Sequence record: NC_061450.1
Direction: 5' to 3' (one strand)
Length of the DNA: 64,000 nucleotides
Below the pieces are notes generated by a model. That model did no database searches. It saw nothing but the letters and a program-made list of their open reading frames with translations, and had not been told where the DNA came from. Position 1 is the stretch's first letter, and the number at the start of each line of letters is the position of its first letter. Below, one piece after another: positions 1 through 64,000 of the stretch. The translations under genes and the position numbers were made by a program.

Positions 1-2237
1 ACACGGCTGCCATCTGAGTAAACAGCATAGCACTCCAGAGTCTGAGTAGTTACCTCATTCATCTGGTCATTGCCGACAATCTCAAGATTGACAACAACAG
101 GTGCCGCGCCAGTCAGCGTTACGTCCATAGTTGCCGACTTGGTGATACCGTTTTCAGTGTAGGTCGCACTGATGGTAACGCTGGACGTGGCCACGTTGAT
201 AGCGCCTACAGTCAAGGTACCGTCAGCAAACGTTGCATACTGAGAAGCGGCCGTCAGCTTAAACTCGTTAGGAGTAATCGTCGCTGTGTGGCCATCAGTG
301 TACGTTGCCAGCACTGTGTAGTTTTCAACAGTGTTCTGGGCAGCAGTGTTAGCACCGATAATCTTAATCGAGGCTAGGTCAACAACCACGATAACATTAA
401 GGATGGTAACAGTCAGGTCAGCAGTCTTGGTGATACCGCCTTCTGCGTAGCTTGCACTGAGAACAACCTGCTCATCTTGAGTCACCTGACCAGCAGTCAC
501 CGTCTTGTTGACGATTGATGCAAACTGCCCACGGTCCACAGTGAAGGTCAATGGGTTGACAGTCTTGGTCGTGCCGTCAGAGTAGGTAGCGAGGAACGTA
601 TAGTTCGCCGTCTTGCCTTCCTGAATCGAGTTGGCACCCTGAATCTCCAGCTTGCTTAGTGTAGGAGCAACTGTAGCGTGCAGGATGGTCACAGGCTTGG
701 TGGCTTGAATCGTCTGGCCGTTAGCCGTGTACGATGCTTGCAGTTCAATCTGACGATCAGCAGTCTCTTCCTTACGCGCAGTCACCACATTTTTATCAAT
801 GACTGTGTAGGTCTGAGGAGCAGCCAAGAAGGTCTGAGGAACTACCAGTTCAGTTTTGCCATTAGAGTACGTGACACGGAAAGTGTACGACGCAGAGGCT
901 TCACTTTTGATTGTGTCTTGACCCAGGATTTCCAGCTTCTCAATCTTCTGGGCTTTGACCAGCACGGCTTTGGTAGCAGTGTAAGTTGTGCCTTTATAGA
1001 AGTAAGTAGCTGTCAGGGTAACTGTTGTATCAACAGCAACTGATCCAGCAGTGCCCACCAGCCCATTCAGAGACAACACTTGGTCGTTATCTGAGGTGAA
1101 GTTGGTAGGAGTTACTGGAGTTGAGCCAGCAGTCTTGAACTGTGCAACAACGCTGAATGTCTGCTTTTGGGCGGCAAACATTGAATCAGCGCCAACAATT
1201 TTGAGGCTGATGAGTTCGTCATCTGACACAAACTTGTTTTTGATCAACAGGTCATAAGTGCCAACAATCCAATCGCCGTACACAGGGTCGCGCAGTCGAG
1301 CCGTAACCTTGAGCACAACATCTGCCTGCAAGTCAGGCGCAGTTACGTTGCCTTGCTGATCGATAGTAACACCCAACACGTTCTGTTGAATAGACCATTC
1401 GATGTTCTTAGGACTCTGCTCAACGTGGTCTTCCCACTCAGCCGTTGCAACCATCTGCACTGTACTGTTGTCCTGCATAAAGCTGGCATCACCAGGCAGA
1501 CTCAGGCGCAGGTTGAGAAGACGTGGACTTGTCCACTTAACGTTTTTGTTGGTAGGCTTAATCCACTGACCGTAGAACTTGTTGAGGTCCTGAGGGTCAC
1601 GGCGTACCAATGCCAACACTGCACCAGCAACAGGAGCAATGCTTGATCCCACCTCAGCAAACTGCTTGCTGTTGATACGAATCATTGTGCGTGGAAAGTC
1701 TGGGTGCTCATGGTAGGTCGGATAACGCGCATCAGACATGCGTGGGTCATCGTCGGATACCACTACAGGGTCTGCTTTATCACGTTGGTCTTCATCGCCG
1801 CTGTCTTGCAGGGCCTGAACAACCACAGTACCAACACGGGTAGTGTTAGCATGAGGCAGAACAACGTCACCTGCTTCAATGCCCAGGTCTGAGGCGTTCT
1901 CGACAACACGACGGTAGATCTGTTTTGAATCAAACAGGTTGGCATAGTCATCGATGGTAATCCAACTACCACGGTGATTGCCGTCCGATACGTGTGAAGT
2001 ACGCAGCAACACAAACTTGTACTGAGGACTACCAGGGTTAGCGTCAACCCAAATCAAGTTGTAAGGCTTGTCTGCGAACGTTGGTTCGGTCATTGAAACA
2101 ACAACGCGATACACATCGCTTTGATCGTTAGCGTTCGGTCGGAACTCGAACTCAATCGGATTACGTGCCGTAAGTCCGCGCTGGCGTGCCAGTTTGATAT
2201 ACTTAGCAGCAAAATCCGCAATGTTCATAGCTGCCAT
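1..2237 (-). CDS. Ig-like repeat virion fibre/tail protein, partial (runs off the window at position 1); missing from the ORF track
   Basis: Manual translation from ATG at 2237 (TGATG overlap with the upstream gene, RBS AGGAGG): MAAMNIADFAAKYIKLARQRG...; VSDDDPRMSDARYPTYHEH motif; repeated Thr/Val-rich Ig-like units (e.g. YTVLATYTDG, ISATYTENGITKSATMDVTLTG). Confidence 0.8.
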   Translation of the reverse strand, partial: MAAMNIADFAAKYIKLARQRGLTARNPIEFEFRPNANDQSDVYRVVVSMTEPTFADKPYNLIWVDANPGSPQYKFVLLRTSHVSDGNHRGSWITIDDYANLFDSKQIYRRVVENASDLGIEAGDVVLPHANTTRVGTVVVQALQDSGDEDQRDKADPVVVSDDDPRMSDARYPTYHEHPDFPRTMIRINSKQFAEVGSSIAPVAGAVLALVRRDPQDLNKFYGQWIKPTNKNVKWTSPRLLNLRLSLPGDASFMQDNSTVQMVATAEWEDHVEQSPKNIEWSIQQNVLGVTIDQQGNVTAPDLQADVVLKVTARLRDPVYGDWIVGTYDLLIKNKFVSDDELISLKIVGADSMFAAQKQTFSVVAQFKTAGSTPVTPTNFTSDNDQVLSLNGLVGTAGSVAVDTTVTLTATYFYKGTTYTATKAVLVKAQKIEKLEILGQDTIKSEASASYTFRVTYSNGKTELVVPQTFLAAPQTYTVIDKNVVTARKEETADRQIELQASYTANGQTIQATKPVTILHATVAPTLSKLEIQGANSIQEGKTANYTFLATYSDGTTKTVNPLTFTVDRGQFASIVNKTVTAGQVTQDEQVVLSASYAEGGITKTADLTVTILNVIVVVDLASIKIIGANTAAQNTVENYTVLATYTDGHTATITPNEFKLTAASQYATFADGTLTVGAINVATSSVTISATYTENGITKSATMDVTLTGAAPVVVNLEIVGNDQMNEVTTQTLECYAVYSDGSR

Positions 2238-2869
2238 CAGTTGCCTCCTGACAGGATTTCAGTGGTACGCACTTGATCGTACTTGGTTGTAGTAGCGTCG
2301 ATACCACGCAACGTCTGTCCGTTTGTTCCAGCAGCGTCATCGATAAGGACTGTGCCACTGGAGGTGCGCAGACTAACAGCAGGCCGCTCTTTGTGCATTT
2401 CATCATGAGGCAGAGGAGTACGCGCATCGGAGTTACGAGGGTCACTGACAGATACAAATGTCGGACGTCCCACGTTCTTCGGACCTGTAGTCAGGCGGGC
2501 AATGCCATACTCATCAACAGTGGCTGTGTTGTACTGATCAGCGTTTGGCAGGTCAGCAACATCATAATACTGCGGTGCCCACATCATGTTGAGGTTAGTC
2601 ACAGGTTCCCAGGTATGCTTGAATGCACCACTGGCCTGCTTGGACTTGCGAACAAGGAAGGTGCGATAGAACGAACTGTTTTTATCCATGTTTAACCAGA
2701 TAACGTTCATCGGCAGAACATAGTCAAACGGCTCTGCGTCACACACAATCTGAGTCGCACTGATTTGCAGCGTGGCGTTGATCTGTCGCGTGACCTTAGC
2801 GACGGAAGTGTCGTCCAAGAATCCCGTAACACTCAACAGGGCGTCCGCAAACTGATTAAGCGTCGTCAT
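2237..2869 (-). CDS. Putative virion protein, paralog of the N-terminal domain of the adjacent fibre protein
   Basis: 210 aa; PMNVIWLNMD and DPRNSDARTPLPHDEMH motifs shared with both neighbours. Confidence 0.65.
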   Translation of the reverse strand: MTTLNQFADALLSVTGFLDDTSVAKVTRQINATLQISATQIVCDAEPFDYVLPMNVIWLNMDKNSSFYRTFLVRKSKQASGAFKHTWEPVTNLNMMWAPQYYDVADLPNADQYNTATVDEYGIARLTTGPKNVGRPTFVSVSDPRNSDARTPLPHDEMHKERPAVSLRTSSGTVLIDDAAGTNGQTLRGIDATTTKYDQVRTTEILSGGN

Positions 2870-2879
2870 GTTGTTTTCC

Positions 2880-3512
2880 TTAGCTGTTGCTCAATTCATC
2901 TTCACGGATAAGACGCCACTGAACAGTGCCATCTTCCACAACCATCACTTGGTTCAGTGCAGGCGCATCCTGATCTTTCACAGGCACATACGCTTCGCCG
3001 TTGGAGCCATCAATGCTCAGCATGGTAGCTGGCTTTTCAGCGTGGGTGTGGTCAAGAGGAGGACGGTTGTCTGTAAGAGTCTCGTCGCCTTCGAGAATAA
3101 CACGAGAGCTGGACTCTGGATATGACAGATAACCAACGCCGTGCGTAAGACTGGTTGCCAGTGGAGGCAATTCAGTATTTACAGTAGCAAGGTCGTTTGG
3201 ATCATACGTCTGTTCCGACATGGCGTCGTCATAGAAGTAGAGTTGTTTCCAAACATCTTGATATGGGTCCACATCGTGTTTGAACGTGCGCTTAAACACC
3301 AAGCCGTAGGTACTTGACTCTGGGTTGAAATCAATCCAGATGGCGTTGATCGGCAGCACGACGTAACGCGGGCACGCATAACCACAATAGAACAGGATGC
3401 CCAATTGACTACCATCCTTCGGCAGTCGGAACAAGATTGGGTTTTTGTTCTGATTATGGATATTCGTGAGAAGTTCGACGTTACCAACGAACTGTGTCAA
3501 TTTCAGTTCCAT
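2880..3512 (-). CDS. Putative virion protein, paralog of the two downstream genes
   Basis: 210 aa; PINAIWIDFNP and LTDNRPPLDHTHAEKP motifs; RBS GGAG; RCTAATTTT motif upstream. Confidence 0.65.
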   Translation of the reverse strand: MELKLTQFVGNVELLTNIHNQNKNPILFRLPKDGSQLGILFYCGYACPRYVVLPINAIWIDFNPESSTYGLVFKRTFKHDVDPYQDVWKQLYFYDDAMSEQTYDPNDLATVNTELPPLATSLTHGVGYLSYPESSSRVILEGDETLTDNRPPLDHTHAEKPATMLSIDGSNGEAYVPVKDQDAPALNQVMVVEDGTVQWRLIREDELSNS

Positions 3513-3543
3513 CGTAATCTCCGGTTGTCCTGAATCAGGTAAT

Positions 3544-3553
3544 AAAAATTAGC
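3544..3553 (-). promoter_or_regulatory. Putative late-type promoter motif GCTAATTTTT
   Basis: Recurrent motif, 32 nt upstream of the start at 3512. Confidence 0.5.
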
Positions 3554-3561
3554 GAAGTAGG

Positions 3562-4260
3562 TTACTCTGACCCAGAACCTGGGGTAGTAGAACCATACAC
3601 AATACTAAACACATAGTCCACGCTGTCGAATGGGAAGTCGTTACGGTAGATGATGTAATCGAACCCTTCGAGGCTTATCTCGGCTGGACCAACAAAGTTA
3701 AAGTCATCAAACTCTTGCGCACCATCCCACGAACCAGAGAAGCCGTAGCTGCCGCTGGTGAAGTCGCGGAAGTAACCATAGCCAAGTGCTTTGGGCCATG
3801 CGACATAGAAGAATTTGTTATTGTCTGAGGTACTCTGATTTGGAGGACAGGTAACAAACTGTTCACCCTCAGAGGTTAACTTGGTTGTGAGTGACTTGAA
3901 GAAGGCGCTGTTGTAGCCCGCGATCGAGGTTACTTTATCATGCAGACCAAAGCGAGGACTGAACTGACCTCCCTCAGGAACGCTGACCAACACGATGCTG
4001 CTACGCTCTTTCTCCGCACCAGCACTATCACGCAACACGGCAACCAATGAATGCTCGCCGCTGTCCAGAGTGATGTTGAACTGGTTGCTTGTTGTCAACG
4101 AACCATCATCAGCACGCAGCGTTTTAATCACTGCCGTTCCGTCAACAATGTCCAACGTGCCTGCTGGTGGAACTGAGGACACGCTGATATTGAACTGTGA
4201 CGACAAGTTGAGATTGACGAAGTTATAAATCAGGTTGCCGTTTACGCTGAGACTGGTCAC
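3562..4260 (-). CDS. Hypothetical virion structural protein
   Basis: 232 aa, GTG start with AGGAG RBS, directly downstream of the tail sheath gene; beta-rich composition. Confidence 0.6.
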   Translation of the reverse strand: MTSLSVNGNLIYNFVNLNLSSQFNISVSSVPPAGTLDIVDGTAVIKTLRADDGSLTTSNQFNITLDSGEHSLVAVLRDSAGAEKERSSIVLVSVPEGGQFSPRFGLHDKVTSIAGYNSAFFKSLTTKLTSEGEQFVTCPPNQSTSDNNKFFYVAWPKALGYGYFRDFTSGSYGFSGSWDGAQEFDDFNFVGPAEISLEGFDYIIYRNDFPFDSVDYVFSIVYGSTTPGSGSE

Positions 4261-4281
4261 GAAAGGCTCCTTAAACGTGCA

Positions 4282-4305
4282 AGGGGAGAACCGTAGTCCT
4301 CCCCT
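4282..4305 (-). terminator. Stem-loop (AGGGGAGGAC-TACG-GTTCTCCCCT) after the tail sheath gene; weak terminator or mRNA-stabilising hairpin
   Basis: 10-bp stem with C(UACG)G tetraloop; no long U tract. Confidence 0.5.
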
Positions 4306-4310
4306 GTTGA

Positions 4311-5996
4311 TTATGCAGCTTCACCAAGAACAGTGGAGGTGCTGCCTTTCGGGTTGATATTGAAGCGATAGATCAGACGTTTGGTAGTACGCGTCGGGTC
4401 CAGCACAATATCAAGCACCAGGTCGCCGTTAGCAATGTTCTGGTTGGTGTTGTTTGTCTTGTCACAGACTACAACATAACCCTGACTACCGCTGTCGCCG
4501 CCACGAAGACCACGAGCGAGTTTGATCTCTTCACAAAACTTCTCAACGATAGATTTCAGATACTGGCGAAGAATGTCATCGTTAGGGTCAAACAGGCCGA
4601 CCTTAGCGCTGCGCTGACAGATCTCAAGCACATAGCCAACCATGCGTTTGATCTGAATCTGCTGGAATGCTGAGTTGGTTGCTTGCAGAGTCGCAGCTTC
4701 CCAAACGGCAAACCCACCACCAGCCTGTGCAGGCAGTTTACGAACATAGTTGACCAGCTCACGGCTCAGTGCATCACGGTCATCTTGGTCATACTTCTGA
4801 GTAAGCTCAGAGATAGACAGGACTTCCGAGGCGCGAATACCAGCAGGCGCGAACCAACTACCACGATTGTTATCGGTGTAGCAGTACACAGCAGCTACCT
4901 GACCGCTGACAGGAACTGTGAGGTAACGAGCGGTGTCCGTGTCAAACATTTTATAGTCTGGCGTATACAGGCTCATGTTCGCAGCACTGAGGTTCAGGGT
5001 CTGACGGCGATACTTGATCGCTTTAGCCACAGATTGCTCAACACTAGGCACGCTACAGATAACGTGACAGTTGATGTGATTATCGGCTGCCAGCTTCATA
5101 CCACGGTGAACGATGTAATCCTCAAGGCCACCACTAACCATCAGCGTCACACGACATTCTTCCGGATCAGAGTAGTAGTCCTGATAGGCTTGCGCCAGTT
5201 CATCGCTAGTAATCTTGTCACCGTCTGTTCCGCCTTTGAGGTACACAAAGTCGGTTGTCAGGAAGTCGAGATCAGTTTTGAAGTATTCGTTTTTGATGAA
5301 ACGGAAGTCCGAGCTTTCATCTTTGAACACTTGCTGGATTTCATACTGACGGTTGAAGTCGTCGGTATAGTTGTTGAGTGAACAGTTGTGGACGGCGATT
5401 GGCACGCTGCCGTTTTGATAGTTCTGATACACGTCCACGTAAAACAGTTTAGTGTTGTACTTGGTGCGGTCATCAAAAGCATCAAGGCCGCGAGGAACAG
5501 CAGGGCGAATTTGCAGCGCCATTTCGTTGTTCCATTCGCCTGGGTTTTCTGTGATAAAGTAACCAATGGTGTTTTCATTGAGAACGTCATCAGGCAGGAA
5601 GCCCAGCTCATTCGGGTCATTGACACCCAAAATGTTGCCATCGTCATCAGTCAGGTTGTTCAGGCGCAGCACAGGCTTGACGGCAGTTGGATCATCCACA
5701 GTCAGGACTGCAACCGCATAACGTGCGTTTTTGACAAGACGCACATAGAACAGTTGGTTGGTTTGTTTAGAGATTGGCAGAGCAACGTACAGACCAAGTC
5801 CGTACTTGGGATCTTTTAGACCAAAGATATTATCCAGGTAATCTTTACTCTCGACGCGGATACGTTGGTTGATGGGCCCACGACGAGCCTGTCCACACAT
5901 TGCGACAACCGCGGTAGATAAAGACGTAGATCCCGCTGACAAATCTCGTTCGCCAGTGTACACACCGGCAGAGGAATGTTTGTTATAAACAGGCAT
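4311..5996 (-). CDS. Tail sheath protein (T4 gp18-like, contractile tail)
   Basis: True start MPVYNKHSSAGVY at 5996 (RBS AAGGAG); sheath signatures GQARRGPIN, GGTDG, WFAPAG, FDPND and C-terminal LVLDIVLDPTR; 561 aa. Confidence 0.92.
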   Translation of the reverse strand: MPVYNKHSSAGVYTGERDLSAGSTSLSTAVVAMCGQARRGPINQRIRVESKDYLDNIFGLKDPKYGLGLYVALPISKQTNQLFYVRLVKNARYAVAVLTVDDPTAVKPVLRLNNLTDDDGNILGVNDPNELGFLPDDVLNENTIGYFITENPGEWNNEMALQIRPAVPRGLDAFDDRTKYNTKLFYVDVYQNYQNGSVPIAVHNCSLNNYTDDFNRQYEIQQVFKDESSDFRFIKNEYFKTDLDFLTTDFVYLKGGTDGDKITSDELAQAYQDYYSDPEECRVTLMVSGGLEDYIVHRGMKLAADNHINCHVICSVPSVEQSVAKAIKYRRQTLNLSAANMSLYTPDYKMFDTDTARYLTVPVSGQVAAVYCYTDNNRGSWFAPAGIRASEVLSISELTQKYDQDDRDALSRELVNYVRKLPAQAGGGFAVWEAATLQATNSAFQQIQIKRMVGYVLEICQRSAKVGLFDPNDDILRQYLKSIVEKFCEEIKLARGLRGGDSGSQGYVVVCDKTNNTNQNIANGDLVLDIVLDPTRTTKRLIYRFNINPKGSTSTVLGEAA

Positions 5997-6021
5997 ACTA
6001 GGGTCTCCTTTTAGACTGATT

Positions 6022-6030
6022 AAAATTAGT
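6022..6030 (-). promoter_or_regulatory. Putative late-type promoter motif ACTAATTTT
   Basis: 26 nt upstream of the tail sheath start, just after a terminator. Confidence 0.55.
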
Positions 6031-6049
6031 GAAACCCTGCCCAAGATCG

Positions 6050-6076
6050 AAAAAGGGCGACCGAAGTCACCCTTTT
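6050..6076 (-). terminator. Rho-independent terminator
   Basis: GGGTGAC-TTCG-GTCGCCC-TTTTT on the minus strand, right after the DHH gene. Confidence 0.85.
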
Positions 6077-6078
6077 GT

Positions 6079-7188
6079 TTAGCAGCAAACTGCATCCTGT
6101 TCTTCTTGTCCGAGTTTGACCTCAGGATAAAGAGCTTCAAAATCAGCCCGAGGCATTTGCCAACCAGCAGCATTAGCATGGCCATTACCGCCGAACAACA
6201 TCGCAATCTGTTTGGCGCTGGTGGTACTGTTTTCGTGCTGGTCTGCACTACGACAACTAATAAACACCAAATCTGGCTTGTGCTTGGTTGTGCGTGGCAT
6301 GATCACCAGCTGGAAGTTAGGATAGTTTTCCAGAACAAAGTGAGCTGCTTCACTACCAATTGCTCGTTCAGCAGGCAGGACAACGTGATTACACTGGATT
6401 GGACCGCGTCCGCTATCGAACAGGCTGTTGTGCTCGATCATGTGCTCAATCTTGCGGTTGCGTTCAACAATACGCTCACGGCCGATAGCACGAATGGTTT
6501 CGATATCACCGGTCATGATAATCGAACGAGCACGCAGAACGGTCTTGGGATATTCAGTACACAATACACCAGACGGATCTTTCTCAGCAAACATTTCAGG
6601 AGCATAGCCTTCATAAAACTCAAAGGCGCGGGTGCTGCTGCGTTGCCAAGTATCACGGTCACTGACCATCTGCGCGATACGAATCAAGTTACCGAGGAAA
6701 CGATTGTATGCCGGACCGTTAAAGCGGCTGAGGTTTTTCATGTACGCCAACAAGGCGCCACTGCCGCTTGCGTTGAAGATAAGCTCAGGACCTGGAGCAA
6801 CATCCAGTTTCTTGCATTCTTCTTCGTAGCGTTGGCGAGTGCGCACATTGTGATGGTCCAGCACGATAAAGTTTGAGCCAAAGCGTTTGGTAAACACAGC
6901 CATCTGACGTTCAGACAGCGAGAAGTCTACCACAATCACTTTATCGTACTGCACACCAGCTTGGTACACAGGCTCTTTACCAGGCTCATGTTCTACTACA
7001 GGATTGGTCTGCATGATATCCTGACGCTGGTCAAGAGGCACGCCTTCGGCATCCACAATATCACCATTGTTTGGTGTATAGTTGGAAGCTAAGAAATGAC
7101 AAACTTCTTCTGCGTGGGCTAGTGCTGCGATTGCGGCGGCAAAACTTCCATCCGCACACGAATGGTGATAAATGATTAGGACTTTCAC
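6079..7188 (-). CDS. DHH/DHHA1 family phosphoesterase (NrnB/oligoribonuclease-like)
   Basis: Motifs YHHSCADG, VVDFS, LDHH, DRDTW, FGGNGHANAAG; GTG start overlapping the upstream TGA. Confidence 0.85.
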   Translation of the reverse strand: MKVLIIYHHSCADGSFAAAIAALAHAEEVCHFLASNYTPNNGDIVDAEGVPLDQRQDIMQTNPVVEHEPGKEPVYQAGVQYDKVIVVDFSLSERQMAVFTKRFGSNFIVLDHHNVRTRQRYEEECKKLDVAPGPELIFNASGSGALLAYMKNLSRFNGPAYNRFLGNLIRIAQMVSDRDTWQRSSTRAFEFYEGYAPEMFAEKDPSGVLCTEYPKTVLRARSIIMTGDIETIRAIGRERIVERNRKIEHMIEHNSLFDSGRGPIQCNHVVLPAERAIGSEAAHFVLENYPNFQLVIMPRTTKHKPDLVFISCRSADQHENSTTSAKQIAMLFGGNGHANAAGWQMPRADFEALYPEVKLGQEEQDAVCC

Positions 7189-8024
7189 ATCCAATTCCTT
7201 CTTTGTTGCAATTCAGACAGCATGGTACGCATCGCAGTAATCTGGAAGCGAAGATTCTCACGCAGAATACGAACTGCGGTTGGATAGTCATGCTCCAGAT
7301 TGATTTGATACATTTGCCACGCACCGGTACTTCTAATGTCGGACAACTCTTGGCGAAGCTGGTCACGACGGCGACGAGCTGTTTCGAGTCGATCAAACAA
7401 ACTACTTTTGCCGTACTCATGTCCGTATACTTTCTTGTATATTGACTTGAGTCCATACAAATTACCTCGATCGCGGTCTGCAACTGCATCGCGATAGTAG
7501 TGTAGCTTGCTGGTATTGCCACATTTATCCGGGTGTGTCTTGAGTGTTATTAGTATGAAAATCTTTTTGATGAGACGACGTTCCTTCTTGTCTTCCTCAT
7601 CTTCTTGATACTCTTCCTCCAATTCAAGATCAGCATGACGGTTTGGAGCATCGTCGTCCTCACTTTCAAGGTCGTATTCGCTCAACACGTCATCAGCTTC
7701 TTTGGCTGCTTGCTGATCTTCAATATCATCAGAATGCGCAAGGTCCTGTTGCAGCATGTTGATTTGCATCGCCAGTTGGGAGATTTCGTCGTTCTCCTCT
7801 TTGACGGAACAGTCCACTTTGGCGATAAATACACGAATGCGCTCACGGTCATCAGAGATAACCTCCGTCAGAGTTACAATCTCTTCTTCGATGTATTGGA
7901 GATTGTTCTGATCTTCTTCGGCATATTCGTGATCGTCAGGGATATCTTGCTCCACATCAGGTTCGGCAGTCAAGTCGCCGTGCACCTGCAATTGGTGTTC
8001 ATCAAGCACCATGAGTTGTGTCAT
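7185..8024 (-). CDS. Acidic coiled-coil protein with a J-domain-like HPD motif
   Basis: 279 aa; ...ILITLKTHPDKCG... preceded by a long acidic/coiled-coil region. Confidence 0.6.
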   Translation of the reverse strand: MTQLMVLDEHQLQVHGDLTAEPDVEQDIPDDHEYAEEDQNNLQYIEEEIVTLTEVISDDRERIRVFIAKVDCSVKEENDEISQLAMQINMLQQDLAHSDDIEDQQAAKEADDVLSEYDLESEDDDAPNRHADLELEEEYQEDEEDKKERRLIKKIFILITLKTHPDKCGNTSKLHYYRDAVADRDRGNLYGLKSIYKKVYGHEYGKSSLFDRLETARRRRDQLRQELSDIRSTGAWQMYQINLEHDYPTAVRILRENLRFQITAMRTMLSELQQRRNWM

Positions 8025-8215
8025 GCGCGACTAAGCTCCTGAATAGATTTCTGGACCAGCTCTTGGATGCGAACGGGGCAGCGTGGATTACGCGGCAGGT
8101 GCTTCTTCAACCAAGGCAAGTTGTTGCCTGATGTAGATACTTCTGAACGGAAGGTAGGAAGCCCTAAGTCTTTGCCGTGTTTTGCCAGCAGCGAGTTCAG
8201 TTCTTGCAGTAACAT
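8021..8215 (-). CDS. Hypothetical protein
   Basis: 64 aa, ATG with RBS, ATGA coupling to the next gene. Confidence 0.6.
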   Translation of the reverse strand: MLLQELNSLLAKHGKDLGLPTFRSEVSTSGNNLPWLKKHLPRNPRCPVRIQELVQKSIQELSRA

Positions 8216-8223
8216 TGTGTTCC

Positions 8224-8838
8224 TTATTGAGTCATCAGGTCAAGAATATTTTTAACGACATGCGTTGGTCCGATTGACACAGCGCCTGCCACAGATAGGT
8301 GAACGCGTGAGGTAAACAGTTCGACGGGATCAATGCCGCCGCCTGTAACTACCACACGTGGAATCTTGGGAAACATTTCAAGAACGTCACGCAGACGCTC
8401 TAGCTTGTAGCTGGTGCTTTCCATTGTGATGTTGGTAATCACCATGAAGTTCGGACGCTTGAGTTTGATCTTATCATAATCAAGACGGTCACCGTACAAC
8501 GTCAGCCACAAGGGTTTTGCTACTTTGCCTGCCGTGTCTTCAACTGCGTTGTTGAAGATGTTTAAGGCGGCTAGCTTGGCACGTTGATCACTGGGAAAAC
8601 TACTCAACACTGTGATACGTGGTTCGCTGTCTAATGGATTGTCCATCAGCTTTGCAAAGTAATCCAGCTGATCTTTTGCTGATACCACTTTGCCTTTGAA
8701 ATAGTTAGAACGCGGCTTAAAGTCCTGCACCGAATCAATCATGTCGAACTCATCCTTGTCGCCCCACAACAACTGCGGGTCAACACCAAGACTTTGCATG
8801 TGCTTGGCACGCGTTGCCTCGAATTGAAACTCTAACAT
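8224..8838 (-). CDS. Hypothetical protein, possible degenerate DnaC/IstB-like P-loop fold
   Basis: 204 aa; ITVLSS...RAK, RPNFMVITNI and PRVVVT fall where Walker A, Walker B and sensor would be, but canonical residues are missing. Confidence 0.35.
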   Translation of the reverse strand: MLEFQFEATRAKHMQSLGVDPQLLWGDKDEFDMIDSVQDFKPRSNYFKGKVVSAKDQLDYFAKLMDNPLDSEPRITVLSSFPSDQRAKLAALNIFNNAVEDTAGKVAKPLWLTLYGDRLDYDKIKLKRPNFMVITNITMESTSYKLERLRDVLEMFPKIPRVVVTGGGIDPVELFTSRVHLSVAGAVSIGPTHVVKNILDLMTQ

Positions 8839-8872
8839 CGTATCGCTCTCTGCTTGTCTTCGTTGTTACTTT

Positions 8873-9199
8873 TTACAGTTTGATAACCTGATAGACTTCG
8901 ATGGTGATTCTGCTTAGATATGGATGGTGGGAGTCTTGGTCAAACTTACCAGGAAAGGTTCCCTCAGATGTTCTTACGGTAGGCTCCTCATACCGAGGAT
9001 TCAATACTTTTTCCTCAGAACAGTTGCGAATAATTTTGAGATTCTCAATAGTTATCAGACCCGGCACACGAAACTCTGTCGGAGCGTGCAGGTTGATAGT
9101 CGGCCTTGACATGCGCTGGTGGTACTTATCAAGTTCGGCTTTAACTACGTCGGCAACGGCGTGAGGAACAACGAGTTCATAGATGACTAAAGTTTCCAT
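8873..9199 (-). CDS. Hypothetical protein
   Basis: Likely start METLVIY at 9199 with GAGG RBS; 108 aa. Confidence 0.6.
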   Translation of the reverse strand: METLVIYELVVPHAVADVVKAELDKYHQRMSRPTINLHAPTEFRVPGLITIENLKIIRNCSEEKVLNPRYEEPTVRTSEGTFPGKFDQDSHHPYLSRITIEVYQVIKL

Positions 9200-9248
9200 A
9201 AATGCCTCAGAGTAAATGGAGGCCCACAACAGGCCTCTCGATACTCTG

Positions 9249-9257
9249 TATTTACAG
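9249..9257 (-). promoter_or_regulatory. Putative phage promoter motif CTGTAAATA
   Basis: Exact recurrent 9-mer, 50 nt upstream of the start at 9199. Confidence 0.6.
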
Positions 9258-9258
9258 T

Positions 9259-9630
9259 TTACATCAGTGGCATATTTGGATCGACAAACGACACAAGGTA
9301 CACAACAGACCAGCCACTAGCAGTATCAGGGTTGGGATACAACTGAGCCTGATACGTGAGGTAGATGCCAGTAGCGCCATCACCAAGGCTGTCATTGTAG
9401 GCAGTATAGCCAGGACCGCCTTTGATTGCCTCTGCTAATCCATCTGCCCACAGATAGGTATCTGGCTGGTCAGGGATATCGTAGTGAACTGCATGGCGTG
9501 GAAAGTGGCTGAACTGGTTATCGGTGTCTTTTGAAATCCAGTCAAGATGGCGATAGCCCAGCTTGGTGCCAATCTCATCAAACAGGCCACGCTGCTGGAT
9601 GAGTCGTTGGACTTGATCTTGTCTTAACAT
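9259..9630 (-). CDS. Hypothetical protein
   Basis: 123 aa, RBS GAGG. Confidence 0.65.
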   Translation of the reverse strand: MLRQDQVQRLIQQRGLFDEIGTKLGYRHLDWISKDTDNQFSHFPRHAVHYDIPDQPDTYLWADGLAEAIKGGPGYTAYNDSLGDGATGIYLTYQAQLYPNPDTASGWSVVYLVSFVDPNMPLM

Positions 9631-9638
9631 AAGTTCCT

Positions 9639-9938
9639 CTATTCGAGTTGTGCAACCATGAATTGAAACACGGTTGTGATTGAGCTAGCCGGAATGCGAA
9701 AGCTGCCTGTAGGCCTGTAAGCACAGCGACGGGCATCAGGAAACAATTCCCGCATCTGACGTGCAAGCTGTCGGCAGTGGCTGCCTGTATGGATATAGCA
9801 GTTAGCTCTGTATTCCAGAGACTGTCCACCAACCATCTCAGGTGCAAGTACGAGTTCTAAATTATACTCAACTGCTGCGGCTTGCTTGAGATCAGCGTGA
9901 GGAATACTTCTCAAACGTTTAGGATATTTTTGTAGCAT
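9639..9938 (-). CDS. Hypothetical protein
   Basis: Likely start MLQKYPKR at 9938 (GGAG RBS); 99 aa. Confidence 0.6.
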   Translation of the reverse strand: MLQKYPKRLRSIPHADLKQAAAVEYNLELVLAPEMVGGQSLEYRANCYIHTGSHCRQLARQMRELFPDARRCAYRPTGSFRIPASSITTVFQFMVAQLE

Positions 9939-9983
9939 ACGTGCTCCAAATGGAAAGAGCCAGCACAAGGCCAGCTCTTTAGA

Positions 9984-10472
9984 TTACATCTTCATTGTCA
10001 TGCGCAGCGTTACGATCTGCGAGATAAAGATTTTCAGCTTAGCTTCGCTGAGTGAGTGATACTCAGGCAGCTTATTGTCCATCTTGCGTAAGTTGTCATA
10101 GATACGCTGCAAGCTGTCACTATTAGGCAGTTCTTTCTCTACGGCGTTAGCCGCAATACGAATACGCTCCTTTTTCGCTTCACCAATTTTACCCACACGG
10201 ATAGTGAACGCAACGCCTGTATCGCTGATCGCCTGAGGCACAGATACCTCATACAAGGCAAAGCCGTCAGGGAACTCCGCATACAAGGAAGATTGTGCGT
10301 TTACACGAAACACGCGGCCTTCACTAGGACTGTGATAGCTTTCACCGTGCATACGGTAAGTCTGTCCTTCCAGAGGGTCGGCGTCAGTTTCAGCAACAAC
10401 GCGCCCCTTAGGGTTGTGTCGCTCCAAAGCATACTGCAAAGCTGCTACAACTTTATCGATAGTAAGTTCCAT
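9984..10472 (-). CDS. Hypothetical protein
   Basis: 162 aa, TGATG coupling to the helicase gene. Confidence 0.65.
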   Translation of the reverse strand: MELTIDKVVAALQYALERHNPKGRVVAETDADPLEGQTYRMHGESYHSPSEGRVFRVNAQSSLYAEFPDGFALYEVSVPQAISDTGVAFTIRVGKIGEAKKERIRIAANAVEKELPNSDSLQRIYDNLRKMDNKLPEYHSLSEAKLKIFISQIVTLRMTMKM

Positions 10473-12076
10473 CAGAATCTCCTGAGTCCTAAGTTACTAG
10501 GCATGCCTTTCACTTTAGCTTCGGGTTCAAAGTAATCTGGCAGTTCATCGCCCAACGCGTCTTCACGCGAGACAACTCCGAGCCAGTTGCGCATCTTCTT
10601 GGGTGTACGTTTGGCCTTAGCATAACCAAACTCCCAACAAAACTTGAGAACACCACGAGCAAAGCCAACACTCTTTTCAAAGCGATGGTCAATGAACATG
10701 CGAATGATTGGCGTGCGCTTGTTGTCTGCTGGAGTCAAGATACGACACGACTCCTGCTTCCAGTTAGGCTTGTTGTTCATTGGCATGATGTAATACAGGG
10801 TGTCCCAAGCAGGCACGTTCAGACCACGTTGCATCAAACGGCGCATACCGATAACACATCGGATTTCACGACGACGAGCCGCATCAATGATTGGCTTACG
10901 CTTCTTGGCCTCTTTAGCTCCGCCAAGGAACGTCACAGCTATCTCCTCACCATAGTGATTGTTGATACGCTCTGCCAGCTTGCGTGCCTGCTCTGTGAAG
11001 CAGATTGGGATTGCAATGCTACGACCTGCATCAAGGTCCTTGATAATCCACTCAAAGATCTTGTCGTTACGATCAGGGTGGTTGGCCAAGAACTTATTGA
11101 AGTTGGTCCAGCCCGCTTTGTTGTTGAACTTGTTGTTGCTGAACACTTTAGGACTTGTTTTGTGCAGCGTTACTTTCGGCACCAACTCTTTCACATAAGC
11201 CTGAGCAACAACAGGTCCCATCACAGACTCAACAATCCAATGCTTGCCATCTTTACGCTTTGGAGTTGCTGTCAGACCGTAACGGTACTTCATGGTAACG
11301 TTGGCAAGAGTACGACTAAAGCACGCGGCGTTTGCTGCATGGACTTCATCAACAAAGATCGTACCGAAGTTCTCACACAACATCTTCATGCGCTTGCGTG
11401 CTGTTTTCGTATCACCGATAAGAGACTGATAGGTCATCAGGATGATCTGGAAGTCTCGATAGTCGCTGTCTTTCTTTGGAAATCCAAACAGCTTCTTACC
11501 ATGCTTCTCTTCCAGATCTGGCAGGTTGGTCATCTGCTCAATGGTTTCATAAAACCCATCAAGGAAGTCCTTTTGGTCTGCCATGATGATGGTCTTGTAG
11601 CCGGTAGCAATCGCACCAGCAGTACCCATCACCGTCTTACCACTACGAGGAGGTGCTTGCAACAGTCCACTCAACTCACCCAGCAGGTCATCGAACGGCT
11701 CTTGTTGGTACTCACGCAAATCGGCTGTGAATTTAACTTTGTAATCGTATGGCACCTGACTGGTCTTGTTAACAAACTTGACTTCTTTTGGTTTAAGGCC
11801 AGTCAGTTCTTCAAAGCGATGAAGTTCACCGTACGGTACGCTAACACAACGCTGTCCTTTCTTTTCAGACAGCTTGGCCAACACTGTAATGTCCACCAGC
11901 CCACCCAAAGAACATGAACGACATTCTTCTGATGGACGAATAGAGCGGAACTCACAGGTCTTGCAGATTGCGTTATCAAACTCGTACTTGGTGAGTCGCT
12001 TGATGATGCTAGCCGAGTCCACAAACTTGATAGGAATGTGAATGCGGCTATCAACAATAACTCTCGGCTTAGACAC
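10472..12076 (-). CDS. SF2 DNA helicase (UvsW-like, DExH)
   Basis: LREYQ (Q motif), APPRSGKT (Walker A), FVDEVH (Walker B), LTAT, QRGLNVP; 534 aa. Confidence 0.9.
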   Translation of the reverse strand: MSKPRVIVDSRIHIPIKFVDSASIIKRLTKYEFDNAICKTCEFRSIRPSEECRSCSLGGLVDITVLAKLSEKKGQRCVSVPYGELHRFEELTGLKPKEVKFVNKTSQVPYDYKVKFTADLREYQQEPFDDLLGELSGLLQAPPRSGKTVMGTAGAIATGYKTIIMADQKDFLDGFYETIEQMTNLPDLEEKHGKKLFGFPKKDSDYRDFQIILMTYQSLIGDTKTARKRMKMLCENFGTIFVDEVHAANAACFSRTLANVTMKYRYGLTATPKRKDGKHWIVESVMGPVVAQAYVKELVPKVTLHKTSPKVFSNNKFNNKAGWTNFNKFLANHPDRNDKIFEWIIKDLDAGRSIAIPICFTEQARKLAERINNHYGEEIAVTFLGGAKEAKKRKPIIDAARRREIRCVIGMRRLMQRGLNVPAWDTLYYIMPMNNKPNWKQESCRILTPADNKRTPIIRMFIDHRFEKSVGFARGVLKFCWEFGYAKAKRTPKKMRNWLGVVSREDALGDELPDYFEPEAKVKGMPSNLGLRRF

Positions 12077-12078
12077 GT

Positions 12079-12630
12079 TTACTTCCTTGGTGAGTTCGGT
12101 AGATTAAACTCGCGCTGGTTGATGATGTGCAGAGTATCGACCATAGACTTGAAGGCAAAGCCAGCCTTGTCGATATCTTTGATGTAGAGTTCAATCTCAT
12201 CAATCAGCAATGACAGTTCATCGCTGTAGCGGTAATACTCTGCCATCACATTACGGATTGCGCGTTCGCGTTCTTTCGCTGCACCAACTGCTTTCAAGTC
12301 ACGCGCATACTCAACAGACGCATAGTCCTGAAAGCGTTCCAGCATGTCATTGAGGTGCTTGCTGGCATTCTTCACATTGGCCAAGATCTCTGTCATACGA
12401 CTGCGATAAGACTGATCTTGAACAACGGATTCTGCTAAATCGTTCAGCGATTTCTGCGAGGCACTTAACGTCAGGCTACGCACTTTACGCATACGAAATA
12501 GGTCACGCACCTCTTGCTGTAACTCAGCTAATGGCAACTGGAATAAATTATTGGTCTTGAAGATCTTACGAACATTTTTGTATCGCTTATCTTCCTTGAT
12601 CTTGAGGCGAATACGCTTTGAATCATCCAT
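12079..12630 (-). CDS. Putative UvsY-like recombination mediator
   Basis: Helical 183 aa protein next to the UvsW-like helicase; C-terminal IKDIDKAGFAFKSMVD resembles the recalled T4 UvsY end (LDAIKSRGFAIKHIQD). Confidence 0.5.
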   Translation of the reverse strand: MDDSKRIRLKIKEDKRYKNVRKIFKTNNLFQLPLAELQQEVRDLFRMRKVRSLTLSASQKSLNDLAESVVQDQSYRSRMTEILANVKNASKHLNDMLERFQDYASVEYARDLKAVGAAKERERAIRNVMAEYYRYSDELSLLIDEIELYIKDIDKAGFAFKSMVDTLHIINQREFNLPNSPRK

Positions 12631-13067
12631 CAATCACCTCTGTCATCGCTTACCAGCAGCGGACTACTTGCTATCTTGGCAGGGATTGCAAAAAAGCTAC
12701 CGTGACCATCGTTGTACACCAACAGGCCGCCACTGTGAGATTCAGTAGGACAAAAGAAAGTTGTGACTTTATCTTGTGGTGGCATGTAACCCACGCTGGT
12801 GCTGTTAAAGCAACACCAACGAGCACTGATATCCAGCAGACTGCCAACAACAGTATCAGACAGACGAAGGTAGCTCTGGCTAAAGTTACGGCTGTGGTTG
12901 ATTGGGTCAGCCGAGTCAACTTCAAGGCTGTCACCGTACACAGTCTGATTTACAATAACAAACATGCGACGCCCACGAGGAGCGTGTATCTCATACAGGC
13001 AATCATGCATGAGTTCAGGCAGGTTACCCACGAGTAACCCTTTCCTGACGATTAAATCCATTATCAT
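12630..13067 (-). CDS. Hypothetical protein
   Basis: 145 aa, translationally coupled on both sides. Confidence 0.65.
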   Translation of the reverse strand: MIMDLIVRKGLLVGNLPELMHDCLYEIHAPRGRRMFVIVNQTVYGDSLEVDSADPINHSRNFSQSYLRLSDTVVGSLLDISARWCCFNSTSVGYMPPQDKVTTFFCPTESHSGGLLVYNDGHGSFFAIPAKIASSPLLVSDDRGD

Positions 13068-14242
13068 ACTGGCAGATAACCGAAGTACAACAGCTTGTCT
13101 TCGCCGAACTTGTAGTTCAGGCTGAATGCGCTGAGCTTCTCAATGTTCGCACCGTGGAATCCCATTGAGTGTTTCTCCTCACGTCCGATGGTACGCAACA
13201 GTTCTTTCATGATGCGCATGTCCAGACGTGTTTTGATTTCACGTTCAACAGGTTTGGCCAGAGTCAAGCTGTCCTGCACGCTGCCGCTGTCGTTTGAGAA
13301 CTTGATACGAAACTCTTTCTTTTTGACAGTCAGAGTTGCCAGCGACTTGGTCTTTTTGTCCAACAGTGTTGCAATGTTGGCAAACGGCGCACTCAGGTCA
13401 CCTTTGACAACACAGCCCAACAGAGGATTGCCAAGCTGAGCCAGCATGTTGTCAATGAAACGATAATCTTCGTCACTGGCCTGGATTGGAGGCAGTGTAA
13501 GAACAAAGCTGTCACCTTCGGCTGCGAATGATGCACTGTCAACATGGAAGTTTACCTTGTCTTCGCCACAGAACTTGCTGACGAGATCAAACATGCCACT
13601 TGACAGGCTGAAACGGAACTTCTCGTTCGTGCTGCCGAGTTGCGCTGTGTAACGTGCTGACGTCCAGTTGCCTGGAGTTGTCACACGCAGACTATCACCC
13701 AAACATTCGACACGGCAGATAACAGCCACTTCGGTGATTGGGTCACGCAGGCGAGTGTAACGAATACCGCGAGTCATCTTCTCGATAACGTCACGCGACA
13801 TTTCATGACCGCCTTTGATGTGGTGGCGCAAGCCCTCTTCTACCATCGGAATCTGTTCTTCCGACACAGGCTTGATACGGAACTCTGACTTGTACTTGCC
13901 TACCTTAGCAACGATGTTTACCACTTTGCCATCAAAGGTAAGAGTCATTTCACCACGCTTGGCGATCAGGCCGCTGAGCTGCACAGGGTCAATGTTGAAC
14001 ATCGCGTCCTTGTCAGCTTTGGCTCCTGGAATATGATGCGCAACAAACGTATCAGGCGTACGGCCCAAGATAAACACATCGGACTCATAGGCCACCAGCA
14101 GGTGGATGTGCGTCAGCTTGTCGTCACTCTCACTGAAACGAGTAACGCTGTCCACGCGCTTGAGAATATCAGACAGTTTGTTGCCGTCAGTTTCAATCGA
14201 ACAGTTCTGACTTGGCTTTTTAGGGAGTCGGCATTTCTTCAT
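13064..14242 (-). CDS. Putative DNA sliding clamp (Pol III beta-like)
   Basis: 392 aa with three repeated alpha/beta units of beta-clamp size; lies beside the DNA polymerase; a DnaX-like loader is also in the window. Confidence 0.65.
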   Translation of the reverse strand: MKKCRLPKKPSQNCSIETDGNKLSDILKRVDSVTRFSESDDKLTHIHLLVAYESDVFILGRTPDTFVAHHIPGAKADKDAMFNIDPVQLSGLIAKRGEMTLTFDGKVVNIVAKVGKYKSEFRIKPVSEEQIPMVEEGLRHHIKGGHEMSRDVIEKMTRGIRYTRLRDPITEVAVICRVECLGDSLRVTTPGNWTSARYTAQLGSTNEKFRFSLSSGMFDLVSKFCGEDKVNFHVDSASFAAEGDSFVLTLPPIQASDEDYRFIDNMLAQLGNPLLGCVVKGDLSAPFANIATLLDKKTKSLATLTVKKKEFRIKFSNDSGSVQDSLTLAKPVEREIKTRLDMRIMKELLRTIGREEKHSMGFHGANIEKLSAFSLNYKFGEDKLLYFGYLPV

Positions 14243-14504
14243 CGTTTTTCTCTGTTATAAACTGAATCTTGTTTTCAATATTTACAGCTTTAATACGGTA
14301 ACCTGTGGTACTCAGCATACCATTGAGCAATCCCTCAAGGGTAGCTACAGGACACCCGCTGCTTGTATTGAGCACCTCAATGTCATCAGGCACATCACCC
14401 GGATCAAGCTGCCAGCAAGTTCGCAAGGCAGCTATCATAAATCCAGGGCGCTGTACCATGTGCATGTTCAAGAATGAACACACCTCTTCGGCACCAATCT
14501 TCAC
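14220..14504 (-). CDS. Hypothetical protein
   Basis: 94 aa, GTG start with AAGGAG RBS. Confidence 0.6.
   Translation of the reverse strand: MKIGAEEVCSFLNMHMVQRPGFMIAALRTCWQLDPGDVPDDIEVLNTSSGCPVATLEGLLNGMLSTTGYRIKAVNIENKIQFITEKNDEEMPTP
14279..14287 (-). promoter_or_regulatory. Putative phage promoter motif CTGTAAATA
   Basis: 37 nt upstream of the clamp start (inside the upstream CDS). Confidence 0.5.
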
Positions 14505-14513
14505 GCCCTCTCC

Positions 14514-17500
14514 TTATTTTGAGATATAACCAGCAACCGCCTGTTTGATGGCTTTGCGACTGATGATAATCTTTTTCTTCGGCTTGTCTGCCAGAGCAGC
14601 TTTGGCTTTCTTGGCCTTCTCCTCGGCTTCGAATTCCTCATACTTGGCTGTATTGTCAGGCAGTTCCTTTTTCCACTGCTTGATGTTCTTCTCATCTGCT
14701 TTGGTCAAAGGATTGGTCTTGCTGCGACTTCTGATCTTAATGTCGTTTGCCCAGAGTTGCTTCTTCATCCAGTCTGACATAAGATGATACTGGTCCTGCA
14801 TAATGCTGTCCAGCATCTTGTCAACGTCTAGGTCTTTCTCACCCAACTCGTCACGCTTCTGTTCAAGTCCAGCACGCAGGATTTTGTTGAGGCTGTTGTA
14901 GGAGAAGTCCCAACCTTTCACATCTTTCTCTGAGGCACCGATTTCAAAATCGATCTCAGGTACGGAAGTGAACTCAAAGTTGTGGCGCTCTTTAACAACC
15001 TGAACTACCGCTGTGGTCATTGCACGTTCAATCATGTCGAGTGCGAGGAAGAACCATTCGTACTTACAGTCCACGGTCAAGCTATCGTGTACCGATACGT
15101 TGAGCAGGAAGTCAGGATATACACCGTTTGCTTTCCAGTAGTCATACTTCATGCGATCAAGGATTCTGATTGCACTCATCATCAGGTCTGAACCAAAGCC
15201 CTGAACTGGACTGTTTACCGCACGACGGTCACAGGCAGCATGTACTTGATCTGCTTCACGATGCGACTTAGGCACCATGTAGCCCCACAGGTGACGACGA
15301 CGACCCACTGGAGATTCGACAAAGTAGTTCTCATGTGCAAAGCGCTTGATGGATTCAAACCATTTGAGTCCTGTTGGGAATCGCTTAAGGAACTTCGCTT
15401 TGATATCAGCGATCTCATCAACTTCACGTCCCGTTGACTTGGCGAGACCCTTGTCACCCTGCTGGTAAATCAGGCCGAAGATTACAGTTTTAACCGCGTT
15501 CCTGATCGGCTTGGTGACTTCCATAATCGGTACGCCGAAGAAGTAACTGGCGTTGATTTTGTGAACATCACCCTCAATATCAACAAGGTGGTGAATCCAA
15601 GGATCAGGAACAGTGCGATAACGGTGGCGCAGACGACGACCAACTTCAAACACTTCTGCAACTTCTGAGTCTCCACTGATAATCGACCAACCTCGGACTT
15701 CGTGTGCCGAGTAGTCGACCTTGATTAGCATACGGCCTGGACGAGCAATCAGGATACGTTTGATCAGCTTGCCCATTTCACTACGCGATGGTACCTGCTG
15801 CAAGTTGGGATCAGACGCTGAGGTACGACCCGTTACAACTCCTAAGTAGCCGTAGCTTGGTCTGATCGCACGGTCATGCTTGAAGTCCTCACTCTCACCC
15901 CAGAGTCTCAGCAGGCTGTTAACATAGGCGTTCTTTAGCTTTTGCGCTTTGCCCAGCTTGTTGTACAAGGCAATCAGAGGCACATCTTTATAGGCCTCTT
16001 GGAAGTCTTTATCCAGCTTGCCTGCCGCTTTACCGTTGTCGCGTTTCTTGGCACCTTCTTTGAGTGGTTTGAGTTTCATCACATCAAAGAACAGAATCTG
16101 CTTGTGCTCCTGCTTGGACAGATCAAACTTGTTGACGTTGACCTTGCCCATTAGACCAAACGCAGGCACATCGTCCGTGGCACAAATCTCTTTGTTGGCG
16201 CGCCTGACCTCAGGACTATCCATGAACTCACGCTCTACGTTGCGCAGTTCTTCGTTGATCTGACTGTTAGGCAGATTGAGTTTAAACAGGTAATCAATGT
16301 CTGCCATTGCACCTGTTGTTTCCATGATACTAAACGCATGTATCTGGTCACTAATCTGCTCACTGACCATAGACCGATACTTCTTGTAGTGAATGTCTTT
16401 GGCACGGCGTACCTGTTGCTCTTGAATCAAGAACGGAACGATAACGTCAAGTCCAGCATACTCCTGCACGTCTTCGTCAAGGTCAACTTCGGCAATTGTC
16501 GCACGTTGCTCTTTACCAAACGCTACGTCAAAGTAAACAGTTGTGCCATACTGCATCGCAAGGTTCGCCAAGCCATAGTAACCATAGCCAGTAACAGACT
16601 GTAGGTTCTTTGCATTCTCATCATTGGCGAACTCACCTGCTTGAATATCCCACACGTTGGCTGCATAGCTACGAATGCCGAAGTTAGAGCGCAATACGTT
16701 AAGGTCAAACTTTGCGTTGGTATAGATCTGGTACTTGTTCTGATTGTCCTCAAAGTAATCACGCATCGCCTCTTCAATCTGGCGAAGTTCTTTGGGACTA
16801 AACGGACTGTCGCGGTGATAGATTGGAATCACGTAAGCAGTCTTGCCGTCATCCGAGAGCTGTACCGTCTGCAATCTGTTTTTGATTCGGTTCAGGTTCT
16901 CGGTTTCTGTATCGACTGCGACCTTCTTGGACTTCTTCAAACGACGCAACAACTTGACCACGTCTTTGACTTGAGTCAGATACACCAGCTTCCAGTTACG
17001 CTTCTTGCCGCACGTTACCTTTGGTATTTTGTACGGCATGCCTTTCTGCAACAGTGGCAGCATCCAGCGCGACATATAGCCCAGAGTATAACTGGTGCCT
17101 ACGATGTTGCGTGGGTTGAGCACGTTGTTGTAGCTGACGTTTGGCACATGGATAAACTCATGTTTACCACGCTTGGTCTTGAGCTTGGTAGGGATCTCAA
17201 CACCAAACCAATGATGGTACATGCCGCCTGAGTAGTCAATGCGTTCGCTGTTCAGAGCACGGAACGGCTGCGTGCCAAACGTCATAACATAGTCAGGCTT
17301 GTAGTCGAGAATCAGATCACGAATACGTTGAGCAAACACCTCATTGGCATCTGTTTTGTACTGCTCAGACTTTTCATAAGTCTTGAACATGTTGTAACTG
17401 ACGACCATGAAGTTCCAATCGTCAATCGTGGTCTTGAGGGGGAAGGTGTCTTCCAGATACTGCATCTGGTTGAGGAACACTTCACCCGTGGTGCCACTAA

Positions 17501-17672
17501 ACATCTTACCGTTTTCTAAATCTTCGGAAGGCATGTGGTCCACAACGAACAACACCTTGCCACCCTTGTTTGTCTTGCTAACGCCTTTGAGGACGCGTAC
17601 ATAATCATAGCTCTGGACGTCACTGAATGCGTCCGGTAGCTGAAAGTCAATCGCCAAATGTTTAGTCTTCAC
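14514..17672 (-). CDS. polA: Family A DNA polymerase with N-terminal UDG-like domain and 3'-5' exonuclease
   Basis: 1052 aa; ExoI VDTET, ExoII NAKFD, ExoIII YAGLD; TGRTSASDPNLQQVP; motif A DYSAHEVR; motif B RNAVKTVIFGLIY; PVQG; motif C VHDS; N-terminal VLFVVDHMP...GKMFSGTTG and KPDYVMTFG resemble the family 4 UDG fold. Confidence 0.93.
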   Translation of the reverse strand: MKTKHLAIDFQLPDAFSDVQSYDYVRVLKGVSKTNKGGKVLFVVDHMPSEDLENGKMFSGTTGEVFLNQMQYLEDTFPLKTTIDDWNFMVVSYNMFKTYEKSEQYKTDANEVFAQRIRDLILDYKPDYVMTFGTQPFRALNSERIDYSGGMYHHWFGVEIPTKLKTKRGKHEFIHVPNVSYNNVLNPRNIVGTSYTLGYMSRWMLPLLQKGMPYKIPKVTCGKKRNWKLVYLTQVKDVVKLLRRLKKSKKVAVDTETENLNRIKNRLQTVQLSDDGKTAYVIPIYHRDSPFSPKELRQIEEAMRDYFEDNQNKYQIYTNAKFDLNVLRSNFGIRSYAANVWDIQAGEFANDENAKNLQSVTGYGYYGLANLAMQYGTTVYFDVAFGKEQRATIAEVDLDEDVQEYAGLDVIVPFLIQEQQVRRAKDIHYKKYRSMVSEQISDQIHAFSIMETTGAMADIDYLFKLNLPNSQINEELRNVEREFMDSPEVRRANKEICATDDVPAFGLMGKVNVNKFDLSKQEHKQILFFDVMKLKPLKEGAKKRDNGKAAGKLDKDFQEAYKDVPLIALYNKLGKAQKLKNAYVNSLLRLWGESEDFKHDRAIRPSYGYLGVVTGRTSASDPNLQQVPSRSEMGKLIKRILIARPGRMLIKVDYSAHEVRGWSIISGDSEVAEVFEVGRRLRHRYRTVPDPWIHHLVDIEGDVHKINASYFFGVPIMEVTKPIRNAVKTVIFGLIYQQGDKGLAKSTGREVDEIADIKAKFLKRFPTGLKWFESIKRFAHENYFVESPVGRRRHLWGYMVPKSHREADQVHAACDRRAVNSPVQGFGSDLMMSAIRILDRMKYDYWKANGVYPDFLLNVSVHDSLTVDCKYEWFFLALDMIERAMTTAVVQVVKERHNFEFTSVPEIDFEIGASEKDVKGWDFSYNSLNKILRAGLEQKRDELGEKDLDVDKMLDSIMQDQYHLMSDWMKKQLWANDIKIRSRSKTNPLTKADEKNIKQWKKELPDNTAKYEEFEAEEKAKKAKAALADKPKKKIIISRKAIKQAVAGYISK

Positions 17673-17713
17673 ACGGTACCCTTATGCTCGGTGTGAGGTA
17701 TGAATCACATTTG

Positions 17714-17722
17714 TATTTACAG
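17714..17722 (-). promoter_or_regulatory. Putative phage promoter motif CTGTAAATA
   Basis: 42 nt upstream of the polymerase GTG, just after a terminator. Confidence 0.65.
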
Positions 17723-17743
17723 ATTCCACCAGCAGCAGAATAG

Positions 17744-17772
17744 AAAAAGGGACAGCCGAAGCCATCCCTTTT
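17744..17772 (-). terminator. Rho-independent terminator
   Basis: GGGATGGC-TTCG-GCTGTCCC-TTTTT. Confidence 0.85.
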
Positions 17773-17775
17773 AGG

Positions 17776-18933
17776 TTACTTTTTGTTGTTGTGAATGAAC
17801 GAGCGCATGCCATCGAAATCGTTGGCAGTAAACGACTCCTGCTCACCATCGTCAAGATCATTCATAGACACAGACCACTTGCCAGTCTGCTCATTGTCGT
17901 ATGGACCGTCAAAGGTGATAAACACATCGCTGCCACCCAGGTGACCCTGCATTTCCCACTCTTCGCCTGGCTCAGACTTGAACGACTCACCGTTGTTTGA
18001 AATACCGTACACAAGGTTATCGAGACCCAGCACCAGATTCAGTTTCTTGGTGAAGGCGACACGCTGAGTATGAGTCATGCGGCGCAGTTCGGTGATCTTG
18101 TAGGTCTTAGGCATGTCCAGCTTTTTGACAGCCTTAGCTACCTTGGAAGCTGTGCCTACAACAGCACGAACTTCTTTAGCCAGCGCCTGAACAGTAGGCT
18201 TGCGCAACTGATTACCAAACGCAAACTTACCGCCTTTAGTCTGAGCACTCACGCCCCAAGCAGAAGACGAGGAGTATTCATTGAAGTGGAACGGAGGATC
18301 AATGTTCACACTGACATAACGTGCGTTAGGATTCAAGGCGATGAAATTCCAAGGGCTTGACTGGCCGTTAGCGTTCTGCACCGGCTGGCCTGCAAACGTC
18401 AGACCTGTCGCTTCTGACAACTGAGCGGCAATGCTGTCAATCTGCGCCTGACTTACAGTGTTCATAAACTTAGGCGTGATTGAACGCAGATTTACCTTAG
18501 GCAAGGCTTTCTGAGTGTCAGTGCGCTGAGCAACAACAGGTTTGGTAGGAGTGCGAGTCTTGGCAACAACACCAGCAGTACCTTTAACGCCTGTCTTGGT
18601 AGCAACGCGTGGGACTTTGATACCACGCAGGGCATTGATGACCTGAACCAAAGACTTGGCACTAACCAAAGCACGCGCTGAGGTGATAGTCGCTTTGCCT
18701 GAGGCAGTTGCTTTCCACTTGCGGAGTTCATCATCAGTGCTGGTCTTGATCTGGTCAAGAATGTAATCGATCTTGGACGTGTCCAACTCTTTTACTTTTA
18801 CCATTTCTTCCATGCGCTTGACGATTGCTTCACCCTTAACGCCAAACACAAGTTTAGCACTTGCGATCACAGCTTGAGTGGCTGAGGTAGACTCAACAGT
18901 ACCGCCATCCAGTTTGAGGTTAATCAAGGACAT
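17776..18933 (-). CDS. Putative internal head/virion protein (basic, N-terminal ESTSA motif)
   Basis: 385 aa; MSLINLKLDGGTVESTSA; Lys/Thr/Ala-rich segment. Confidence 0.5.
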   Translation of the reverse strand: MSLINLKLDGGTVESTSATQAVIASAKLVFGVKGEAIVKRMEEMVKVKELDTSKIDYILDQIKTSTDDELRKWKATASGKATITSARALVSAKSLVQVINALRGIKVPRVATKTGVKGTAGVVAKTRTPTKPVVAQRTDTQKALPKVNLRSITPKFMNTVSQAQIDSIAAQLSEATGLTFAGQPVQNANGQSSPWNFIALNPNARYVSVNIDPPFHFNEYSSSSAWGVSAQTKGGKFAFGNQLRKPTVQALAKEVRAVVGTASKVAKAVKKLDMPKTYKITELRRMTHTQRVAFTKKLNLVLGLDNLVYGISNNGESFKSEPGEEWEMQGHLGGSDVFITFDGPYDNEQTGKWSVSMNDLDDGEQESFTANDFDGMRSFIHNNKK

Positions 18934-19508
18934 TATTGTTTCCTTCTCTTATTGTTGAGCCAGTCGCCGCCGCGCTTTTCAGCCTGATCGCTGGTGGCCT
19001 GTTGCTGGTTAAGTTCTGGTTGTGGGTCGATGTTCTCTTCCACGATTTCATCGTCCTGCTCTTGCTCAGAATCAGGCTCGGGTTGTTCAAACGGCTTGAG
19101 CGTAGTCACCTGAGGTTCAGGCTCAGCACTCGGTCCCTGTGCTTTATACTCAGGCTCCGGTGTAACGTCTTGCTGTTTGTCTTGCGCTTGCATGACGTGA
19201 TCATGAACGTGTTGCGCTGTGAGCATTTCACCCATTTCGCTGTTCAAGATCTCATCGGCACGCGCCTGATCCCACTTGTCCCACAGAATGTCCAGACCTT
19301 TGTGCGTGTAGTTCATGCCCTTAGGCAGTTTACCACGTCCGACAAAAGGCAGACCGTTGGAAGGTACAGCAGGCTCAAAGTCATCTTCTGTTTCCCACTT
19401 GGCCTTAGCAGCAATGCACTTGGGGCCCCAGATGCCATCACACACGCCGTCATAATAACCCAGCATGGTCATGATAAGCTGTTGCTTTTGATAGAAACGA
19501 TTAAGCAT
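18933..19508 (-). CDS. Peptidoglycan-binding domain protein with acidic low-complexity tail
   Basis: Likely start MLNRFYQK (GGAG RBS); LGYYDGVCDGIWGPK matches the PG_binding_1 DGxxGxxT-type signature; Glu/Gln/Pro-rich C-terminus. Confidence 0.65.
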   Translation of the reverse strand: MLNRFYQKQQLIMTMLGYYDGVCDGIWGPKCIAAKAKWETEDDFEPAVPSNGLPFVGRGKLPKGMNYTHKGLDILWDKWDQARADEILNSEMGEMLTAQHVHDHVMQAQDKQQDVTPEPEYKAQGPSAEPEPQVTTLKPFEQPEPDSEQEQDDEIVEENIDPQPELNQQQATSDQAEKRGGDWLNNKRRKQ

Positions 19509-19767
19509 CTTTAGGTTTCTCCGGGCGAGGAATGTCTTTGCCGACAATGCGCTTGTACAGGCGGAGGGCCATGACAGCATTGGTTTGAGCCAGACGAGAT
19601 TGCTGCTGGAACTGCATTGGATGTTCTTTCATCCAATCAACAACCCGCTGCAACTCACGAGCGGTGATTAACTTCTTGGCCAGCTTGTCTTGCAGATACA
19701 GACGCACGGCTGTGGTGTTGATTTTATCCGCGCTGGTACTTTCCGCCAGATTGACTGTGATTTTCAT
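19501..19767 (-). CDS. Small putative virion protein (ESTSA motif)
   Basis: Likely start MKITVNLAESTSADK at 19767; 88 aa. Confidence 0.55.
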   Translation of the reverse strand: MKITVNLAESTSADKINTTAVRLYLQDKLAKKLITARELQRVVDWMKEHPMQFQQQSRLAQTNAVMALRLYKRIVGKDIPRPEKPKDA

Positions 19768-19780
19768 AAATTCATTCCTA

Positions 19781-19802
19781 AAGAAATGGGGCCGAAGCCC
19801 CA
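19781..19802 (-). terminator. Rho-independent terminator
   Basis: TGGGGC-TTCG-GCCCCA followed by TTTCTTT. Confidence 0.65.
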
Positions 19803-19808
19803 CTTGGA

Positions 19809-22800
19809 TTAGACGTCCTTAGACGTTGACTTGGTCGTCTTCAACTTGTCCAGAGCGGCGTTGCAACGTTTGATGTTACTCACGTTGTAGCCTGCTTTCA
19901 CAATCTTAATCACACGGGCTTTAGCACGAGCAGCAGTTTCAGTGAACGCAATCCACATGCCAGGACTCTGCTCAAACGTACCGAACTTACGGCTGTTAGG
20001 CAGCTTCTGTCCAACAGCACGGCGCATCTGAGGGTTGGTCGCAAGGTCGAACATGATGCGCAAGCGGTCCTGCATCACCATCGGATAGCACTTGACGTGT
20101 TTCTTGTCAGTTGCTGCACGGTGGCGAATCTGGAAGAACTGTTTCAGTGTGGTCTGCATGTGTGTTGCCTGCGGCACATTGAAGCTCAAGTTCTTACCTG
20201 CAAACACGTCCTGAATAAACTCCAGACGCTTGGCACTCATCGAATCGAAGTCCAGTTTGCGTTTGATTTCGATATAGTCCAAGAACTTCTCGAAGTCTTC
20301 GTAATAGAACAGGTCGATGTAAACATAATCGCCGAACTGTACAAAGTCAAACTGCTTCATGTCCGCTGCATCAGGGTCTGCGGCATCCGCATAGATAGCC
20401 ACAAATCCGTTGTACACAGTAGGCGTGAGTTCCAGACTCATATCACGACCCGCAGGAAGATCATCCAGTGTCACAGCGCCAGACTTCTTGGCTACCTTAG
20501 TGACAGTGTTACCCAACTTAGGCAGTGAAGCAACCTTGCGGGCACGCACGGCTTCTTTGACACCCTCGTTGACTGGCTTTTCCTTCGCGATGTTCTCGCT
20601 GCGTTTCTTGGCACGTACCGCAGTGCGCTCAACCACTTCAACCTTTTTACGGGTCTCTTCGGTGTTTGCTGTCTGCGTTTCGTCTTTGATAGTGTCTTCC
20701 ACTTCAACGGCGGACGCTTCTGCATTAGCACGCTTGCGTTCCTGCTCAGTTGCCCAAGGCTTGCGAACCTTGAAGAACGTGCTCAGGTCTTTCTTGTTGA
20801 CTTTGGTTGCTACGTGAACTTTGGACGCTGGAATGCTTACCAGTTCTTCGCTGCCACTGAGACGCACACGCACTGTAGAGATTGGCGCGTCTGCTTTCAG
20901 TTTGCCGTCTTGGTTACGCACGTTAACGCCAACGATAACACCGTTGCCGAACTCAGTCACAACAGGCATCAGGTGGCAGGCATTTTTCAGCATTTCACCA
21001 GAGGCAAAGTTATGTCCACGCGCCCAATCAAGCAGTCGCTCCAGGCCCCAGCCGTAACGGTCAGGAATCTTCTGGTTGGCAACGATAGGGAACTGATCGA
21101 TTACACGGAAGTCACGCAGTGGCGCAGCAGGTTCCAGTGGGACCATAGCAGCAGCCGTTGTACGGCGCATCTCCGTAAACTCGGCAGTCTCAATGTCGTT
21201 GAGGTCACGCTTGGCCATGAAGTAATCCAAGAAGTCCTCGATGGTGTTGTTGTTGATCAACAACTCGCGGTTCATCTTGATTGGAGCCAGCTCGTACTTA
21301 TCGAGGTCGGCATAACGCTCGTTGCCTTTCTCATCGAACTGCGTCTTCTCCAGTGTCTTCCACATCAGGCGTGCAACTTTACCAACTTCCAGAGTGTGCA
21401 GTGTCATCACCCAATCGATGAATACCACTTCACGCTTCATGTCACCTGGGCGGCCGTTCTCGTCAAACTCGGCAGCAGCAACATCTGGACGGAAGATACG
21501 TGCAGTAGACTGGTCGTAAACACCAGGAGACCAAGGTGTATCGCAGCGGATGATACGGCTACCCATCTGCATGTTGTGACCTTCACTGATTGCCTGTTCG
21601 TTGGCAATAATGATTTGCACACCCTGATTGGTCTTGAACGCATCGAGGTTAGCGACTTTATCTTGACCCAGCTTGCCAACTTCACCGTGGAACAACACAG
21701 CAACGCGCTTGTATTGCTCAGGCAGGGCTTCGTAGATTGCGTTGGCGCTACGGGTGTAACGAGTAAACACAATCAGCTTGCCTTGCACCTCTTCTTTCCA
21801 GTAGTCTGGATCGTCCGGTGGTGGAGTCATTGAAGGAGGCAGCATTTGACGCTGATACGTCTCAGTTTGCTTACGCGCAAGGTACTTGACGCCGTTGAAC
21901 ACAGCAATATCAAGTTCCTTCGGAGTAACGCCTGGCTTCCATTGGAAGATCTGCTGCGTTGCCTCTTCTGGATTGCGGTCATCCTGCACTTCAAAGTGAC
22001 GCTTGATACGGTCGATGATGGTCAGAACCTTAGCACTCACAAAGTTCTTGACGCCAGCACGTTCGAAAGTCTCACGGCCAATGTCATCACCCATCGGGTC
22101 AGTCAGCAGCATTTCCATACGCTGGAAATACAGGTTCAGGTCAGCGTTGCCTGCCAACAGACTACCCAGGATATCGCCTTCATCCAGCTCGGACTCATCG
22201 ATACCTGCATCGTCGCTGCCGCCTTCCGCTTCTTCACCTTCTTCGTCGTCTTCACTTGCACCGCTGGCTTTGCGTTTGGCTTCGGACGCAGCTTTGTCCA
22301 ACAGCTCCAACACTTCCATATACATGGCGTCATACAGTTGCTTGTGCAGCTCAGAGTTAGGAACAGTCGGGTCCGCAATGTCAACCTGCAAGAAGGTATC
22401 GATTGGGTTAGGCAGCATGAACGCCCACGCCTTACGTTTGTACGAGATAAACGCAGTGTGGTTTGACAGACGGCTGTGAGTACGGCGAATCATCGCAGTA
22501 GTACCGTCACCCTGATCAGCAACTTCAAGGTTGTCACCAAAGATAGCTGGAGTCAACAACGCAGCCTGACCAACAACGTCACTCACACGGTCAGTTACCA
22601 GAGTACCGGTAGCAATACGTGCATAGCGAATTGAAGGTGCTGTGAAGATCGCCTTGGCGTTGAAGTGTACCTGCGAACCACTCTGGCCACCTGAGTAGTT
22701 CTTGACCTTGTGTGATTCATCAATCAGGGCATAGCTGAATCCGAAGCGGTTGACGAACTCAACAGCGCCACGAATACGAACACGCACACCACCGATATCA

Positions 22801-25622
22801 ACGTTGAGCACACCAGTCTGGAGGAAGCTCAGGCCAACAACAAAGATGGTATTCTGTGGAGCCTGAGAGATAACGTCATAAAGACGCTGTTCGCCCCAGG
22901 TGTTCACAGTGTCGCTGGTGATTGGTACAACGTTCCAACCATCAAGGAACTTGTGCGTATCGTCTGCCCAGGTAGTTGCAAGGTTAGAAGGGCACACAAC
23001 CAGAGGCTTGATGTTCTCTTCGCCAAGGTCGTTAAGCTCTTTCATCATGGCAGCAATGTCGGTGATACCGATGATTGTCTTACCACCACCAGGTGCAACA
23101 AACAGTACAGCATAGCGAGGACGACGACGCAGTGTCTGGTGAGCACCCAACTGGTGAGGCATCAACTGCGTGCCTGGCTTGAGTCCAGGGATCTGAATGT
23201 CGCTTGCCTGAATACCAGTGTCTGGCTTGAGGCGATCAACTTCCTGCTCTGCCTGCTCAAAGATTTCCAGCGTGTTTGGAATAACGTCGCTGTACATCGT
23301 TGCGAATGGCAGCACAATGTTCATCAGACGGTTTGACTGAGGAGCATCTTGGCTTTCGCTGAGGCTACTGAACAACGCTTTGCGATCACCACCTTTGATA
23401 GCAGCACACGCCTGACGGAACAACGTACCACCGAAGTAGTTGTTGAGTCGTGCCATGTCACCCAGCTTGTTGGCTGTGGTAGCTTGGAAGAAGTGCGTGT
23501 GGTCCTGTTGCGCTTCCAGCACGGCAGTAATATCACCGCCCATTTCACGCATCAACGTGGTAGTCAGGTTGGAAGCACGCATACCCGCAGCATCGTTTAA
23601 CACACGGGTTACAATGCGCATCAATGCCAGCTCAGGAGCAACGCCTTCATTGACCGTGAAGTTGTTTTCAATCAGGCCCTGATAAAGGTTGTCGTCATAG
23701 CTTGAATCACTGAGGCTTGAGTCTTCGCCAGTGAAACCCATTTCATCACGCGTTGCCTGCACAAGAGACTTGAGATCAGGTACTTGCTTTTGACGCAGCA
23801 TGTGTCCATAGGTGGCACATACCTGACTCACGATTTCATACAGGTCCTTGCTGGCGCCCGGGCTGAACTCGATGTTCTTGTCAACTACCTTGCTAACGTA
23901 ACGGCCGTTGCCTGCTTCTGCAAGTCCCGCACTAACCGCCAAGTCACTTGCTGCCTGATACTTACCAGCACGCGACGAGGTAGCAATGCTTTCCAGCATA
24001 TCTGCCGCATTACGGAAGTTAGGGCTTTCACCTGGCTCAGCAAAGTCATAACCCAGCATGTCTGCTGTGTCCAGCGCTGTTGGAATCTTGGCACCAACGG
24101 TACGGGTTGAGTTTACGCTGATACCGCCAGAAGAGGACGTTTCAACCACAACGGCGAAGTCAGGGTCGATACCGATACAGATGTTGCTGTATTTGGACAG
24201 ACTCTTGGCCAGCTCTTGTGCTTTGCGGTCAATGTCCAAATCGTTTTCACGCGCAGCAAACAGCGGAGTACGCAGCGTATCGTGATCGACGGACAGTGGA
24301 ATGCCTTTAGCAAACAGCTTGGTCAGAACTTCGTTGAGGTCATGCTCATACTTGCTGACGGTCTGGACGTCAATATCGTCACGACTTGGCAGGACACTCA
24401 TCATACCGTTAGGCATGATAGTTAGACCACGATCGTCCGCAACAGTTTGATGCACAGAGTAGCCAAACTTCTCACGCAGTTGTTTCAACATTGGCAGCAT
24501 GGTTGCCGATGTGACGTAGCGTGGGATTGAAGCACGACGGGTTACGTTACCACCACGCGCTGAACCCTGAACACGGCAATAGTATTCTGCCCAGCTCTGG
24601 AACCAACGATAAACACACATGGTGGCAAGGTCACTAGCACCCTGACAGATGTAGTCAACGATTGCCTGTTCAACACGAACCACCAGCGCACCCTCAACGC
24701 GCACATCGATAGCGAGGTTGACAGGGTTGACTTCAACAGGCGTGTCAGCACTGATCTTCATTGCCTGCATCTTACGTTCAAGCAGATTACGACCAGGTAC
24801 GGAACGCAGACCGATGCGCATAAAGTCGCCCAGCGTGTTCACACAGTCTTTGTCCAAGTTTTGGAACAGGTCAATGTTCTGACCATTCAATGACGAGTGA
24901 ATGCTGCTGAGGATGTTGTTGATAGCTTCCCAATCAAAGTCCAGAGGCAGTTTGTCAGTCATGGCATAGAACAGGCTCTGTCCACCACGACGAACATCAC
25001 CAAACACATACTGGTGAATCTGGTTGGCAGCACGGATAGCATTCTGAGCAATCTCAGACTGATACACGGCTACGTTCTTTGAGCGGAACTGTTCGTCATC
25101 GTCGAGACGCGGACGGTTGCTGCCCTGATCGTTAAACACGTTGAAGGTACCCATGGCTGCCACAGGTGTGGTTGCACAGGGAATGCCGCTCATGATAATG
25201 TCGAACCCATCAGAGTAACGCTCAATCACCGCGTTAGCACGACTGGACATGTGTGCAGCCAGCAGCGCTTTAACTTCTTTTGGAATCTTAGGCGAGTTCA
25301 ACAACACGTTGATCTTTTCGCCTTCGGAGCGAATCATCTGGCCTACGCGTGTTGCAAACTCATCAGAGCCAGCATCAAGGATATCCTCGAACTGTGCGCC
25401 ATTCTCAACAATGTAGCCGAGAACATTGTAGGTTGCGTAGAGACGTGCAACGGTGGCAGCAACAAAACGGCCCAGAGTATCGAATGCACCACGCTGCTTA
25501 CCTGCAGGGTACATGAGTTCCATGCGCTGTTTTACTTGCTCATCGATTGGGTGAAGGGCAAGTGCCTTCTCAACCGATTCTGCAATCTGGCTGGAGCCGG
25601 TTTTGGACATACTAATAATCAT
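19809..25622 (-). CDS. Very large SNF2-family helicase/ATPase, possibly virion-associated
   Basis: 1937 aa; LMPHQ, VAPGGGKT, LIDESHKVKN, ATGT, LIVFTRY, SEGHNMQ, PWSPGVYDQSTARIFR. Confidence 0.85.
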   Translation of the reverse strand: MIISMSKTGSSQIAESVEKALALHPIDEQVKQRMELMYPAGKQRGAFDTLGRFVAATVARLYATYNVLGYIVENGAQFEDILDAGSDEFATRVGQMIRSEGEKINVLLNSPKIPKEVKALLAAHMSSRANAVIERYSDGFDIIMSGIPCATTPVAAMGTFNVFNDQGSNRPRLDDDEQFRSKNVAVYQSEIAQNAIRAANQIHQYVFGDVRRGGQSLFYAMTDKLPLDFDWEAINNILSSIHSSLNGQNIDLFQNLDKDCVNTLGDFMRIGLRSVPGRNLLERKMQAMKISADTPVEVNPVNLAIDVRVEGALVVRVEQAIVDYICQGASDLATMCVYRWFQSWAEYYCRVQGSARGGNVTRRASIPRYVTSATMLPMLKQLREKFGYSVHQTVADDRGLTIMPNGMMSVLPSRDDIDVQTVSKYEHDLNEVLTKLFAKGIPLSVDHDTLRTPLFAARENDLDIDRKAQELAKSLSKYSNICIGIDPDFAVVVETSSSGGISVNSTRTVGAKIPTALDTADMLGYDFAEPGESPNFRNAADMLESIATSSRAGKYQAASDLAVSAGLAEAGNGRYVSKVVDKNIEFSPGASKDLYEIVSQVCATYGHMLRQKQVPDLKSLVQATRDEMGFTGEDSSLSDSSYDDNLYQGLIENNFTVNEGVAPELALMRIVTRVLNDAAGMRASNLTTTLMREMGGDITAVLEAQQDHTHFFQATTANKLGDMARLNNYFGGTLFRQACAAIKGGDRKALFSSLSESQDAPQSNRLMNIVLPFATMYSDVIPNTLEIFEQAEQEVDRLKPDTGIQASDIQIPGLKPGTQLMPHQLGAHQTLRRRPRYAVLFVAPGGGKTIIGITDIAAMMKELNDLGEENIKPLVVCPSNLATTWADDTHKFLDGWNVVPITSDTVNTWGEQRLYDVISQAPQNTIFVVGLSFLQTGVLNVDIGGVRVRIRGAVEFVNRFGFSYALIDESHKVKNYSGGQSGSQVHFNAKAIFTAPSIRYARIATGTLVTDRVSDVVGQAALLTPAIFGDNLEVADQGDGTTAMIRRTHSRLSNHTAFISYKRKAWAFMLPNPIDTFLQVDIADPTVPNSELHKQLYDAMYMEVLELLDKAASEAKRKASGASEDDEEGEEAEGGSDDAGIDESELDEGDILGSLLAGNADLNLYFQRMEMLLTDPMGDDIGRETFERAGVKNFVSAKVLTIIDRIKRHFEVQDDRNPEEATQQIFQWKPGVTPKELDIAVFNGVKYLARKQTETYQRQMLPPSMTPPPDDPDYWKEEVQGKLIVFTRYTRSANAIYEALPEQYKRVAVLFHGEVGKLGQDKVANLDAFKTNQGVQIIIANEQAISEGHNMQMGSRIIRCDTPWSPGVYDQSTARIFRPDVAAAEFDENGRPGDMKREVVFIDWVMTLHTLEVGKVARLMWKTLEKTQFDEKGNERYADLDKYELAPIKMNRELLINNNTIEDFLDYFMAKRDLNDIETAEFTEMRRTTAAAMVPLEPAAPLRDFRVIDQFPIVANQKIPDRYGWGLERLLDWARGHNFASGEMLKNACHLMPVVTEFGNGVIVGVNVRNQDGKLKADAPISTVRVRLSGSEELVSIPASKVHVATKVNKKDLSTFFKVRKPWATEQERKRANAEASAVEVEDTIKDETQTANTEETRKKVEVVERTAVRAKKRSENIAKEKPVNEGVKEAVRARKVASLPKLGNTVTKVAKKSGAVTLDDLPAGRDMSLELTPTVYNGFVAIYADAADPDAADMKQFDFVQFGDYVYIDLFYYEDFEKFLDYIEIKRKLDFDSMSAKRLEFIQDVFAGKNLSFNVPQATHMQTTLKQFFQIRHRAATDKKHVKCYPMVMQDRLRIMFDLATNPQMRRAVGQKLPNSRKFGTFEQSPGMWIAFTETAARAKARVIKIVKAGYNVSNIKRCNAALDKLKTTKSTSKDV

Positions 25623-26125
25623 TGTGCGTCACCTACTTTTCCATGATTATCAACGATGGTCTGCCACAGAGGAGACGCAGGGATTTTACGATCAGTAGCA
25701 AGGTCCAGCAGCGCTGCCGCAAGAGCATACGACTGATTGCGAGACAGGCGACGAAATACATCCCGCGTGTCCATGCCACGAATGTCTTCGTTGGTACGGA
25801 GCTTGTAGATATCGCGGTAGTCAGTGATCATCTTAGACAGATCACCGTCTGCGTCGTCTTGGTCAATCTCAGCACTCTGCTGGGTGTAGCTAATGGTTTT
25901 AGCCAGCACGTCAATCAGACGCAACAGGTCCTGTTGTGTGTACGCAACAAAGTTAGGCAGACCGCCTTTACCCAGTACGTCCAGCACCGACTTGGGAAGT
26001 TCAATCGGTGTGCGTTGATCGGCGCTGACACTTTCAAGCAGTGACTGAGCAGCACGGGAATACGGAGTATCACCTCGCGCGGCATCAGCCAAGACTTGTC
26101 TCAGCTTTTGGTTGGTTTCAGACAC
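25619..26125 (-). CDS. Hypothetical protein
   Basis: 168 aa, GTG start with GGAG RBS, ATGA coupling to the SNF2 gene. Confidence 0.65.
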   Translation of the reverse strand: MSETNQKLRQVLADAARGDTPYSRAAQSLLESVSADQRTPIELPKSVLDVLGKGGLPNFVAYTQQDLLRLIDVLAKTISYTQQSAEIDQDDADGDLSKMITDYRDIYKLRTNEDIRGMDTRDVFRRLSRNQSYALAAALLDLATDRKIPASPLWQTIVDNHGKVGDAQ

Positions 26126-26134
26126 GTTCTTCTC

Positions 26135-26917
26135 CTAAACAAATGTGCTGCGTACAATGCTAATCAGTTTACGTTCCACTTCGTTTTTGTTGTGACGTCC
26201 TAGGAACATCAACAGGCGAGGACTAGACAGCTTGAGTACAATGCTATCGCCTTTCGCTCTGATACAGCTAATGCCCAGGTCAGTGTTCCACTCATGCCAC
26301 AGTCTGGGTTGCGCCATAACATAATCAACAGTTGGATATGTGTCAGGCACAACAGGAAGTGGAGACTTAGCCAGCTTCTTGGTCAAATTATCAGTTTTGA
26401 ACAAAGCACGAGGCTCTTTACCACTAAACCAGTAAGGAACTCGACTGTGCAGCACTTGACCAATCTTGGGCACTTTGCCTTTTACTGGCTTGGGCACATA
26501 CACAAGATACACAGTAGCGGTAGTGTTGATGCAGTGTGCAATCGGGTTGTATGAACTATCCAATGTAACACGAACATCAGCAACCCGCAACAGATCAAGA
26601 AACTTGATTCTGTCCAGCCAGAACTTGTAGCCGTATTGCATTGACTTGATGAGTTGTCGCGCCTCTTTGATGCTGTCAGACATTGGACCAGGCACGGTGT
26701 GAATCAGAAACTTGCTGCTGTAGCGACTAACACTGGACAGGAAGCCCATCACAACACGCTGCATACCCATTGGTTGAGGAGCAGAGTTATAAAGGTCCTG
26801 CACTGTTTGGGTTGAGATATAAGAGGCCCAAGCCTCAAGATACTCAGGGTCCACACAGTCAGGAAAGCCGTGAATGTCCAGCGTTGGTTCGCTGCCATAC
26901 GTTTTCAGCGTGGCCAC
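26135..26917 (-). CDS. Hypothetical protein
   Basis: 260 aa, GTG start overlapping the HNH stop. Confidence 0.65.
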   Translation of the reverse strand: MATLKTYGSEPTLDIHGFPDCVDPEYLEAWASYISTQTVQDLYNSAPQPMGMQRVVMGFLSSVSRYSSKFLIHTVPGPMSDSIKEARQLIKSMQYGYKFWLDRIKFLDLLRVADVRVTLDSSYNPIAHCINTTATVYLVYVPKPVKGKVPKIGQVLHSRVPYWFSGKEPRALFKTDNLTKKLAKSPLPVVPDTYPTVDYVMAQPRLWHEWNTDLGISCIRAKGDSIVLKLSSPRLLMFLGRHNKNEVERKLISIVRSTFV

Positions 26918-27276
26918 TATCGACCTCCATGCAACAGGCGGCTGCCTCTACGGTTAGCCGTACCAATCTGATTGTTGTCACACGTATGGCACAACAGTTC
27001 AAGGTTGTGTTTAAGATTGCTGCCTCCACGAGAGTGAGGTACTTTGTGGTTGAGGATAAGCTGAGTAGTAGCCACTCCACAACGTTCACATTTTTGCCCA
27101 CGCTCCTGAATCAACAGCGATCTGTAAGCAGACCAATCGCCACGTTCCATTCGACTGTGAGTTCCAGCGCGATTACGATCAAGACCAGACACGCCAGCAA
27201 GGCGCTGTGAGGTGCTGGGCTTTCCCCAACTATTGTTCTTGCGGGCAGCAATGCCACCACGAGGTCTATAGGCCAT
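26917..27276 (-). CDS. HNH endonuclease
   Basis: CERCG...NHKVPHSRGGSNLKHNLELLCHTCDN: HNH motif with two CxxC pairs; 119 aa. Confidence 0.9.
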   Translation of the reverse strand: MAYRPRGGIAARKNNSWGKPSTSQRLAGVSGLDRNRAGTHSRMERGDWSAYRSLLIQERGQKCERCGVATTQLILNHKVPHSRGGSNLKHNLELLCHTCDNNQIGTANRRGSRLLHGGR

Positions 27277-27304
27277 ATTGTGTCTCTCACAAAGGTAACA
27301 CAGA

Positions 27305-27313
27305 TATTTACAG
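27305..27313 (-). promoter_or_regulatory. Putative phage promoter motif CTGTAAATA
   Basis: 29 nt upstream of the HNH start, intergenic. Confidence 0.6.
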
Positions 27314-27318
27314 TATTG

Positions 27319-28140
27319 TTAGGCGCTTGAGCTGAATATCTGCACCGTTTTATTCAGGCTGCCCTCGTAGGCTGTCTGAATGTCTTTGGCGTTGCGTCGA
27401 ACTATCTTGTCCAGGGCTGCACTAAAGTTAGCGAGATCATCAGGATTGAGGTGGCCGTTGGACCACGCGAGAAGTTCTTGGCGAATCTTAACAATGCTGT
27501 TAGCGCTGGACTCAACAAGTGGACCAAGCACCTCAGTATTAAGGATTTCACCCAGCTGGCCAACATCACGCAATGCACGCAGGTCAGCAATCACTTCACG
27601 CATTTGGTTGTACAGTTGCATCAAGGCATAAATATCACGGCTCTCTTTCTTGGCCATGTACTTTGCCTCACACTCACGCGCCATAGCACGCAGCTTGTCG
27701 AACATGATCATGTACTCACCGATCTGTTCGTTTTCCTGTTTGATTATGTCAGGAATGTCAGCCATGAGTTCACCAACTTGCGCCTCCATCATGGCAATCT
27801 CTGTACCACTTGGAACGCCAGCTTTCTTCTTGACCTTCTTTTCTATCTCACGTTGAGCAGCGTTTACTTTCTTTTTCTTGGGCTTAGCGTCCTTGGCAGG
27901 CTTTGGGACTCGGGTTTTCTTTGCCTGTGGAGCTTCCGGAAGAAGGTCATCAAGGCTGGGATTGGAATCAAACAAATCACCAGTCTTCTTTTTCTTCTTA
28001 ACCTTTACTGAGCTAACCACTTTTGCAGACTTGGCCCGTTTAGCAGTTGATTTGGCTTTGATGCCAGATTTCTTTTTCTTTGACTTCTGCGCCGCACCGC
28101 CAATGGCGTCTAGATCGTCAAGGCTTAATGCCGTGGCCAT
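27319..28140 (-). CDS. Possible small terminase subunit (T4 gp16-like) with Lys-rich N-terminus
   Basis: 273 aa; ESRDIYALMQLYNQMREVIADLRAL aligns by eye with recalled T4 gp16 [25 protein letters not shown]; adjacent to an HNH gene. Confidence 0.4.
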   Translation of the reverse strand: MATALSLDDLDAIGGAAQKSKKKKSGIKAKSTAKRAKSAKVVSSVKVKKKKKTGDLFDSNPSLDDLLPEAPQAKKTRVPKPAKDAKPKKKKVNAAQREIEKKVKKKAGVPSGTEIAMMEAQVGELMADIPDIIKQENEQIGEYMIMFDKLRAMARECEAKYMAKKESRDIYALMQLYNQMREVIADLRALRDVGQLGEILNTEVLGPLVESSANSIVKIRQELLAWSNGHLNPDDLANFSAALDKIVRRNAKDIQTAYEGSLNKTVQIFSSSA

Positions 28141-28163
28141 AGGAAAATCCTCTGTGGAAACAG

Positions 28164-28190
28164 AAAAGGGAACCCCGTGAGGCTCCCTTT
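28164..28190 (-). terminator. Rho-independent terminator
   Basis: GGGAGCC-TCACGG-GGTTCCC-TTTT. Confidence 0.75.
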
Positions 28191-28200
28191 AGGGTTCTGC

Positions 28201-28998
28201 TTAGAAGTTGTGTGCCAGAATACGTGCAGCCAGTTGCTCGTAATACTCAGGCGCGTAGCGGAATACCTGGGCATAGTAGTCCAGCAGCTTCTGAGTATCA
28301 ACACCACCAGCAGCGCTGAGACTGTCCAGCTGTGGGAACTGTTTCGGGTCCAGCTCATCACCATCAACCAGGGCAACCATTGACTTGCTGGTGATCTGTT
28401 CTTCGTTGCCTTCACGGTCAACAACCAGGAATGAGTTATCGTCAGTTACCTGGGCTGCTACAAAGCCAACTTTGACTTCGCCGCTGTTAGAAACAAAGCT
28501 GACCATGTCGCCGCCAACAGCACCGGCCAACAGCAGATTGTGGTTGGCATAAAGATGCGCAACTTCTGGGTTCTGGCTACGCAGTTGTTCAGGAGTCGCA
28601 GAGCTAACGCTACGCAGCATTTCCAGCAGCTCGGCGTTGTCATTGATATCCTGATTACGCACCAGCACGTCTTGACCAGACTCTGATTTGCGGATTGTCC
28701 ACATGCGCTCGTTTTGGTCGAGGTACATGTTTTTGGACAGGGCACGCATTTCAGTGACCTCAGCAACGTCTTTAACGTCCTGCATACGCTGCATGATCAC
28801 ACGAGCGTAGGTGTGGGTACGGCCATCGTCGATGATAGAAGCCGAGCCGCTGACCGACATGTATTCGCGATCAGTTGCAGCACTAACAGATGCGCCGAAG
28901 TTCTGGGTAATATCTTCACCAGGCGCATGAACGAGTTGAACGAGAGCCAGAGCCTGGTTAGTACCGATAGGTTCAAGCTGTTTGATAAAAGCCTTCAT
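28201..28998 (-). CDS. Putative virion structural protein
   Basis: 265 aa; AGGAG RBS; ACTAATTT motif 28 nt upstream; own terminator. Confidence 0.55.
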   Translation of the reverse strand: MKAFIKQLEPIGTNQALALVQLVHAPGEDITQNFGASVSAATDREYMSVSGSASIIDDGRTHTYARVIMQRMQDVKDVAEVTEMRALSKNMYLDQNERMWTIRKSESGQDVLVRNQDINDNAELLEMLRSVSSATPEQLRSQNPEVAHLYANHNLLLAGAVGGDMVSFVSNSGEVKVGFVAAQVTDDNSFLVVDREGNEEQITSKSMVALVDGDELDPKQFPQLDSLSAAGGVDTQKLLDYYAQVFRYAPEYYEQLAARILAHNF

Positions 28999-29025
28999 GA
29001 TTATCTCCTGAATATAGACTTTGTG

Positions 29026-29033
29026 AAATTAGT
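29026..29033 (-). promoter_or_regulatory. Putative late-type promoter motif ACTAATTT
   Basis: Intergenic, 28 nt upstream of the start at 28998. Confidence 0.45.
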
Positions 29034-29042
29034 ATATTGAGG

Positions 29043-30209
29043 TTAGCGTGCAACGTTATATCTGGCATTAACCCAGATGCTGCGGTTGCCGAACGTAGCC
29101 CACTTGGTGGTAGGTGCATTGATAACACCAAGACGGCCCATAGCACGCGCACCGTCAATTGCTTTGCCACCAGCACTACCATCACCAGAATTGATGCCAG
29201 CTTTGGACAGCTTGTTTTTGAGATTGGTCACTGGCCCCTGAATCTCGGTTTCAATACGTCCCAAAGCAGCTTCGATTGCTGGCGTTCGGTCCATATTCAA
29301 GTTTACTACCTGGCCTGTAAAGTCAAACGCAAGAGCACCCTCTGCTTGAAGCTGCGCGGCAAGTGCGTAGTAACACGCACACACAACCCAACCGTTGAGA
29401 ATGGTACCCTGCATGTTTGTACCGGTAAAGCCAGTAACACGCGAACCGATCTGATTAAACAAAGCCAGACCACGATACAGATACGTGATAATATCGCTTT
29501 GCGTATACTCCAGTTGGGGGATAACGTTTTGCATCTTGGCCTTGTTGATATAGCCTTCAACCAAGCCAATAGCAATAGTCATCTGTGGAGTAATGGGCCA
29601 GATGGTGAACGGATAAAAACGTTGTGCCTTGCGACGTTTGTCATCGTGACGAACAACAAGAGCAAGAGGCTCAAGTCTGTTGCTGGCAACCCACAACGGT
29701 AGACGGAAGGTGCAGCTATCACGGCGGTTGGCCATCAGCCTAACACCTTCATCACCTGCTCCAATACCATCAACAAACACACGGTTGTTTATCGAGATCT
29801 GAAAAGATATCGTGTCGCAGTTAATGTCGTAGTGGAATGGCAGGTTAACGTCAAACGTCTCTGCTTCACCTACCAGCGTAATGATATCAGAGCTGGCTCG
29901 AACATCCAGTGTGGGAGTCACCGTCAGTGATTGGCGACTACGCTCTGTACCTTGCTCAGACTCATAGGTCCAAGTGATCAAGAACTCACGGTCGTCATCC
30001 AATCCCATTTCAGGAATGCCGAAATCAGCAACCCATTGACCAGGCACTTCACCAACTGTGGCAACAATCTCTGCTACAATCGATTTGTCCTGAGGGTCAA
30101 TCATTCGGACAATGGGCCCCATTTCGTCAACTTTTGGAAATAGGGGCTCACCGAATTCATCAAGAAATGTTTCCTCTACCGAGAGGATAGTGCCTTCTAC
30201 AGCCTGCAT
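29043..30209 (-). CDS. Putative virion structural protein (possible neck/head-tail adaptor)
   Basis: 388 aa; two beta-rich domains followed by a helical domain; structural-gene context; function inferred only. Confidence 0.4.
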   Translation of the reverse strand: MQAVEGTILSVEETFLDEFGEPLFPKVDEMGPIVRMIDPQDKSIVAEIVATVGEVPGQWVADFGIPEMGLDDDREFLITWTYESEQGTERSRQSLTVTPTLDVRASSDIITLVGEAETFDVNLPFHYDINCDTISFQISINNRVFVDGIGAGDEGVRLMANRRDSCTFRLPLWVASNRLEPLALVVRHDDKRRKAQRFYPFTIWPITPQMTIAIGLVEGYINKAKMQNVIPQLEYTQSDIITYLYRGLALFNQIGSRVTGFTGTNMQGTILNGWVVCACYYALAAQLQAEGALAFDFTGQVVNLNMDRTPAIEAALGRIETEIQGPVTNLKNKLSKAGINSGDGSAGGKAIDGARAMGRLGVINAPTTKWATFGNRSIWVNARYNVAR

Positions 30210-30210
30210 A

Positions 30211-31314
30211 TTACACCTCGGTCAAGGCAAGATACTCAGCCAAGGTACGCAGTTGATTGTTGTATGACCCAACGATCAAGCTACGCGCCATGGCCAAATG
30301 GTTTGAACTAGCAGCCACAACAATCTTGGACTGATATTCCGGCAGGCGTTGCATGTTCTGATTCAGGGCATCAAAGAACTGCCGCACAAAGTTAATACGA
30401 TTTGTTGCCGTTGACTCAAGAGGGCTTGCGTCCAGCTGTGAATTAAGCAGCAAATACAGGGCGGCTTGAAGTTCAGGACCCACGTCTGGAATTCCAGTTG
30501 CGAGGGCTGCGCTGATCTTCATAAGCCCCCTCGCAACGAAATCGACCACAGTCGTATCAATGTAGGCGGCAGCGCTTGGACCCAAGTCAGGAAGATACAA
30601 CTCAGGCAAGACGTAGGTGCAGAAGTATTGCGGAAACTGTTTGTCGAACAGCTTGGGCGACAGGGCTTGACTGTTGCGTTTCCACATATCAATCGAGTTA
30701 TGCCACGATGTGTAAGGCAGGTTGCGCATCGCCTGACTCACACTCAAGCTACCGTCTTGATCCCTCAATACGTTCATGTCCTGACTGACATAGCGTGGGC
30801 CAACAACAGGCACAGGGTCAACAGTAACAAAGTTACGTGTCACCGTACCTACAACGTTGTACAGCACATTCAGAAAGTCAATGCCGCTCCCGTTAAGAGC
30901 AAACGAGAACTGGCGAGGAACACCAATCGTTAGGTATTCGTTTATATCAGCTTCTCCCCACATACGGAAGTAGCGACCACGTCCGTTAATCACAAGCGGC
31001 TTGGGCAAGTTCTTGACTGGACGTGGCTTGAGGCTGAATGTAAACACCAGCCCGCTGTCTACCATGATAGTGCTTGGGTCTGGCTGACCAGCGTAGCCCA
31101 TGCTCATGTGAGCATCAGGACTGTACACGTTCACTAGGCAGAATTGCTGTGCTTTGGTGAACGGCATTTGTGCGCTGATCATGCCAAGGAGAACCTGTTC
31201 GAGAATCGCATCCACCACATACTGATTTGCCGTGCGCATCTGATTGGGACGGTACTGGCCACTGTATGTGTTCTCTTTGAATGTACGATCTACCTTGAAA
31301 TGCCTTACTGCCAT
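30211..31314 (-). CDS. Hypothetical protein, probably structural
   Basis: 367 aa, TAATG coupling. Confidence 0.6.
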   Translation of the reverse strand: MAVRHFKVDRTFKENTYSGQYRPNQMRTANQYVVDAILEQVLLGMISAQMPFTKAQQFCLVNVYSPDAHMSMGYAGQPDPSTIMVDSGLVFTFSLKPRPVKNLPKPLVINGRGRYFRMWGEADINEYLTIGVPRQFSFALNGSGIDFLNVLYNVVGTVTRNFVTVDPVPVVGPRYVSQDMNVLRDQDGSLSVSQAMRNLPYTSWHNSIDMWKRNSQALSPKLFDKQFPQYFCTYVLPELYLPDLGPSAAAYIDTTVVDFVARGLMKISAALATGIPDVGPELQAALYLLLNSQLDASPLESTATNRINFVRQFFDALNQNMQRLPEYQSKIVVAASSNHLAMARSLIVGSYNNQLRTLAEYLALTEV

Positions 31315-32597
31315 TACTTGACGGACTGTTTCAGCAGGCGTTTCTGTTGTGGGTTAAGACCCATGACCTGTGCGATCTGATCAATCTTCGCAACAGTCAG
31401 GATGCCTTTCTCTGTACCTTGGCTGGTGGTTACGCTGATGATAACGTACTCACGTCCTGTGCGGCCTTTAGCAACACGATGGATGATTGAGTTACGTCCT
31501 GCACGACCGCCGCGGAACAGGGCACTGGCCATTGCTACGATTTCCTGCACAGCATCGCGCTTCTCAGTAGAAGTCAAGCCACGGACCAGGCGAACATACA
31601 GGTTGTCGTTTTGGATGCGCACATCATCAAAGATCTCAGTGTCTTTGCCTTTGACGTTGTGGACTTCTGAACCGAACTGCGTGTTGCGTTTCAGGAAGCC
31701 GGTAGTCTTGTTGAGCGGCTTGCGCTCAGAATAGTTAAGGAAGCCGTCGATAGCCAACATGTTGTTGATTGTTTTCTTCAACGTAGGCGCAGTCTCAACC
31801 AGAGTACCCATAGGGAATGAGCCAGGAACTTTCTCATCCACCAGCGTGGTCACAAAGTTTTCGCTGATACCAGTTGCCACAGCGATCTTGGTACTAAGCA
31901 CCAAGGCATAGTTCTGATAGTGTTCACCTTCTGAGTTAACGAAATCGTCAACGTAGATATAGGTCTGAAACACAATCGGGTCTGAACCGTGAGCGATAAA
32001 GGTACGCTGACGCAGACGGCTGTACTGTTCTTTGTTGAGGATCTTAGACAGGTAGTTAGCCATTGTTGCCACCAGCTTACGGTGTTCAATAGGCGTACCT
32101 TCTTTGTTGTTAAGACTCATCAACTTGACCATACGGCTCTGCGTGGTCGTGGCGTCTTTGATAACTTTCAGCAGGTTATCAGCAGCGGCCTTTTGATCTT
32201 TGAAAGCGCTGAATGTGCGGCTTGCCAAAATCTGGTAGGCAACGCCCAGCTCACTGAGTGCTTGATTGAGTTCAGCAACTTGGTTGTTGTACTCCGCTTT
32301 CTTTTGCACGTCACCGATGTCGATTTTGCTAACGTCGATCACTTGGTTAAGGTTAATAGCTTTGGCCTGCTTGCGTGTAACAGCCCCTTCAATGTCTGCA
32401 AGGTCAACAGCTTTGGCGCTGATGCTTTCAAGTTCACGAGGGATGGCAAAGCCGGAAGCAATAGAGACTACACGTTGGAGAATATTGCGAAATTCTGTAG
32501 CAGTACGCGCCTGGCGCAGGCCCTGCATATTCTCTGACTTGTAATCGATGGAGGCGCTAAGTGATGCGACCTCTTGTTTTTTAGCCATCTTAGGCAT
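31314..32597 (-). CDS. Putative virion protein (SLSA motif)
   Basis: 427 aa; MPKMAKKQEVASLSASIDY; both promoter-like motifs upstream. Confidence 0.55.
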   Translation of the reverse strand: MPKMAKKQEVASLSASIDYKSENMQGLRQARTATEFRNILQRVVSIASGFAIPRELESISAKAVDLADIEGAVTRKQAKAINLNQVIDVSKIDIGDVQKKAEYNNQVAELNQALSELGVAYQILASRTFSAFKDQKAAADNLLKVIKDATTTQSRMVKLMSLNNKEGTPIEHRKLVATMANYLSKILNKEQYSRLRQRTFIAHGSDPIVFQTYIYVDDFVNSEGEHYQNYALVLSTKIAVATGISENFVTTLVDEKVPGSFPMGTLVETAPTLKKTINNMLAIDGFLNYSERKPLNKTTGFLKRNTQFGSEVHNVKGKDTEIFDDVRIQNDNLYVRLVRGLTSTEKRDAVQEIVAMASALFRGGRAGRNSIIHRVAKGRTGREYVIISVTTSQGTEKGILTVAKIDQIAQVMGLNPQQKRLLKQSVK

Positions 32598-32634
32598 GAT
32601 CGTCCTCTCGGGGTTTGAGAATATGAATACTGAT

Positions 32635-32644
32635 AAAAATTAGC
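32635..32644 (-). promoter_or_regulatory. Putative late-type promoter motif GCTAATTTTT
   Basis: 38 nt upstream of the start at 32597; a TTGTAAATA variant is at 32683-32691. Confidence 0.5.
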
Positions 32645-32710
32645 GTTTAGGTCAGGTAATCTTGGGAAATACCCCGCAGTCGTATTTACAAAAATTTCTG
32701 ATCAAGATGC

Positions 32711-32740
32711 AAAAAGGGCCACCCGAAGGCAGCCCTTTTT
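32711..32740 (-). terminator. Rho-independent terminator (A/T tracts on both sides)
   Basis: AAAAAGGGCTGCC-TTCG-GGTGGCCC-TTTTT. Confidence 0.85.
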
Positions 32741-32773
32741 GTTTCGTGCAACTACTGGCAGAAGCCCGCAGAA

Positions 32774-33484
32774 TTAAACAGTCACTTTACCAGCTTTCTT
32801 GGTACGTGTTGCTTTCTTCGCGCCAGCTTTCTGAGCAGCGGTGCCTTTGTGATGCGTGGTTACTTTAGCAGTAGTCTGCTTACCACCTTTCAGACGCGGC
32901 AGCGGCTTCAGGGTAGGTTTAACCAGATTCACTTTGGCCGGCTTAGCTTTAGGAGTAACGATTTTGTTACCCTGCAGAGCTGGCTTGCGTGCGATGCGTG
33001 AAGCCATACGCGCTTTCTGTTTTGCCAGCAGGTTGGTTTTAGCAGCTTTCTGTTTCGCGATCAGGTTGCTACGAGCAACTTTCTGGCGAGAGATCAGCAG
33101 GCTGCGAACCTGTGCCTGAGACTTCTTGGCAGCTTTCAGGCCAGCAGAGTATTTCTGCAGGCGAGCTTTCAGACGAGCCTGGATTGATTTACCTTTAGCC
33201 TGGCCACGGCGAGTTGCCATTACCTTAGCGCGGTCTTTATCCAGTTTCTTGTCAGCGCTTGACTTGTTAGCAGCGCGGGTTTTCTTGGCAGGCGCAGCAG
33301 CACCAGCTTTGGCAGCACGCGGCTTACGAGTGGTCGCAGGCTTGGTGGTTGCTTTCGCAGCACGAGGCTTACGGGTTTTAGCAGCAGTTGCAGCTCCGCC
33401 TTTGGCGCCAGCAGCAGCTTTCTTCGCACGAGAACCGCCTTTAACAGGGTCGGTAGCGGAAGTGATTTTACGTTTCACAGCCAT
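32774..33484 (-). CDS. Histone H1-like Lys/Ala-rich DNA-binding protein
   Basis: Likely start MAVKRKITSA at 33484 (GAGG RBS); 236 aa dominated by K/A/R/T repeats (KTRKPRAAK, TTRKPRAAK), few acidic residues. Confidence 0.75.
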   Translation of the reverse strand: MAVKRKITSATDPVKGGSRAKKAAAGAKGGAATAAKTRKPRAAKATTKPATTRKPRAAKAGAAAPAKKTRAANKSSADKKLDKDRAKVMATRRGQAKGKSIQARLKARLQKYSAGLKAAKKSQAQVRSLLISRQKVARSNLIAKQKAAKTNLLAKQKARMASRIARKPALQGNKIVTPKAKPAKVNLVKPTLKPLPRLKGGKQTTAKVTTHHKGTAAQKAGAKKATRTKKAGKVTV

Positions 33485-33556
33485 GGTTATATCCTCATTA
33501 CAGGTTAGCGCCCTGTTGTTGTGGGCACGAGAAGTTATTCTCAAAAATAAGCATAG

Positions 33557-33566
33557 AAAAATTAGT
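33557..33566 (-). promoter_or_regulatory. Putative late-type promoter motif ACTAATTTTT
   Basis: Intergenic, 73 nt upstream of the H1-like gene. Confidence 0.5.
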
Positions 33567-33607
33567 ATAAATCCTTAGGTTTATTTAAGGATTAAACCAA
33601 AATCTTT

Positions 33608-34657
33608 TTACGCTGACGCATACCCGATTTCTGACAGCACTGCGTCTATTTCTTTCTCTGCGCGTTTACGCAAAGCCTTGTCCAGTCCAGCTTCCTTAAG
33701 GTAATCCTTAAGGCCGTCTTTAGGATTAATCTCGGCGAGTTCCAATTCTGAAACATCGATGTGATCTATATTATCGAGATCTACCTTTTTATTAGAGGTA
33801 TTTAACTGGGAAATATTTGGGACACGAATGCGAATGTCTGCGGGTATTGAGACACCTTCACGTACAATAACACGGTAACGAATTGCCTTGTTAACTTCCA
33901 GCTTTGACCAATCCTTTTGATCGGCTACTACCACAGTCTCCAAACGGAATCCAGGCTTGCTGTCGATGAACTTCTGCTTGACTACCAACTGTTTCTTTTT
34001 GTACTGCACACGGATATGCATAAAGCCTTTCGGTAAACCTTCACCAAAGGTCTTTTGATAAGGACTGCCACAGTATGTGAATCGCTTAGCTTCGAGAATC
34101 TGGTGCAGGTGGATATGGCCGCTAAACGTGTAATCGCGGGGGTCTACAGCGATATCCTTCTTGGCGTGCAAAGGACGTCCATTATCACCCAACGCACCGA
34201 CAGCTTCAACGTGGCAGAAGTTTAAGCAAGGACGTTTGTTCTTGATGCTCTTCTTGGCTGGGTGTGGTAGGAAGTTTACCACAATGCCTTCAAGTTCAAT
34301 CTGAGTCGGCGTCATGTAAACGTGCAACGACTTGAGGAAACTCCATTTGGTGAACTGATTGATCAAGTCCATGGAAGTTTTCTTTTCATCTGCACGGTCA
34401 TGGTTACCGCCACAGTAATGTGTATCGATAATACCTTCGTACTTACGGAAGTGGGCCAACAGCTTTTCTTTAGTGTCATCTGACATACGATAGCTGTCGG
34501 TGATATCTCCTGGAACGATGATGATATTGATGCCGTGCTCGACTGCATACTGATAGATGCGTTCGATTGTTTCAAGCTGGCGTTCAATATGATCTTCAGG
34601 GAAATGTTTGGCCATTGCTTCTAAGTGCCAGTCGGCTGTAACCAGGGCTTCTAACAT
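33608..34657 (-). CDS. SbcD/Mre11-like metallophosphoesterase nuclease (T4 gp47-like)
   Basis: ADWH, PGDI, GGNHD, FCHVE, GHIH; 349 aa. Confidence 0.9.
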   Translation of the reverse strand: MLEALVTADWHLEAMAKHFPEDHIERQLETIERIYQYAVEHGINIIIVPGDITDSYRMSDDTKEKLLAHFRKYEGIIDTHYCGGNHDRADEKKTSMDLINQFTKWSFLKSLHVYMTPTQIELEGIVVNFLPHPAKKSIKNKRPCLNFCHVEAVGALGDNGRPLHAKKDIAVDPRDYTFSGHIHLHQILEAKRFTYCGSPYQKTFGEGLPKGFMHIRVQYKKKQLVVKQKFIDSKPGFRLETVVVADQKDWSKLEVNKAIRYRVIVREGVSIPADIRIRVPNISQLNTSNKKVDLDNIDHIDVSELELAEINPKDGLKDYLKEAGLDKALRKRAEKEIDAVLSEIGYASA

Positions 34658-34690
34658 TTGCGATTATTCTTAATGTTGGATGATGGTCGA

Positions 34691-34699
34691 TATTTACAG
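34691..34699 (-). promoter_or_regulatory. Putative phage promoter motif CTGTAAATA
   Basis: Directly after a terminator, 34 nt upstream of SbcD. Confidence 0.65.
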
Positions 34700-34727
34700 A
34701 AAAAAGGGAACCCGAAGGCTCCCTTTT
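34700..34727 (-). terminator. Rho-independent terminator
   Basis: GGGAGCC-TTCG-GGTTCCC-TTTTTT. Confidence 0.85.
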
Positions 34728-34730
34728 GGC

Positions 34731-36908
34731 TTACATGTATGGAATACCGTTGTCGTCAAACTCCGCGTCCCAATCAGAGTCATCGAACTCCTCGTCGTCC
34801 TCAGGCTCGTCGTCACGATCTGTTTGCTGACCACGAATATCACGCAGACGTTGATCCAACAGGTCAGGAGTTAGTGGACGATCGTCTTCGCCTTCTTTGG
34901 CAAGCTGATCAAAGTCCTCGTCATCCCAATCTTCGTCTTCCTCATCAGCATCACCATCCATATACGGAATACCATCGTCATCGTACTCGGCATCTTCTGG
35001 AGGTTCTTCATGAGGCTTCATTGGATCATATGTCGATTTACCATTGGCGAGTTTGGCAAGTGCCTCATCAAGGAGCTCCTCAAGAATCGATTGAGCATCC
35101 TCTGCACAATAACCAATAAATTCCTCACGGATTTCCTGCCATGTACTATCGGTGTTGAGCAGCAAGGCTTCGGTATCTTTGCGTGGCGTGAAGTCATGCA
35201 CCACATTGAGACTCATTCTCTCCATCGCCATACGCGTTACTTCGCCATAATCAAAATCGATATGGTACAAGCTACGTGCGGCAAACACTGGATTAACGCC
35301 AGAAAGCTCAACAAAGCGATCAATGATCTGCTGACGAGCATCCTGAGCATCAAGACGAACAAACACAGCACCGCTCAACAACATTTCAGCACAGTGATAA
35401 TAGGTCTTGTTGAGAACGCTTTTGTGCTTGCGTAGGCTTTCGAGACTTACAGGGGTTGCGCCTTCACGAATGGCCAAGCTGGCGATACTCAAAGTAAGAA
35501 CAACCTCCTCCCACCGACGACTCCCAACTTCGTACTCTTCAAATGCATCACTTGGAGAAACAGCAGAGGGGTTTATTGTAGAGGCCCACATCCAGAACGT
35601 GTTGTCCGGCTTAGGAGCCATCTGAACAAAATCCCAAATCTGAGCAAGTGCTTTAGGAAAACCGCCATTGACTCGGTCGTTGTAGTTGGCATCATAGAAC
35701 CCACCACGGGATAACATGTCGTCAACCTTTTCAGCACGCTCAAGTCTAGGCAGAGTCTTGATCAGCATGGTCATCAGAGTTACGTTTGGATAGGCAGCTT
35801 CCAACACCTTGTTCTTCATGATGCTGGTGGCGTTGCTTTCATGAAGATACTGCCAGAACTCTTTAATCTGATCATAACTACCTGCGGCGCTGAGTCCAGC
35901 AACAATAGACTTGAAAGCTGCAACATTGACGTAGCCTGCTTTGTACAGTGGAATTATTGCTTTTGGATATTCAACAACCGTGTTGACCACAACAGTACGC
36001 AACACGTCAGGGTCCATGGTAGGGTTGCTGCGCTCAGCATAAGCCAGCTGGCCGAACTCCTGATACTTACCAGCACGCGCCAGTTCAGCGAGATTAACGT
36101 GATGGACTTCACTGCGCTTGTCGTTGTACAGTCGGTCTTTGAGATAGTACACGCCGTTACGTTCAGTGGTAGCCAGATGAGGATTGATGTGTTCGTCAAA
36201 CCACTCTTGCAGCACATGAACAAAAGGCATGGTGCTGTCTGGATAGGCAAAGTCTACCAAATACATGGCATTGACTTTGCCATCACCCACTTGATTCTTG
36301 AGATTGCCCTGACGTTCAAAATAAGGCTTGGCCAAGGCACGCGCAACAGGCTTGTTGATGTTACGGTCTTTGGGATCGATGAGATAGGCAATCAACGTGC
36401 CTGAGGTCACATCCTGTTTGACATACTTCTTGTTGCTGCCATCTTTGATGTTCATGCAGCTTGTCCAACCACGATCTGTAGACATACCTGCAATATCGTA
36501 GGGATGCATGGAGATACAGATCAGTTGGTTGTTGCGAGTGGCGTTGGTCATCGACTTTCTGTTTGGGTCAGAGTCAAACGCACGCTTAACATCAGGGTCT
36601 TTCAAGGCGCGACCGATGCGCACAATACGACCTTGACTGTCTTTGCCTGTGCCTGCAATATAGTCAACGATCTCAATGTTCTTGGCACGCAATGCTTCTT
36701 CGACAACTGACGGAGCTTTCACGTCCTGTGCAATGTTTTTCATCACACGGTCAGTTTTGGCATCGATGTAGATGCGCATTGCTTTGCGGCCTTTCTTGCC
36801 ACTCAGTTGTTCAAACAACTTGAGCAGCACGGGATTTGCCTTCCATCCTTTAACGTACTTGCGATACAGCGACGGAGGAAGTGCGCTGAGGCTGACGGCG
36901 ATTTCCAT
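34731..36908 (-). CDS. Putative virion protein (SLSA motif) with highly acidic C-terminal tail
   Basis: 725 aa; MEIAVSLSA; SMHPYDIAGMSTDRGWTSCMN block; D/E-rich tail with the repeated DDGIPYM/DNGIPYM; ACTAATTTT at 36938-36946 upstream. Confidence 0.6.
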   Translation of the reverse strand: MEIAVSLSALPPSLYRKYVKGWKANPVLLKLFEQLSGKKGRKAMRIYIDAKTDRVMKNIAQDVKAPSVVEEALRAKNIEIVDYIAGTGKDSQGRIVRIGRALKDPDVKRAFDSDPNRKSMTNATRNNQLICISMHPYDIAGMSTDRGWTSCMNIKDGSNKKYVKQDVTSGTLIAYLIDPKDRNINKPVARALAKPYFERQGNLKNQVGDGKVNAMYLVDFAYPDSTMPFVHVLQEWFDEHINPHLATTERNGVYYLKDRLYNDKRSEVHHVNLAELARAGKYQEFGQLAYAERSNPTMDPDVLRTVVVNTVVEYPKAIIPLYKAGYVNVAAFKSIVAGLSAAGSYDQIKEFWQYLHESNATSIMKNKVLEAAYPNVTLMTMLIKTLPRLERAEKVDDMLSRGGFYDANYNDRVNGGFPKALAQIWDFVQMAPKPDNTFWMWASTINPSAVSPSDAFEEYEVGSRRWEEVVLTLSIASLAIREGATPVSLESLRKHKSVLNKTYYHCAEMLLSGAVFVRLDAQDARQQIIDRFVELSGVNPVFAARSLYHIDFDYGEVTRMAMERMSLNVVHDFTPRKDTEALLLNTDSTWQEIREEFIGYCAEDAQSILEELLDEALAKLANGKSTYDPMKPHEEPPEDAEYDDDGIPYMDGDADEEDEDWDDEDFDQLAKEGEDDRPLTPDLLDQRLRDIRGQQTDRDDEPEDDEEFDDSDWDAEFDDNGIPYM

Positions 36909-36925
36909 AGTGTTCTCGATATTGG

Positions 36926-37435
36926 TTAACGATGCACAAAATTAGTTTTAAACCTCAACCAATCGCGCCACAAATGAACAACACGTTTGTTATGTCGGAC
37001 TGCGTAGTCCACACAGTTCTGAGTACCAGAGGGTGCGCCGCAAGCCAACGCACGTAACTCCTGAGTCTTATCGACAATGAAGTTGTTGCGTTGGTTCAGC
37101 GCTAAAGAGGCGTGTTCCTGTGCCCATTCTTTTTCCGACACGACTATTATTACTTCATGACTCTTGTTTAATATCGTGTCGAGTTCCAGCACGCTGGTGA
37201 CTGGCCAGCGCTTGTTGAAGCCAAGAAAAGGTATGCAACTAACCACCCGGTGGCCCTGTTGTAGTGCTGCCGTTGCTATTGCCATATCCCATCCTAAAGC
37301 ACAGCCGTGATAGACTGTGTTGTTGTCTTCAAGGCGTAACATCTGCCAAGAAGCAAACTTATACAGGCAGTTTTGTGCCTGCTGATCGTAGCCACCGAGG
37401 CGATTAGGTCTGTGGCCCGTAAACCCTATGTTCAT
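36926..37435 (-). CDS. YspA/DUF1273-like SLOG-family protein
   Basis: MNIGFTGHRP, GCALGWDMAIA, RNNFIVD, SGTQNCVDYA; 169 aa. Confidence 0.8.
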   Translation of the reverse strand: MNIGFTGHRPNRLGGYDQQAQNCLYKFASWQMLRLEDNNTVYHGCALGWDMAIATAALQQGHRVVSCIPFLGFNKRWPVTSVLELDTILNKSHEVIIVVSEKEWAQEHASLALNQRNNFIVDKTQELRALACGAPSGTQNCVDYAVRHNKRVVHLWRDWLRFKTNFVHR

Positions 37436-37445
37436 CCATATAGAT

Positions 37446-38330
37446 TTACAGAGTTATCTTTTGTTGGCCCTTCAGGAACGTTATGTTGGGCCTGGTGCCT
37501 GGCTCGACACTGGCTGCGACATTGTAGTCCGTGCCTCGTGCTAGCCGAATGTAAACATTGCTGTCAGCCGCATATCCAAGGCCGTACTGTAGCGTTACCT
37601 TTTCGGCAGTGCGTACAGTTGCCAAGTTACATGAGAATTGTCCACTAACTGCATACGCCGGATTAGGCACGAAGTTGGTTGGAGCAACACTACATGTATA
37701 CGGAGCAGCAATGTAGTCAACCTTTTTAGTATTAGCCACCGTCATTGCAGGACTAACTGAATAGTCCGACAACAGCAGGGTTAGACCAGGGTAGGATTTT
37801 GTGTACGTCCCTTTTGTGCTAAACGTTCCATCGTTATACGCAAGCCACCCATTGAATGTGACAGATACGGTACCGGCCCACAGATTCAGGAACGTTGAGT
37901 TCTTGATTCCATACTTGGGACTAACCAGTTCTTGGGTGCTGATAGCATCAAGAGTGGTTGGCCAAAGCACGGGTGTTGGACCAGCAGTGTCGTTGTATGG
38001 ATAGTTAGGAGCCACGCTTGCGAATGGACTCTTTCCCCATGCAACACTGTTGTGGAATATCGAGCGCAAACTTGCATACGTCTCACTTCCCTGCGCATAC
38101 CTTAACGAAGTGAGATGATACGTCTTCAAGTCAGAGGCAACTCCTCGCACGGGATTCGCGGCATTATTGAATCCCAACGCGGCTCGGCAGTCCCGCATTA
38201 CACTATCTAAGTTGGCAATCAACTTGTCTGATTTCAGATTGGTAGAAGTATCGAGAGTTGGATCAAAGAACAATACCTCACGACATTGACCTACTAGATC
38301 TGAGGCTGAAAAGTTGGTGACAAATTGCAT
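37446..38330 (-). CDS. Putative tail/virion protein, paralog of 38429..39304
   Basis: 294 aa; Thr/Ser/Tyr/Asn-rich; EVLFFDPTLD and PGTRPNITF motifs. Confidence 0.5.
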   Translation of the reverse strand: MQFVTNFSASDLVGQCREVLFFDPTLDTSTNLKSDKLIANLDSVMRDCRAALGFNNAANPVRGVASDLKTYHLTSLRYAQGSETYASLRSIFHNSVAWGKSPFASVAPNYPYNDTAGPTPVLWPTTLDAISTQELVSPKYGIKNSTFLNLWAGTVSVTFNGWLAYNDGTFSTKGTYTKSYPGLTLLLSDYSVSPAMTVANTKKVDYIAAPYTCSVAPTNFVPNPAYAVSGQFSCNLATVRTAEKVTLQYGLGYAADSNVYIRLARGTDYNVAASVEPGTRPNITFLKGQQKITL

Positions 38331-38428
38331 ATCTGTCTCCTTTAGGTTTTTTGAAGGTGCGTCTCCTCTTATTGCTGTGCAGGGCCCACTAGTGGGTTGT
38401 TGTTAATCCTCTTCCATGAGGAAATTCT

Positions 38429-39304
38429 TTAGACTGCAATCACATCCTTTCGAATAAATTGCAGCGTCGGTTTAGTTCCTGGTGTGGCGGTATTATTCGT
38501 ACCTACGAGAAAATCATGTTGGTCGAATTTGAAGACACGACCAACATCTGGATGATACAGCAGAGCACAATTGAAGTTGACAGTTTCATCTGCCGCAGCA
38601 AGTTGCCCGTTGATGCATCCAAGCAATGTGTCGCTTATTGCATCAGACGTCCACAGTATTTGATTTGTACCAGAGGCATAACTCACGTTATACGGATAAC
38701 TCAGCCTGCCCCAAGTGGATTGCATATCAACATTTGGCCTGAGTTGCAGTGTTTGATAGGGCTTGCTCTCAGAACCAGAATTGGACACATAAGAACTCCA
38801 TCGTGCGTCACTATATCCTGTATAGAGATTAAATGAATATCCTATGTTCCACGAATATCCACCATACGAGCCTGCGTTATAGCTGTTGCGGTACTGCAAC
38901 AAACTCATTGAGACATTACGCTTAGTTGCGGTATACAATCGAGAAACTAGGATATCCTTTCGGCCCCAAGAAAGGTCATAGCTGGCAGTCACCAATTCAG
39001 AACTACTACCAAATGCCAGAGCAGTCTGCGCAACAGTGAAACTTTTAGCATACAGAATGGTGCTGCTTGTATCGGCGTATTTGAAATTCGTCAGCCAAAA
39101 CTTATCTGCTTTTTGGCCAACAACGCCGTTAATAAGTCCAACGCCAGCAAGACCACGAGTGAAGCCTGTAATGTCGATATAGTCATTCAGGCTTTTCATA
39201 GTGCTGAGATCATACTGACCCTTATCGAGGTCAGTATCAAAGAATGCCATCTCAGGTATCTTGGTCTGCTGTGCTAAGTACCAATTGCCCATAATAAGCT
39301 GCAT
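38429..39304 (-). CDS. Putative tail/virion protein, paralog of 37446..38330
   Basis: 291 aa; EMAFFDTDLD and PGTKPTLQF motifs. Confidence 0.5.
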   Translation of the reverse strand: MQLIMGNWYLAQQTKIPEMAFFDTDLDKGQYDLSTMKSLNDYIDITGFTRGLAGVGLINGVVGQKADKFWLTNFKYADTSSTILYAKSFTVAQTALAFGSSSELVTASYDLSWGRKDILVSRLYTATKRNVSMSLLQYRNSYNAGSYGGYSWNIGYSFNLYTGYSDARWSSYVSNSGSESKPYQTLQLRPNVDMQSTWGRLSYPYNVSYASGTNQILWTSDAISDTLLGCINGQLAAADETVNFNCALLYHPDVGRVFKFDQHDFLVGTNNTATPGTKPTLQFIRKDVIAV

Positions 39305-39350
39305 GGCATTTTCCCCAGCATTGGTTCAATGTTGAACCCACTCAACTGCT

Positions 39351-39716
39351 TTATGCGATTACTTCGATGCGATGATCAAGGCTGGACCACACGCGCTCAC
39401 GAATAGCACGAGGCATGATGATGCAGCCGCTAGACGCTGTTCCTGGGTTACGCAGTGAGTCGCCATGCATCTGGAATGCTGAACGACCAAACATGGAGTT
39501 TGAACTGTCTGGCTGTAAGTCCATTGCATACGGACCTGTCTTCAAACTTTGATGAGGAGGGTTGATTGTGTAGCAGCCGACAGGGATAGGACCCATGCCT
39601 ACAACACCCTGAGCCTCATGCTTGTTCTTGTATTCGCCTTTACCAGAGTAGCCCTTTGCAACAACGTTGCCTTGACCATCGCGGAGTTCACCAGTTGTCT
39701 GTTTGTATTGCCACAT
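39351..39716 (-). CDS. Tlde1/DUF2778-like L,D-transpeptidase-fold protein
   Basis: Likely start MWQYKQTTGEL (GAGG RBS); GYSG, GPIPVG, HGDSLRNPGTASSGCI catalytic His/Cys motif; 121 aa. Confidence 0.8.
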   Translation of the reverse strand: MWQYKQTTGELRDGQGNVVAKGYSGKGEYKNKHEAQGVVGMGPIPVGCYTINPPHQSLKTGPYAMDLQPDSSNSMFGRSAFQMHGDSLRNPGTASSGCIIMPRAIRERVWSSLDHRIEVIA

Positions 39717-39755
39717 AGTGTATAGTCCTCTTAGGAAAAACGTGGAGAAACGACA

Positions 39756-39775
39756 AAGCCCCAATTAAGGGGCTT
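39756..39775 (-). terminator. Stem-loop / probable terminator
   Basis: AAGCCCC-TTAATT-GGGGCTT right after the 39782 stop. Confidence 0.55.
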
Positions 39776-39781
39776 ATGGTA

Positions 39782-41710
39782 TTAAGCGGATGTTACACCA
39801 ATCTCACGAGCAACAGCCGCTGCTTCACGAGAAGTAATGCCATCTGATTTCAGGTCATCGGCACTCAAGGTAAAACTTTTGTGAGTGCTTGCGTTGATGA
39901 AGGTGATCTTGTTTGCGTACATTCTGTAATGCCACTGCTTTGTCAGGCCGCCTTTGATTTTGTCATGCACAAGACGATTTAACGCACTGCGCATGGGGCC
40001 ATCAACTTTGATTGCAGCTTTTGGACGAGCATAAGGAGCAGAAGTCGAACGGACGCGCACGGCTGGATCATTCTCTTTGACATAGCGGTCAGGGCGGACA
40101 ATCACAACGCCAGTCGGACCTGTCTTGACTTCCAGAAGACCAGGAATCTCAAAGCCATCATCAGTATCTTGAACGTCAAACTTTTTAGCCAAGGCATCGC
40201 GCATTTTTGCGATGTTATCATTGGATTTCATAACTTTGCCGCCTTTCGCATTGCGAATTAGACCCGCACTACGTTTGGCATTAAACTTGAATCCAACTTT
40301 AGCCAAGATACCAGGTAAGGCTTTGTCGATGGCTGCGGCAGTTGCCGCATCAGACTTTTTTGCAGCCACCTTTTTAGGCTTGAGTGTACCATTGGCACGC
40401 TTCTCACCAGCACGCTGTTTGGTAGGCTTGACAGTCGGGGCCTTGGCTTTACCTGTAAGACCCATCTTTTCCGCTACACGAATGCTGTTAGCAGCTTTCT
40501 TGGCAGCAGTTTTTGGACCAGTCATAGGATGAAGGCTCTTGCCTGTAAGTTGAGCGAACTTGGCATCAGGAGTGAAACGAGGCTTGAACTTACCGCGCTT
40601 GCCAGTAGCGCCGAAAGTATCAGTCTTGGCAGCGGCCAGTTTCTTGGCGCTTGCCAGGATATCAGTGCTGATAGGCAGAGTCAGGCCACCCAGACCATGG
40701 CTACGGGCAGATTTGTTGGCAGCACTCAGGGCAGCTTTAGCGCTTTTGTTCAAAGCACTTACCTGACCTTTGATGGTCTTGGCTTTAGCTTTGAGGGCAG
40801 TGCGGCGTTCTTTGGTAGAAGCAGTACCTACCTGTTTTAACACAGAGGCGTGACTGGCGACCAGACGCAGAGCTTTGGTACGATCTGATTTAGCACGTTT
40901 CAGATGGGTTTTGATCTCAGTCAGACCTGCACGAGCGCTGCTTGGCAGAACCATAGTGGCCTGACCGCTGACGCGCGCAAATGTATACTTGGCAGGTTTA
41001 GCAGCGGATTCGGATGAAACGTCATCGCCGCCCAGATTAATTGTAATGATAGACATGTTGTGAGTCCTGTTGTTGATTGGTCGGCGAGTGTATCGTCCTG
41101 ACGGCTGGGTTTCATCTGCAACGGCGTGACGACTCTCAAACAGTTCACGGAGCTGTTTGCCAATTGCCTCTTTGATCCGCAATTGGTGTTCTTCATCATT
41201 GTGTGCAGACGGGTCTTGGAAACTAACTTCAATCTCATTGCGCTGTGGGTTATACACAGCATAACGCAGAGGTGCAATGTCCTGAGTAGCCATCCAATCA
41301 GCCAAGATGCTGTCCAACAATGGACTAGGTTCAAGACCCAACTCGTTGAGACTAAACATCGCACTGGACAGAGGTGGTGGCCCACTCAAGCTGCGGAACT
41401 TGCCTGTACGCTGTGCGTCAACGATCTGCAACGCATGATACAACGTCTGGTATGTTCCATCGACTGCCATGATCTTGCTTGTGGCGCGATACTGATTTGA
41501 TGCCAAGCCGGTGCGTGTCAGTTTAATCTTGCTGACTAGATAGTCGCCGTCCTCATTAGCTGTGACGTAAGCGTAAATTGGATTGCGATCATCGCCAGCA
41601 ACTTGTTCGCACGCCAAGACACGGACAGGATATCCTGGTGTTGCGATAATGTTCTGTAGCTGCAAAGCATCAAGTGCTGGAGCAGAAACAGAGACGACGA
41701 TCTGGGTCAT
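39782..41710 (-). CDS. Putative virion protein; the single ORF appears to hold two genes (41710 start MTQIVVSVSA, internal 41056 start MSIITINLGGDDVSSESA; the second is Lys/Ala-rich)
   Basis: Both ATGs have an RBS (GGAG; CAGGA); both N-termini carry the SxSA motif. Confidence 0.55.
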   Translation of the reverse strand: MTQIVVSVSAPALDALQLQNIIATPGYPVRVLACEQVAGDDRNPIYAYVTANEDGDYLVSKIKLTRTGLASNQYRATSKIMAVDGTYQTLYHALQIVDAQRTGKFRSLSGPPPLSSAMFSLNELGLEPSPLLDSILADWMATQDIAPLRYAVYNPQRNEIEVSFQDPSAHNDEEHQLRIKEAIGKQLRELFESRHAVADETQPSGRYTRRPINNRTHNMSIITINLGGDDVSSESAAKPAKYTFARVSGQATMVLPSSARAGLTEIKTHLKRAKSDRTKALRLVASHASVLKQVGTASTKERRTALKAKAKTIKGQVSALNKSAKAALSAANKSARSHGLGGLTLPISTDILASAKKLAAAKTDTFGATGKRGKFKPRFTPDAKFAQLTGKSLHPMTGPKTAAKKAANSIRVAEKMGLTGKAKAPTVKPTKQRAGEKRANGTLKPKKVAAKKSDAATAAAIDKALPGILAKVGFKFNAKRSAGLIRNAKGGKVMKSNDNIAKMRDALAKKFDVQDTDDGFEIPGLLEVKTGPTGVVIVRPDRYVKENDPAVRVRSTSAPYARPKAAIKVDGPMRSALNRLVHDKIKGGLTKQWHYRMYANKITFINASTHKSFTLSADDLKSDGITSREAAAVAREIGVTSA

Positions 41711-41711
41711 G

Positions 41712-42284
41712 TTATGCTCCAACGTTTTTGGAGATATTGACTACGCGAGTAACCCAGCCCCAGAAGTTTTCTTCCTGAGACTTATCCGCATAGGCGAGGT
41801 TATACAGCTTGCCAATACGCAAACCGTTGTAGACATAGCTGAAAATTTTCATGCCCTCTTCGCCTCTGGCTTTCTGCAATGCGCCTAAAGCATTCAGTGT
41901 ACCAGGCCCGATAGCACCATCTTCGGCAATATCTTTCCACAGCTTTTGCTGGTTGTTCGAAGTGTTGAGCAAGCCCTGCAAGGCTCTAGCAGCAGCACCG
42001 GTACCAGAGTTCACACCGTAGTCAAATACCCATACGGCAAGACTTGGACTGTAGCGTTCAAGATCATCACAGCGACAACGATCCCAAAACGCTTTAGAGT
42101 AAATGGCGTATGCTTGATCATAGGTCATGTCGCGCATGTCGCCGGTGTATCCACACTCGCGAGCTTTTGCCTCGGTGATACCCCACTTTGTGGCTTTACC
42201 ACGATCATTGGCGCGGTTGGTATAAGTATCCCAACCTTCACGGCGCATAACTTCAATGATTGATTTTTCTTTGAATGCGGTCAT
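41712..42284 (-). CDS. Endolysin, glycoside hydrolase family 108 with C-terminal peptidoglycan-binding domain
   Basis: REGWDTYTNRANDRGKATKWGIT, FDYGVNSGTGAAARALQ, DGAIGPGTL, FWGWVTR; 190 aa. Confidence 0.88.
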   Translation of the reverse strand: MTAFKEKSIIEVMRREGWDTYTNRANDRGKATKWGITEAKARECGYTGDMRDMTYDQAYAIYSKAFWDRCRCDDLERYSPSLAVWVFDYGVNSGTGAAARALQGLLNTSNNQQKLWKDIAEDGAIGPGTLNALGALQKARGEEGMKIFSYVYNGLRIGKLYNLAYADKSQEENFWGWVTRVVNISKNVGA

Positions 42285-42327
42285 ATTTTTACCCTCCTAG
42301 CAGGTTGGTAAAAATTACTATCAAAAA

Positions 42328-42354
42328 CAAAAATGGGCGGCACAAGGCCACCCA
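42328..42354 (-). terminator. Rho-independent terminator
   Basis: TGGGTGGC-CTTGT-GCCGCCCA-TTTTT. Confidence 0.75.
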
Positions 42355-42452
42355 AGTCTATCTGCGACGATTACGCCACATAGTCACTGCAAGAGCTACT
42401 GAGGCAACAGCAAGCACAACACCGCTACCAAGCAATTCCGTTTGATAAGCTG

Positions 42453-42785
42453 CTAACGGATTATAAGCCACATTAAAACTCCATTGACTAGGCCAACGTC
42501 TATGACATAGACAGTCCTGAGTGTTGTGCTGGGATGCATCTGAGCAACTAACCACTCATAGACGTAGGCTGAGAGCAGAATAGCAGCGACAAAAACACTG
42601 ACGGCAGGAATGGTTAAGCTGCTAGGAACTTCCATTACGTCATTCACGAAAAAACTCACACACAAAGCGATAAACAGCAGTAACCAGAACTGATCACGAG
42701 CCTGCGTGATATTGCGATACATAATGCCGCACGCCAAGATCGAAAGTATCATGCACATGTCAAAGTCAGGAGACTGCACGGTCAT
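42453..42785 (-). CDS. Multi-pass membrane protein (holin candidate)
   Basis: 110 aa with 3-4 hydrophobic segments, just upstream of the endolysin; possible out-of-frame continuation to 42358. Confidence 0.5.
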   Translation of the reverse strand: MTVQSPDFDMCMILSILACGIMYRNITQARDQFWLLLFIALCVSFFVNDVMEVPSSLTIPAVSVFVAAILLSAYVYEWLVAQMHPSTTLRTVYVIDVGLVNGVLMWLIIR

Positions 42786-43501
42786 TTCTCAACTCCCTGA
42801 TTACCCACACGGGCATCAACAATGTTGTCTACCTTCTCAACGTTGCCTCGGATGTATCCCAGCTCAAACACCTGCACATCATGACGCAACACAGCTTCAC
42901 CAACTGTTTCACACTTGCCGCTTTTAATATCAAGGAAAGCAGCGCACAGGCGGCGAGTAACAGGCTGTGCCATGATCTTGACCAGACGATGTTTGTTGAT
43001 AGGACTCAGCTTGACAGGCAAGGCGTCAATCATCTTGTTAACGTCCGTCTTGCCCCCAGCATAAATCCACTGACAGATGGAACTGGTCACGGGCTTTTGA
43101 TGCGTCTTGGAAGGCAGGGTGTAGATGAACGTCATCAGGCTGTGCAGCAAACTGTTGGCGATAGCACGTCGTGTTATCTCTTCCAAGTAGCTGCCGATTG
43201 GCGTCATGCGGGCACGCACAGGAACTGCTTGGTCTAGGTCAGTATCAACATCCAGACCGTAGTTCTTTAGCACTCGGCGATTGCCAAACACAAACACGAT
43301 GTGATCAGTGAGATCCCGAATAGCAGCAGCGTTGCGGTCATACTCTTTGGTACCTACGATAAAGATATGTTTACGATAACGACCGTTGGGATCGAGATAG
43401 CCCGATTGTGGCAAGAAGGTAACTTTGTCTACCTTGTGCTCACGCAACAGCCATGCCCTGACCTGTTCAGGGCTTTTGTCAGTTACTGCAATGACTGGCA
43501 T
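42782..43501 (-). CDS. Hypothetical protein
   Basis: 239 aa in the SbcC operon, coupled start/stop. Confidence 0.65.
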   Translation of the reverse strand: MPVIAVTDKSPEQVRAWLLREHKVDKVTFLPQSGYLDPNGRYRKHIFIVGTKEYDRNAAAIRDLTDHIVFVFGNRRVLKNYGLDVDTDLDQAVPVRARMTPIGSYLEEITRRAIANSLLHSLMTFIYTLPSKTHQKPVTSSICQWIYAGGKTDVNKMIDALPVKLSPINKHRLVKIMAQPVTRRLCAAFLDIKSGKCETVGEAVLRHDVQVFELGYIRGNVEKVDNIVDARVGNQGVEK

Positions 43502-43792
43502 TTACTTATCCTTAAACGGGTTTTCTTCTGAGCTGATTACCAAGAGGCGTAGGCGCAATGCCGCTGCAATCTCTGGGTGAGCGTACAAACACGTATGAGT
43601 AATGCGAACGTCTTCGCGAGGAACAATGCTTGTACGTGGAACCTGTTCGCCCATGAGGTAGTATTTCAGACGCTGCCACACATTGGGCGTGATGGCAACT
43701 TCCTGAATCATGCGGAAGTCATCAACAACGCGATGGTATTTGTAAGGCAGCAGGTCCTGCTTAATCTCATCAAACGTTTTGTACACAATCAT
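43502..43792 (-). CDS. Hypothetical protein, paralog of 43789..44061
   Basis: 96 aa; YHRVVDD...WQRL...LYAHP. Confidence 0.6.
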   Translation of the reverse strand: MIVYKTFDEIKQDLLPYKYHRVVDDFRMIQEVAITPNVWQRLKYYLMGEQVPRTSIVPREDVRITHTCLYAHPEIAAALRLRLLVISSEENPFKDK

Positions 43793-44061
43793 TTACAGCC
43801 TCTCTTCCTCGATTCTTCTAATTGTTTTCGATAGCGTGGATGAATGTGCAGGGTGTCTCCCTCTACCCATACTTGCCGAGCAGGTCGAGTCTTGGTCTTG
43901 TACTCCGTCTTGGATGAACCAAACAGTCTTCGCAGCCAAGACACATCACATTCCACACGAGTGGTGGTGATCACCTTGTCGTCATACACAACATGGTACT
44001 GACGGAAGATTTCGGGATGATGCAATACAAGTTCTAGGGAATACACCGAGCACGTTTTCAT
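43789..44061 (-). CDS. Hypothetical protein, paralog of 43502..43792
   Basis: 90 aa; YHVVYDD...WLRRL...LHIHP. Confidence 0.6.
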   Translation of the reverse strand: MKTCSVYSLELVLHHPEIFRQYHVVYDDKVITTTRVECDVSWLRRLFGSSKTEYKTKTRPARQVWVEGDTLHIHPRYRKQLEESRKRGCK

Positions 44062-46364
44062 ACGCTTACCTTGTCCAGAGTAGATATGCCTTTCTCTTTT
44101 GTCACTGTCCAGCGATTCTCAGAGAAGCCATCATCAAGAGGAGTTATCCAGAAGATGTTTGGCACAATCTGTTTCAGAATCGGAAGGAAGTTCTCGCGCA
44201 TGTGATCAATAACGCTTTCACTGCAATGAGACTCAGGCTCATCCAACACAATAAAGTTGGTACGACGTGACTGAGGAATGAAAGGCATGATGGCGATTGC
44301 ATACAACAGGCGGAAGCAGTTGCTTTCAGCACCGCTCATGATACTAATGTCCGTTGTTTGGTTAGCAGTAGCGCGAGTCACAAGCGCAGACACACCTTGC
44401 TTGCTGGTGGTCAAAGTAAAACGCATGGGTTCAGGAAACACCAATGGGCTGTACTCATTGAGCTTGTTCTCGATCTGCTTCAATCGACCTTCAACTGCTT
44501 TGAGTTTCAGGCTGGTATTGCTATAGCCCTTATACAGGATTTCAAACAGCTTGCGCTTCTCTATCAGAGGAAGAAGTTTCTCCAGCTTGTCATTCAGGCT
44601 GTCCAGAGTTTCCTGGTGATGATCAAACTCCTGCAATTTGCTTTTCAGCGCTTGCACCTTAGTCTCACGTTCAGCAATGTCCGTTGTGAGTTCCTTGATA
44701 GCCGTGTCGGCAGCGGCATACTGTTTATCAATCGATTTAAAACTTGTCTCAGGACGTTTGAATGCCTTGAGTGTTTGTTCCAGAGCCATCAGTGTTTCAA
44801 GATCTTTGATACGCTGCTTGACTTCATTGCGCTTGCCCTTTGGCTTCTTAACCTTTTTAGGACGACGCAGTGATTCGAGTTTGGTAGTCAGCTTGTCATA
44901 CAACTTGGCCTGTTCAAAATCCTGCTCAAGCTGTTCAATCTTGGCCTGCACGGCAGTCAACTTTTTCTTCAACTGCTTTTTACTGTGCTTGGGCTTCTTA
45001 ACTGGTTTCTTTTTCAGGGCATCGAGTTCATCCCTGAGCATGTAGAAATAGATCGCATCGTCACAATCCTGTTCCGTTTTCTCCGCGCGGTCAGCAGCAC
45101 GTTTCATGCTCTTAATGTCAACATCCTGACTACAGGTAGGACACGTTGTGCCATTGATGTGTTGATGGAGACGGTCATAAGCCTTTCTTACTGCTCGGGC
45201 TTCTGCTCTTTCTTCCTGAGCTTCTTCCGGAGTTCGTTTAGGACTTTTGAGGTCAGAGAGGGTGTCTTCCAACTCGTGGATTCTTCCTCTGTAGGCGTCG
45301 TAGGCTTCTCCTTGCTCATCAAGGTCTTCCAAGTCTTGTTCGATCTGTTCTTCTTCCTTGACGAGTGCTGAGTGGCGCTTGGCCAACTTCTTGGTGTCCA
45401 CACTCTCAGACAGACCTAACTTTTCGATTCGTGACTCAAGCTCCTTGCGAGTCTCATCATATTCGTCCAGCTCTTCCAAGTATTCTTTATAGTTGGCAAA
45501 TAGCTGGAGTTCTGCACGCAGCAGTTTAAGTTCGGCCTTTGCGTCAGTGCTGGTTACGCCAAGCTGTTCAATCTTGGCCAGCGTCGCCTCATACTGCTTG
45601 GCATTGTTGCGTACCGTACTCAGTTCAACAAAACTTTCATACAGTTCATTGCGCTGCTCTTTGAGTTGATCACACATGGCGATCATCTTTTTAAGACGCT
45701 TGCGATCTTTATCGCGGATCTTGATGGCGTTCTGCTTTCGCTGAGTAATGTCCAGCATGTCAGCCAGACCTTTTGATTCGGTCTCTGCATCACGGGCAGC
45801 TTCCAGCTTTTCTTTCAGCTTGGCACGAATGCGGTCATACACATCAAGATTGAAGATGTTGGTCAGGTACTGGAGACGCTCACTTGGTGTTGCACGCTGA
45901 AACGGATGAGGTATCTGCGTTGTGATATAGGCATACGAATAAAACTCTTCCCGGTTAAGAGGAAAGTGTTTTGAAATCCAACCACGAGCTACGTCCTGAC
46001 GATCGACCTTTTGATCTTCACCGTCATGCGTAACTTGATATTTCTTTGCTGTCTGGACAACGGTAATGTCCTTGCCATCAGGTGCGCCCCAAGTAAGTTC
46101 AATCTCACTTTCCTTGTTGCCCAGCATGTTGGTCTTTGATTTCTTGGACATTGCCAAGGGGTCTGCTTCATACAACAGGTTTGGAATAGAACCAAACATC
46201 AAACTCTTGCCAACACCGTTACGGTTGTCTTTGAGATTCAGACTGTCCTTGTTCAGGCCACTGATTGTTACAAACCCTTCATTATCGAGGTCTTTAAGAT
46301 CAAGCTCCTCGTAGACGCCTACTTTTTTGAGACGTATAGACTTGAGGCGTATGCCGTGCTGCAT
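44058..46364 (-). CDS. SbcC/Rad50-like ATPase (T4 gp46-like)
   Basis: NGVGKS Walker A, YITTQ Q-loop, CPTC zinc hook within a coiled coil, MSGAE signature, IVLDEPE Walker B; 768 aa. Confidence 0.92.
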   Translation of the reverse strand: MQHGIRLKSIRLKKVGVYEELDLKDLDNEGFVTISGLNKDSLNLKDNRNGVGKSLMFGSIPNLLYEADPLAMSKKSKTNMLGNKESEIELTWGAPDGKDITVVQTAKKYQVTHDGEDQKVDRQDVARGWISKHFPLNREEFYSYAYITTQIPHPFQRATPSERLQYLTNIFNLDVYDRIRAKLKEKLEAARDAETESKGLADMLDITQRKQNAIKIRDKDRKRLKKMIAMCDQLKEQRNELYESFVELSTVRNNAKQYEATLAKIEQLGVTSTDAKAELKLLRAELQLFANYKEYLEELDEYDETRKELESRIEKLGLSESVDTKKLAKRHSALVKEEEQIEQDLEDLDEQGEAYDAYRGRIHELEDTLSDLKSPKRTPEEAQEERAEARAVRKAYDRLHQHINGTTCPTCSQDVDIKSMKRAADRAEKTEQDCDDAIYFYMLRDELDALKKKPVKKPKHSKKQLKKKLTAVQAKIEQLEQDFEQAKLYDKLTTKLESLRRPKKVKKPKGKRNEVKQRIKDLETLMALEQTLKAFKRPETSFKSIDKQYAAADTAIKELTTDIAERETKVQALKSKLQEFDHHQETLDSLNDKLEKLLPLIEKRKLFEILYKGYSNTSLKLKAVEGRLKQIENKLNEYSPLVFPEPMRFTLTTSKQGVSALVTRATANQTTDISIMSGAESNCFRLLYAIAIMPFIPQSRRTNFIVLDEPESHCSESVIDHMRENFLPILKQIVPNIFWITPLDDGFSENRWTVTKEKGISTLDKVSV

Positions 46365-46552
46365 CAATCTTTCTCTACAACTTCATCAACATGTAGGCCT
46401 TCCACACCATTTTGTTTGGCAAGCTGGTCCAGTTCTCTTTCCGTGAACTCTCGTGTACCCTGAGCGACAACTACGATCTCATCGTTGCCATCGATATCAT
46501 GGGTTGACTTGCGGTAGTACGCGCGATGAATAATCACATGATGTTTTGGCAT
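46364..46552 (-). CDS. Hypothetical protein
   Basis: Likely start MPKHHVII at 46552; 62 aa; coupled to SbcC. Confidence 0.5.
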   Translation of the reverse strand: MPKHHVIIHRAYYRKSTHDIDGNDEIVVVAQGTREFTERELDQLAKQNGVEGLHVDEVVEKD

Positions 46553-46554
46553 AG

Positions 46555-46749
46555 TCAGGACCAGATGGTTGTTGGTTGAACCCAAACGTTTGCGCCGTAG
46601 CGTGCCTGATACTCTTGCAGAGTCTGTTCGGTCACTGGAGCAAATGTCTCTTTGATAACTTCAAGTTCTGACACAGGCTCATTGGTGTATGGGTCAATGT
46701 CCTGGACATAACGACAAATCTGGAATGCTGGGTGCGGTTTAAAGTGCAT
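46555..46749 (-). CDS. Hypothetical protein
   Basis: 64 aa; first gene after a CTGTAAATA motif. Confidence 0.55.
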   Translation of the reverse strand: MHFKPHPAFQICRYVQDIDPYTNEPVSELEVIKETFAPVTEQTLQEYQARYGANVWVQPTTIWS

Positions 46750-46784
46750 AATCGAACCTGTAATTGTGTTTTATCTATACCCAA

Positions 46785-46793
46785 TATTTACAG
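46785..46793 (-). promoter_or_regulatory. Putative phage promoter motif CTGTAAATA
   Basis: Intergenic, after a terminator, 36 nt upstream of the start at 46749 (SbcC operon). Confidence 0.65.
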
Positions 46794-46811
46794 AATTTTC
46801 TCACACAACGC

Positions 46812-46839
46812 AAAAAGGACCACCAAGAGGCAGTCCTTT
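46812..46839 (-). terminator. Rho-independent terminator
   Basis: GGACTGCC-TCTT-GGTGGTCC-TTTTT. Confidence 0.8.
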
Positions 46840-46841
46840 GT

Positions 46842-47249
46842 CTAGCGTGTCCACAGGTGTCCTGGGAAGATCAAGTCAATGCGCCAACCACACAAGTTAG
46901 ACCCATCGGACAGATACTCGTTAACACCGCGTCCCATATTAGGGTCCATGACAACATAGTATTCATCACGGTGATCAATGACCAGTTGATGCATTCCACC
47001 AGCGTTGTTTAGACTTGGCACACTGCAAAGGTACACGTTACCCTGATACAAGGTGTTTCGTCCTGGTTTGGCATACTCGTAGGGAAAGTTTAGATCATCC
47101 AGAATATCATCAAACCAAAAGTCTAAACTGTAGAGCTTGTCGTGATACAGAGCAATGCTCTCATCAGTAGTAATGTCCAACAACATCGCCAAGCTGGTGG
47201 CCATACAGGATGTAGGCGTAGGCTGCTGTCTCAGGCGGAGTTGTCTCAT
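46842..47249 (-). CDS. Peptidase C39-like (papain-fold) protein
   Basis: QQPTPTSCMATSLAMLL (Q...C), GMHQLVI (H), VMDPN (D); 135 aa. Confidence 0.75.
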   Translation of the reverse strand: MRQLRLRQQPTPTSCMATSLAMLLDITTDESIALYHDKLYSLDFWFDDILDDLNFPYEYAKPGRNTLYQGNVYLCSVPSLNNAGGMHQLVIDHRDEYYVVMDPNMGRGVNEYLSDGSNLCGWRIDLIFPGHLWTR

Positions 47250-47686
47250 GCACGCCTCAACTTCTTACGCTTGTCTGGATTGGCGCGGGCAGGCCGTTTG
47301 ATTTGATTAGCGGACTTGCGTGCCTGAGCAATACGTCGCTTGAGATCTTCACGCTGACGTTTATTGCTGTCAGTGTCCTGATCGGTACCTTCCAGTTTCT
47401 TCAAACGGTCAAGCTGTTCAACCATTCGATCAATTTGTGCAGCACGTCCCAGCTTTTGCTGGTGGACGCGTACAGAGTCCTGCTGGACCATACGACTACG
47501 TTGGGCCTGTCTCATTTTCTTTCTGGCAGGCGCTGGGTCACGCCCTTTTGACTGCGCATCAGCAACGGCTTTGCGTGCTTCTGTTTCATTGCGCTTAGCA
47601 TTCTGGAGATCGTTCTTGCTGTTCTCCAGTGCTGTCTTTTGATTCTCTGTCATCTTGGAATCGCTGAGGCTGATAACAATTTCCAT
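47246..47686 (-). CDS. Basic coiled-coil protein, putative virion protein (SLSD motif)
   Basis: Likely start MEIVISLSD at 47686 (GGAG RBS); 146 aa. Confidence 0.55.
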   Translation of the reverse strand: MEIVISLSDSKMTENQKTALENSKNDLQNAKRNETEARKAVADAQSKGRDPAPARKKMRQAQRSRMVQQDSVRVHQQKLGRAAQIDRMVEQLDRLKKLEGTDQDTDSNKRQREDLKRRIAQARKSANQIKRPARANPDKRKKLRRA

Positions 47687-47696
47687 ACGTGCTCCA

Positions 47697-47736
47697 AAAG
47701 AAAAGGGGATGAGCCACGCTTGGTGAGTCATCCCCT
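47697..47736 (-). terminator. Stem-loop / terminator
   Basis: GGGGATGA...TCATCCCC followed by TTTTCTTTT. Confidence 0.65.
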
Positions 47737-47835
47737 ATTGGTCAAAGTGCGCTATGCACTCGGCCTTCTGGCCTACCATATTTGATAACCCTGATGTGGT
47801 CACAGGGAGATAGGGATCACCTCCAAACGCACTAC

Positions 47836-48303
47836 TCATGCCGATGCTGTATGCCATGCCACATGCCTACGAACAAATCGTTGAACATCTGGCTCGACGC
47901 CACTTTCACGGTAATAGTTTATGAGTTCTTGCTCACTACGGAACCACATTAAGTCCTGCCCTAAAAATGAAATGACAAGATACTGGTGGCGGCCCAGCAC
48001 GTTAACGCTGAGGTAGGTATCCCCGTTGTACTTTTTGTTTGCGACTGGTAGAACTGACATTATCTCACGAAAGTCTGGAGCCGACTCTAGGCGTTTGCCG
48101 CCCACGCTCCACACTGCACCATTTTGTCCGTCATGTTTTATAATCACAGGTCCCATGCAAGATACAAAGCGTGCAACTTCTGGATTGTTGACACGTTGTG
48201 CACCAAACATAAAGCGTGCTAGATTCTTGAGATCAGAAGAAGTGAACGGATGCTTAACTGTGCAGCGGTCTTTACTTGTGCTAAGTAGACCGGACATATA
48301 CAA
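47836..48303 (-). CDS. Hypothetical protein
   Basis: 155 aa; GCTAATTT motif at 48339-48346 upstream. Confidence 0.6.
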   Translation of the reverse strand: MYMSGLLSTSKDRCTVKHPFTSSDLKNLARFMFGAQRVNNPEVARFVSCMGPVIIKHDGQNGAVWSVGGKRLESAPDFREIMSVLPVANKKYNGDTYLSVNVLGRHQYLVISFLGQDLMWFRSEQELINYYRESGVEPDVQRFVRRHVAWHTASA

Positions 48304-48375
48304 CCCCTTTTGGCGTGCAGTCTCATCGCCTTGAATCTAAATTAGCAAATCGACTGAGTTTATGAGTGGAAGCAG

Positions 48376-48403
48376 AAAAGGGAAGGCTTGCGCCCTCCCT
48401 TTT
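48376..48403 (-). terminator. Rho-independent terminator
   Basis: GGGAGGGC-GCAA-GCCTTCCC-TTTT (GNRA loop). Confidence 0.85.
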
Positions 48404-48406
48404 AAA

Positions 48407-49714
48407 TTAGTCCCGAGACTTAGCTTTCTTTTTCTTCTTCTTCTTTTCAGACTTATCTGCTTTGTCTTCGACTGGTATTGCTTCCACGCTTAACTTGCCT
48501 TCATTCAGGTCTGCCATCAAGGTCATGATCTGCGCTTCAATCATAATCTCGGCCGGAATGGTTGTGGTGTTAAAACCAATCTCAGCTTCGGCCAATGCTT
48601 TCTGCAAATAGATCAATCGAACAGGGTTCACGTTGATCTTGTTTTGCTTGGCCATGTTGAGGAACATCTTGAGTCCAGCAGTCTGCCACTTGTTGGTCTC
48701 TGCCATGTGACCAATGATGCCGTGAATAATCCAACGAGCTTTCATGACAATGCCGCGAGGGTTGTTTGCTTCACGAATGAACTGAACAACACTGATCAGG
48801 TCCATGTCGAGATAAGCACCAATCATCTGAACCGCTTTGGCTTCCATTTCGATTTCTGGATCAGCCGAAGCAAGGTCATTCACCAGCGCCTTATCAAACT
48901 TCTCTCCACCCATAACCGAGGAGTAGATTGTCTGCAACATGCCGATTGCGCCACGCATCTGGCCACCAGCATACTCCGCCACGGATTTGATTGCTTCTTC
49001 GGCACGTTCACGCGACTTGTCTTTCTTGGGCATGATGCCCTCAGCTTCTGCAATCTCGGTCAAACGCTTGGCGATCACATCGAGCTTGATAGGCTGAATC
49101 GGCAGGATGGTTGCACGACTTACGATAGTCGGCTTCATCTTCTGCGGGTCTGTTGTAACAAACACCCACACCGTATGCTCAGGCGGTTCTTCCGTTGTCA
49201 CAAGGAACTTGGACTCGGCCTGAGGACTCATCAGGTGCGCTTCGTCGAGAATGTACACACGACGTTTAAACATCGGACTAAGTTCTGCGCTGTCGATGAT
49301 CTTCTGACTGCCATCAACTTTACCATGATCGCCACCCATGTCATAACTCATGATATCGGGGTGCGCGTCTTTGCTCATGTCTGCCATGCGGCATGATCGA
49401 CATTTACCACAGGCACTAAACGTGTCGCAGTTAATGTACTTGGCCAGCAGTCGTGCAAACGTTGTTTTGCCTGAACCATAATGTCCTGTGACAAGAATGG
49501 TTGCAGGGATAACGCCTGTCTTGGTCCAGCCGCGAAAGATCTTGACGATGTGGTCTTGACCTACATAATCATCGATAACGCGAGGACGATACTTGGCAGG
49601 AAAGTTTACGGTCTTGAGTTCAACAATCTCACCGTCTTTGCTGCTCTTTTTCTTGCTGGACTTTGGCTCGTCATCACTCGCGCCAAAGCTCCGCTTCTTT
49701 TTATCTTTCGCCAT
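48407..49714 (-). CDS. Clamp loader ATPase, DnaX (gamma/tau)-like
   Basis: Likely start MAKDKKK; KYRPRVIDDYVGQDH, GHYGSGKTT, INC...CGKCRSC zinc module, ILDEAH, SRA; 435 aa. Confidence 0.9.
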   Translation of the reverse strand: MAKDKKKRSFGASDDEPKSSKKKSSKDGEIVELKTVNFPAKYRPRVIDDYVGQDHIVKIFRGWTKTGVIPATILVTGHYGSGKTTFARLLAKYINCDTFSACGKCRSCRMADMSKDAHPDIMSYDMGGDHGKVDGSQKIIDSAELSPMFKRRVYILDEAHLMSPQAESKFLVTTEEPPEHTVWVFVTTDPQKMKPTIVSRATILPIQPIKLDVIAKRLTEIAEAEGIMPKKDKSRERAEEAIKSVAEYAGGQMRGAIGMLQTIYSSVMGGEKFDKALVNDLASADPEIEMEAKAVQMIGAYLDMDLISVVQFIREANNPRGIVMKARWIIHGIIGHMAETNKWQTAGLKMFLNMAKQNKINVNPVRLIYLQKALAEAEIGFNTTTIPAEIMIEAQIMTLMADLNEGKLSVEAIPVEDKADKSEKKKKKKKAKSRD

Positions 49715-49743
49715 TTTGAAAATACCTTTCGTGTGTTTAGTCT

Positions 49744-49752
49744 TATTTACAG
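49744..49752 (-). promoter_or_regulatory. Putative phage promoter motif CTGTAAATA
   Basis: After a terminator, 30 nt upstream of the clamp loader. Confidence 0.65.
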
Positions 49753-49770
49753 ATTTCCAGTGCCATAGAC

Positions 49771-49804
49771 AAAAAAAAAGGACAGACCAAATCCATGGCT
49801 GTCC
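49771..49804 (-). terminator. Rho-independent terminator
   Basis: GGACAG-CCATGGATTTGGT-CTGTCC followed by 9 T. Confidence 0.75.
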
Positions 49805-49888
49805 CAGATAGCAATGCTGAAAATAACAAAAAGACACGGTTTATCGGACGATGAATCCGAAGGTATTTGCAGTGTGGCATCTACAAAT

Positions 49889-50101
49889 TCAGGCAACAAA
49901 AGCGACACTCGGTTCAAAGCGAGGAGTCACTTCTGTGTAATCTTGGTAGGCCGCATCGTTCTGGCGGCGGGCACGCTTAACACGTTCAATCTCACGTTGA
50001 ACGTCAGAGTAACTCTGGATATTGCTGCGTACAGTACGGGTTTCAAACGTGCCATCGTGGCGGACTAAATCCACGACAACACGATAACGACTTCTGATCA
50101 T
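49889..50101 (-). CDS. Hypothetical protein
   Basis: Likely start MIRSRYRV at 50101 (AAGGAG RBS); 70 aa; CTGTAAATA at 50152-50160. Confidence 0.6.
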   Translation of the reverse strand: MIRSRYRVVVDLVRHDGTFETRTVRSNIQSYSDVQREIERVKRARRQNDAAYQDYTEVTPRFEPSVAFVA

Positions 50102-50192
50102 GTTAGTCTCCTTAATAGGGCCTTTCAGCCCTAGAATTATCTGCTGCTTTATATTTACAGAAAGCAGCCACATGCGGAGGCTAAGATAACTC

Positions 50193-50552
50193 TTATTTTT
50201 TAGCCAGTGGATCGACGACAATCTGTGGCTCAGGAATCTGGTCTGTCTTGGCACCAAGTCGCTCCAGGCCCAACTTGATATCCTGCACCAAGTTATGCAT
50301 TTCTTGAGCAACGCCGGCAACGGACGAGGCGGACTGTTCAACTGAGGTCAGGCGATTATCAAGTCCGTCAACAACGGTACTGAGTTTGTCAGTCTGTTGC
50401 TTAACAGCGGTTTCGAGGTCGAGACGAGTTTTCTCGAAGTCAGCAAAATAACGTTGCGACTCGTTGGGATGGCGTTTAGTCCACCACACACCGAACACAA
50501 ACATCAAAGCGGCTACGATCACTAGAACGACTAACCAAGCAAATGTGGTCAT
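50193..50552 (-). CDS. Membrane-anchored coiled-coil protein
   Basis: 119 aa; one N-terminal TM helix followed by a heptad coiled coil; GGAG RBS. Confidence 0.65.
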   Translation of the reverse strand: MTTFAWLVVLVIVAALMFVFGVWWTKRHPNESQRYFADFEKTRLDLETAVKQQTDKLSTVVDGLDNRLTSVEQSASSVAGVAQEMHNLVQDIKLGLERLGAKTDQIPEPQIVVDPLAKK

Positions 50553-50574
50553 AAGGAAATCTCCAAGGATAGTT

Positions 50575-50965
50575 ACGAAACCAGCCTTGTAAGATATGAC
50601 CAGGGCTGGCGTGGTTCAGCCCCAAACGGTGAGACTCCAATATGCACTCGTAAATGCATATTGGAGTCCACCCAGTGAGCAACGCGAATCAATCAACTGG
50701 GCTTTCTCCCCCTCAGTTTAAGGCGCCTAGAGGGATTGGCGCCCGAGAGAGTCTTACACCTATTGCGCACAGCCGACGACGGCACAGGTAGCACTGTTGG
50801 CATCGGCGTGCTGCAGGTTGCTCTGCTCATAACCAGCATGACGGTGCTGGCCAGAGTGTCCTACACACAAGGCAGCTCCCTGATGTGACGGACACATACT
50901 CCCACTAATAAGCCTTCTAACATCGCTGACCGTGAGAGCATGAATTGGTTGCGATGCGCACAATG
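50575..50965 (-). ncRNA. Candidate structured non-coding RNA / long leader
   Basis: About 400 nt without a convincing CDS; 14-bp perfect inverted repeat at 50633-50668, further hairpins and mutually exclusive stems. Confidence 0.3.
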
Positions 50966-50968
50966 CAC

Positions 50969-51010
50969 AAAAAGGGGAAGGGTCAGAGGGATTGCTTCCG
51001 ACCCTTCCCA
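50969..51010 (-). terminator. Probable terminator of the HAD-gene operon
   Basis: GGGAAGGGTC...GACCCTTCCC 10-bp stem followed by CTTTTT. Confidence 0.65.
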
Positions 51011-51091
51011 AACGTGCAGAAGAACACTCCGTGTCCTTCATTTGTTACGCTATTTAATTAGTGAAATTTGCCGAAGTGGCTAAGATTTTTC

Positions 51092-51679
51092 TTAACTATT
51101 TATGGTACTAAGGTCGCGTTGCATTTGCTCGATTGCGCCAAAAAATTCATCACGTTCAAACGTTTCAATGCGGTACGGATGTTGAATGTGACTGTTCCAG
51201 GGTTGACTTTGGAGCAATACATTGGAAGGCAGGGGTCGAGATTGATCGAATATCGGTTTGTCGTCAACAAGGATAAAGTTATTGTGGCCAAACACCTGAT
51301 GCAGGTACTCCAGCTTGTCGGCAATCTCATAGGGATTGATAACATGCAAACGTCCAATCAATCCATTGAGGTTGTTTTGTTCCAGACTTTTAACTGTGTA
51401 CTCAAAGCCTTTGTCCGAGTAACCGCGATGAGTACACACATGAACACAACGGCCCGAGGCACGCAACAGGTCAAGAGTGTTTGCCACAAACGGACGTAGT
51501 GGAACGTGTAACATGAATTCGGCTGCCGCCAACATTTCAAGGAAGTGTGGCCCGCCGTTGGCTGCTGTTAAATAATGACCTTGACAATCCACGCCACGAC
51601 GTTTCAACTCCTGATCGAAGTATGGGTAGGTCGCAAACGCAGTATCGTCAAGGTCAATAACAATGTCTCGTATAAACAT
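51092..51679 (-). CDS. HAD-superfamily hydrolase (5'(3')-deoxyribonucleotidase-like)
   Basis: Likely start MFIRDIVIDLDDT (DxD), VCTHRG, LVDDK; 195 aa. Confidence 0.8.
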   Translation of the reverse strand: MFIRDIVIDLDDTAFATYPYFDQELKRRGVDCQGHYLTAANGGPHFLEMLAAAEFMLHVPLRPFVANTLDLLRASGRCVHVCTHRGYSDKGFEYTVKSLEQNNLNGLIGRLHVINPYEIADKLEYLHQVFGHNNFILVDDKPIFDQSRPLPSNVLLQSQPWNSHIQHPYRIETFERDEFFGAIEQMQRDLSTINS

Positions 51680-52068
51680 TAATGTTCCACACAAGGTAGG
51701 AGCAGAGGCAGTCCGTTGATCGTCGCCATAGTGAGGTTGTACTCAGAGTAGGAGCGAATGAACGCGTCCGGCTCTGCAACAAATCCACAGTCTTCGTCCT
51801 CATCAAGCTGGAAGCTGTCACGGCTAATAAGCTCAAGGCCATACTTGCGTGACGGCACAACTTCATGAGGATTGATCATCCAGATCTGCCCTTTGCTGTC
51901 TGTTAATAGGTGACCGACAAAATCGTGACTGCCGCGCTGCACGTAACGAAGCACAGGTCCAACAGTCTCGATCACAAGAACGTCTTGTGTATCGTCTAGG
52001 TCAATTGGGTCAACGAAATCATCGTCGGAAAAATCAAGATCAAAGTCATCATGCTCTACGCTTCGCAT
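51679..52068 (-). CDS. Hypothetical protein with acidic N-terminus
   Basis: 129 aa; TAATG coupling. Confidence 0.6.
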   Translation of the reverse strand: MRSVEHDDFDLDFSDDDFVDPIDLDDTQDVLVIETVGPVLRYVQRGSHDFVGHLLTDSKGQIWMINPHEVVPSRKYGLELISRDSFQLDEDEDCGFVAEPDAFIRSYSEYNLTMATINGLPLLLPCVEH

Positions 52069-52651
52069 CAGGTACTACTCCTTTGAGACCACGTATCACG
52101 GCAGGACTCATACCGATTAGCATCGATCGTCCAACCGTTGTATGCATACGTTGGTTAACTGCGAGATTAATAAGGTTATCCACTACAAAGTCAATGTCTC
52201 TGCCTGTCTTGGTACAAACATGGCTAATCATCACATCGCTGGGTTGAGCAAAGAACGTTAGTATCTCGGCGTCGTGCAGAATCTTTCCCTCATCTGTCAA
52301 CGGCGCTAGCGGTGTCTCTTGGTCTCTGATGTAACTCGTAATAACAGGACCTTCAATTTTATTCGACAAGTTGCCGAACACCTGAACGAGATTGAGTGCC
52401 GAGGTCACACTGTACTTGTGATCAACGGCAACCAGTCGCAAGAAAAGGCTTGCTGCCAAAAGATTGTGGTCAATGCGCAGACGCTCCGATGTCAGAGTCA
52501 GAATATCATGCGACAGGCTAACCACGTTCAAGGCAAAATCTCGGGTGTACATGGAGTGCAGTTTGTTGTGCTTGTCAAAGAACTGAGTGGCTGGCACCAG
52601 TCCAATGCGAGACAACAATAACTCTCCTTTTACGCTGTTTATGTTATACAC
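52049..52651 (-). CDS. Hypothetical protein, possibly degenerate HD-domain fold
   Basis: 200 aa; LLAASLFLR and KILHDAEIL resemble HD helices, but the HD dyad is absent. Confidence 0.35.
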   Translation of the reverse strand: MYNINSVKGELLLSRIGLVPATQFFDKHNKLHSMYTRDFALNVVSLSHDILTLTSERLRIDHNLLAASLFLRLVAVDHKYSVTSALNLVQVFGNLSNKIEGPVITSYIRDQETPLAPLTDEGKILHDAEILTFFAQPSDVMISHVCTKTGRDIDFVVDNLINLAVNQRMHTTVGRSMLIGMSPAVIRGLKGVVPDAKRRA

Positions 52652-52655
52652 GGCA

Positions 52656-53624
52656 TCACTCAGCGCGTACTTCTTTCAGGCTGTTCTTGATTGCCTTACG
52701 CAGTGTTTTGCCAACGTCGATACCAGACACATGTCGGGCAAACGTATAGGCAAACAGGCTTGGGGCATTTTTCATTGCGGCTTTTTCAAGATCAGGGCGG
52801 CCCTCGGCTACCTCAATCTCTCCTGGCCACAAATCAGCAACTGACGTTCCGTCTTGCTGTGCCATGAGTTCCAACTCTCTGACCGAGATAGAACGCTGTC
52901 TGGAGATTGATCGGAAGATCAGATCGACAAACGGCAGCAGGTCTTCGGACACCACGTTCTTAACGTCTTTCGCATCACCAGCATGGAGAAAGTCTTCCAG
53001 CAATCCTGCCAAGACTTGTTTATCCAAGCGGTGAACATTACGCAGCTTGTTGAACAACACCAGCCAGCGAAATCTGCGTCTGGAACTCAACAGGTGAGTC
53101 CAAATGCTTTCGCCGAGTCCGTACATCAAGCGGTTGAAAACATCTTCTCCGACATGGGTCGAATCGAGGTATACTGTGAGTTCGTCCTGCCACTCTTCCT
53201 TTTTAAAACGTGAACGGAAGGTGTGAGTCTTGCTACCGGACTGCTGAATAAAGTTGATAGCCGTCATGCGGCGAATAGCCTCATGCAGGTTATACTTGTC
53301 AACAATCTTGGGAAGACGCTTGAGACCCAAACGTGCAGCCTTACGAATTTCTTCAGGACGACCGTACAGATGCATCTTGGGCAGCGTGCTGATATCAGGC
53401 AGGCTGTGATACGGTCTGACGGTAACGCCAAATGCGCTGGCGCCTGGTTCAGGGTCAGCGCCAAGTACGCAGAGCACGTCTACGCTTGGACTAAATTTGA
53501 TTGTCTCTACTTCGCTCTTGTGCATGGTGTTTGCGATGATGCCAACTGTTTTACCAGTGGCGAGTACCAGCACGTTTTTGTTACCAGAGCGAACCACGAT
53601 ATAATCATTCTCTTTATGTTTCAT
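52656..53624 (-). CDS. Hypothetical protein
   Basis: 322 aa, ATGA coupling. Confidence 0.65.
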   Translation of the reverse strand: MKHKENDYIVVRSGNKNVLVLATGKTVGIIANTMHKSEVETIKFSPSVDVLCVLGADPEPGASAFGVTVRPYHSLPDISTLPKMHLYGRPEEIRKAARLGLKRLPKIVDKYNLHEAIRRMTAINFIQQSGSKTHTFRSRFKKEEWQDELTVYLDSTHVGEDVFNRLMYGLGESIWTHLLSSRRRFRWLVLFNKLRNVHRLDKQVLAGLLEDFLHAGDAKDVKNVVSEDLLPFVDLIFRSISRQRSISVRELELMAQQDGTSVADLWPGEIEVAEGRPDLEKAAMKNAPSLFAYTFARHVSGIDVGKTLRKAIKNSLKEVRAE

Positions 53625-53830
53625 CTTTTATCCTGAGAATGTTGTTTCTCGTACAAAGAAATTACGACGGTACGAACGGAATTTACAGGAACGGACAGGC
53701 CGAACAAGTTGAGACTTTTCTTAATCTTCTTCAACGCCTGTTCCTGATGAGGATGGAGCTTGGGACGGATGTTCTGCAACTCAGGACGAGTTTGCAAACG
53801 ACCTGTTGGACTACGCTGATTTTTGTTCAT
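53621..53830 (-). CDS. Hypothetical protein
   Basis: 69 aa, fills the gap and is coupled to the next gene. Confidence 0.5.
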   Translation of the reverse strand: MNKNQRSPTGRLQTRPELQNIRPKLHPHQEQALKKIKKSLNLFGLSVPVNSVRTVVISLYEKQHSQDKR

Positions 53831-54320
53831 TGCTTACTCCCAGATATTCTGTGCAACTGTTAGGACATGCCTCACACCAAGCTCCTGGTTTGCAGGCTGT
53901 GGTGTTGGCTGCTCTGTGGGTATCGTCAAGAACGATCACAAGCTGCTCATACCACTGGTCGGTATCTTCCAGTGCGAGGCAGATGCTGGACAGTCCATGA
54001 TTGACCGCCAGCATCTTGTCGATAACAATGTATTGAGGACAGCCAAGCTCACCCAGTATTTGTCCGACACCTAAAGCTGGTGGCACGATATAACGATCTA
54101 CATCTTGGCGAAGGAAGCGGTCATCTTTTGTAATGAAAGCAACCTCGAAGCCAGCAAGGTCCATGTTGTTGCAAAACACTGTGTCGAACTGCCGATAAGT
54201 CTCGGAGCTAACACTGACTTCAACAACGTTCAGTCCCATCGGATTGTCTCTGACGGTAAGGCAGTTAAATCCAATTTGGTCTGACATGGAAACCAAGAGC
54301 TTATTAATAATGGCGGACAT
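53811..54320 (-). CDS. Hypothetical protein
   Basis: 169 aa; C-terminal Cys cluster (CKPGAWCEACPNSC). Confidence 0.6.
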   Translation of the reverse strand: MSAIINKLLVSMSDQIGFNCLTVRDNPMGLNVVEVSVSSETYRQFDTVFCNNMDLAGFEVAFITKDDRFLRQDVDRYIVPPALGVGQILGELGCPQYIVIDKMLAVNHGLSSICLALEDTDQWYEQLVIVLDDTHRAANTTACKPGAWCEACPNSCTEYLGVSNEQKSA

Positions 54321-54336
54321 TCTAGGTGATGCCTCT

Positions 54337-55005
54337 CTACGATGCGAAGTGAATCAAGAACTGCACGGGTCGAACTCGCGGGTTATGGACGGCGCGGAGC
54401 AGTTGCTCAAAGCGCACGTCACGACCACGTAAATAGTTGGCGTTGTCGAACACGATCAAGCTGTACGGATCAGACTGTTTAAAAGTGACGGGATCAAACA
54501 TAGACAACGGCTGAGGTTCTCGGCTTTCTTTAAGCTGCTTGCACATACGGCCGTAGCCTGCGCTGTCGTGAATCTCAAACGCGTCACAGTTAACGTCAGG
54601 GTTCGTTACACAGAACAGGTCTGGCTCTCTGGTGCCGATGTACAAACACTTGGCACCAGGATACTTCTCCATAAAGTCCATCAGGAGATATTGAGCAAAC
54701 ACAGTCGCGCCGCTGCGTTGAGGCAAGTGAAAGCCCAACGTGTGGAAATCGCGCATTGTTTCAAATGAGATTTCCATTGAGGCAACAACTTCGTCAATCT
54801 GGTCGGGTGTTGGCCGGACGCGTGTGCCATCAAGTTCAGCATAACTGAGTTTACCAATGGCTGCCTGAAACTCACGGTCGCCATTAAGTCTCTCGTCAAC
54901 GTGGTGATAGGCAGAGCGCTGGACGTTTTCAAAGGCACGCTGTTGTGCTGTTTGAATAATCGTGAGCAAAGACTGCTGGACAGGGTTGAGTTGAATATCA
55001 ATCAT
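54337..55005 (-). CDS. Hypothetical protein with degenerate P-loop NTPase motifs
   Basis: HLPQRSGAT (Walker A with Lys to Ala), LYIG, LIVFDNA (Walker B-like); 222 aa. Confidence 0.45.
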   Translation of the reverse strand: MIDIQLNPVQQSLLTIIQTAQQRAFENVQRSAYHHVDERLNGDREFQAAIGKLSYAELDGTRVRPTPDQIDEVVASMEISFETMRDFHTLGFHLPQRSGATVFAQYLLMDFMEKYPGAKCLYIGTREPDLFCVTNPDVNCDAFEIHDSAGYGRMCKQLKESREPQPLSMFDPVTFKQSDPYSLIVFDNANYLRGRDVRFEQLLRAVHNPRVRPVQFLIHFAS

Positions 55006-55014
55006 GATAGTTCC

Positions 55015-55164
55015 TTATTCGTCGGGCTCAAGGCCCAGTTTACGGCAGAGTTCCTCGAACTCGTCTTCCGACATAGTATCGAGGCAGTTGTTACGGAATG
55101 CGTCCCAGTGTTCTTCGGCGTGGCGACGCAGGGCGTTGACTTCATCTTCGTTTAAATGTGTCAT
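55015..55164 (-). CDS. Small acidic hypothetical protein (below the ORF-track cut-off)
   Basis: MTHLNEDEVNALRRHAEEHWDAFRNNCLDTMSEDEFEELCRKLGLEPDE, 49 aa; AGGAG RBS; fills the gap exactly. Confidence 0.7.
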   Translation of the reverse strand: MTHLNEDEVNALRRHAEEHWDAFRNNCLDTMSEDEFEELCRKLGLEPDE

Positions 55165-55172
55165 GATAACTC

Positions 55173-55466
55173 CTATTGAGGATCGTCAGGAAGATTTAGA
55201 ATAGCATCCAGATCAAGACCGTGTAGACCATGGCCTTCAGGAAACGGATCATGTTTGACATACTGAAAATTGGGACTGTAGTAGGCAAAGCTGTTGCGTG
55301 CTACGTTCTGCGTCTCGCGCTTACCTGCTGCCTGCTTGTTAGCCACGTGGCGATCAATGCGTGCCTTGCGCGGGTCAGGCTTTTTGTCCAGGTCGTCAAA
55401 AATACCAACGACACGACAACGACGGTAGTTCGGATGAACGCTGATATGTTTGACGGTTGCTGTCAT
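55173..55466 (-). CDS. Hypothetical protein
   Basis: 97 aa, ATGA-coupled to the TnpB-lobe gene. Confidence 0.6.
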   Translation of the reverse strand: MTATVKHISVHPNYRRCRVVGIFDDLDKKPDPRKARIDRHVANKQAAGKRETQNVARNSFAYYSPNFQYVKHDPFPEGHGLHGLDLDAILNLPDDPQ

Positions 55467-56497
55467 TTATACTTCCCCTTAACGGAGTAGATAAGACCTT
55501 CTTTACGCATGACAATAAGGTATTTGGCCTTGCGGTCAGAATTGATCTCACCACGAATCACATTGCTGATGTGGATTTTCTTTGCGTCACCAACACTGAG
55601 CGCTGTATTGGATTCAACAAAGCTAAAGCCAGAATCAGAGACAGATAAGGTATTGTTTTTTGCATCCGGGTTTAGTTTATCCGGACGACTACCTTGCTTG
55701 TTGGTATTGTCGGACCAACGTTGCCAATGGGCTGCACAAGAAGTCAAAGCACGACTAACAAGGCTGCGAGGGATTTTCAGGCCATGCTTTAAGTAAGCTG
55801 ATCGCAGCTCCGTGATATAGGTGCTGGTCGGCAATGGAGCTTCTTTGCTTTTCTGCTTAGGGAATCGATTGATTGTATATGCCCACCAATGATTGTAAGC
55901 ATCAACCTTGATAGCAATATACTTCTCAAGGATTGCAGCCTGTTCCAAAGTACACTCGATTTCAAATTCAAATGCTTTTGGATCGTCTTTGTCGCGGAGC
56001 TTGATTTCATTCTGCTCTGCAAGCCAGACCTTCTTGTTCATAAATCGAACGCAGTTAATCCAAGAGTACAGGAAAGAAACCTTGGACGAGTCTTTTGGAG
56101 GAACATCACCAAACAACTCCACCAGCAACGGAATGGCAAAACCAAAATCAATCTTTTGCTGAATGAACAACAGTTTGATGTCGGCATCGGTAAGATTGGT
56201 TCCAGCACGATAGGAATCAAAGAACTTTTTAGTTCTGCCATAACTAGCCAACAAGTCAGCAGGCATTACGTCCAATTCCTTGGAGGTATATTCCTTATCA
56301 ATCAAGATCGACAAAGCCTGAGCGATTGAAATCTCAGGCCAGGTACGATAGTCTTCTAATGGAAATTTTCTGCGATGATGCTCATACAGATAAAGGAAAT
56401 CCCCGATGCGGGAATAACGCGACTCAATATCTGCGAGGTTGTCGCTCTGGCTTGACACCCGGTCTGCGGTTTTCGCGGGGCGCTCTGTCTTCGCCAT
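55463..56497 (-). CDS. Protein with unknown N-terminal domain fused to a TnpB/IS605-OrfB-like REC-WED lobe, no RuvC
   Basis: aa 174-344: KAFEFEIECTLEQAAILEK...AYN (HTH_OrfB_IS605-like), YITELRS, KIPRSLVSRALTSCAAHWQRW, GSRPDKL, then WED-like strands; stop before any RuvC Asp. Confidence 0.55.
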   Translation of the reverse strand: MAKTERPAKTADRVSSQSDNLADIESRYSRIGDFLYLYEHHRRKFPLEDYRTWPEISIAQALSILIDKEYTSKELDVMPADLLASYGRTKKFFDSYRAGTNLTDADIKLLFIQQKIDFGFAIPLLVELFGDVPPKDSSKVSFLYSWINCVRFMNKKVWLAEQNEIKLRDKDDPKAFEFEIECTLEQAAILEKYIAIKVDAYNHWWAYTINRFPKQKSKEAPLPTSTYITELRSAYLKHGLKIPRSLVSRALTSCAAHWQRWSDNTNKQGSRPDKLNPDAKNNTLSVSDSGFSFVESNTALSVGDAKKIHISNVIRGEINSDRKAKYLIVMRKEGLIYSVKGKYK

Positions 56498-56505
56498 AGG
56501 TCCTC

Positions 56506-58179
56506 TCAGTGTTTTTCGGTGTAGTATTTGATATACGCACTATTTACAGTTTCTTGCTGATCACGAGAAACCTTCTTACTTGTGATACAACGTCGGTCAC
56601 TGCTAAACGTATGGCCATTCTCCCACACCTTCTTGAAAAGAAGCACCGAATCGGTATCGTCGTAGAAAGGCTTTACATCCATTGGGATGACGTTGTTGTA
56701 CTCACCTAGTATGGAGGCACCATCAAATTCAGCGCTGCACCAAAGGTTGGTAGCAATCACAGAAAGCAGTTGACGAGATTCGGTCCCCTGAAGAAAATGA
56801 CTCAACACAGAGTAACGTTCCCGTTTGAACTTGGAGACGCCAACACGCTGCACACAGCCCATGTCATTTTTAAAATGATACACACCATCAGGGCAACGAG
56901 TTTTTGAGGCAATGGTTGTCAGCAAAGTTTCAATCGATTTACTGATCTCCTTGTGCAGACTTTTCCAGTTGCGCCAAATGTCCATCACAAACTTTCTATG
57001 CAACTGCTTAGTTTCGTTGTTGTCCACTCCTTCAATTTTCTTCAACTTGGCACGTACCTTGCTGTCGCGCCAAAGACTTTCAAACAGAGGTGTTCTGTAA
57101 GGAATCAAAGATTGCTTGTCGTGGTCGAATACGATAATGATAGGAACGTTGTTCCAGCCTTTGAAAATCCCACCAAAGTTAAGTTGCTTGGCAGTCTCGC
57201 GAGTTATGCCTAAGATTTTGGCAAGCTCCGTGTGACTAAGCTGGATTTTCTCAGGAAAAGGTACTTCGTATTTGATGAACAACTCTTTGAGGATTGTAAC
57301 CTGAGCCTGAGGCATGTCGTAGTTTGAGGCGTAGTCGTGATCAAAGCACAGGTGTTTTACCACACGGAGCAAGGCCTGACTATTGCCAAACATCCTGCTG
57401 CCCACTTCGTTTATCCTGTAGCTATCGTAAAACTCAACTATCCTATCACCAGGAACTCCGCCCACTACCTTCATTTTAAGATTGCAGATCTGCTCCAGCA
57501 CAACCCACAGTCTCTGATAGCTGCTCTTTTTACCTTTCGCCGATAAATTTCTCAGGCAGTCCATCATACGGTCCAAATAAAAGCGATAGGGCCTTTGATT
57601 CTCCCACGCCTGCTTGATTAGTTGCTCAAGCTCCTTGTTGCCCCGACGCATGTGTTTAGCATCAGGACGACGGAATTTTGGCTTTTTGATCTCCGCCACA
57701 ATACTTTTTTCGACAATTCCTGCAATAGACGGAGCTTTCGCCTTGCGTCGCCTGCGGACCGTAATGTCATACAGGGGCTCATCTATGATAAAGGCCTTGC
57801 GAAATGCCCGTAGGAAGCTTGGCTTGAACTGCCATTCGCGGCTAAGACCTAAAATTTTGCTGTGTTTTGTGACAATTAAGGTTTTCTCCAACCACTCCTG
57901 AACAGCAACCGATTTATGGTAGTGCATGGCATATCTGGCGGGATTCCCCCTTTGATTGAACCACGACCACGCCATAGGGATTTGACCCTTGTCGCTGCGG
58001 CTGGTTAACCCTGTGCGTTCTGCAAGGTGCAGGAATAAGAAACCAAGACTCTCTCTAAACTTTGTTGCATCGGCCCCTTGAGGTACTGGGCACTTATCTA
58101 TGGTCTGATCCCAAAACAGCCTGTGGACAGACAGAGGAACAAGACGCGTTCCACGGTAAGTGATTTTCTTCATCAACAC
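56506..58179 (-). CDS. Compact family-A-like polymerase (TV-Pol-like), no exonuclease, possible N-terminal wHTH
   Basis: GSRMFGNSQAL (motif 2), NYDMPQAQVTIL (motif A, D288), RETAKQLNFGGIF (motif B, R327/K331), FLQGTES, SAEFDGA (motif C, D486); 557 aa. Confidence 0.7.
   Translation of the reverse strand: MLMKKITYRGTRLVPLSVHRLFWDQTIDKCPVPQGADATKFRESLGFLFLHLAERTGLTSRSDKGQIPMAWSWFNQRGNPARYAMHYHKSVAVQEWLEKTLIVTKHSKILGLSREWQFKPSFLRAFRKAFIIDEPLYDITVRRRRKAKAPSIAGIVEKSIVAEIKKPKFRRPDAKHMRRGNKELEQLIKQAWENQRPYRFYLDRMMDCLRNLSAKGKKSSYQRLWVVLEQICNLKMKVVGGVPGDRIVEFYDSYRINEVGSRMFGNSQALLRVVKHLCFDHDYASNYDMPQAQVTILKELFIKYEVPFPEKIQLSHTELAKILGITRETAKQLNFGGIFKGWNNVPIIIVFDHDKQSLIPYRTPLFESLWRDSKVRAKLKKIEGVDNNETKQLHRKFVMDIWRNWKSLHKEISKSIETLLTTIASKTRCPDGVYHFKNDMGCVQRVGVSKFKRERYSVLSHFLQGTESRQLLSVIATNLWCSAEFDGASILGEYNNVIPMDVKPFYDDTDSVLLFKKVWENGHTFSSDRRCITSKKVSRDQQETVNSAYIKYYTEKH
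56541..56549 (-). promoter_or_regulatory. Putative phage promoter motif CTGTAAATA
   Basis: 44 nt upstream of the start at 56497 (inside the 3' end of the upstream CDS). Confidence 0.5.
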
Positions 58180-58203
58180 TCGCTTTTGTACTTCGATGCC
58201 AGT

Positions 58204-58212
58204 TATTTACAA
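58204..58212 (-). promoter_or_regulatory. Promoter motif variant TTGTAAATA
   Basis: 25 nt upstream of the polymerase-like gene. Confidence 0.5.
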
Positions 58213-58665
58213 ATTCCTTTGCGTTCGCTGGCTTTTCTTCGGAGCATGGACATGAAAGGCTTATAAAATCTCTGGGTACGTCTATAAAACAAGAATATCC
58301 TCTATACCAACATGGGATCAGAGGCAGATAACACGATGAATGAGACAGTTAGGGTCTCATGATTTTAGCGATATTTTTCGGCTAGATCTGGTCTATGGCA
58401 CACCGTAGGCAGGTCACTAGGCGCGGTATGGACGCCATAGGTCGATCCCGTCAATAGCACCCAAAAACCGTACATTAGAGGGCTATTTCGAACAGTGAGC
58501 TTCATAGGTCGCCCAGGAGCGAAATCTGTGGAGGTCGAAAAGTGCCGTCCTCAAGGAATTACGCCCAGGGCATCCGTAGACACCCTATAGGCGCTTCCTC
58601 TGCTGGTCAAAAATTTCTAATCCAAGATTTTCAGACGAATCTCAGAGATTTTTACCCGCCATAGA
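58213..58665. other. Long non-coding region with long-range inverted repeats (origin or ncRNA candidate)
   Basis: AAAATCTCTG (58265-58274) / CAGAGATTTT (58643-58652); GTCTATGGC (58391-58399) / GCCATAGAC (58658-58666); ATGAGAC hairpin at 58340-58360. Confidence 0.4.
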
Positions 58666-59367
58666 CTATTTTTTACGGCTGACCACTTTGTTTAGCTTAA
58701 CGCCGATGGACGTTAGAATGCGCTGAACCGTCTGGCCATCATGATTTTTAATTGCCTGAGCCAGTTCATCACCCTGCTCACGGCTTAATTCAGGCATGAT
58801 CAGCTTCAACATCTGGCTGCGTGCTTTAGCGCTAGGGCTTTTTCCACGCGATTCGCTGGCCATAATCGTTGTAGCAGGCACGCCTTCACGCTCCTGATCT
58901 TCCAAAGGAGCGGCTTCAACGCCTGGAGGACGTTTGACAATGCGCTGCGGACCCTCGCCACGCAGGATAGCAGCCAGACGTTCGCCCAGAGGTGCAAACA
59001 GGCGCTCAAACTCTGACTTTGGCTGCCACGTATCGCTGTTGCTGTAGGTGAACACCTCTGTATCGCGCAGATTCTCACCCTTGTTGCCCAGATTCGCTGC
59101 CTTGCGTGCCAGATCCCGGCCCACTTCCTGCTCATCGTCCTTGAGGCGACCACCTTCAACAGCTTTAGGCCCGGGCGCAGCACGGAAATCAGTGTTGTCC
59201 ACGCCTACCCGCTTATCGGTCAAACGAGATTGATCCCCAATGGCCGTAGGCTTAACATCGCGTACGGGATCTGGATTGTTGGTAGAATCATTGATTGACT
59301 GATTAGGCGTTACATTAGGTGGCTGAGTCACGGAGTTCTCGCGGCTCAGGCTTAAACGTAGTTTCAT
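58666..59367 (-). CDS. Putative virion protein (SLSR motif)
   Basis: Likely start MKLRLSLSRENS (GAGG RBS); 233 aa. Confidence 0.55.
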   Translation of the reverse strand: MKLRLSLSRENSVTQPPNVTPNQSINDSTNNPDPVRDVKPTAIGDQSRLTDKRVGVDNTDFRAAPGPKAVEGGRLKDDEQEVGRDLARKAANLGNKGENLRDTEVFTYSNSDTWQPKSEFERLFAPLGERLAAILRGEGPQRIVKRPPGVEAAPLEDQEREGVPATTIMASESRGKSPSAKARSQMLKLIMPELSREQGDELAQAIKNHDGQTVQRILTSIGVKLNKVVSRKK

Positions 59368-59378
59368 TTCGTTTCCTC

Positions 59379-60479
59379 TTAGCGGACTACAAAGCCCTTG
59401 TTGATGTTGTATTGAATTTCTTTGCGTTGAACAGGACGTGTGGTAGCAACCCATTCCCATGCCTGCTGACGTGAGTTGCGTTTCTTGGGCGCCTCCATAA
59501 CCTTGAGCACATAGTTCCTGTCCGGCAGAACAATAAGGTCCTCAGGCTCAATCATACCAACAGAAGCCGGCAGGACAACCGTGATGTTGCCGATGGTCAG
59601 CTCCTGATCGTAGTTCAACACGTTGGCTTCTTCACTGATATTACACTTAACAGGCGTAACACCCTGATCAAAAATCATAACGCAGTGTGTGAACGTTTCG
59701 ACATTGCGAACGCGAATGATAATATTCTGTCCACGATGCTGATCAAGCAAGGCCATTGTGAGTTCCGTAGGCTGTTTATTGATAACTGCCATTGGTCGGT
59801 ACTCTGCACCATACAGCTTATCGTTTTCCCTGATGCTGTATTTAACTGTTTTGAAATACTTGGGCACGGTAACGTCAAAGTCCACATAGCCGTCCTTGCG
59901 TACCTGCCTGAACAGCAATGGAGCAACTGATGGGTCAAGGCTGTAGCCTGTGTAACTGTCCACGTGATGGTGAGTCATTACAACGTATTGATAGCCTACT
60001 GCTGCAAACCCTGGCTGCACACCCTGACGGTAGCAGATGCCACAGTTGACCACGTTGCCTCCATCCCAGCGTGTATCAAAGTCACCACCGTCTGTTGCGA
60101 GATCTACTGCATCAATCATGGCACGCTCTGCGCCATTGATCTCATCCAGAGAAATGGCATTCGGACGGCCACCACCAAACATGGTACGGTTGGCAGGAAC
60201 GATTTCAACATTGCGCTGGTGGATATCAGACTCACGTCCAACAGACTTCAATCCGCCTTTTGTTTCGCCTGGCAGATTATCAACACGGTTGCAGCTACAC
60301 ACAAGACCAAACTTGGCCTTCTTGAAGATAATGCAACGTGTGGCATCCACGGCAAGCGCCTGTTCAACTTTGGACTGTACTGCAGGAATGATGCTGTCCA
60401 TCCTTTGTTGGACGCGGTCTCCTTCAAACGTTTTGTAGCGGGTAAACGGAACATTTTTACCGCGTTTAATCCAGCTCAT
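59379..60479 (-). CDS. Putative neck/head-closure structural protein
   Basis: 366 aa; CSC and CGICY zinc-type cysteines, beta-rich C-terminus; late-type motif upstream; function inferred only. Confidence 0.45.
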   Translation of the reverse strand: MSWIKRGKNVPFTRYKTFEGDRVQQRMDSIIPAVQSKVEQALAVDATRCIIFKKAKFGLVCSCNRVDNLPGETKGGLKSVGRESDIHQRNVEIVPANRTMFGGGRPNAISLDEINGAERAMIDAVDLATDGGDFDTRWDGGNVVNCGICYRQGVQPGFAAVGYQYVVMTHHHVDSYTGYSLDPSVAPLLFRQVRKDGYVDFDVTVPKYFKTVKYSIRENDKLYGAEYRPMAVINKQPTELTMALLDQHRGQNIIIRVRNVETFTHCVMIFDQGVTPVKCNISEEANVLNYDQELTIGNITVVLPASVGMIEPEDLIVLPDRNYVLKVMEAPKKRNSRQQAWEWVATTRPVQRKEIQYNINKGFVVR

Positions 60480-60499
60480 ATAGTTCTCCTCTAGTCATG

Positions 60500-60508
60500 A
60501 AAATTAGT
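60500..60508 (-). promoter_or_regulatory. Putative late-type promoter motif ACTAATTTT in the divergent promoter region
   Basis: 21 nt upstream of the start at 60479; the strand switch occurs here. Confidence 0.5.
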
Positions 60509-60583
60509 GACAAGATTTTAGCATTCACTCCTAAGAATAGTTATTTCTTGTTGCTTATAACTTTTAGCCCATGTGAGGCCATT

Positions 60584-61132
60584 ATGCGCATTCTTACGGG
60601 CGACCCTGGTAAAGTTAATTTTGCCCTCTCAGTTATTGAGGTCAAAGGTAAACACCTAGATGTGATTGGCACGCGTATGTTTCGCAAGCCTATCCAGAAT
60701 TTGCATCTGGACATGCGTCAGCCTACCAAAGAGTTCCTTCAAGAACTGCGCGAAATGAACAAGAAATATGGACCGTTTGATGCCTTGTGCTTTGAACGAT
60801 TCCAGTCGCGTGGACTAGGAGGCAACACAATAGAGGCGATCAGTTTGATGCTGGGTGTTGTATCAGTGTTTGCCCTACAACAAAACATACCTCTTGACTT
60901 GATCACAGCAAGCCAGTGGAAAAATGCTTTCAATCGTCAGATGGTCCTCAAAGACTTTTATGCCGAGTTCAACCTAACGTCCAAAAAGAGTCGCAAAGCA
61001 ATCCATGAGTTTGATGCGACGCTTATCGGCATTTATACCTTCTGCCGACACAACAACGTTAAACCATTTGCTGGGTTCAATAAGGTGATCTATCCCTTTA
61101 TTGAGAAGTTCCTGTCCAGCCCCGTCCTTTAG
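60584..61132 (+). CDS. RuvC-like Holliday junction resolvase
   Basis: Likely start MRILTGDPGKVNFA (GAGG RBS); catalytic D (GDPG), E (CFERF), D (HEFDA); 182 aa. Confidence 0.8.
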   Translation: MRILTGDPGKVNFALSVIEVKGKHLDVIGTRMFRKPIQNLHLDMRQPTKEFLQELREMNKKYGPFDALCFERFQSRGLGGNTIEAISLMLGVVSVFALQQNIPLDLITASQWKNAFNRQMVLKDFYAEFNLTSKKSRKAIHEFDATLIGIYTFCRHNNVKPFAGFNKVIYPFIEKFLSSPVL

Positions 61133-61140
61133 GAGCGAAC

Positions 61141-61434
61141 ATGATTTCTGAATACGATATCGTTGGCGTGATCAACCAATTTGCAATGCCTGTGTACGTG
61201 CACCAGAGCCAAGTTGCTCGACTGACCGAAACCCGTCTGTTCCTTGAAGAACCTGTCAAGTTGAAACAAGATGCCGACGTGTCTGAGCAGGACCAACTCA
61301 GCGAGGCTATTCGCCTTAAGCTGGAGAAACTGGGCATCAAAGATCGCACCTATATTTCTTTCCGCGAGCCTCAGGAAGTCCAAGCGGGGGACAACAAACT
61401 GACCTTTGTTTACCTGGGCTTTCTCCAACAGTAG
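61141..61434 (+). CDS. Hypothetical protein
   Basis: 97 aa, AGGAG RBS. Confidence 0.65.
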   Translation: MISEYDIVGVINQFAMPVYVHQSQVARLTETRLFLEEPVKLKQDADVSEQDQLSEAIRLKLEKLGIKDRTYISFREPQEVQAGDNKLTFVYLGFLQQ

Positions 61435-61444
61435 CCACCAAATA

Positions 61445-61453
61445 CTGTAAATA
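61445..61453 (+). promoter_or_regulatory. Putative phage promoter motif CTGTAAATA (plus strand)
   Basis: 43 nt upstream of the plus-strand gene at 61496; CTGTAAATC variant at 61474-61482. Confidence 0.65.
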
Positions 61454-61495
61454 AACCTCAGGTTAAAGTATATCTGTAAATCAGAGGATTTGTTT

Positions 61496-62152
61496 ATGGC
61501 ACAGGCAACAAAAAAGAAATTGAAACAGCGGCGGGCAAAGCCCTTACCTGCCGCTATTCCTGTGCGTGTGATTGAGGACACGAGGCCTGTCAATACGTGT
61601 CCCGAATTGGAAAGCGATACGGAACCATTTATGTTCCGAGGCCAGTGTCCAATCACTCGCTGCCAGTATTGCACCACCAGCAGTTCAACAGGATGTATGG
61701 CTCTGGACCGCCGTGAAGCTAGTGACCGTAGCATCAGCCACAAGGAGATTGCATACTACAAACGTGGTCTGTTTCCTGAACTGCGTGACTACGACCAAAA
61801 GCAACTTGATACAATCATCCGCCAGGCGCAGACGCGTGCTAAAGCCGCAGTCGCCCTGAGCAGTTACATTGCCCAGCTTGATGATACCGACTGTGATAAA
61901 ACTTTCACGTATCAGCCAGGCAAGAACCAGTGGATTGATCATGTTCACAACTACATGACTCAAACGTTCTCTGGTTATCGACCGTGGATGATGGCATATC
62001 TGGACGACGCCGTGCGCTTCCGTGCTGCCGTCAAAAAGATTGCCGATGTTGAAATTCAATTAGGCACAACGCTGCGCCTCACTCCCAAGAAGTATCTTGG
62101 CTTTTGCGCGGCGCTGAAAAAACTTAAACAGTCTGGAGATAAAAATGTCTGA
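61496..62152 (+). CDS. Hypothetical protein with Cys cluster, possible Zn-binding DNA-binding regulator
   Basis: CPITRCQYC...GC, then an ISHKEIAYY HTH-like segment; 218 aa. Confidence 0.45.
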   Translation: MAQATKKKLKQRRAKPLPAAIPVRVIEDTRPVNTCPELESDTEPFMFRGQCPITRCQYCTTSSSTGCMALDRREASDRSISHKEIAYYKRGLFPELRDYDQKQLDTIIRQAQTRAKAAVALSSYIAQLDDTDCDKTFTYQPGKNQWIDHVHNYMTQTFSGYRPWMMAYLDDAVRFRAAVKKIADVEIQLGTTLRLTPKKYLGFCAALKKLKQSGDKNV

Positions 62153-63884
62153 GATTACGCTGGAGCAGTATAAGGAGTTGCGTGCGCGTAACATTCTTGC
62201 AGAGCCACCTTTTCTCGTTATCAACAAAACAAGTCCGCAGGGTTCAATCAGTTTTGAAGTTGTAGGCGATAACCTCAAATCGAAAACTGTTACCCTGCCA
62301 GCATCGTATGCCTCTGTTGACCTGACGCACGTTGCCAGCGTTGATGCCCTGTTGTCCAGCTCAAGCCTCAAAGCATTGCTGGATAAAAACATGGTAGCAA
62401 TCGTTAACGCTGACCAGATCGTTCCGCCTGTAAAAGCAATTGACCAGCCTACAGTTGATGCTGTGAATGCTGGTGGAACTGTTATCAGCGGTACCACTGT
62501 TCCCAACGCAACAGTAATCGTGATGCAGGGTACCAACACGTGGCGCGGTGCATCTGACCCAAGTGGTCGCTTCTCAATTCCAATCTCGGGCCTGGTCGAA
62601 GGTGATTACACCATCATGATCAGTGCGGAAGGCTATCAGACTCAGGGCTTCACGTTTACCGCTGGTCCAGTGGTTGAACAAGCATACCCTGCTGTCACTG
62701 ACATTCAAGGTGAATATCGTGGAACGCATGTTACGGGCACCACAGTTCCTGACGCTGATGTATCTGCTACTTTTGGGGGCAAATCCTACGACGCTACTGC
62801 CAACAGCAACGGCGCGTTTGATATTACCACCGACCCGCTGCCATTCGAGCCTGTCACTCTGACGTTTGCCGCCGAGGGCTACACAACTCATGAGCAGACC
62901 TTCACACCAGCCGCAATCGAAATGACTGGTCTGTCTGTCAGCAAGCCTGAGTTCTTTGACACAGAGATCACTGGCTCAAGCGTTGCAGGCGAAGAAGATC
63001 TGGTAGTCATGGTTGCTCCTGATGGTCAGCAAGAAGTGCAGGCCGAAGTTGCAACTGACGGCACGTACAAGGCAACCATTCAGCCTCTGAAAGGCAGTGT
63101 GAAAGTCTATGCCAATGCTCCTGGCTATCGTCAGTCCGAAGTTACTGCACAGCCTGATCGCGGTACTCTGGGTAATGTGACTGTTGAAAGTGTTAGCGAG
63201 ACTTCTACTGAACTGCGTGGTAGTGTGGCTGGTATCAACAGCGCTGCCGGTGCAACGGTTGAAGTTGTGACTGAGGCGGGACAGACTAACGGCGTGGTAA
63301 ATGCTGACGGTTCATTTGTTGTGCCTAACGTGAACTTCTCCAAAGGCACAACAGGTACTGTTACAGTCAAGTCTGATTTCTATCAGGACAAGACAACCAA
63401 GTTTGATATCCTGAAGGACTTCTCAACGTTCACTATCGACCGTGCCGTTGAAGGCAATCCTGTTACTGGTACCACTGAGCCCAGCGCTAACATCGTCCTG
63501 ACTCAGAGCAACAACACCGCATCTGGTACATCAAACACTGATGGCCAGTACGCTATCGACTTCCCAGAAGTTGTTTCTGGTGAGTTGCAGGTAGACCTCA
63601 GCAAGCCGGGCTTTGCGCCTGAGCAGATTGAAGTACGCGTTGAAGTTGAAACGCGTCTGGTACTCAACCCTGTTGCGGTTGATGCTGCGTCTATCACAGG
63701 TCAAGGCACGCCTAACGCAGACGTTACCTTTACACAGGGTGCAAACACTGCAACTGGTAAAGTCGGCACCGACGGTCAACTTGACCTGCCTCTGACTTCT
63801 AACGTAGTTGCTGGTGAGTATACCGTAACTGCAAGTTTGTCTGGTTATGAAACCAAGACTTTGACTGAAACTGTTTCTGCTTAA
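62145..63884 (+). CDS. Ig-like (carboxypeptidase-regulatory-like) repeat virion decoration/fibre protein
   Basis: 579 aa with about 6 repeats (ISGTTVPNATV, VTGTTVPDADV, ITGSSVAG, LRGSVAG, VTGTTEPSANI, ITGQGTPNADV). Confidence 0.75.
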   Translation: MSEITLEQYKELRARNILAEPPFLVINKTSPQGSISFEVVGDNLKSKTVTLPASYASVDLTHVASVDALLSSSSLKALLDKNMVAIVNADQIVPPVKAIDQPTVDAVNAGGTVISGTTVPNATVIVMQGTNTWRGASDPSGRFSIPISGLVEGDYTIMISAEGYQTQGFTFTAGPVVEQAYPAVTDIQGEYRGTHVTGTTVPDADVSATFGGKSYDATANSNGAFDITTDPLPFEPVTLTFAAEGYTTHEQTFTPAAIEMTGLSVSKPEFFDTEITGSSVAGEEDLVVMVAPDGQQEVQAEVATDGTYKATIQPLKGSVKVYANAPGYRQSEVTAQPDRGTLGNVTVESVSETSTELRGSVAGINSAAGATVEVVTEAGQTNGVVNADGSFVVPNVNFSKGTTGTVTVKSDFYQDKTTKFDILKDFSTFTIDRAVEGNPVTGTTEPSANIVLTQSNNTASGTSNTDGQYAIDFPEVVSGELQVDLSKPGFAPEQIEVRVEVETRLVLNPVAVDAASITGQGTPNADVTFTQGANTATGKVGTDGQLDLPLTSNVVAGEYTVTASLSGYETKTLTETVSA

Positions 63885-63952
63885 CCGCAGACTGTCTTTA
63901 AAACTAATGGGAGTCCCTGTGGCTCCCCAAAACAATTTATCGGAGAGTACCC

Positions 63953-64000
63953 ATGGCTAAAGTAAAACCCATTACCCTGCGTCAGTATATGGATGACACT
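63953..64000 (+). CDS. Start of a CDS truncated by the window end
   Basis: MAKVKPITLRQYMDDT..., GGAG RBS; ITLxQY echoes the N-terminus of the preceding gene (ITLEQY). Confidence 0.55.
   Translation, partial: MAKVKPITLRQYMDDT

Follow-up and report, generated by a model that had tools for sequence, protein, structure and literature searches.

A selected non-coding stretch exchanged together with a minimal polymerase and a TnpB-lobe-like partner in giant phages, and its possible role as a cassette-specific DNA site

Comparison of related genomes indicates that the long gap between genes gp226 and gp225 of the Erwinia amylovora jumbo phage pEa_SNUABM_5 (SNUABM5; MW366843) is real and that selection maintains it throughout the related giant phages. 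Together with a minimal polymerase and a nuclease-free, TnpB-like partner protein, this non-coding stretch travels as one replaceable block. The gap does not code for protein, it is under selection, it is linked to the cassette formed with these two genes, and it carries a promoter-like box. Our tentative preference is to read it as a cassette-specific DNA site, possibly one for priming or initiation, combined with the promoter of the polymerase gene. Binding of cassette proteins to the gap, and any initiation of synthesis there, are inferences.

The stretch of DNA analysed (the window) is 64,000 nt long, and its base 1 is base 124001 of the record. Within it, the gap covers 492 nt on the minus strand (58174..58665), bounded by the annotated gp226 stop (58666) and gp225 ATG (58173). 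An earlier note on this DNA had called it the largest ORF-free gap in the window, which is correct, and by a crude gene call it ranks first or second in the 267-kb genome. The same note recognized the right region and set its start at 58213, a limit that misses the promoter-like box and the 5′ leader. All surrounding genes lie on the minus strand. The setting is one of replication and recombination genes, with the main divergent strand switch 2 kb away, and a separately annotated putative DNA primase is also encoded in the same phage genome.

Many viruses and mobile elements carry polymerases of the TV-Pol kind. The gp225 protein (56506..58173, minus strand), annotated as a ‘putative helicase’, is a minimal, TV-Pol-like polymerase of the PolA/T7-RNAP superfamily. 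The hallmarks of the group are a palm and fingers fold with an Asp in motif A, R..AK..NFG in motif B and a D in motif C. Invariant residues of gp225 (D286, K329, E482 and D484) stand in motif A-, B- and C-like contexts, and the top Foldseek matches of its AF2 model (pLDDT 81.6) are all T7 RNAP, POLRMT or Pol I, at E-values that are weak (2.5e-3 to 0.1). Comparison of its sequence profile with the PDB gave nothing significant (Pol gamma, E 0.8). Motifs and fold matches together uphold the polymerase call of the earlier note, and its description of gp224 as a TnpB-lobe protein holds for the rear half of that protein. This partner (55463..56497, minus strand; AF2 pLDDT 78.5) resembles the WED/REC lobe of TnpB over its rear ~180 residues and is devoid of the RuvC nuclease. 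The Foldseek matches are to ISDra2 TnpB (8exa/8ex9, E 1e-4), and the best TM of 0.71 was obtained on a 166-residue TnpB chain in which RuvC is unresolved. For TV-Pols, a primase-polymerase role in mobile elements has been predicted (PMC2579912), and in SCCmec an A-family polymerase with an adjacently encoded small DNA-binding partner is a proven primase (PMC10061031).

Relatives were fetched as 15 annotated and 16 metagenomic loci, including Yoloswagvirus, Alexandravirus, Snuvirus, Salmondvirus, Sasquatchvirus, a Yersinia phage and unclassified phages. The gap is measurable in 29 of them; the polymerase gene of JA13 is partly annotated, and L019 repeats the arrangement of L018. Between the homologues of gp226 and gp225, the gap measures 329-667 nt in all 29 measurable loci, from at least eight lineages. 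Loss of the region from genomes that keep both genes, which the earlier note had named as telling against its proposal, was seen in none of the 29. The closest relative diverged enough for testing is L032, a metagenomic phage contig of 259.6 kb with 74% identity to gp225 in its polymerase. Its gap is also 492 nt long, with two offsetting 1-nt indels, and is 65% identical to that of SNUABM5 overall and 58% identical in the central 355 columns. Given that fourfold-degenerate sites of gp227, gp225 and gp224 are only 39-47% identical between the same two phages, the gap is under purifying selection. Conservation is blocky, with blocks at gap positions 21-60, 141-160, 221-240, 281-380 and 420-492. 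It is not of a kind expected of a hidden gene: there is no ORF in the gap that is shared across relatives, whose open frames differ, six-frame peptides of the gap cross-match only in near-identical pairs and with shifting frames, and there is no codon periodicity, identity per codon phase being flat (0.59/0.67/0.59).

The gap is part of a larger exchangeable unit. Contigs from three independent studies match SNUABM5 at 97-98% over 58626-60500 and then continue into unlike sequence. In blastn comparisons with three of the relatives (L018, L024 and L026), the left end falls at 58621-58623, within overall limits of 58621-58626 on the left, ~40-45 nt beyond the end of gp226, and of 55466-55475 on the right. 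What lies beyond the limit can be seen in L023, whose gp226 is 99% identical to that of SNUABM5 while its polymerase is only 23% identical and its gap is unrelated beyond the first ~43 nt. Because near-identical backbones carry a different trio between sharp homology limits, the gap, gp225 and gp224 constitute one cassette of 3.15 kb (55476..58622, minus strand), which consists of the gap minus its first ~43 nt and the two genes and nothing else. The order of non-coding region, polymerase and TnpB-lobe protein, which the earlier note had singled out, is therefore an evolutionary unit, with homology to phages of another cassette type stopping at 58621-58626 and resuming at 55466-55475. A search for repeats at the cassette limits found none. 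This makes transposon ends or site-specific cassette sites unlikely and points to replacement by homologous recombination in the conserved flanks. Some of the linkage between gap and polymerase could reflect recombination that resolves in the nearest conserved flanks.

Two types of cassette can be distinguished. Type A, to which SNUABM5 belongs, has a polymerase of 552-581 aa and a partner of ~340 aa. Type B has a polymerase of 525-545 aa that is ~22% identical to that of type A, and a partner of 155-175 aa. Profile comparison detected no homology between the type-A and type-B partners, and an Atlas look-up of the type-B partner returned no usable match. The gaps of the two types have only two parts in common, the hairpin box on the gp226 side and a TGTAAA box, and homologue search hits across cassette types (nhmmer, blastn) are confined to the former.

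Three sections can be told apart in the gap. The first ~43-60 nt are part of the phage backbone and form a hairpin after gp226. A backbone-linked box and hairpin is found here (58606..58645, minus strand), 90-95% identical to L032. The 5′ arm of the hairpin, GATTCGTCTGAAAATC, is common to phages of either cassette type; the 3′ arm differs between the types with pairing maintained. Alexandravirus relatives have an equivalent hairpin followed by a T-run, which makes it terminator-like. The last ~75 nt comprise the promoter-like box TGTAAATA (58202..58212, minus strand), 38 nt before the gp225 ATG, and a short leader of the polymerase gene. The remaining ~360 nt in the centre contain cassette-specific boxes at fixed spacing, first a core with small palindromes and then an easily melted, AT-rich segment.

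Within the centre, the conserved core (58294..58385, gap positions 281-372) contains three small inverted repeats, including a hairpin at 58340-58360. It is 60-85% identical to L032 in 20-nt bins and 72% identical to a second relative, L027, over 92 nt, and the central boxes, core included, are unique within the phage genome. The core folds with low energy on either strand (z about -3.2) and shows no covariation; since the core is invariant, this stability is uninformative on RNA pairing. A GC-rich hairpin closer to gp226 (58554..58601, gap positions 65-112, minus strand) keeps its pairing in L032, where 12 pairs persist through eight changes, three pairs being changed on both sides and no pair broken. 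As a candidate for compensatory structure this hairpin was rejected, because column shuffles do as well (P 0.09 and 0.39). The AT-rich segment (58260..58310) is conserved in position and not in sequence. It falls within the least stable 0.08% of the 50-bp windows of the genome, in which ~27 loci are equally unstable. Of 12 type-A gaps, 9 have the centre of their least stable window 86-113 nt before the ATG, and in type-B gaps the AT-rich tract has no conserved position.

Since the gap is selected and is exchanged as one block with both genes, it is probably the site at which the cassette proteins act. Near-identical backbones carry unrelated centres, each with its own polymerase and partner, and for this reason the cassette proteins are the most likely readers of the central part. 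We therefore lean, with some reserve, towards a putative DNA site for these two proteins. The central DNA would be recognised by the polymerase together with its nucleic-acid-binding partner, and synthesis would be primed there. Priming by such polymerases has been proposed for TV-Pol (PMC2579912) and shown for the CcPol-MP primase (PMC10061031). A reading as DNA is favoured by constraint on sequence rather than on structure, by the fixed spacing of the boxes and by a core that lies beside a meltable tract, as well as by the primase precedent and by the position among replication genes near the strand switch. Confidence in it is nevertheless low, because iterons are lacking, because the skew is uninformative and because ordinary promoters, too, can have AT-rich DNA upstream. 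In the SNUABM5 gap, the best 8-mer (with one mismatch) occurs three times, compared with a shuffle mean of 3.2, and a scan for iterons in 21 gaps was significant in L027 alone. The GC-skew analysis suggested in the earlier note gave a cumulative minimum 8-14 kb from the gap that follows gene orientation. In addition, a second initiator is not obviously needed, given that the phage has a separately annotated putative DNA primase.

The most serious competitor, which we consider possible although somewhat doubtful, is that the gap serves the control of expression only. It would then consist of a terminator hairpin for gp226, a promoter or several promoters that differ in timing class, and AT-rich promoter DNA, perhaps with an operator or a long leader that lets the polymerase or its partner autoregulate, as gp43 and gp32 of T4 do. 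Several features are compatible with this. Type-B gaps begin with terminator-like hairpins, the AT-rich tract lies immediately upstream of the promoter block, and exactly one copy of TGTAAA lies 35-53 nt before the polymerase ATG in all 26 analysed gaps. This hexamer belongs to a genome-wide upstream motif: of its 114 copies, 46 lie in sense orientation no more than 150 nt before a start, where 10 are expected, with a peak at 40-55 nt. This enrichment and position make the TGTAAA box a putative promoter. Another motif that recurs upstream of genes across the genome, (A/G)CTAATTT, is nearly matched at gap positions ~186-196 of SNUABM5 and exactly matched in L032, and group-2 relatives have an invariant TATAGT box ~135 nt upstream. 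Other findings count against it. Intergenic regions that carry a promoter are typically far shorter in this genome, where no more than 22 gaps are at least 250 nt long, and a length fixed at 492 nt over saturated divergence exceeds what promoters need. No sigma-70-like promoter was found on either strand. Furthermore, the conserved central boxes are found nowhere else in the genome, so that regulators encoded by the backbone are unlikely to be their readers. If the gap were merely a promoter region, the finding would be an ordinary one.

A less likely possibility, which we would call improbable on present evidence, is that the central gap is an RNA gene whose transcript serves gp224 as a scaffold or guide, or the polymerase as a template or primer. 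Such an arrangement would resemble omega-RNA/TnpB or ncRNA-polymerase defence modules. It draws on the fact that the TnpB lobe resembled by gp224 is the half that binds RNA and target, and on the status of the gap as the sole non-coding DNA of the cassette, which follows from the overlap of gp224 with gp223 and the lack of non-coding DNA after gp224. The tightly conserved gap length, the stable small hairpins of the core and a few pairs kept through changes also fit, as does the z of -2.6 for a single-sequence fold of the gene strand (opposite strand, -2.2). In alignments, however, structure scores do not rise above those of coding controls: the column-shuffled SNUABM5/L032 pair gives z -2.2 for the gap and -0.95 to -2.8 for the controls, and seven group-2 gaps give -2.1 compared with -0.5 and -1.9. 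Apparent compensatory changes are equalled by shuffles, and eleven type-B gaps yielded no consensus structure. Rfam 15, whose families include omega-RNA/IS605-orfB, HEARO and retron RNAs, had no match at the gathering score anywhere in the window, and relaxing the threshold to E 10 for 58100-58750 produced only three chance-level matches (~16 bits, E 2-6.5). Conservation of structure, proposed in the earlier note as a check, is thus no stronger in the gap than in coding controls, nor is it backed by Rfam. Nothing was found by a tRNA scan. Neither a promoter nor a terminator belonging to such a gene was identified in the gap, the single terminator-like match (58119-58132) lying outside it. Nor does the gap have a match of at least 14 nt in the rest of the phage genome that could act as a guide target. 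Moreover, the gap of type-B cassettes is just as long, and the partner protein there is unrelated. Constraint on the gap is on sequence rather than on structure.

In a variant that seems to us still more doubtful, the central gap would provide an RNA or single-stranded DNA cofactor held by the nuclease-free gp224 lobe, which would position the polymerase to start at a defined place. The cassette would then be a guide- or scaffold-directed priming module in which each cassette type has a matched nucleic acid, polymerase and partner.

It is quite improbable that the gap has no function of its own and is a spacer, a decayed gene or a recombination scar that hitch-hikes with a fast-evolving polymerase gene. 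The narrow reach of its sequence might suggest as much, together with repeats that occur at chance level. In a blastn search, nothing related to the gap came up beyond this phage itself, and its middle part can scarcely be aligned with Yoloswag. Three further searches were uninformative: a protein-level scan of viral contigs returned Yoloswag alone, a metagenome scan found nothing, and an exact-pattern scan with the hairpin box returned Yoloswag and two unrelated contigs. Nevertheless, genomes that are otherwise tightly packed retain at least 329 nt here in 29 of 29 measurable loci, and both the exact length and an identity well above that of fourfold-degenerate sites are conserved in L032. 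Among type-B gaps, ~360 nt can be aligned between cassettes whose polymerases are only 42-45% identical (nhmmer E 1e-15). In a ~99% identical relative from a silage metagenome, the gap and the 5′ part of gp225 differ at 7 of 1194 positions, compared with 33 of 1633 in gp226-227. A decayed gene is further opposed by the finding that no frame of the gap has protein-like conservation.

The earlier note had described the gap as bracketed by long-range inverted repeats, and all repeats that it named are present in the sequence. They comprise a 10-nt inverted pair (58265-58274 and 58643-58652), a 9-nt inverted pair (58391-58399 and 58658-58666), the 7-bp hairpin at 58340-58360 and the direct repeats CATAGGTCG and CGCCCAGG, which occur twice each. 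None of them exceeds chance. An inverted repeat of at least 10 nt is found in 8% of 1000 dinucleotide shuffles and in 12% of all 492-nt windows of the genome, and the counts of 8- and 9-nt repeats are unexceptional whether inverted (P 0.06-0.16) or direct (P 0.16-0.57). The 7-bp hairpin is unchanged in L032 and broken in L027. Four of the 20 matches to CCTAYRG in the window lie inside the gap, a count that we set aside because the pattern was picked after the sequence had been seen. An element or RNA closed by the 10- and 9-nt pairs is very improbable, even though the single-sequence minimum-free-energy fold uses the 10-nt pair, because both pairs are at chance level and are lost without compensation in L032, and because the arms on the 5′ side are situated within or next to the backbone part, at the cassette edge or beyond it. 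Bracketing by these repeats and the ‘ncRNA closed by terminal pairing’ built on it are thus without basis.

At least two deeply diverged versions of the cassette occupy one and the same slot in Erwinia and Dickeya phages that are easy to grow. The two cassette types offer a natural comparison of specificity, in which cognate and non-cognate DNA and proteins can be combined. This system can address whether TV-Pol-like enzymes initiate at dedicated sites, and what role a TnpB recognition lobe has when the nuclease is absent. Two candidate promoter consensus motifs have also been gained for this phage group.

The earlier note had likened the region to ncRNA-polymerase-effector modules. The three-part unit on which that likeness was based is present, and the structured RNA is not supported by Rfam or by the structure tests. 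Retrons and DRT systems differ in that the polymerase here belongs to the PolA/T7-RNAP superfamily and is not a reverse transcriptase, and in that a supported structured RNA is lacking here. The resemblance to TnpB with its omega-RNA or reRNA (IS200/IS605) lies in the WED/REC fold of gp224, which in TnpB deals with the RNA scaffold and the target DNA, and in the presence of a non-coding stretch in the unit. In contrast to TnpB, gp224 is devoid of the RuvC nuclease, the unit has neither an omega-RNA match nor transposon ends, and its non-coding DNA precedes the neighbouring gene, whereas the RNA of TnpB is found at the 3′ end of the TnpB gene.

By analogy, origin priming by T7 RNA polymerase and mitochondrial RNA polymerase may be instructive. 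These are single-subunit polymerases of the same superfamily and the top fold matches of gp225, and they recognise a specific sequence or a small hairpin and make a replication primer. Differences are that the fold matches are weak (E at least 2.5e-3) and that a promoter consensus repeated across the genome for such an enzyme is not seen here.

Modules that combine an initiator with its origin, such as lambda O/ori, SaPI rep/ori and T4 oriE with repEB, provide another comparison. As in these, the cis site adjoins the gene for the protein that would read it, the two are exchanged and diverge together, and an AT-rich, meltable segment lies beside conserved boxes. Unlike them, the present unit has no iterons, the skew minimum lies elsewhere, the site is a candidate, and the neighbour is a polymerase rather than a classical initiator or helicase loader.

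The closest likeness may be to the CcPol-MP (PolA-SSB) and TV-Pol modules (PMC10061031, PMC7581432, PMC2579912). They share with the cassette a stripped-down family-A polymerase without proofreading domains, a gene for a small or medium nucleic-acid-binding partner directly downstream, an organization as an exchangeable unit and a proposed role in the start of DNA synthesis. The partner of CcPol-MP is an OB-fold SSB, whereas the partner here is TnpB WED/REC-like in type A, and in type B a protein unrelated to that of type A. The cassette comes without a helicase or a site-specific recombinase, and its host is a lytic jumbo phage with a separately annotated putative DNA primase. Finally, the unit in these phages includes a feature not described for CcPol-MP, a long non-coding arm that is itself under selection.

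The two halves of the gap, which is the 492-nt non-coding stretch at window 58174-58665 in pEa_SNUABM_5, can recombine separately, because the corresponding gap on the related contig locus L027 (L027:5661-6327, 667 nt) is a mosaic of both cassette types. Its 5' segment of approximately 170 nt is homologous to type-B gaps, and is joined to a polymerase-proximal segment of type-A group-1 sequence. The same 5' segment is rich in GCGAAAAA-like repeats (eight copies, P about 0.01).

Type-B gaps also carry a feature on the opposite strand. A box resembling TTTACA, the reverse complement of the TGTAAA core of the promoter-like box found before the polymerase start, is conserved in most of them; among 14 gaps analysed, 9 have the exact sequence. 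This element lies approximately 100-130 nt into the gap (gap positions ~99-131 in L007:3005-3407 of phage AD1, in the related locus L014:2491-2882 and in other type-B gaps), where it faces a hairpin flanked on both sides by T-runs. Judged from this arrangement, the box and hairpin could define an antisense RNA of approximately 100 nt. A TTTACA-like box of the type-B kind is absent from the pEa_SNUABM_5 gap.

Across the pEa_SNUABM_5 genome, the motif A-A-N-CTGTAAATA recurs 40-55 nt before gene starts and the motif (A/G)CTAATTT 15-45 nt before them, with examples at window 34689-34699, 49742-49752 and 61445-61455; we consider these to be candidate promoter classes of the phage. The most enriched intergenic 7-mers are the terminator-like AAAGGGA/TCCCTTT. 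By a crude gene call, the sole other gene-free stretch of comparable size (~525 nt) lies outside the window at genome record 81982-82506, and it includes a segment whose duplex ranks among the least stable in the genome.

Several annotations at this locus merit comment. The open gp226 frame (window 58666-59460) extends back to an ATG at 59460, which would give 264 aa and overlap the end of gp227, and the record places the start at 59367 (233 aa); relatives, at 229-236 aa, support the shorter form. In AD1 (L007:3005-3971), the annotated polymerase CDS begins at an internal start codon, although the frame is open from L007:3408. The polymerase gene of Dickeya phage JA13 (L012:1688-2930) may be broken or under-annotated, as the CDS annotated there spans only 855 nt and relatives carry a gene of ~1.6 kb in this place.

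Certain metagenomic relatives, whose gp226 is 87% identical to that of pEa_SNUABM_5, carry a TnpB insertion that separates the resolvase from the gp227 homologue. The TnpB is complete in L018:3480-4637 (385 aa; HTH_OrfB_IS605, OrfB_IS605 and Cas12f1-like_TNB), a full-length protein also occurs in L019-L021, and in L022 its place is taken by a truncated ORF of 157 aa. Since pEa_SNUABM_5 lacks this insertion, IS605-type elements are active in this phage group, adjoining a cassette that carries a nuclease-free TnpB lobe.

Finally, residue 291 of gp225 (window 56506-58173) aligns with the steric-gate Glu of Pol I (motif A DYSQIE), and all cassette types have a nearly invariant Gln at this position. 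Given this residue, and best fold matches that are RNA polymerases, both NTPs and dNTPs are possible gp225 substrates.
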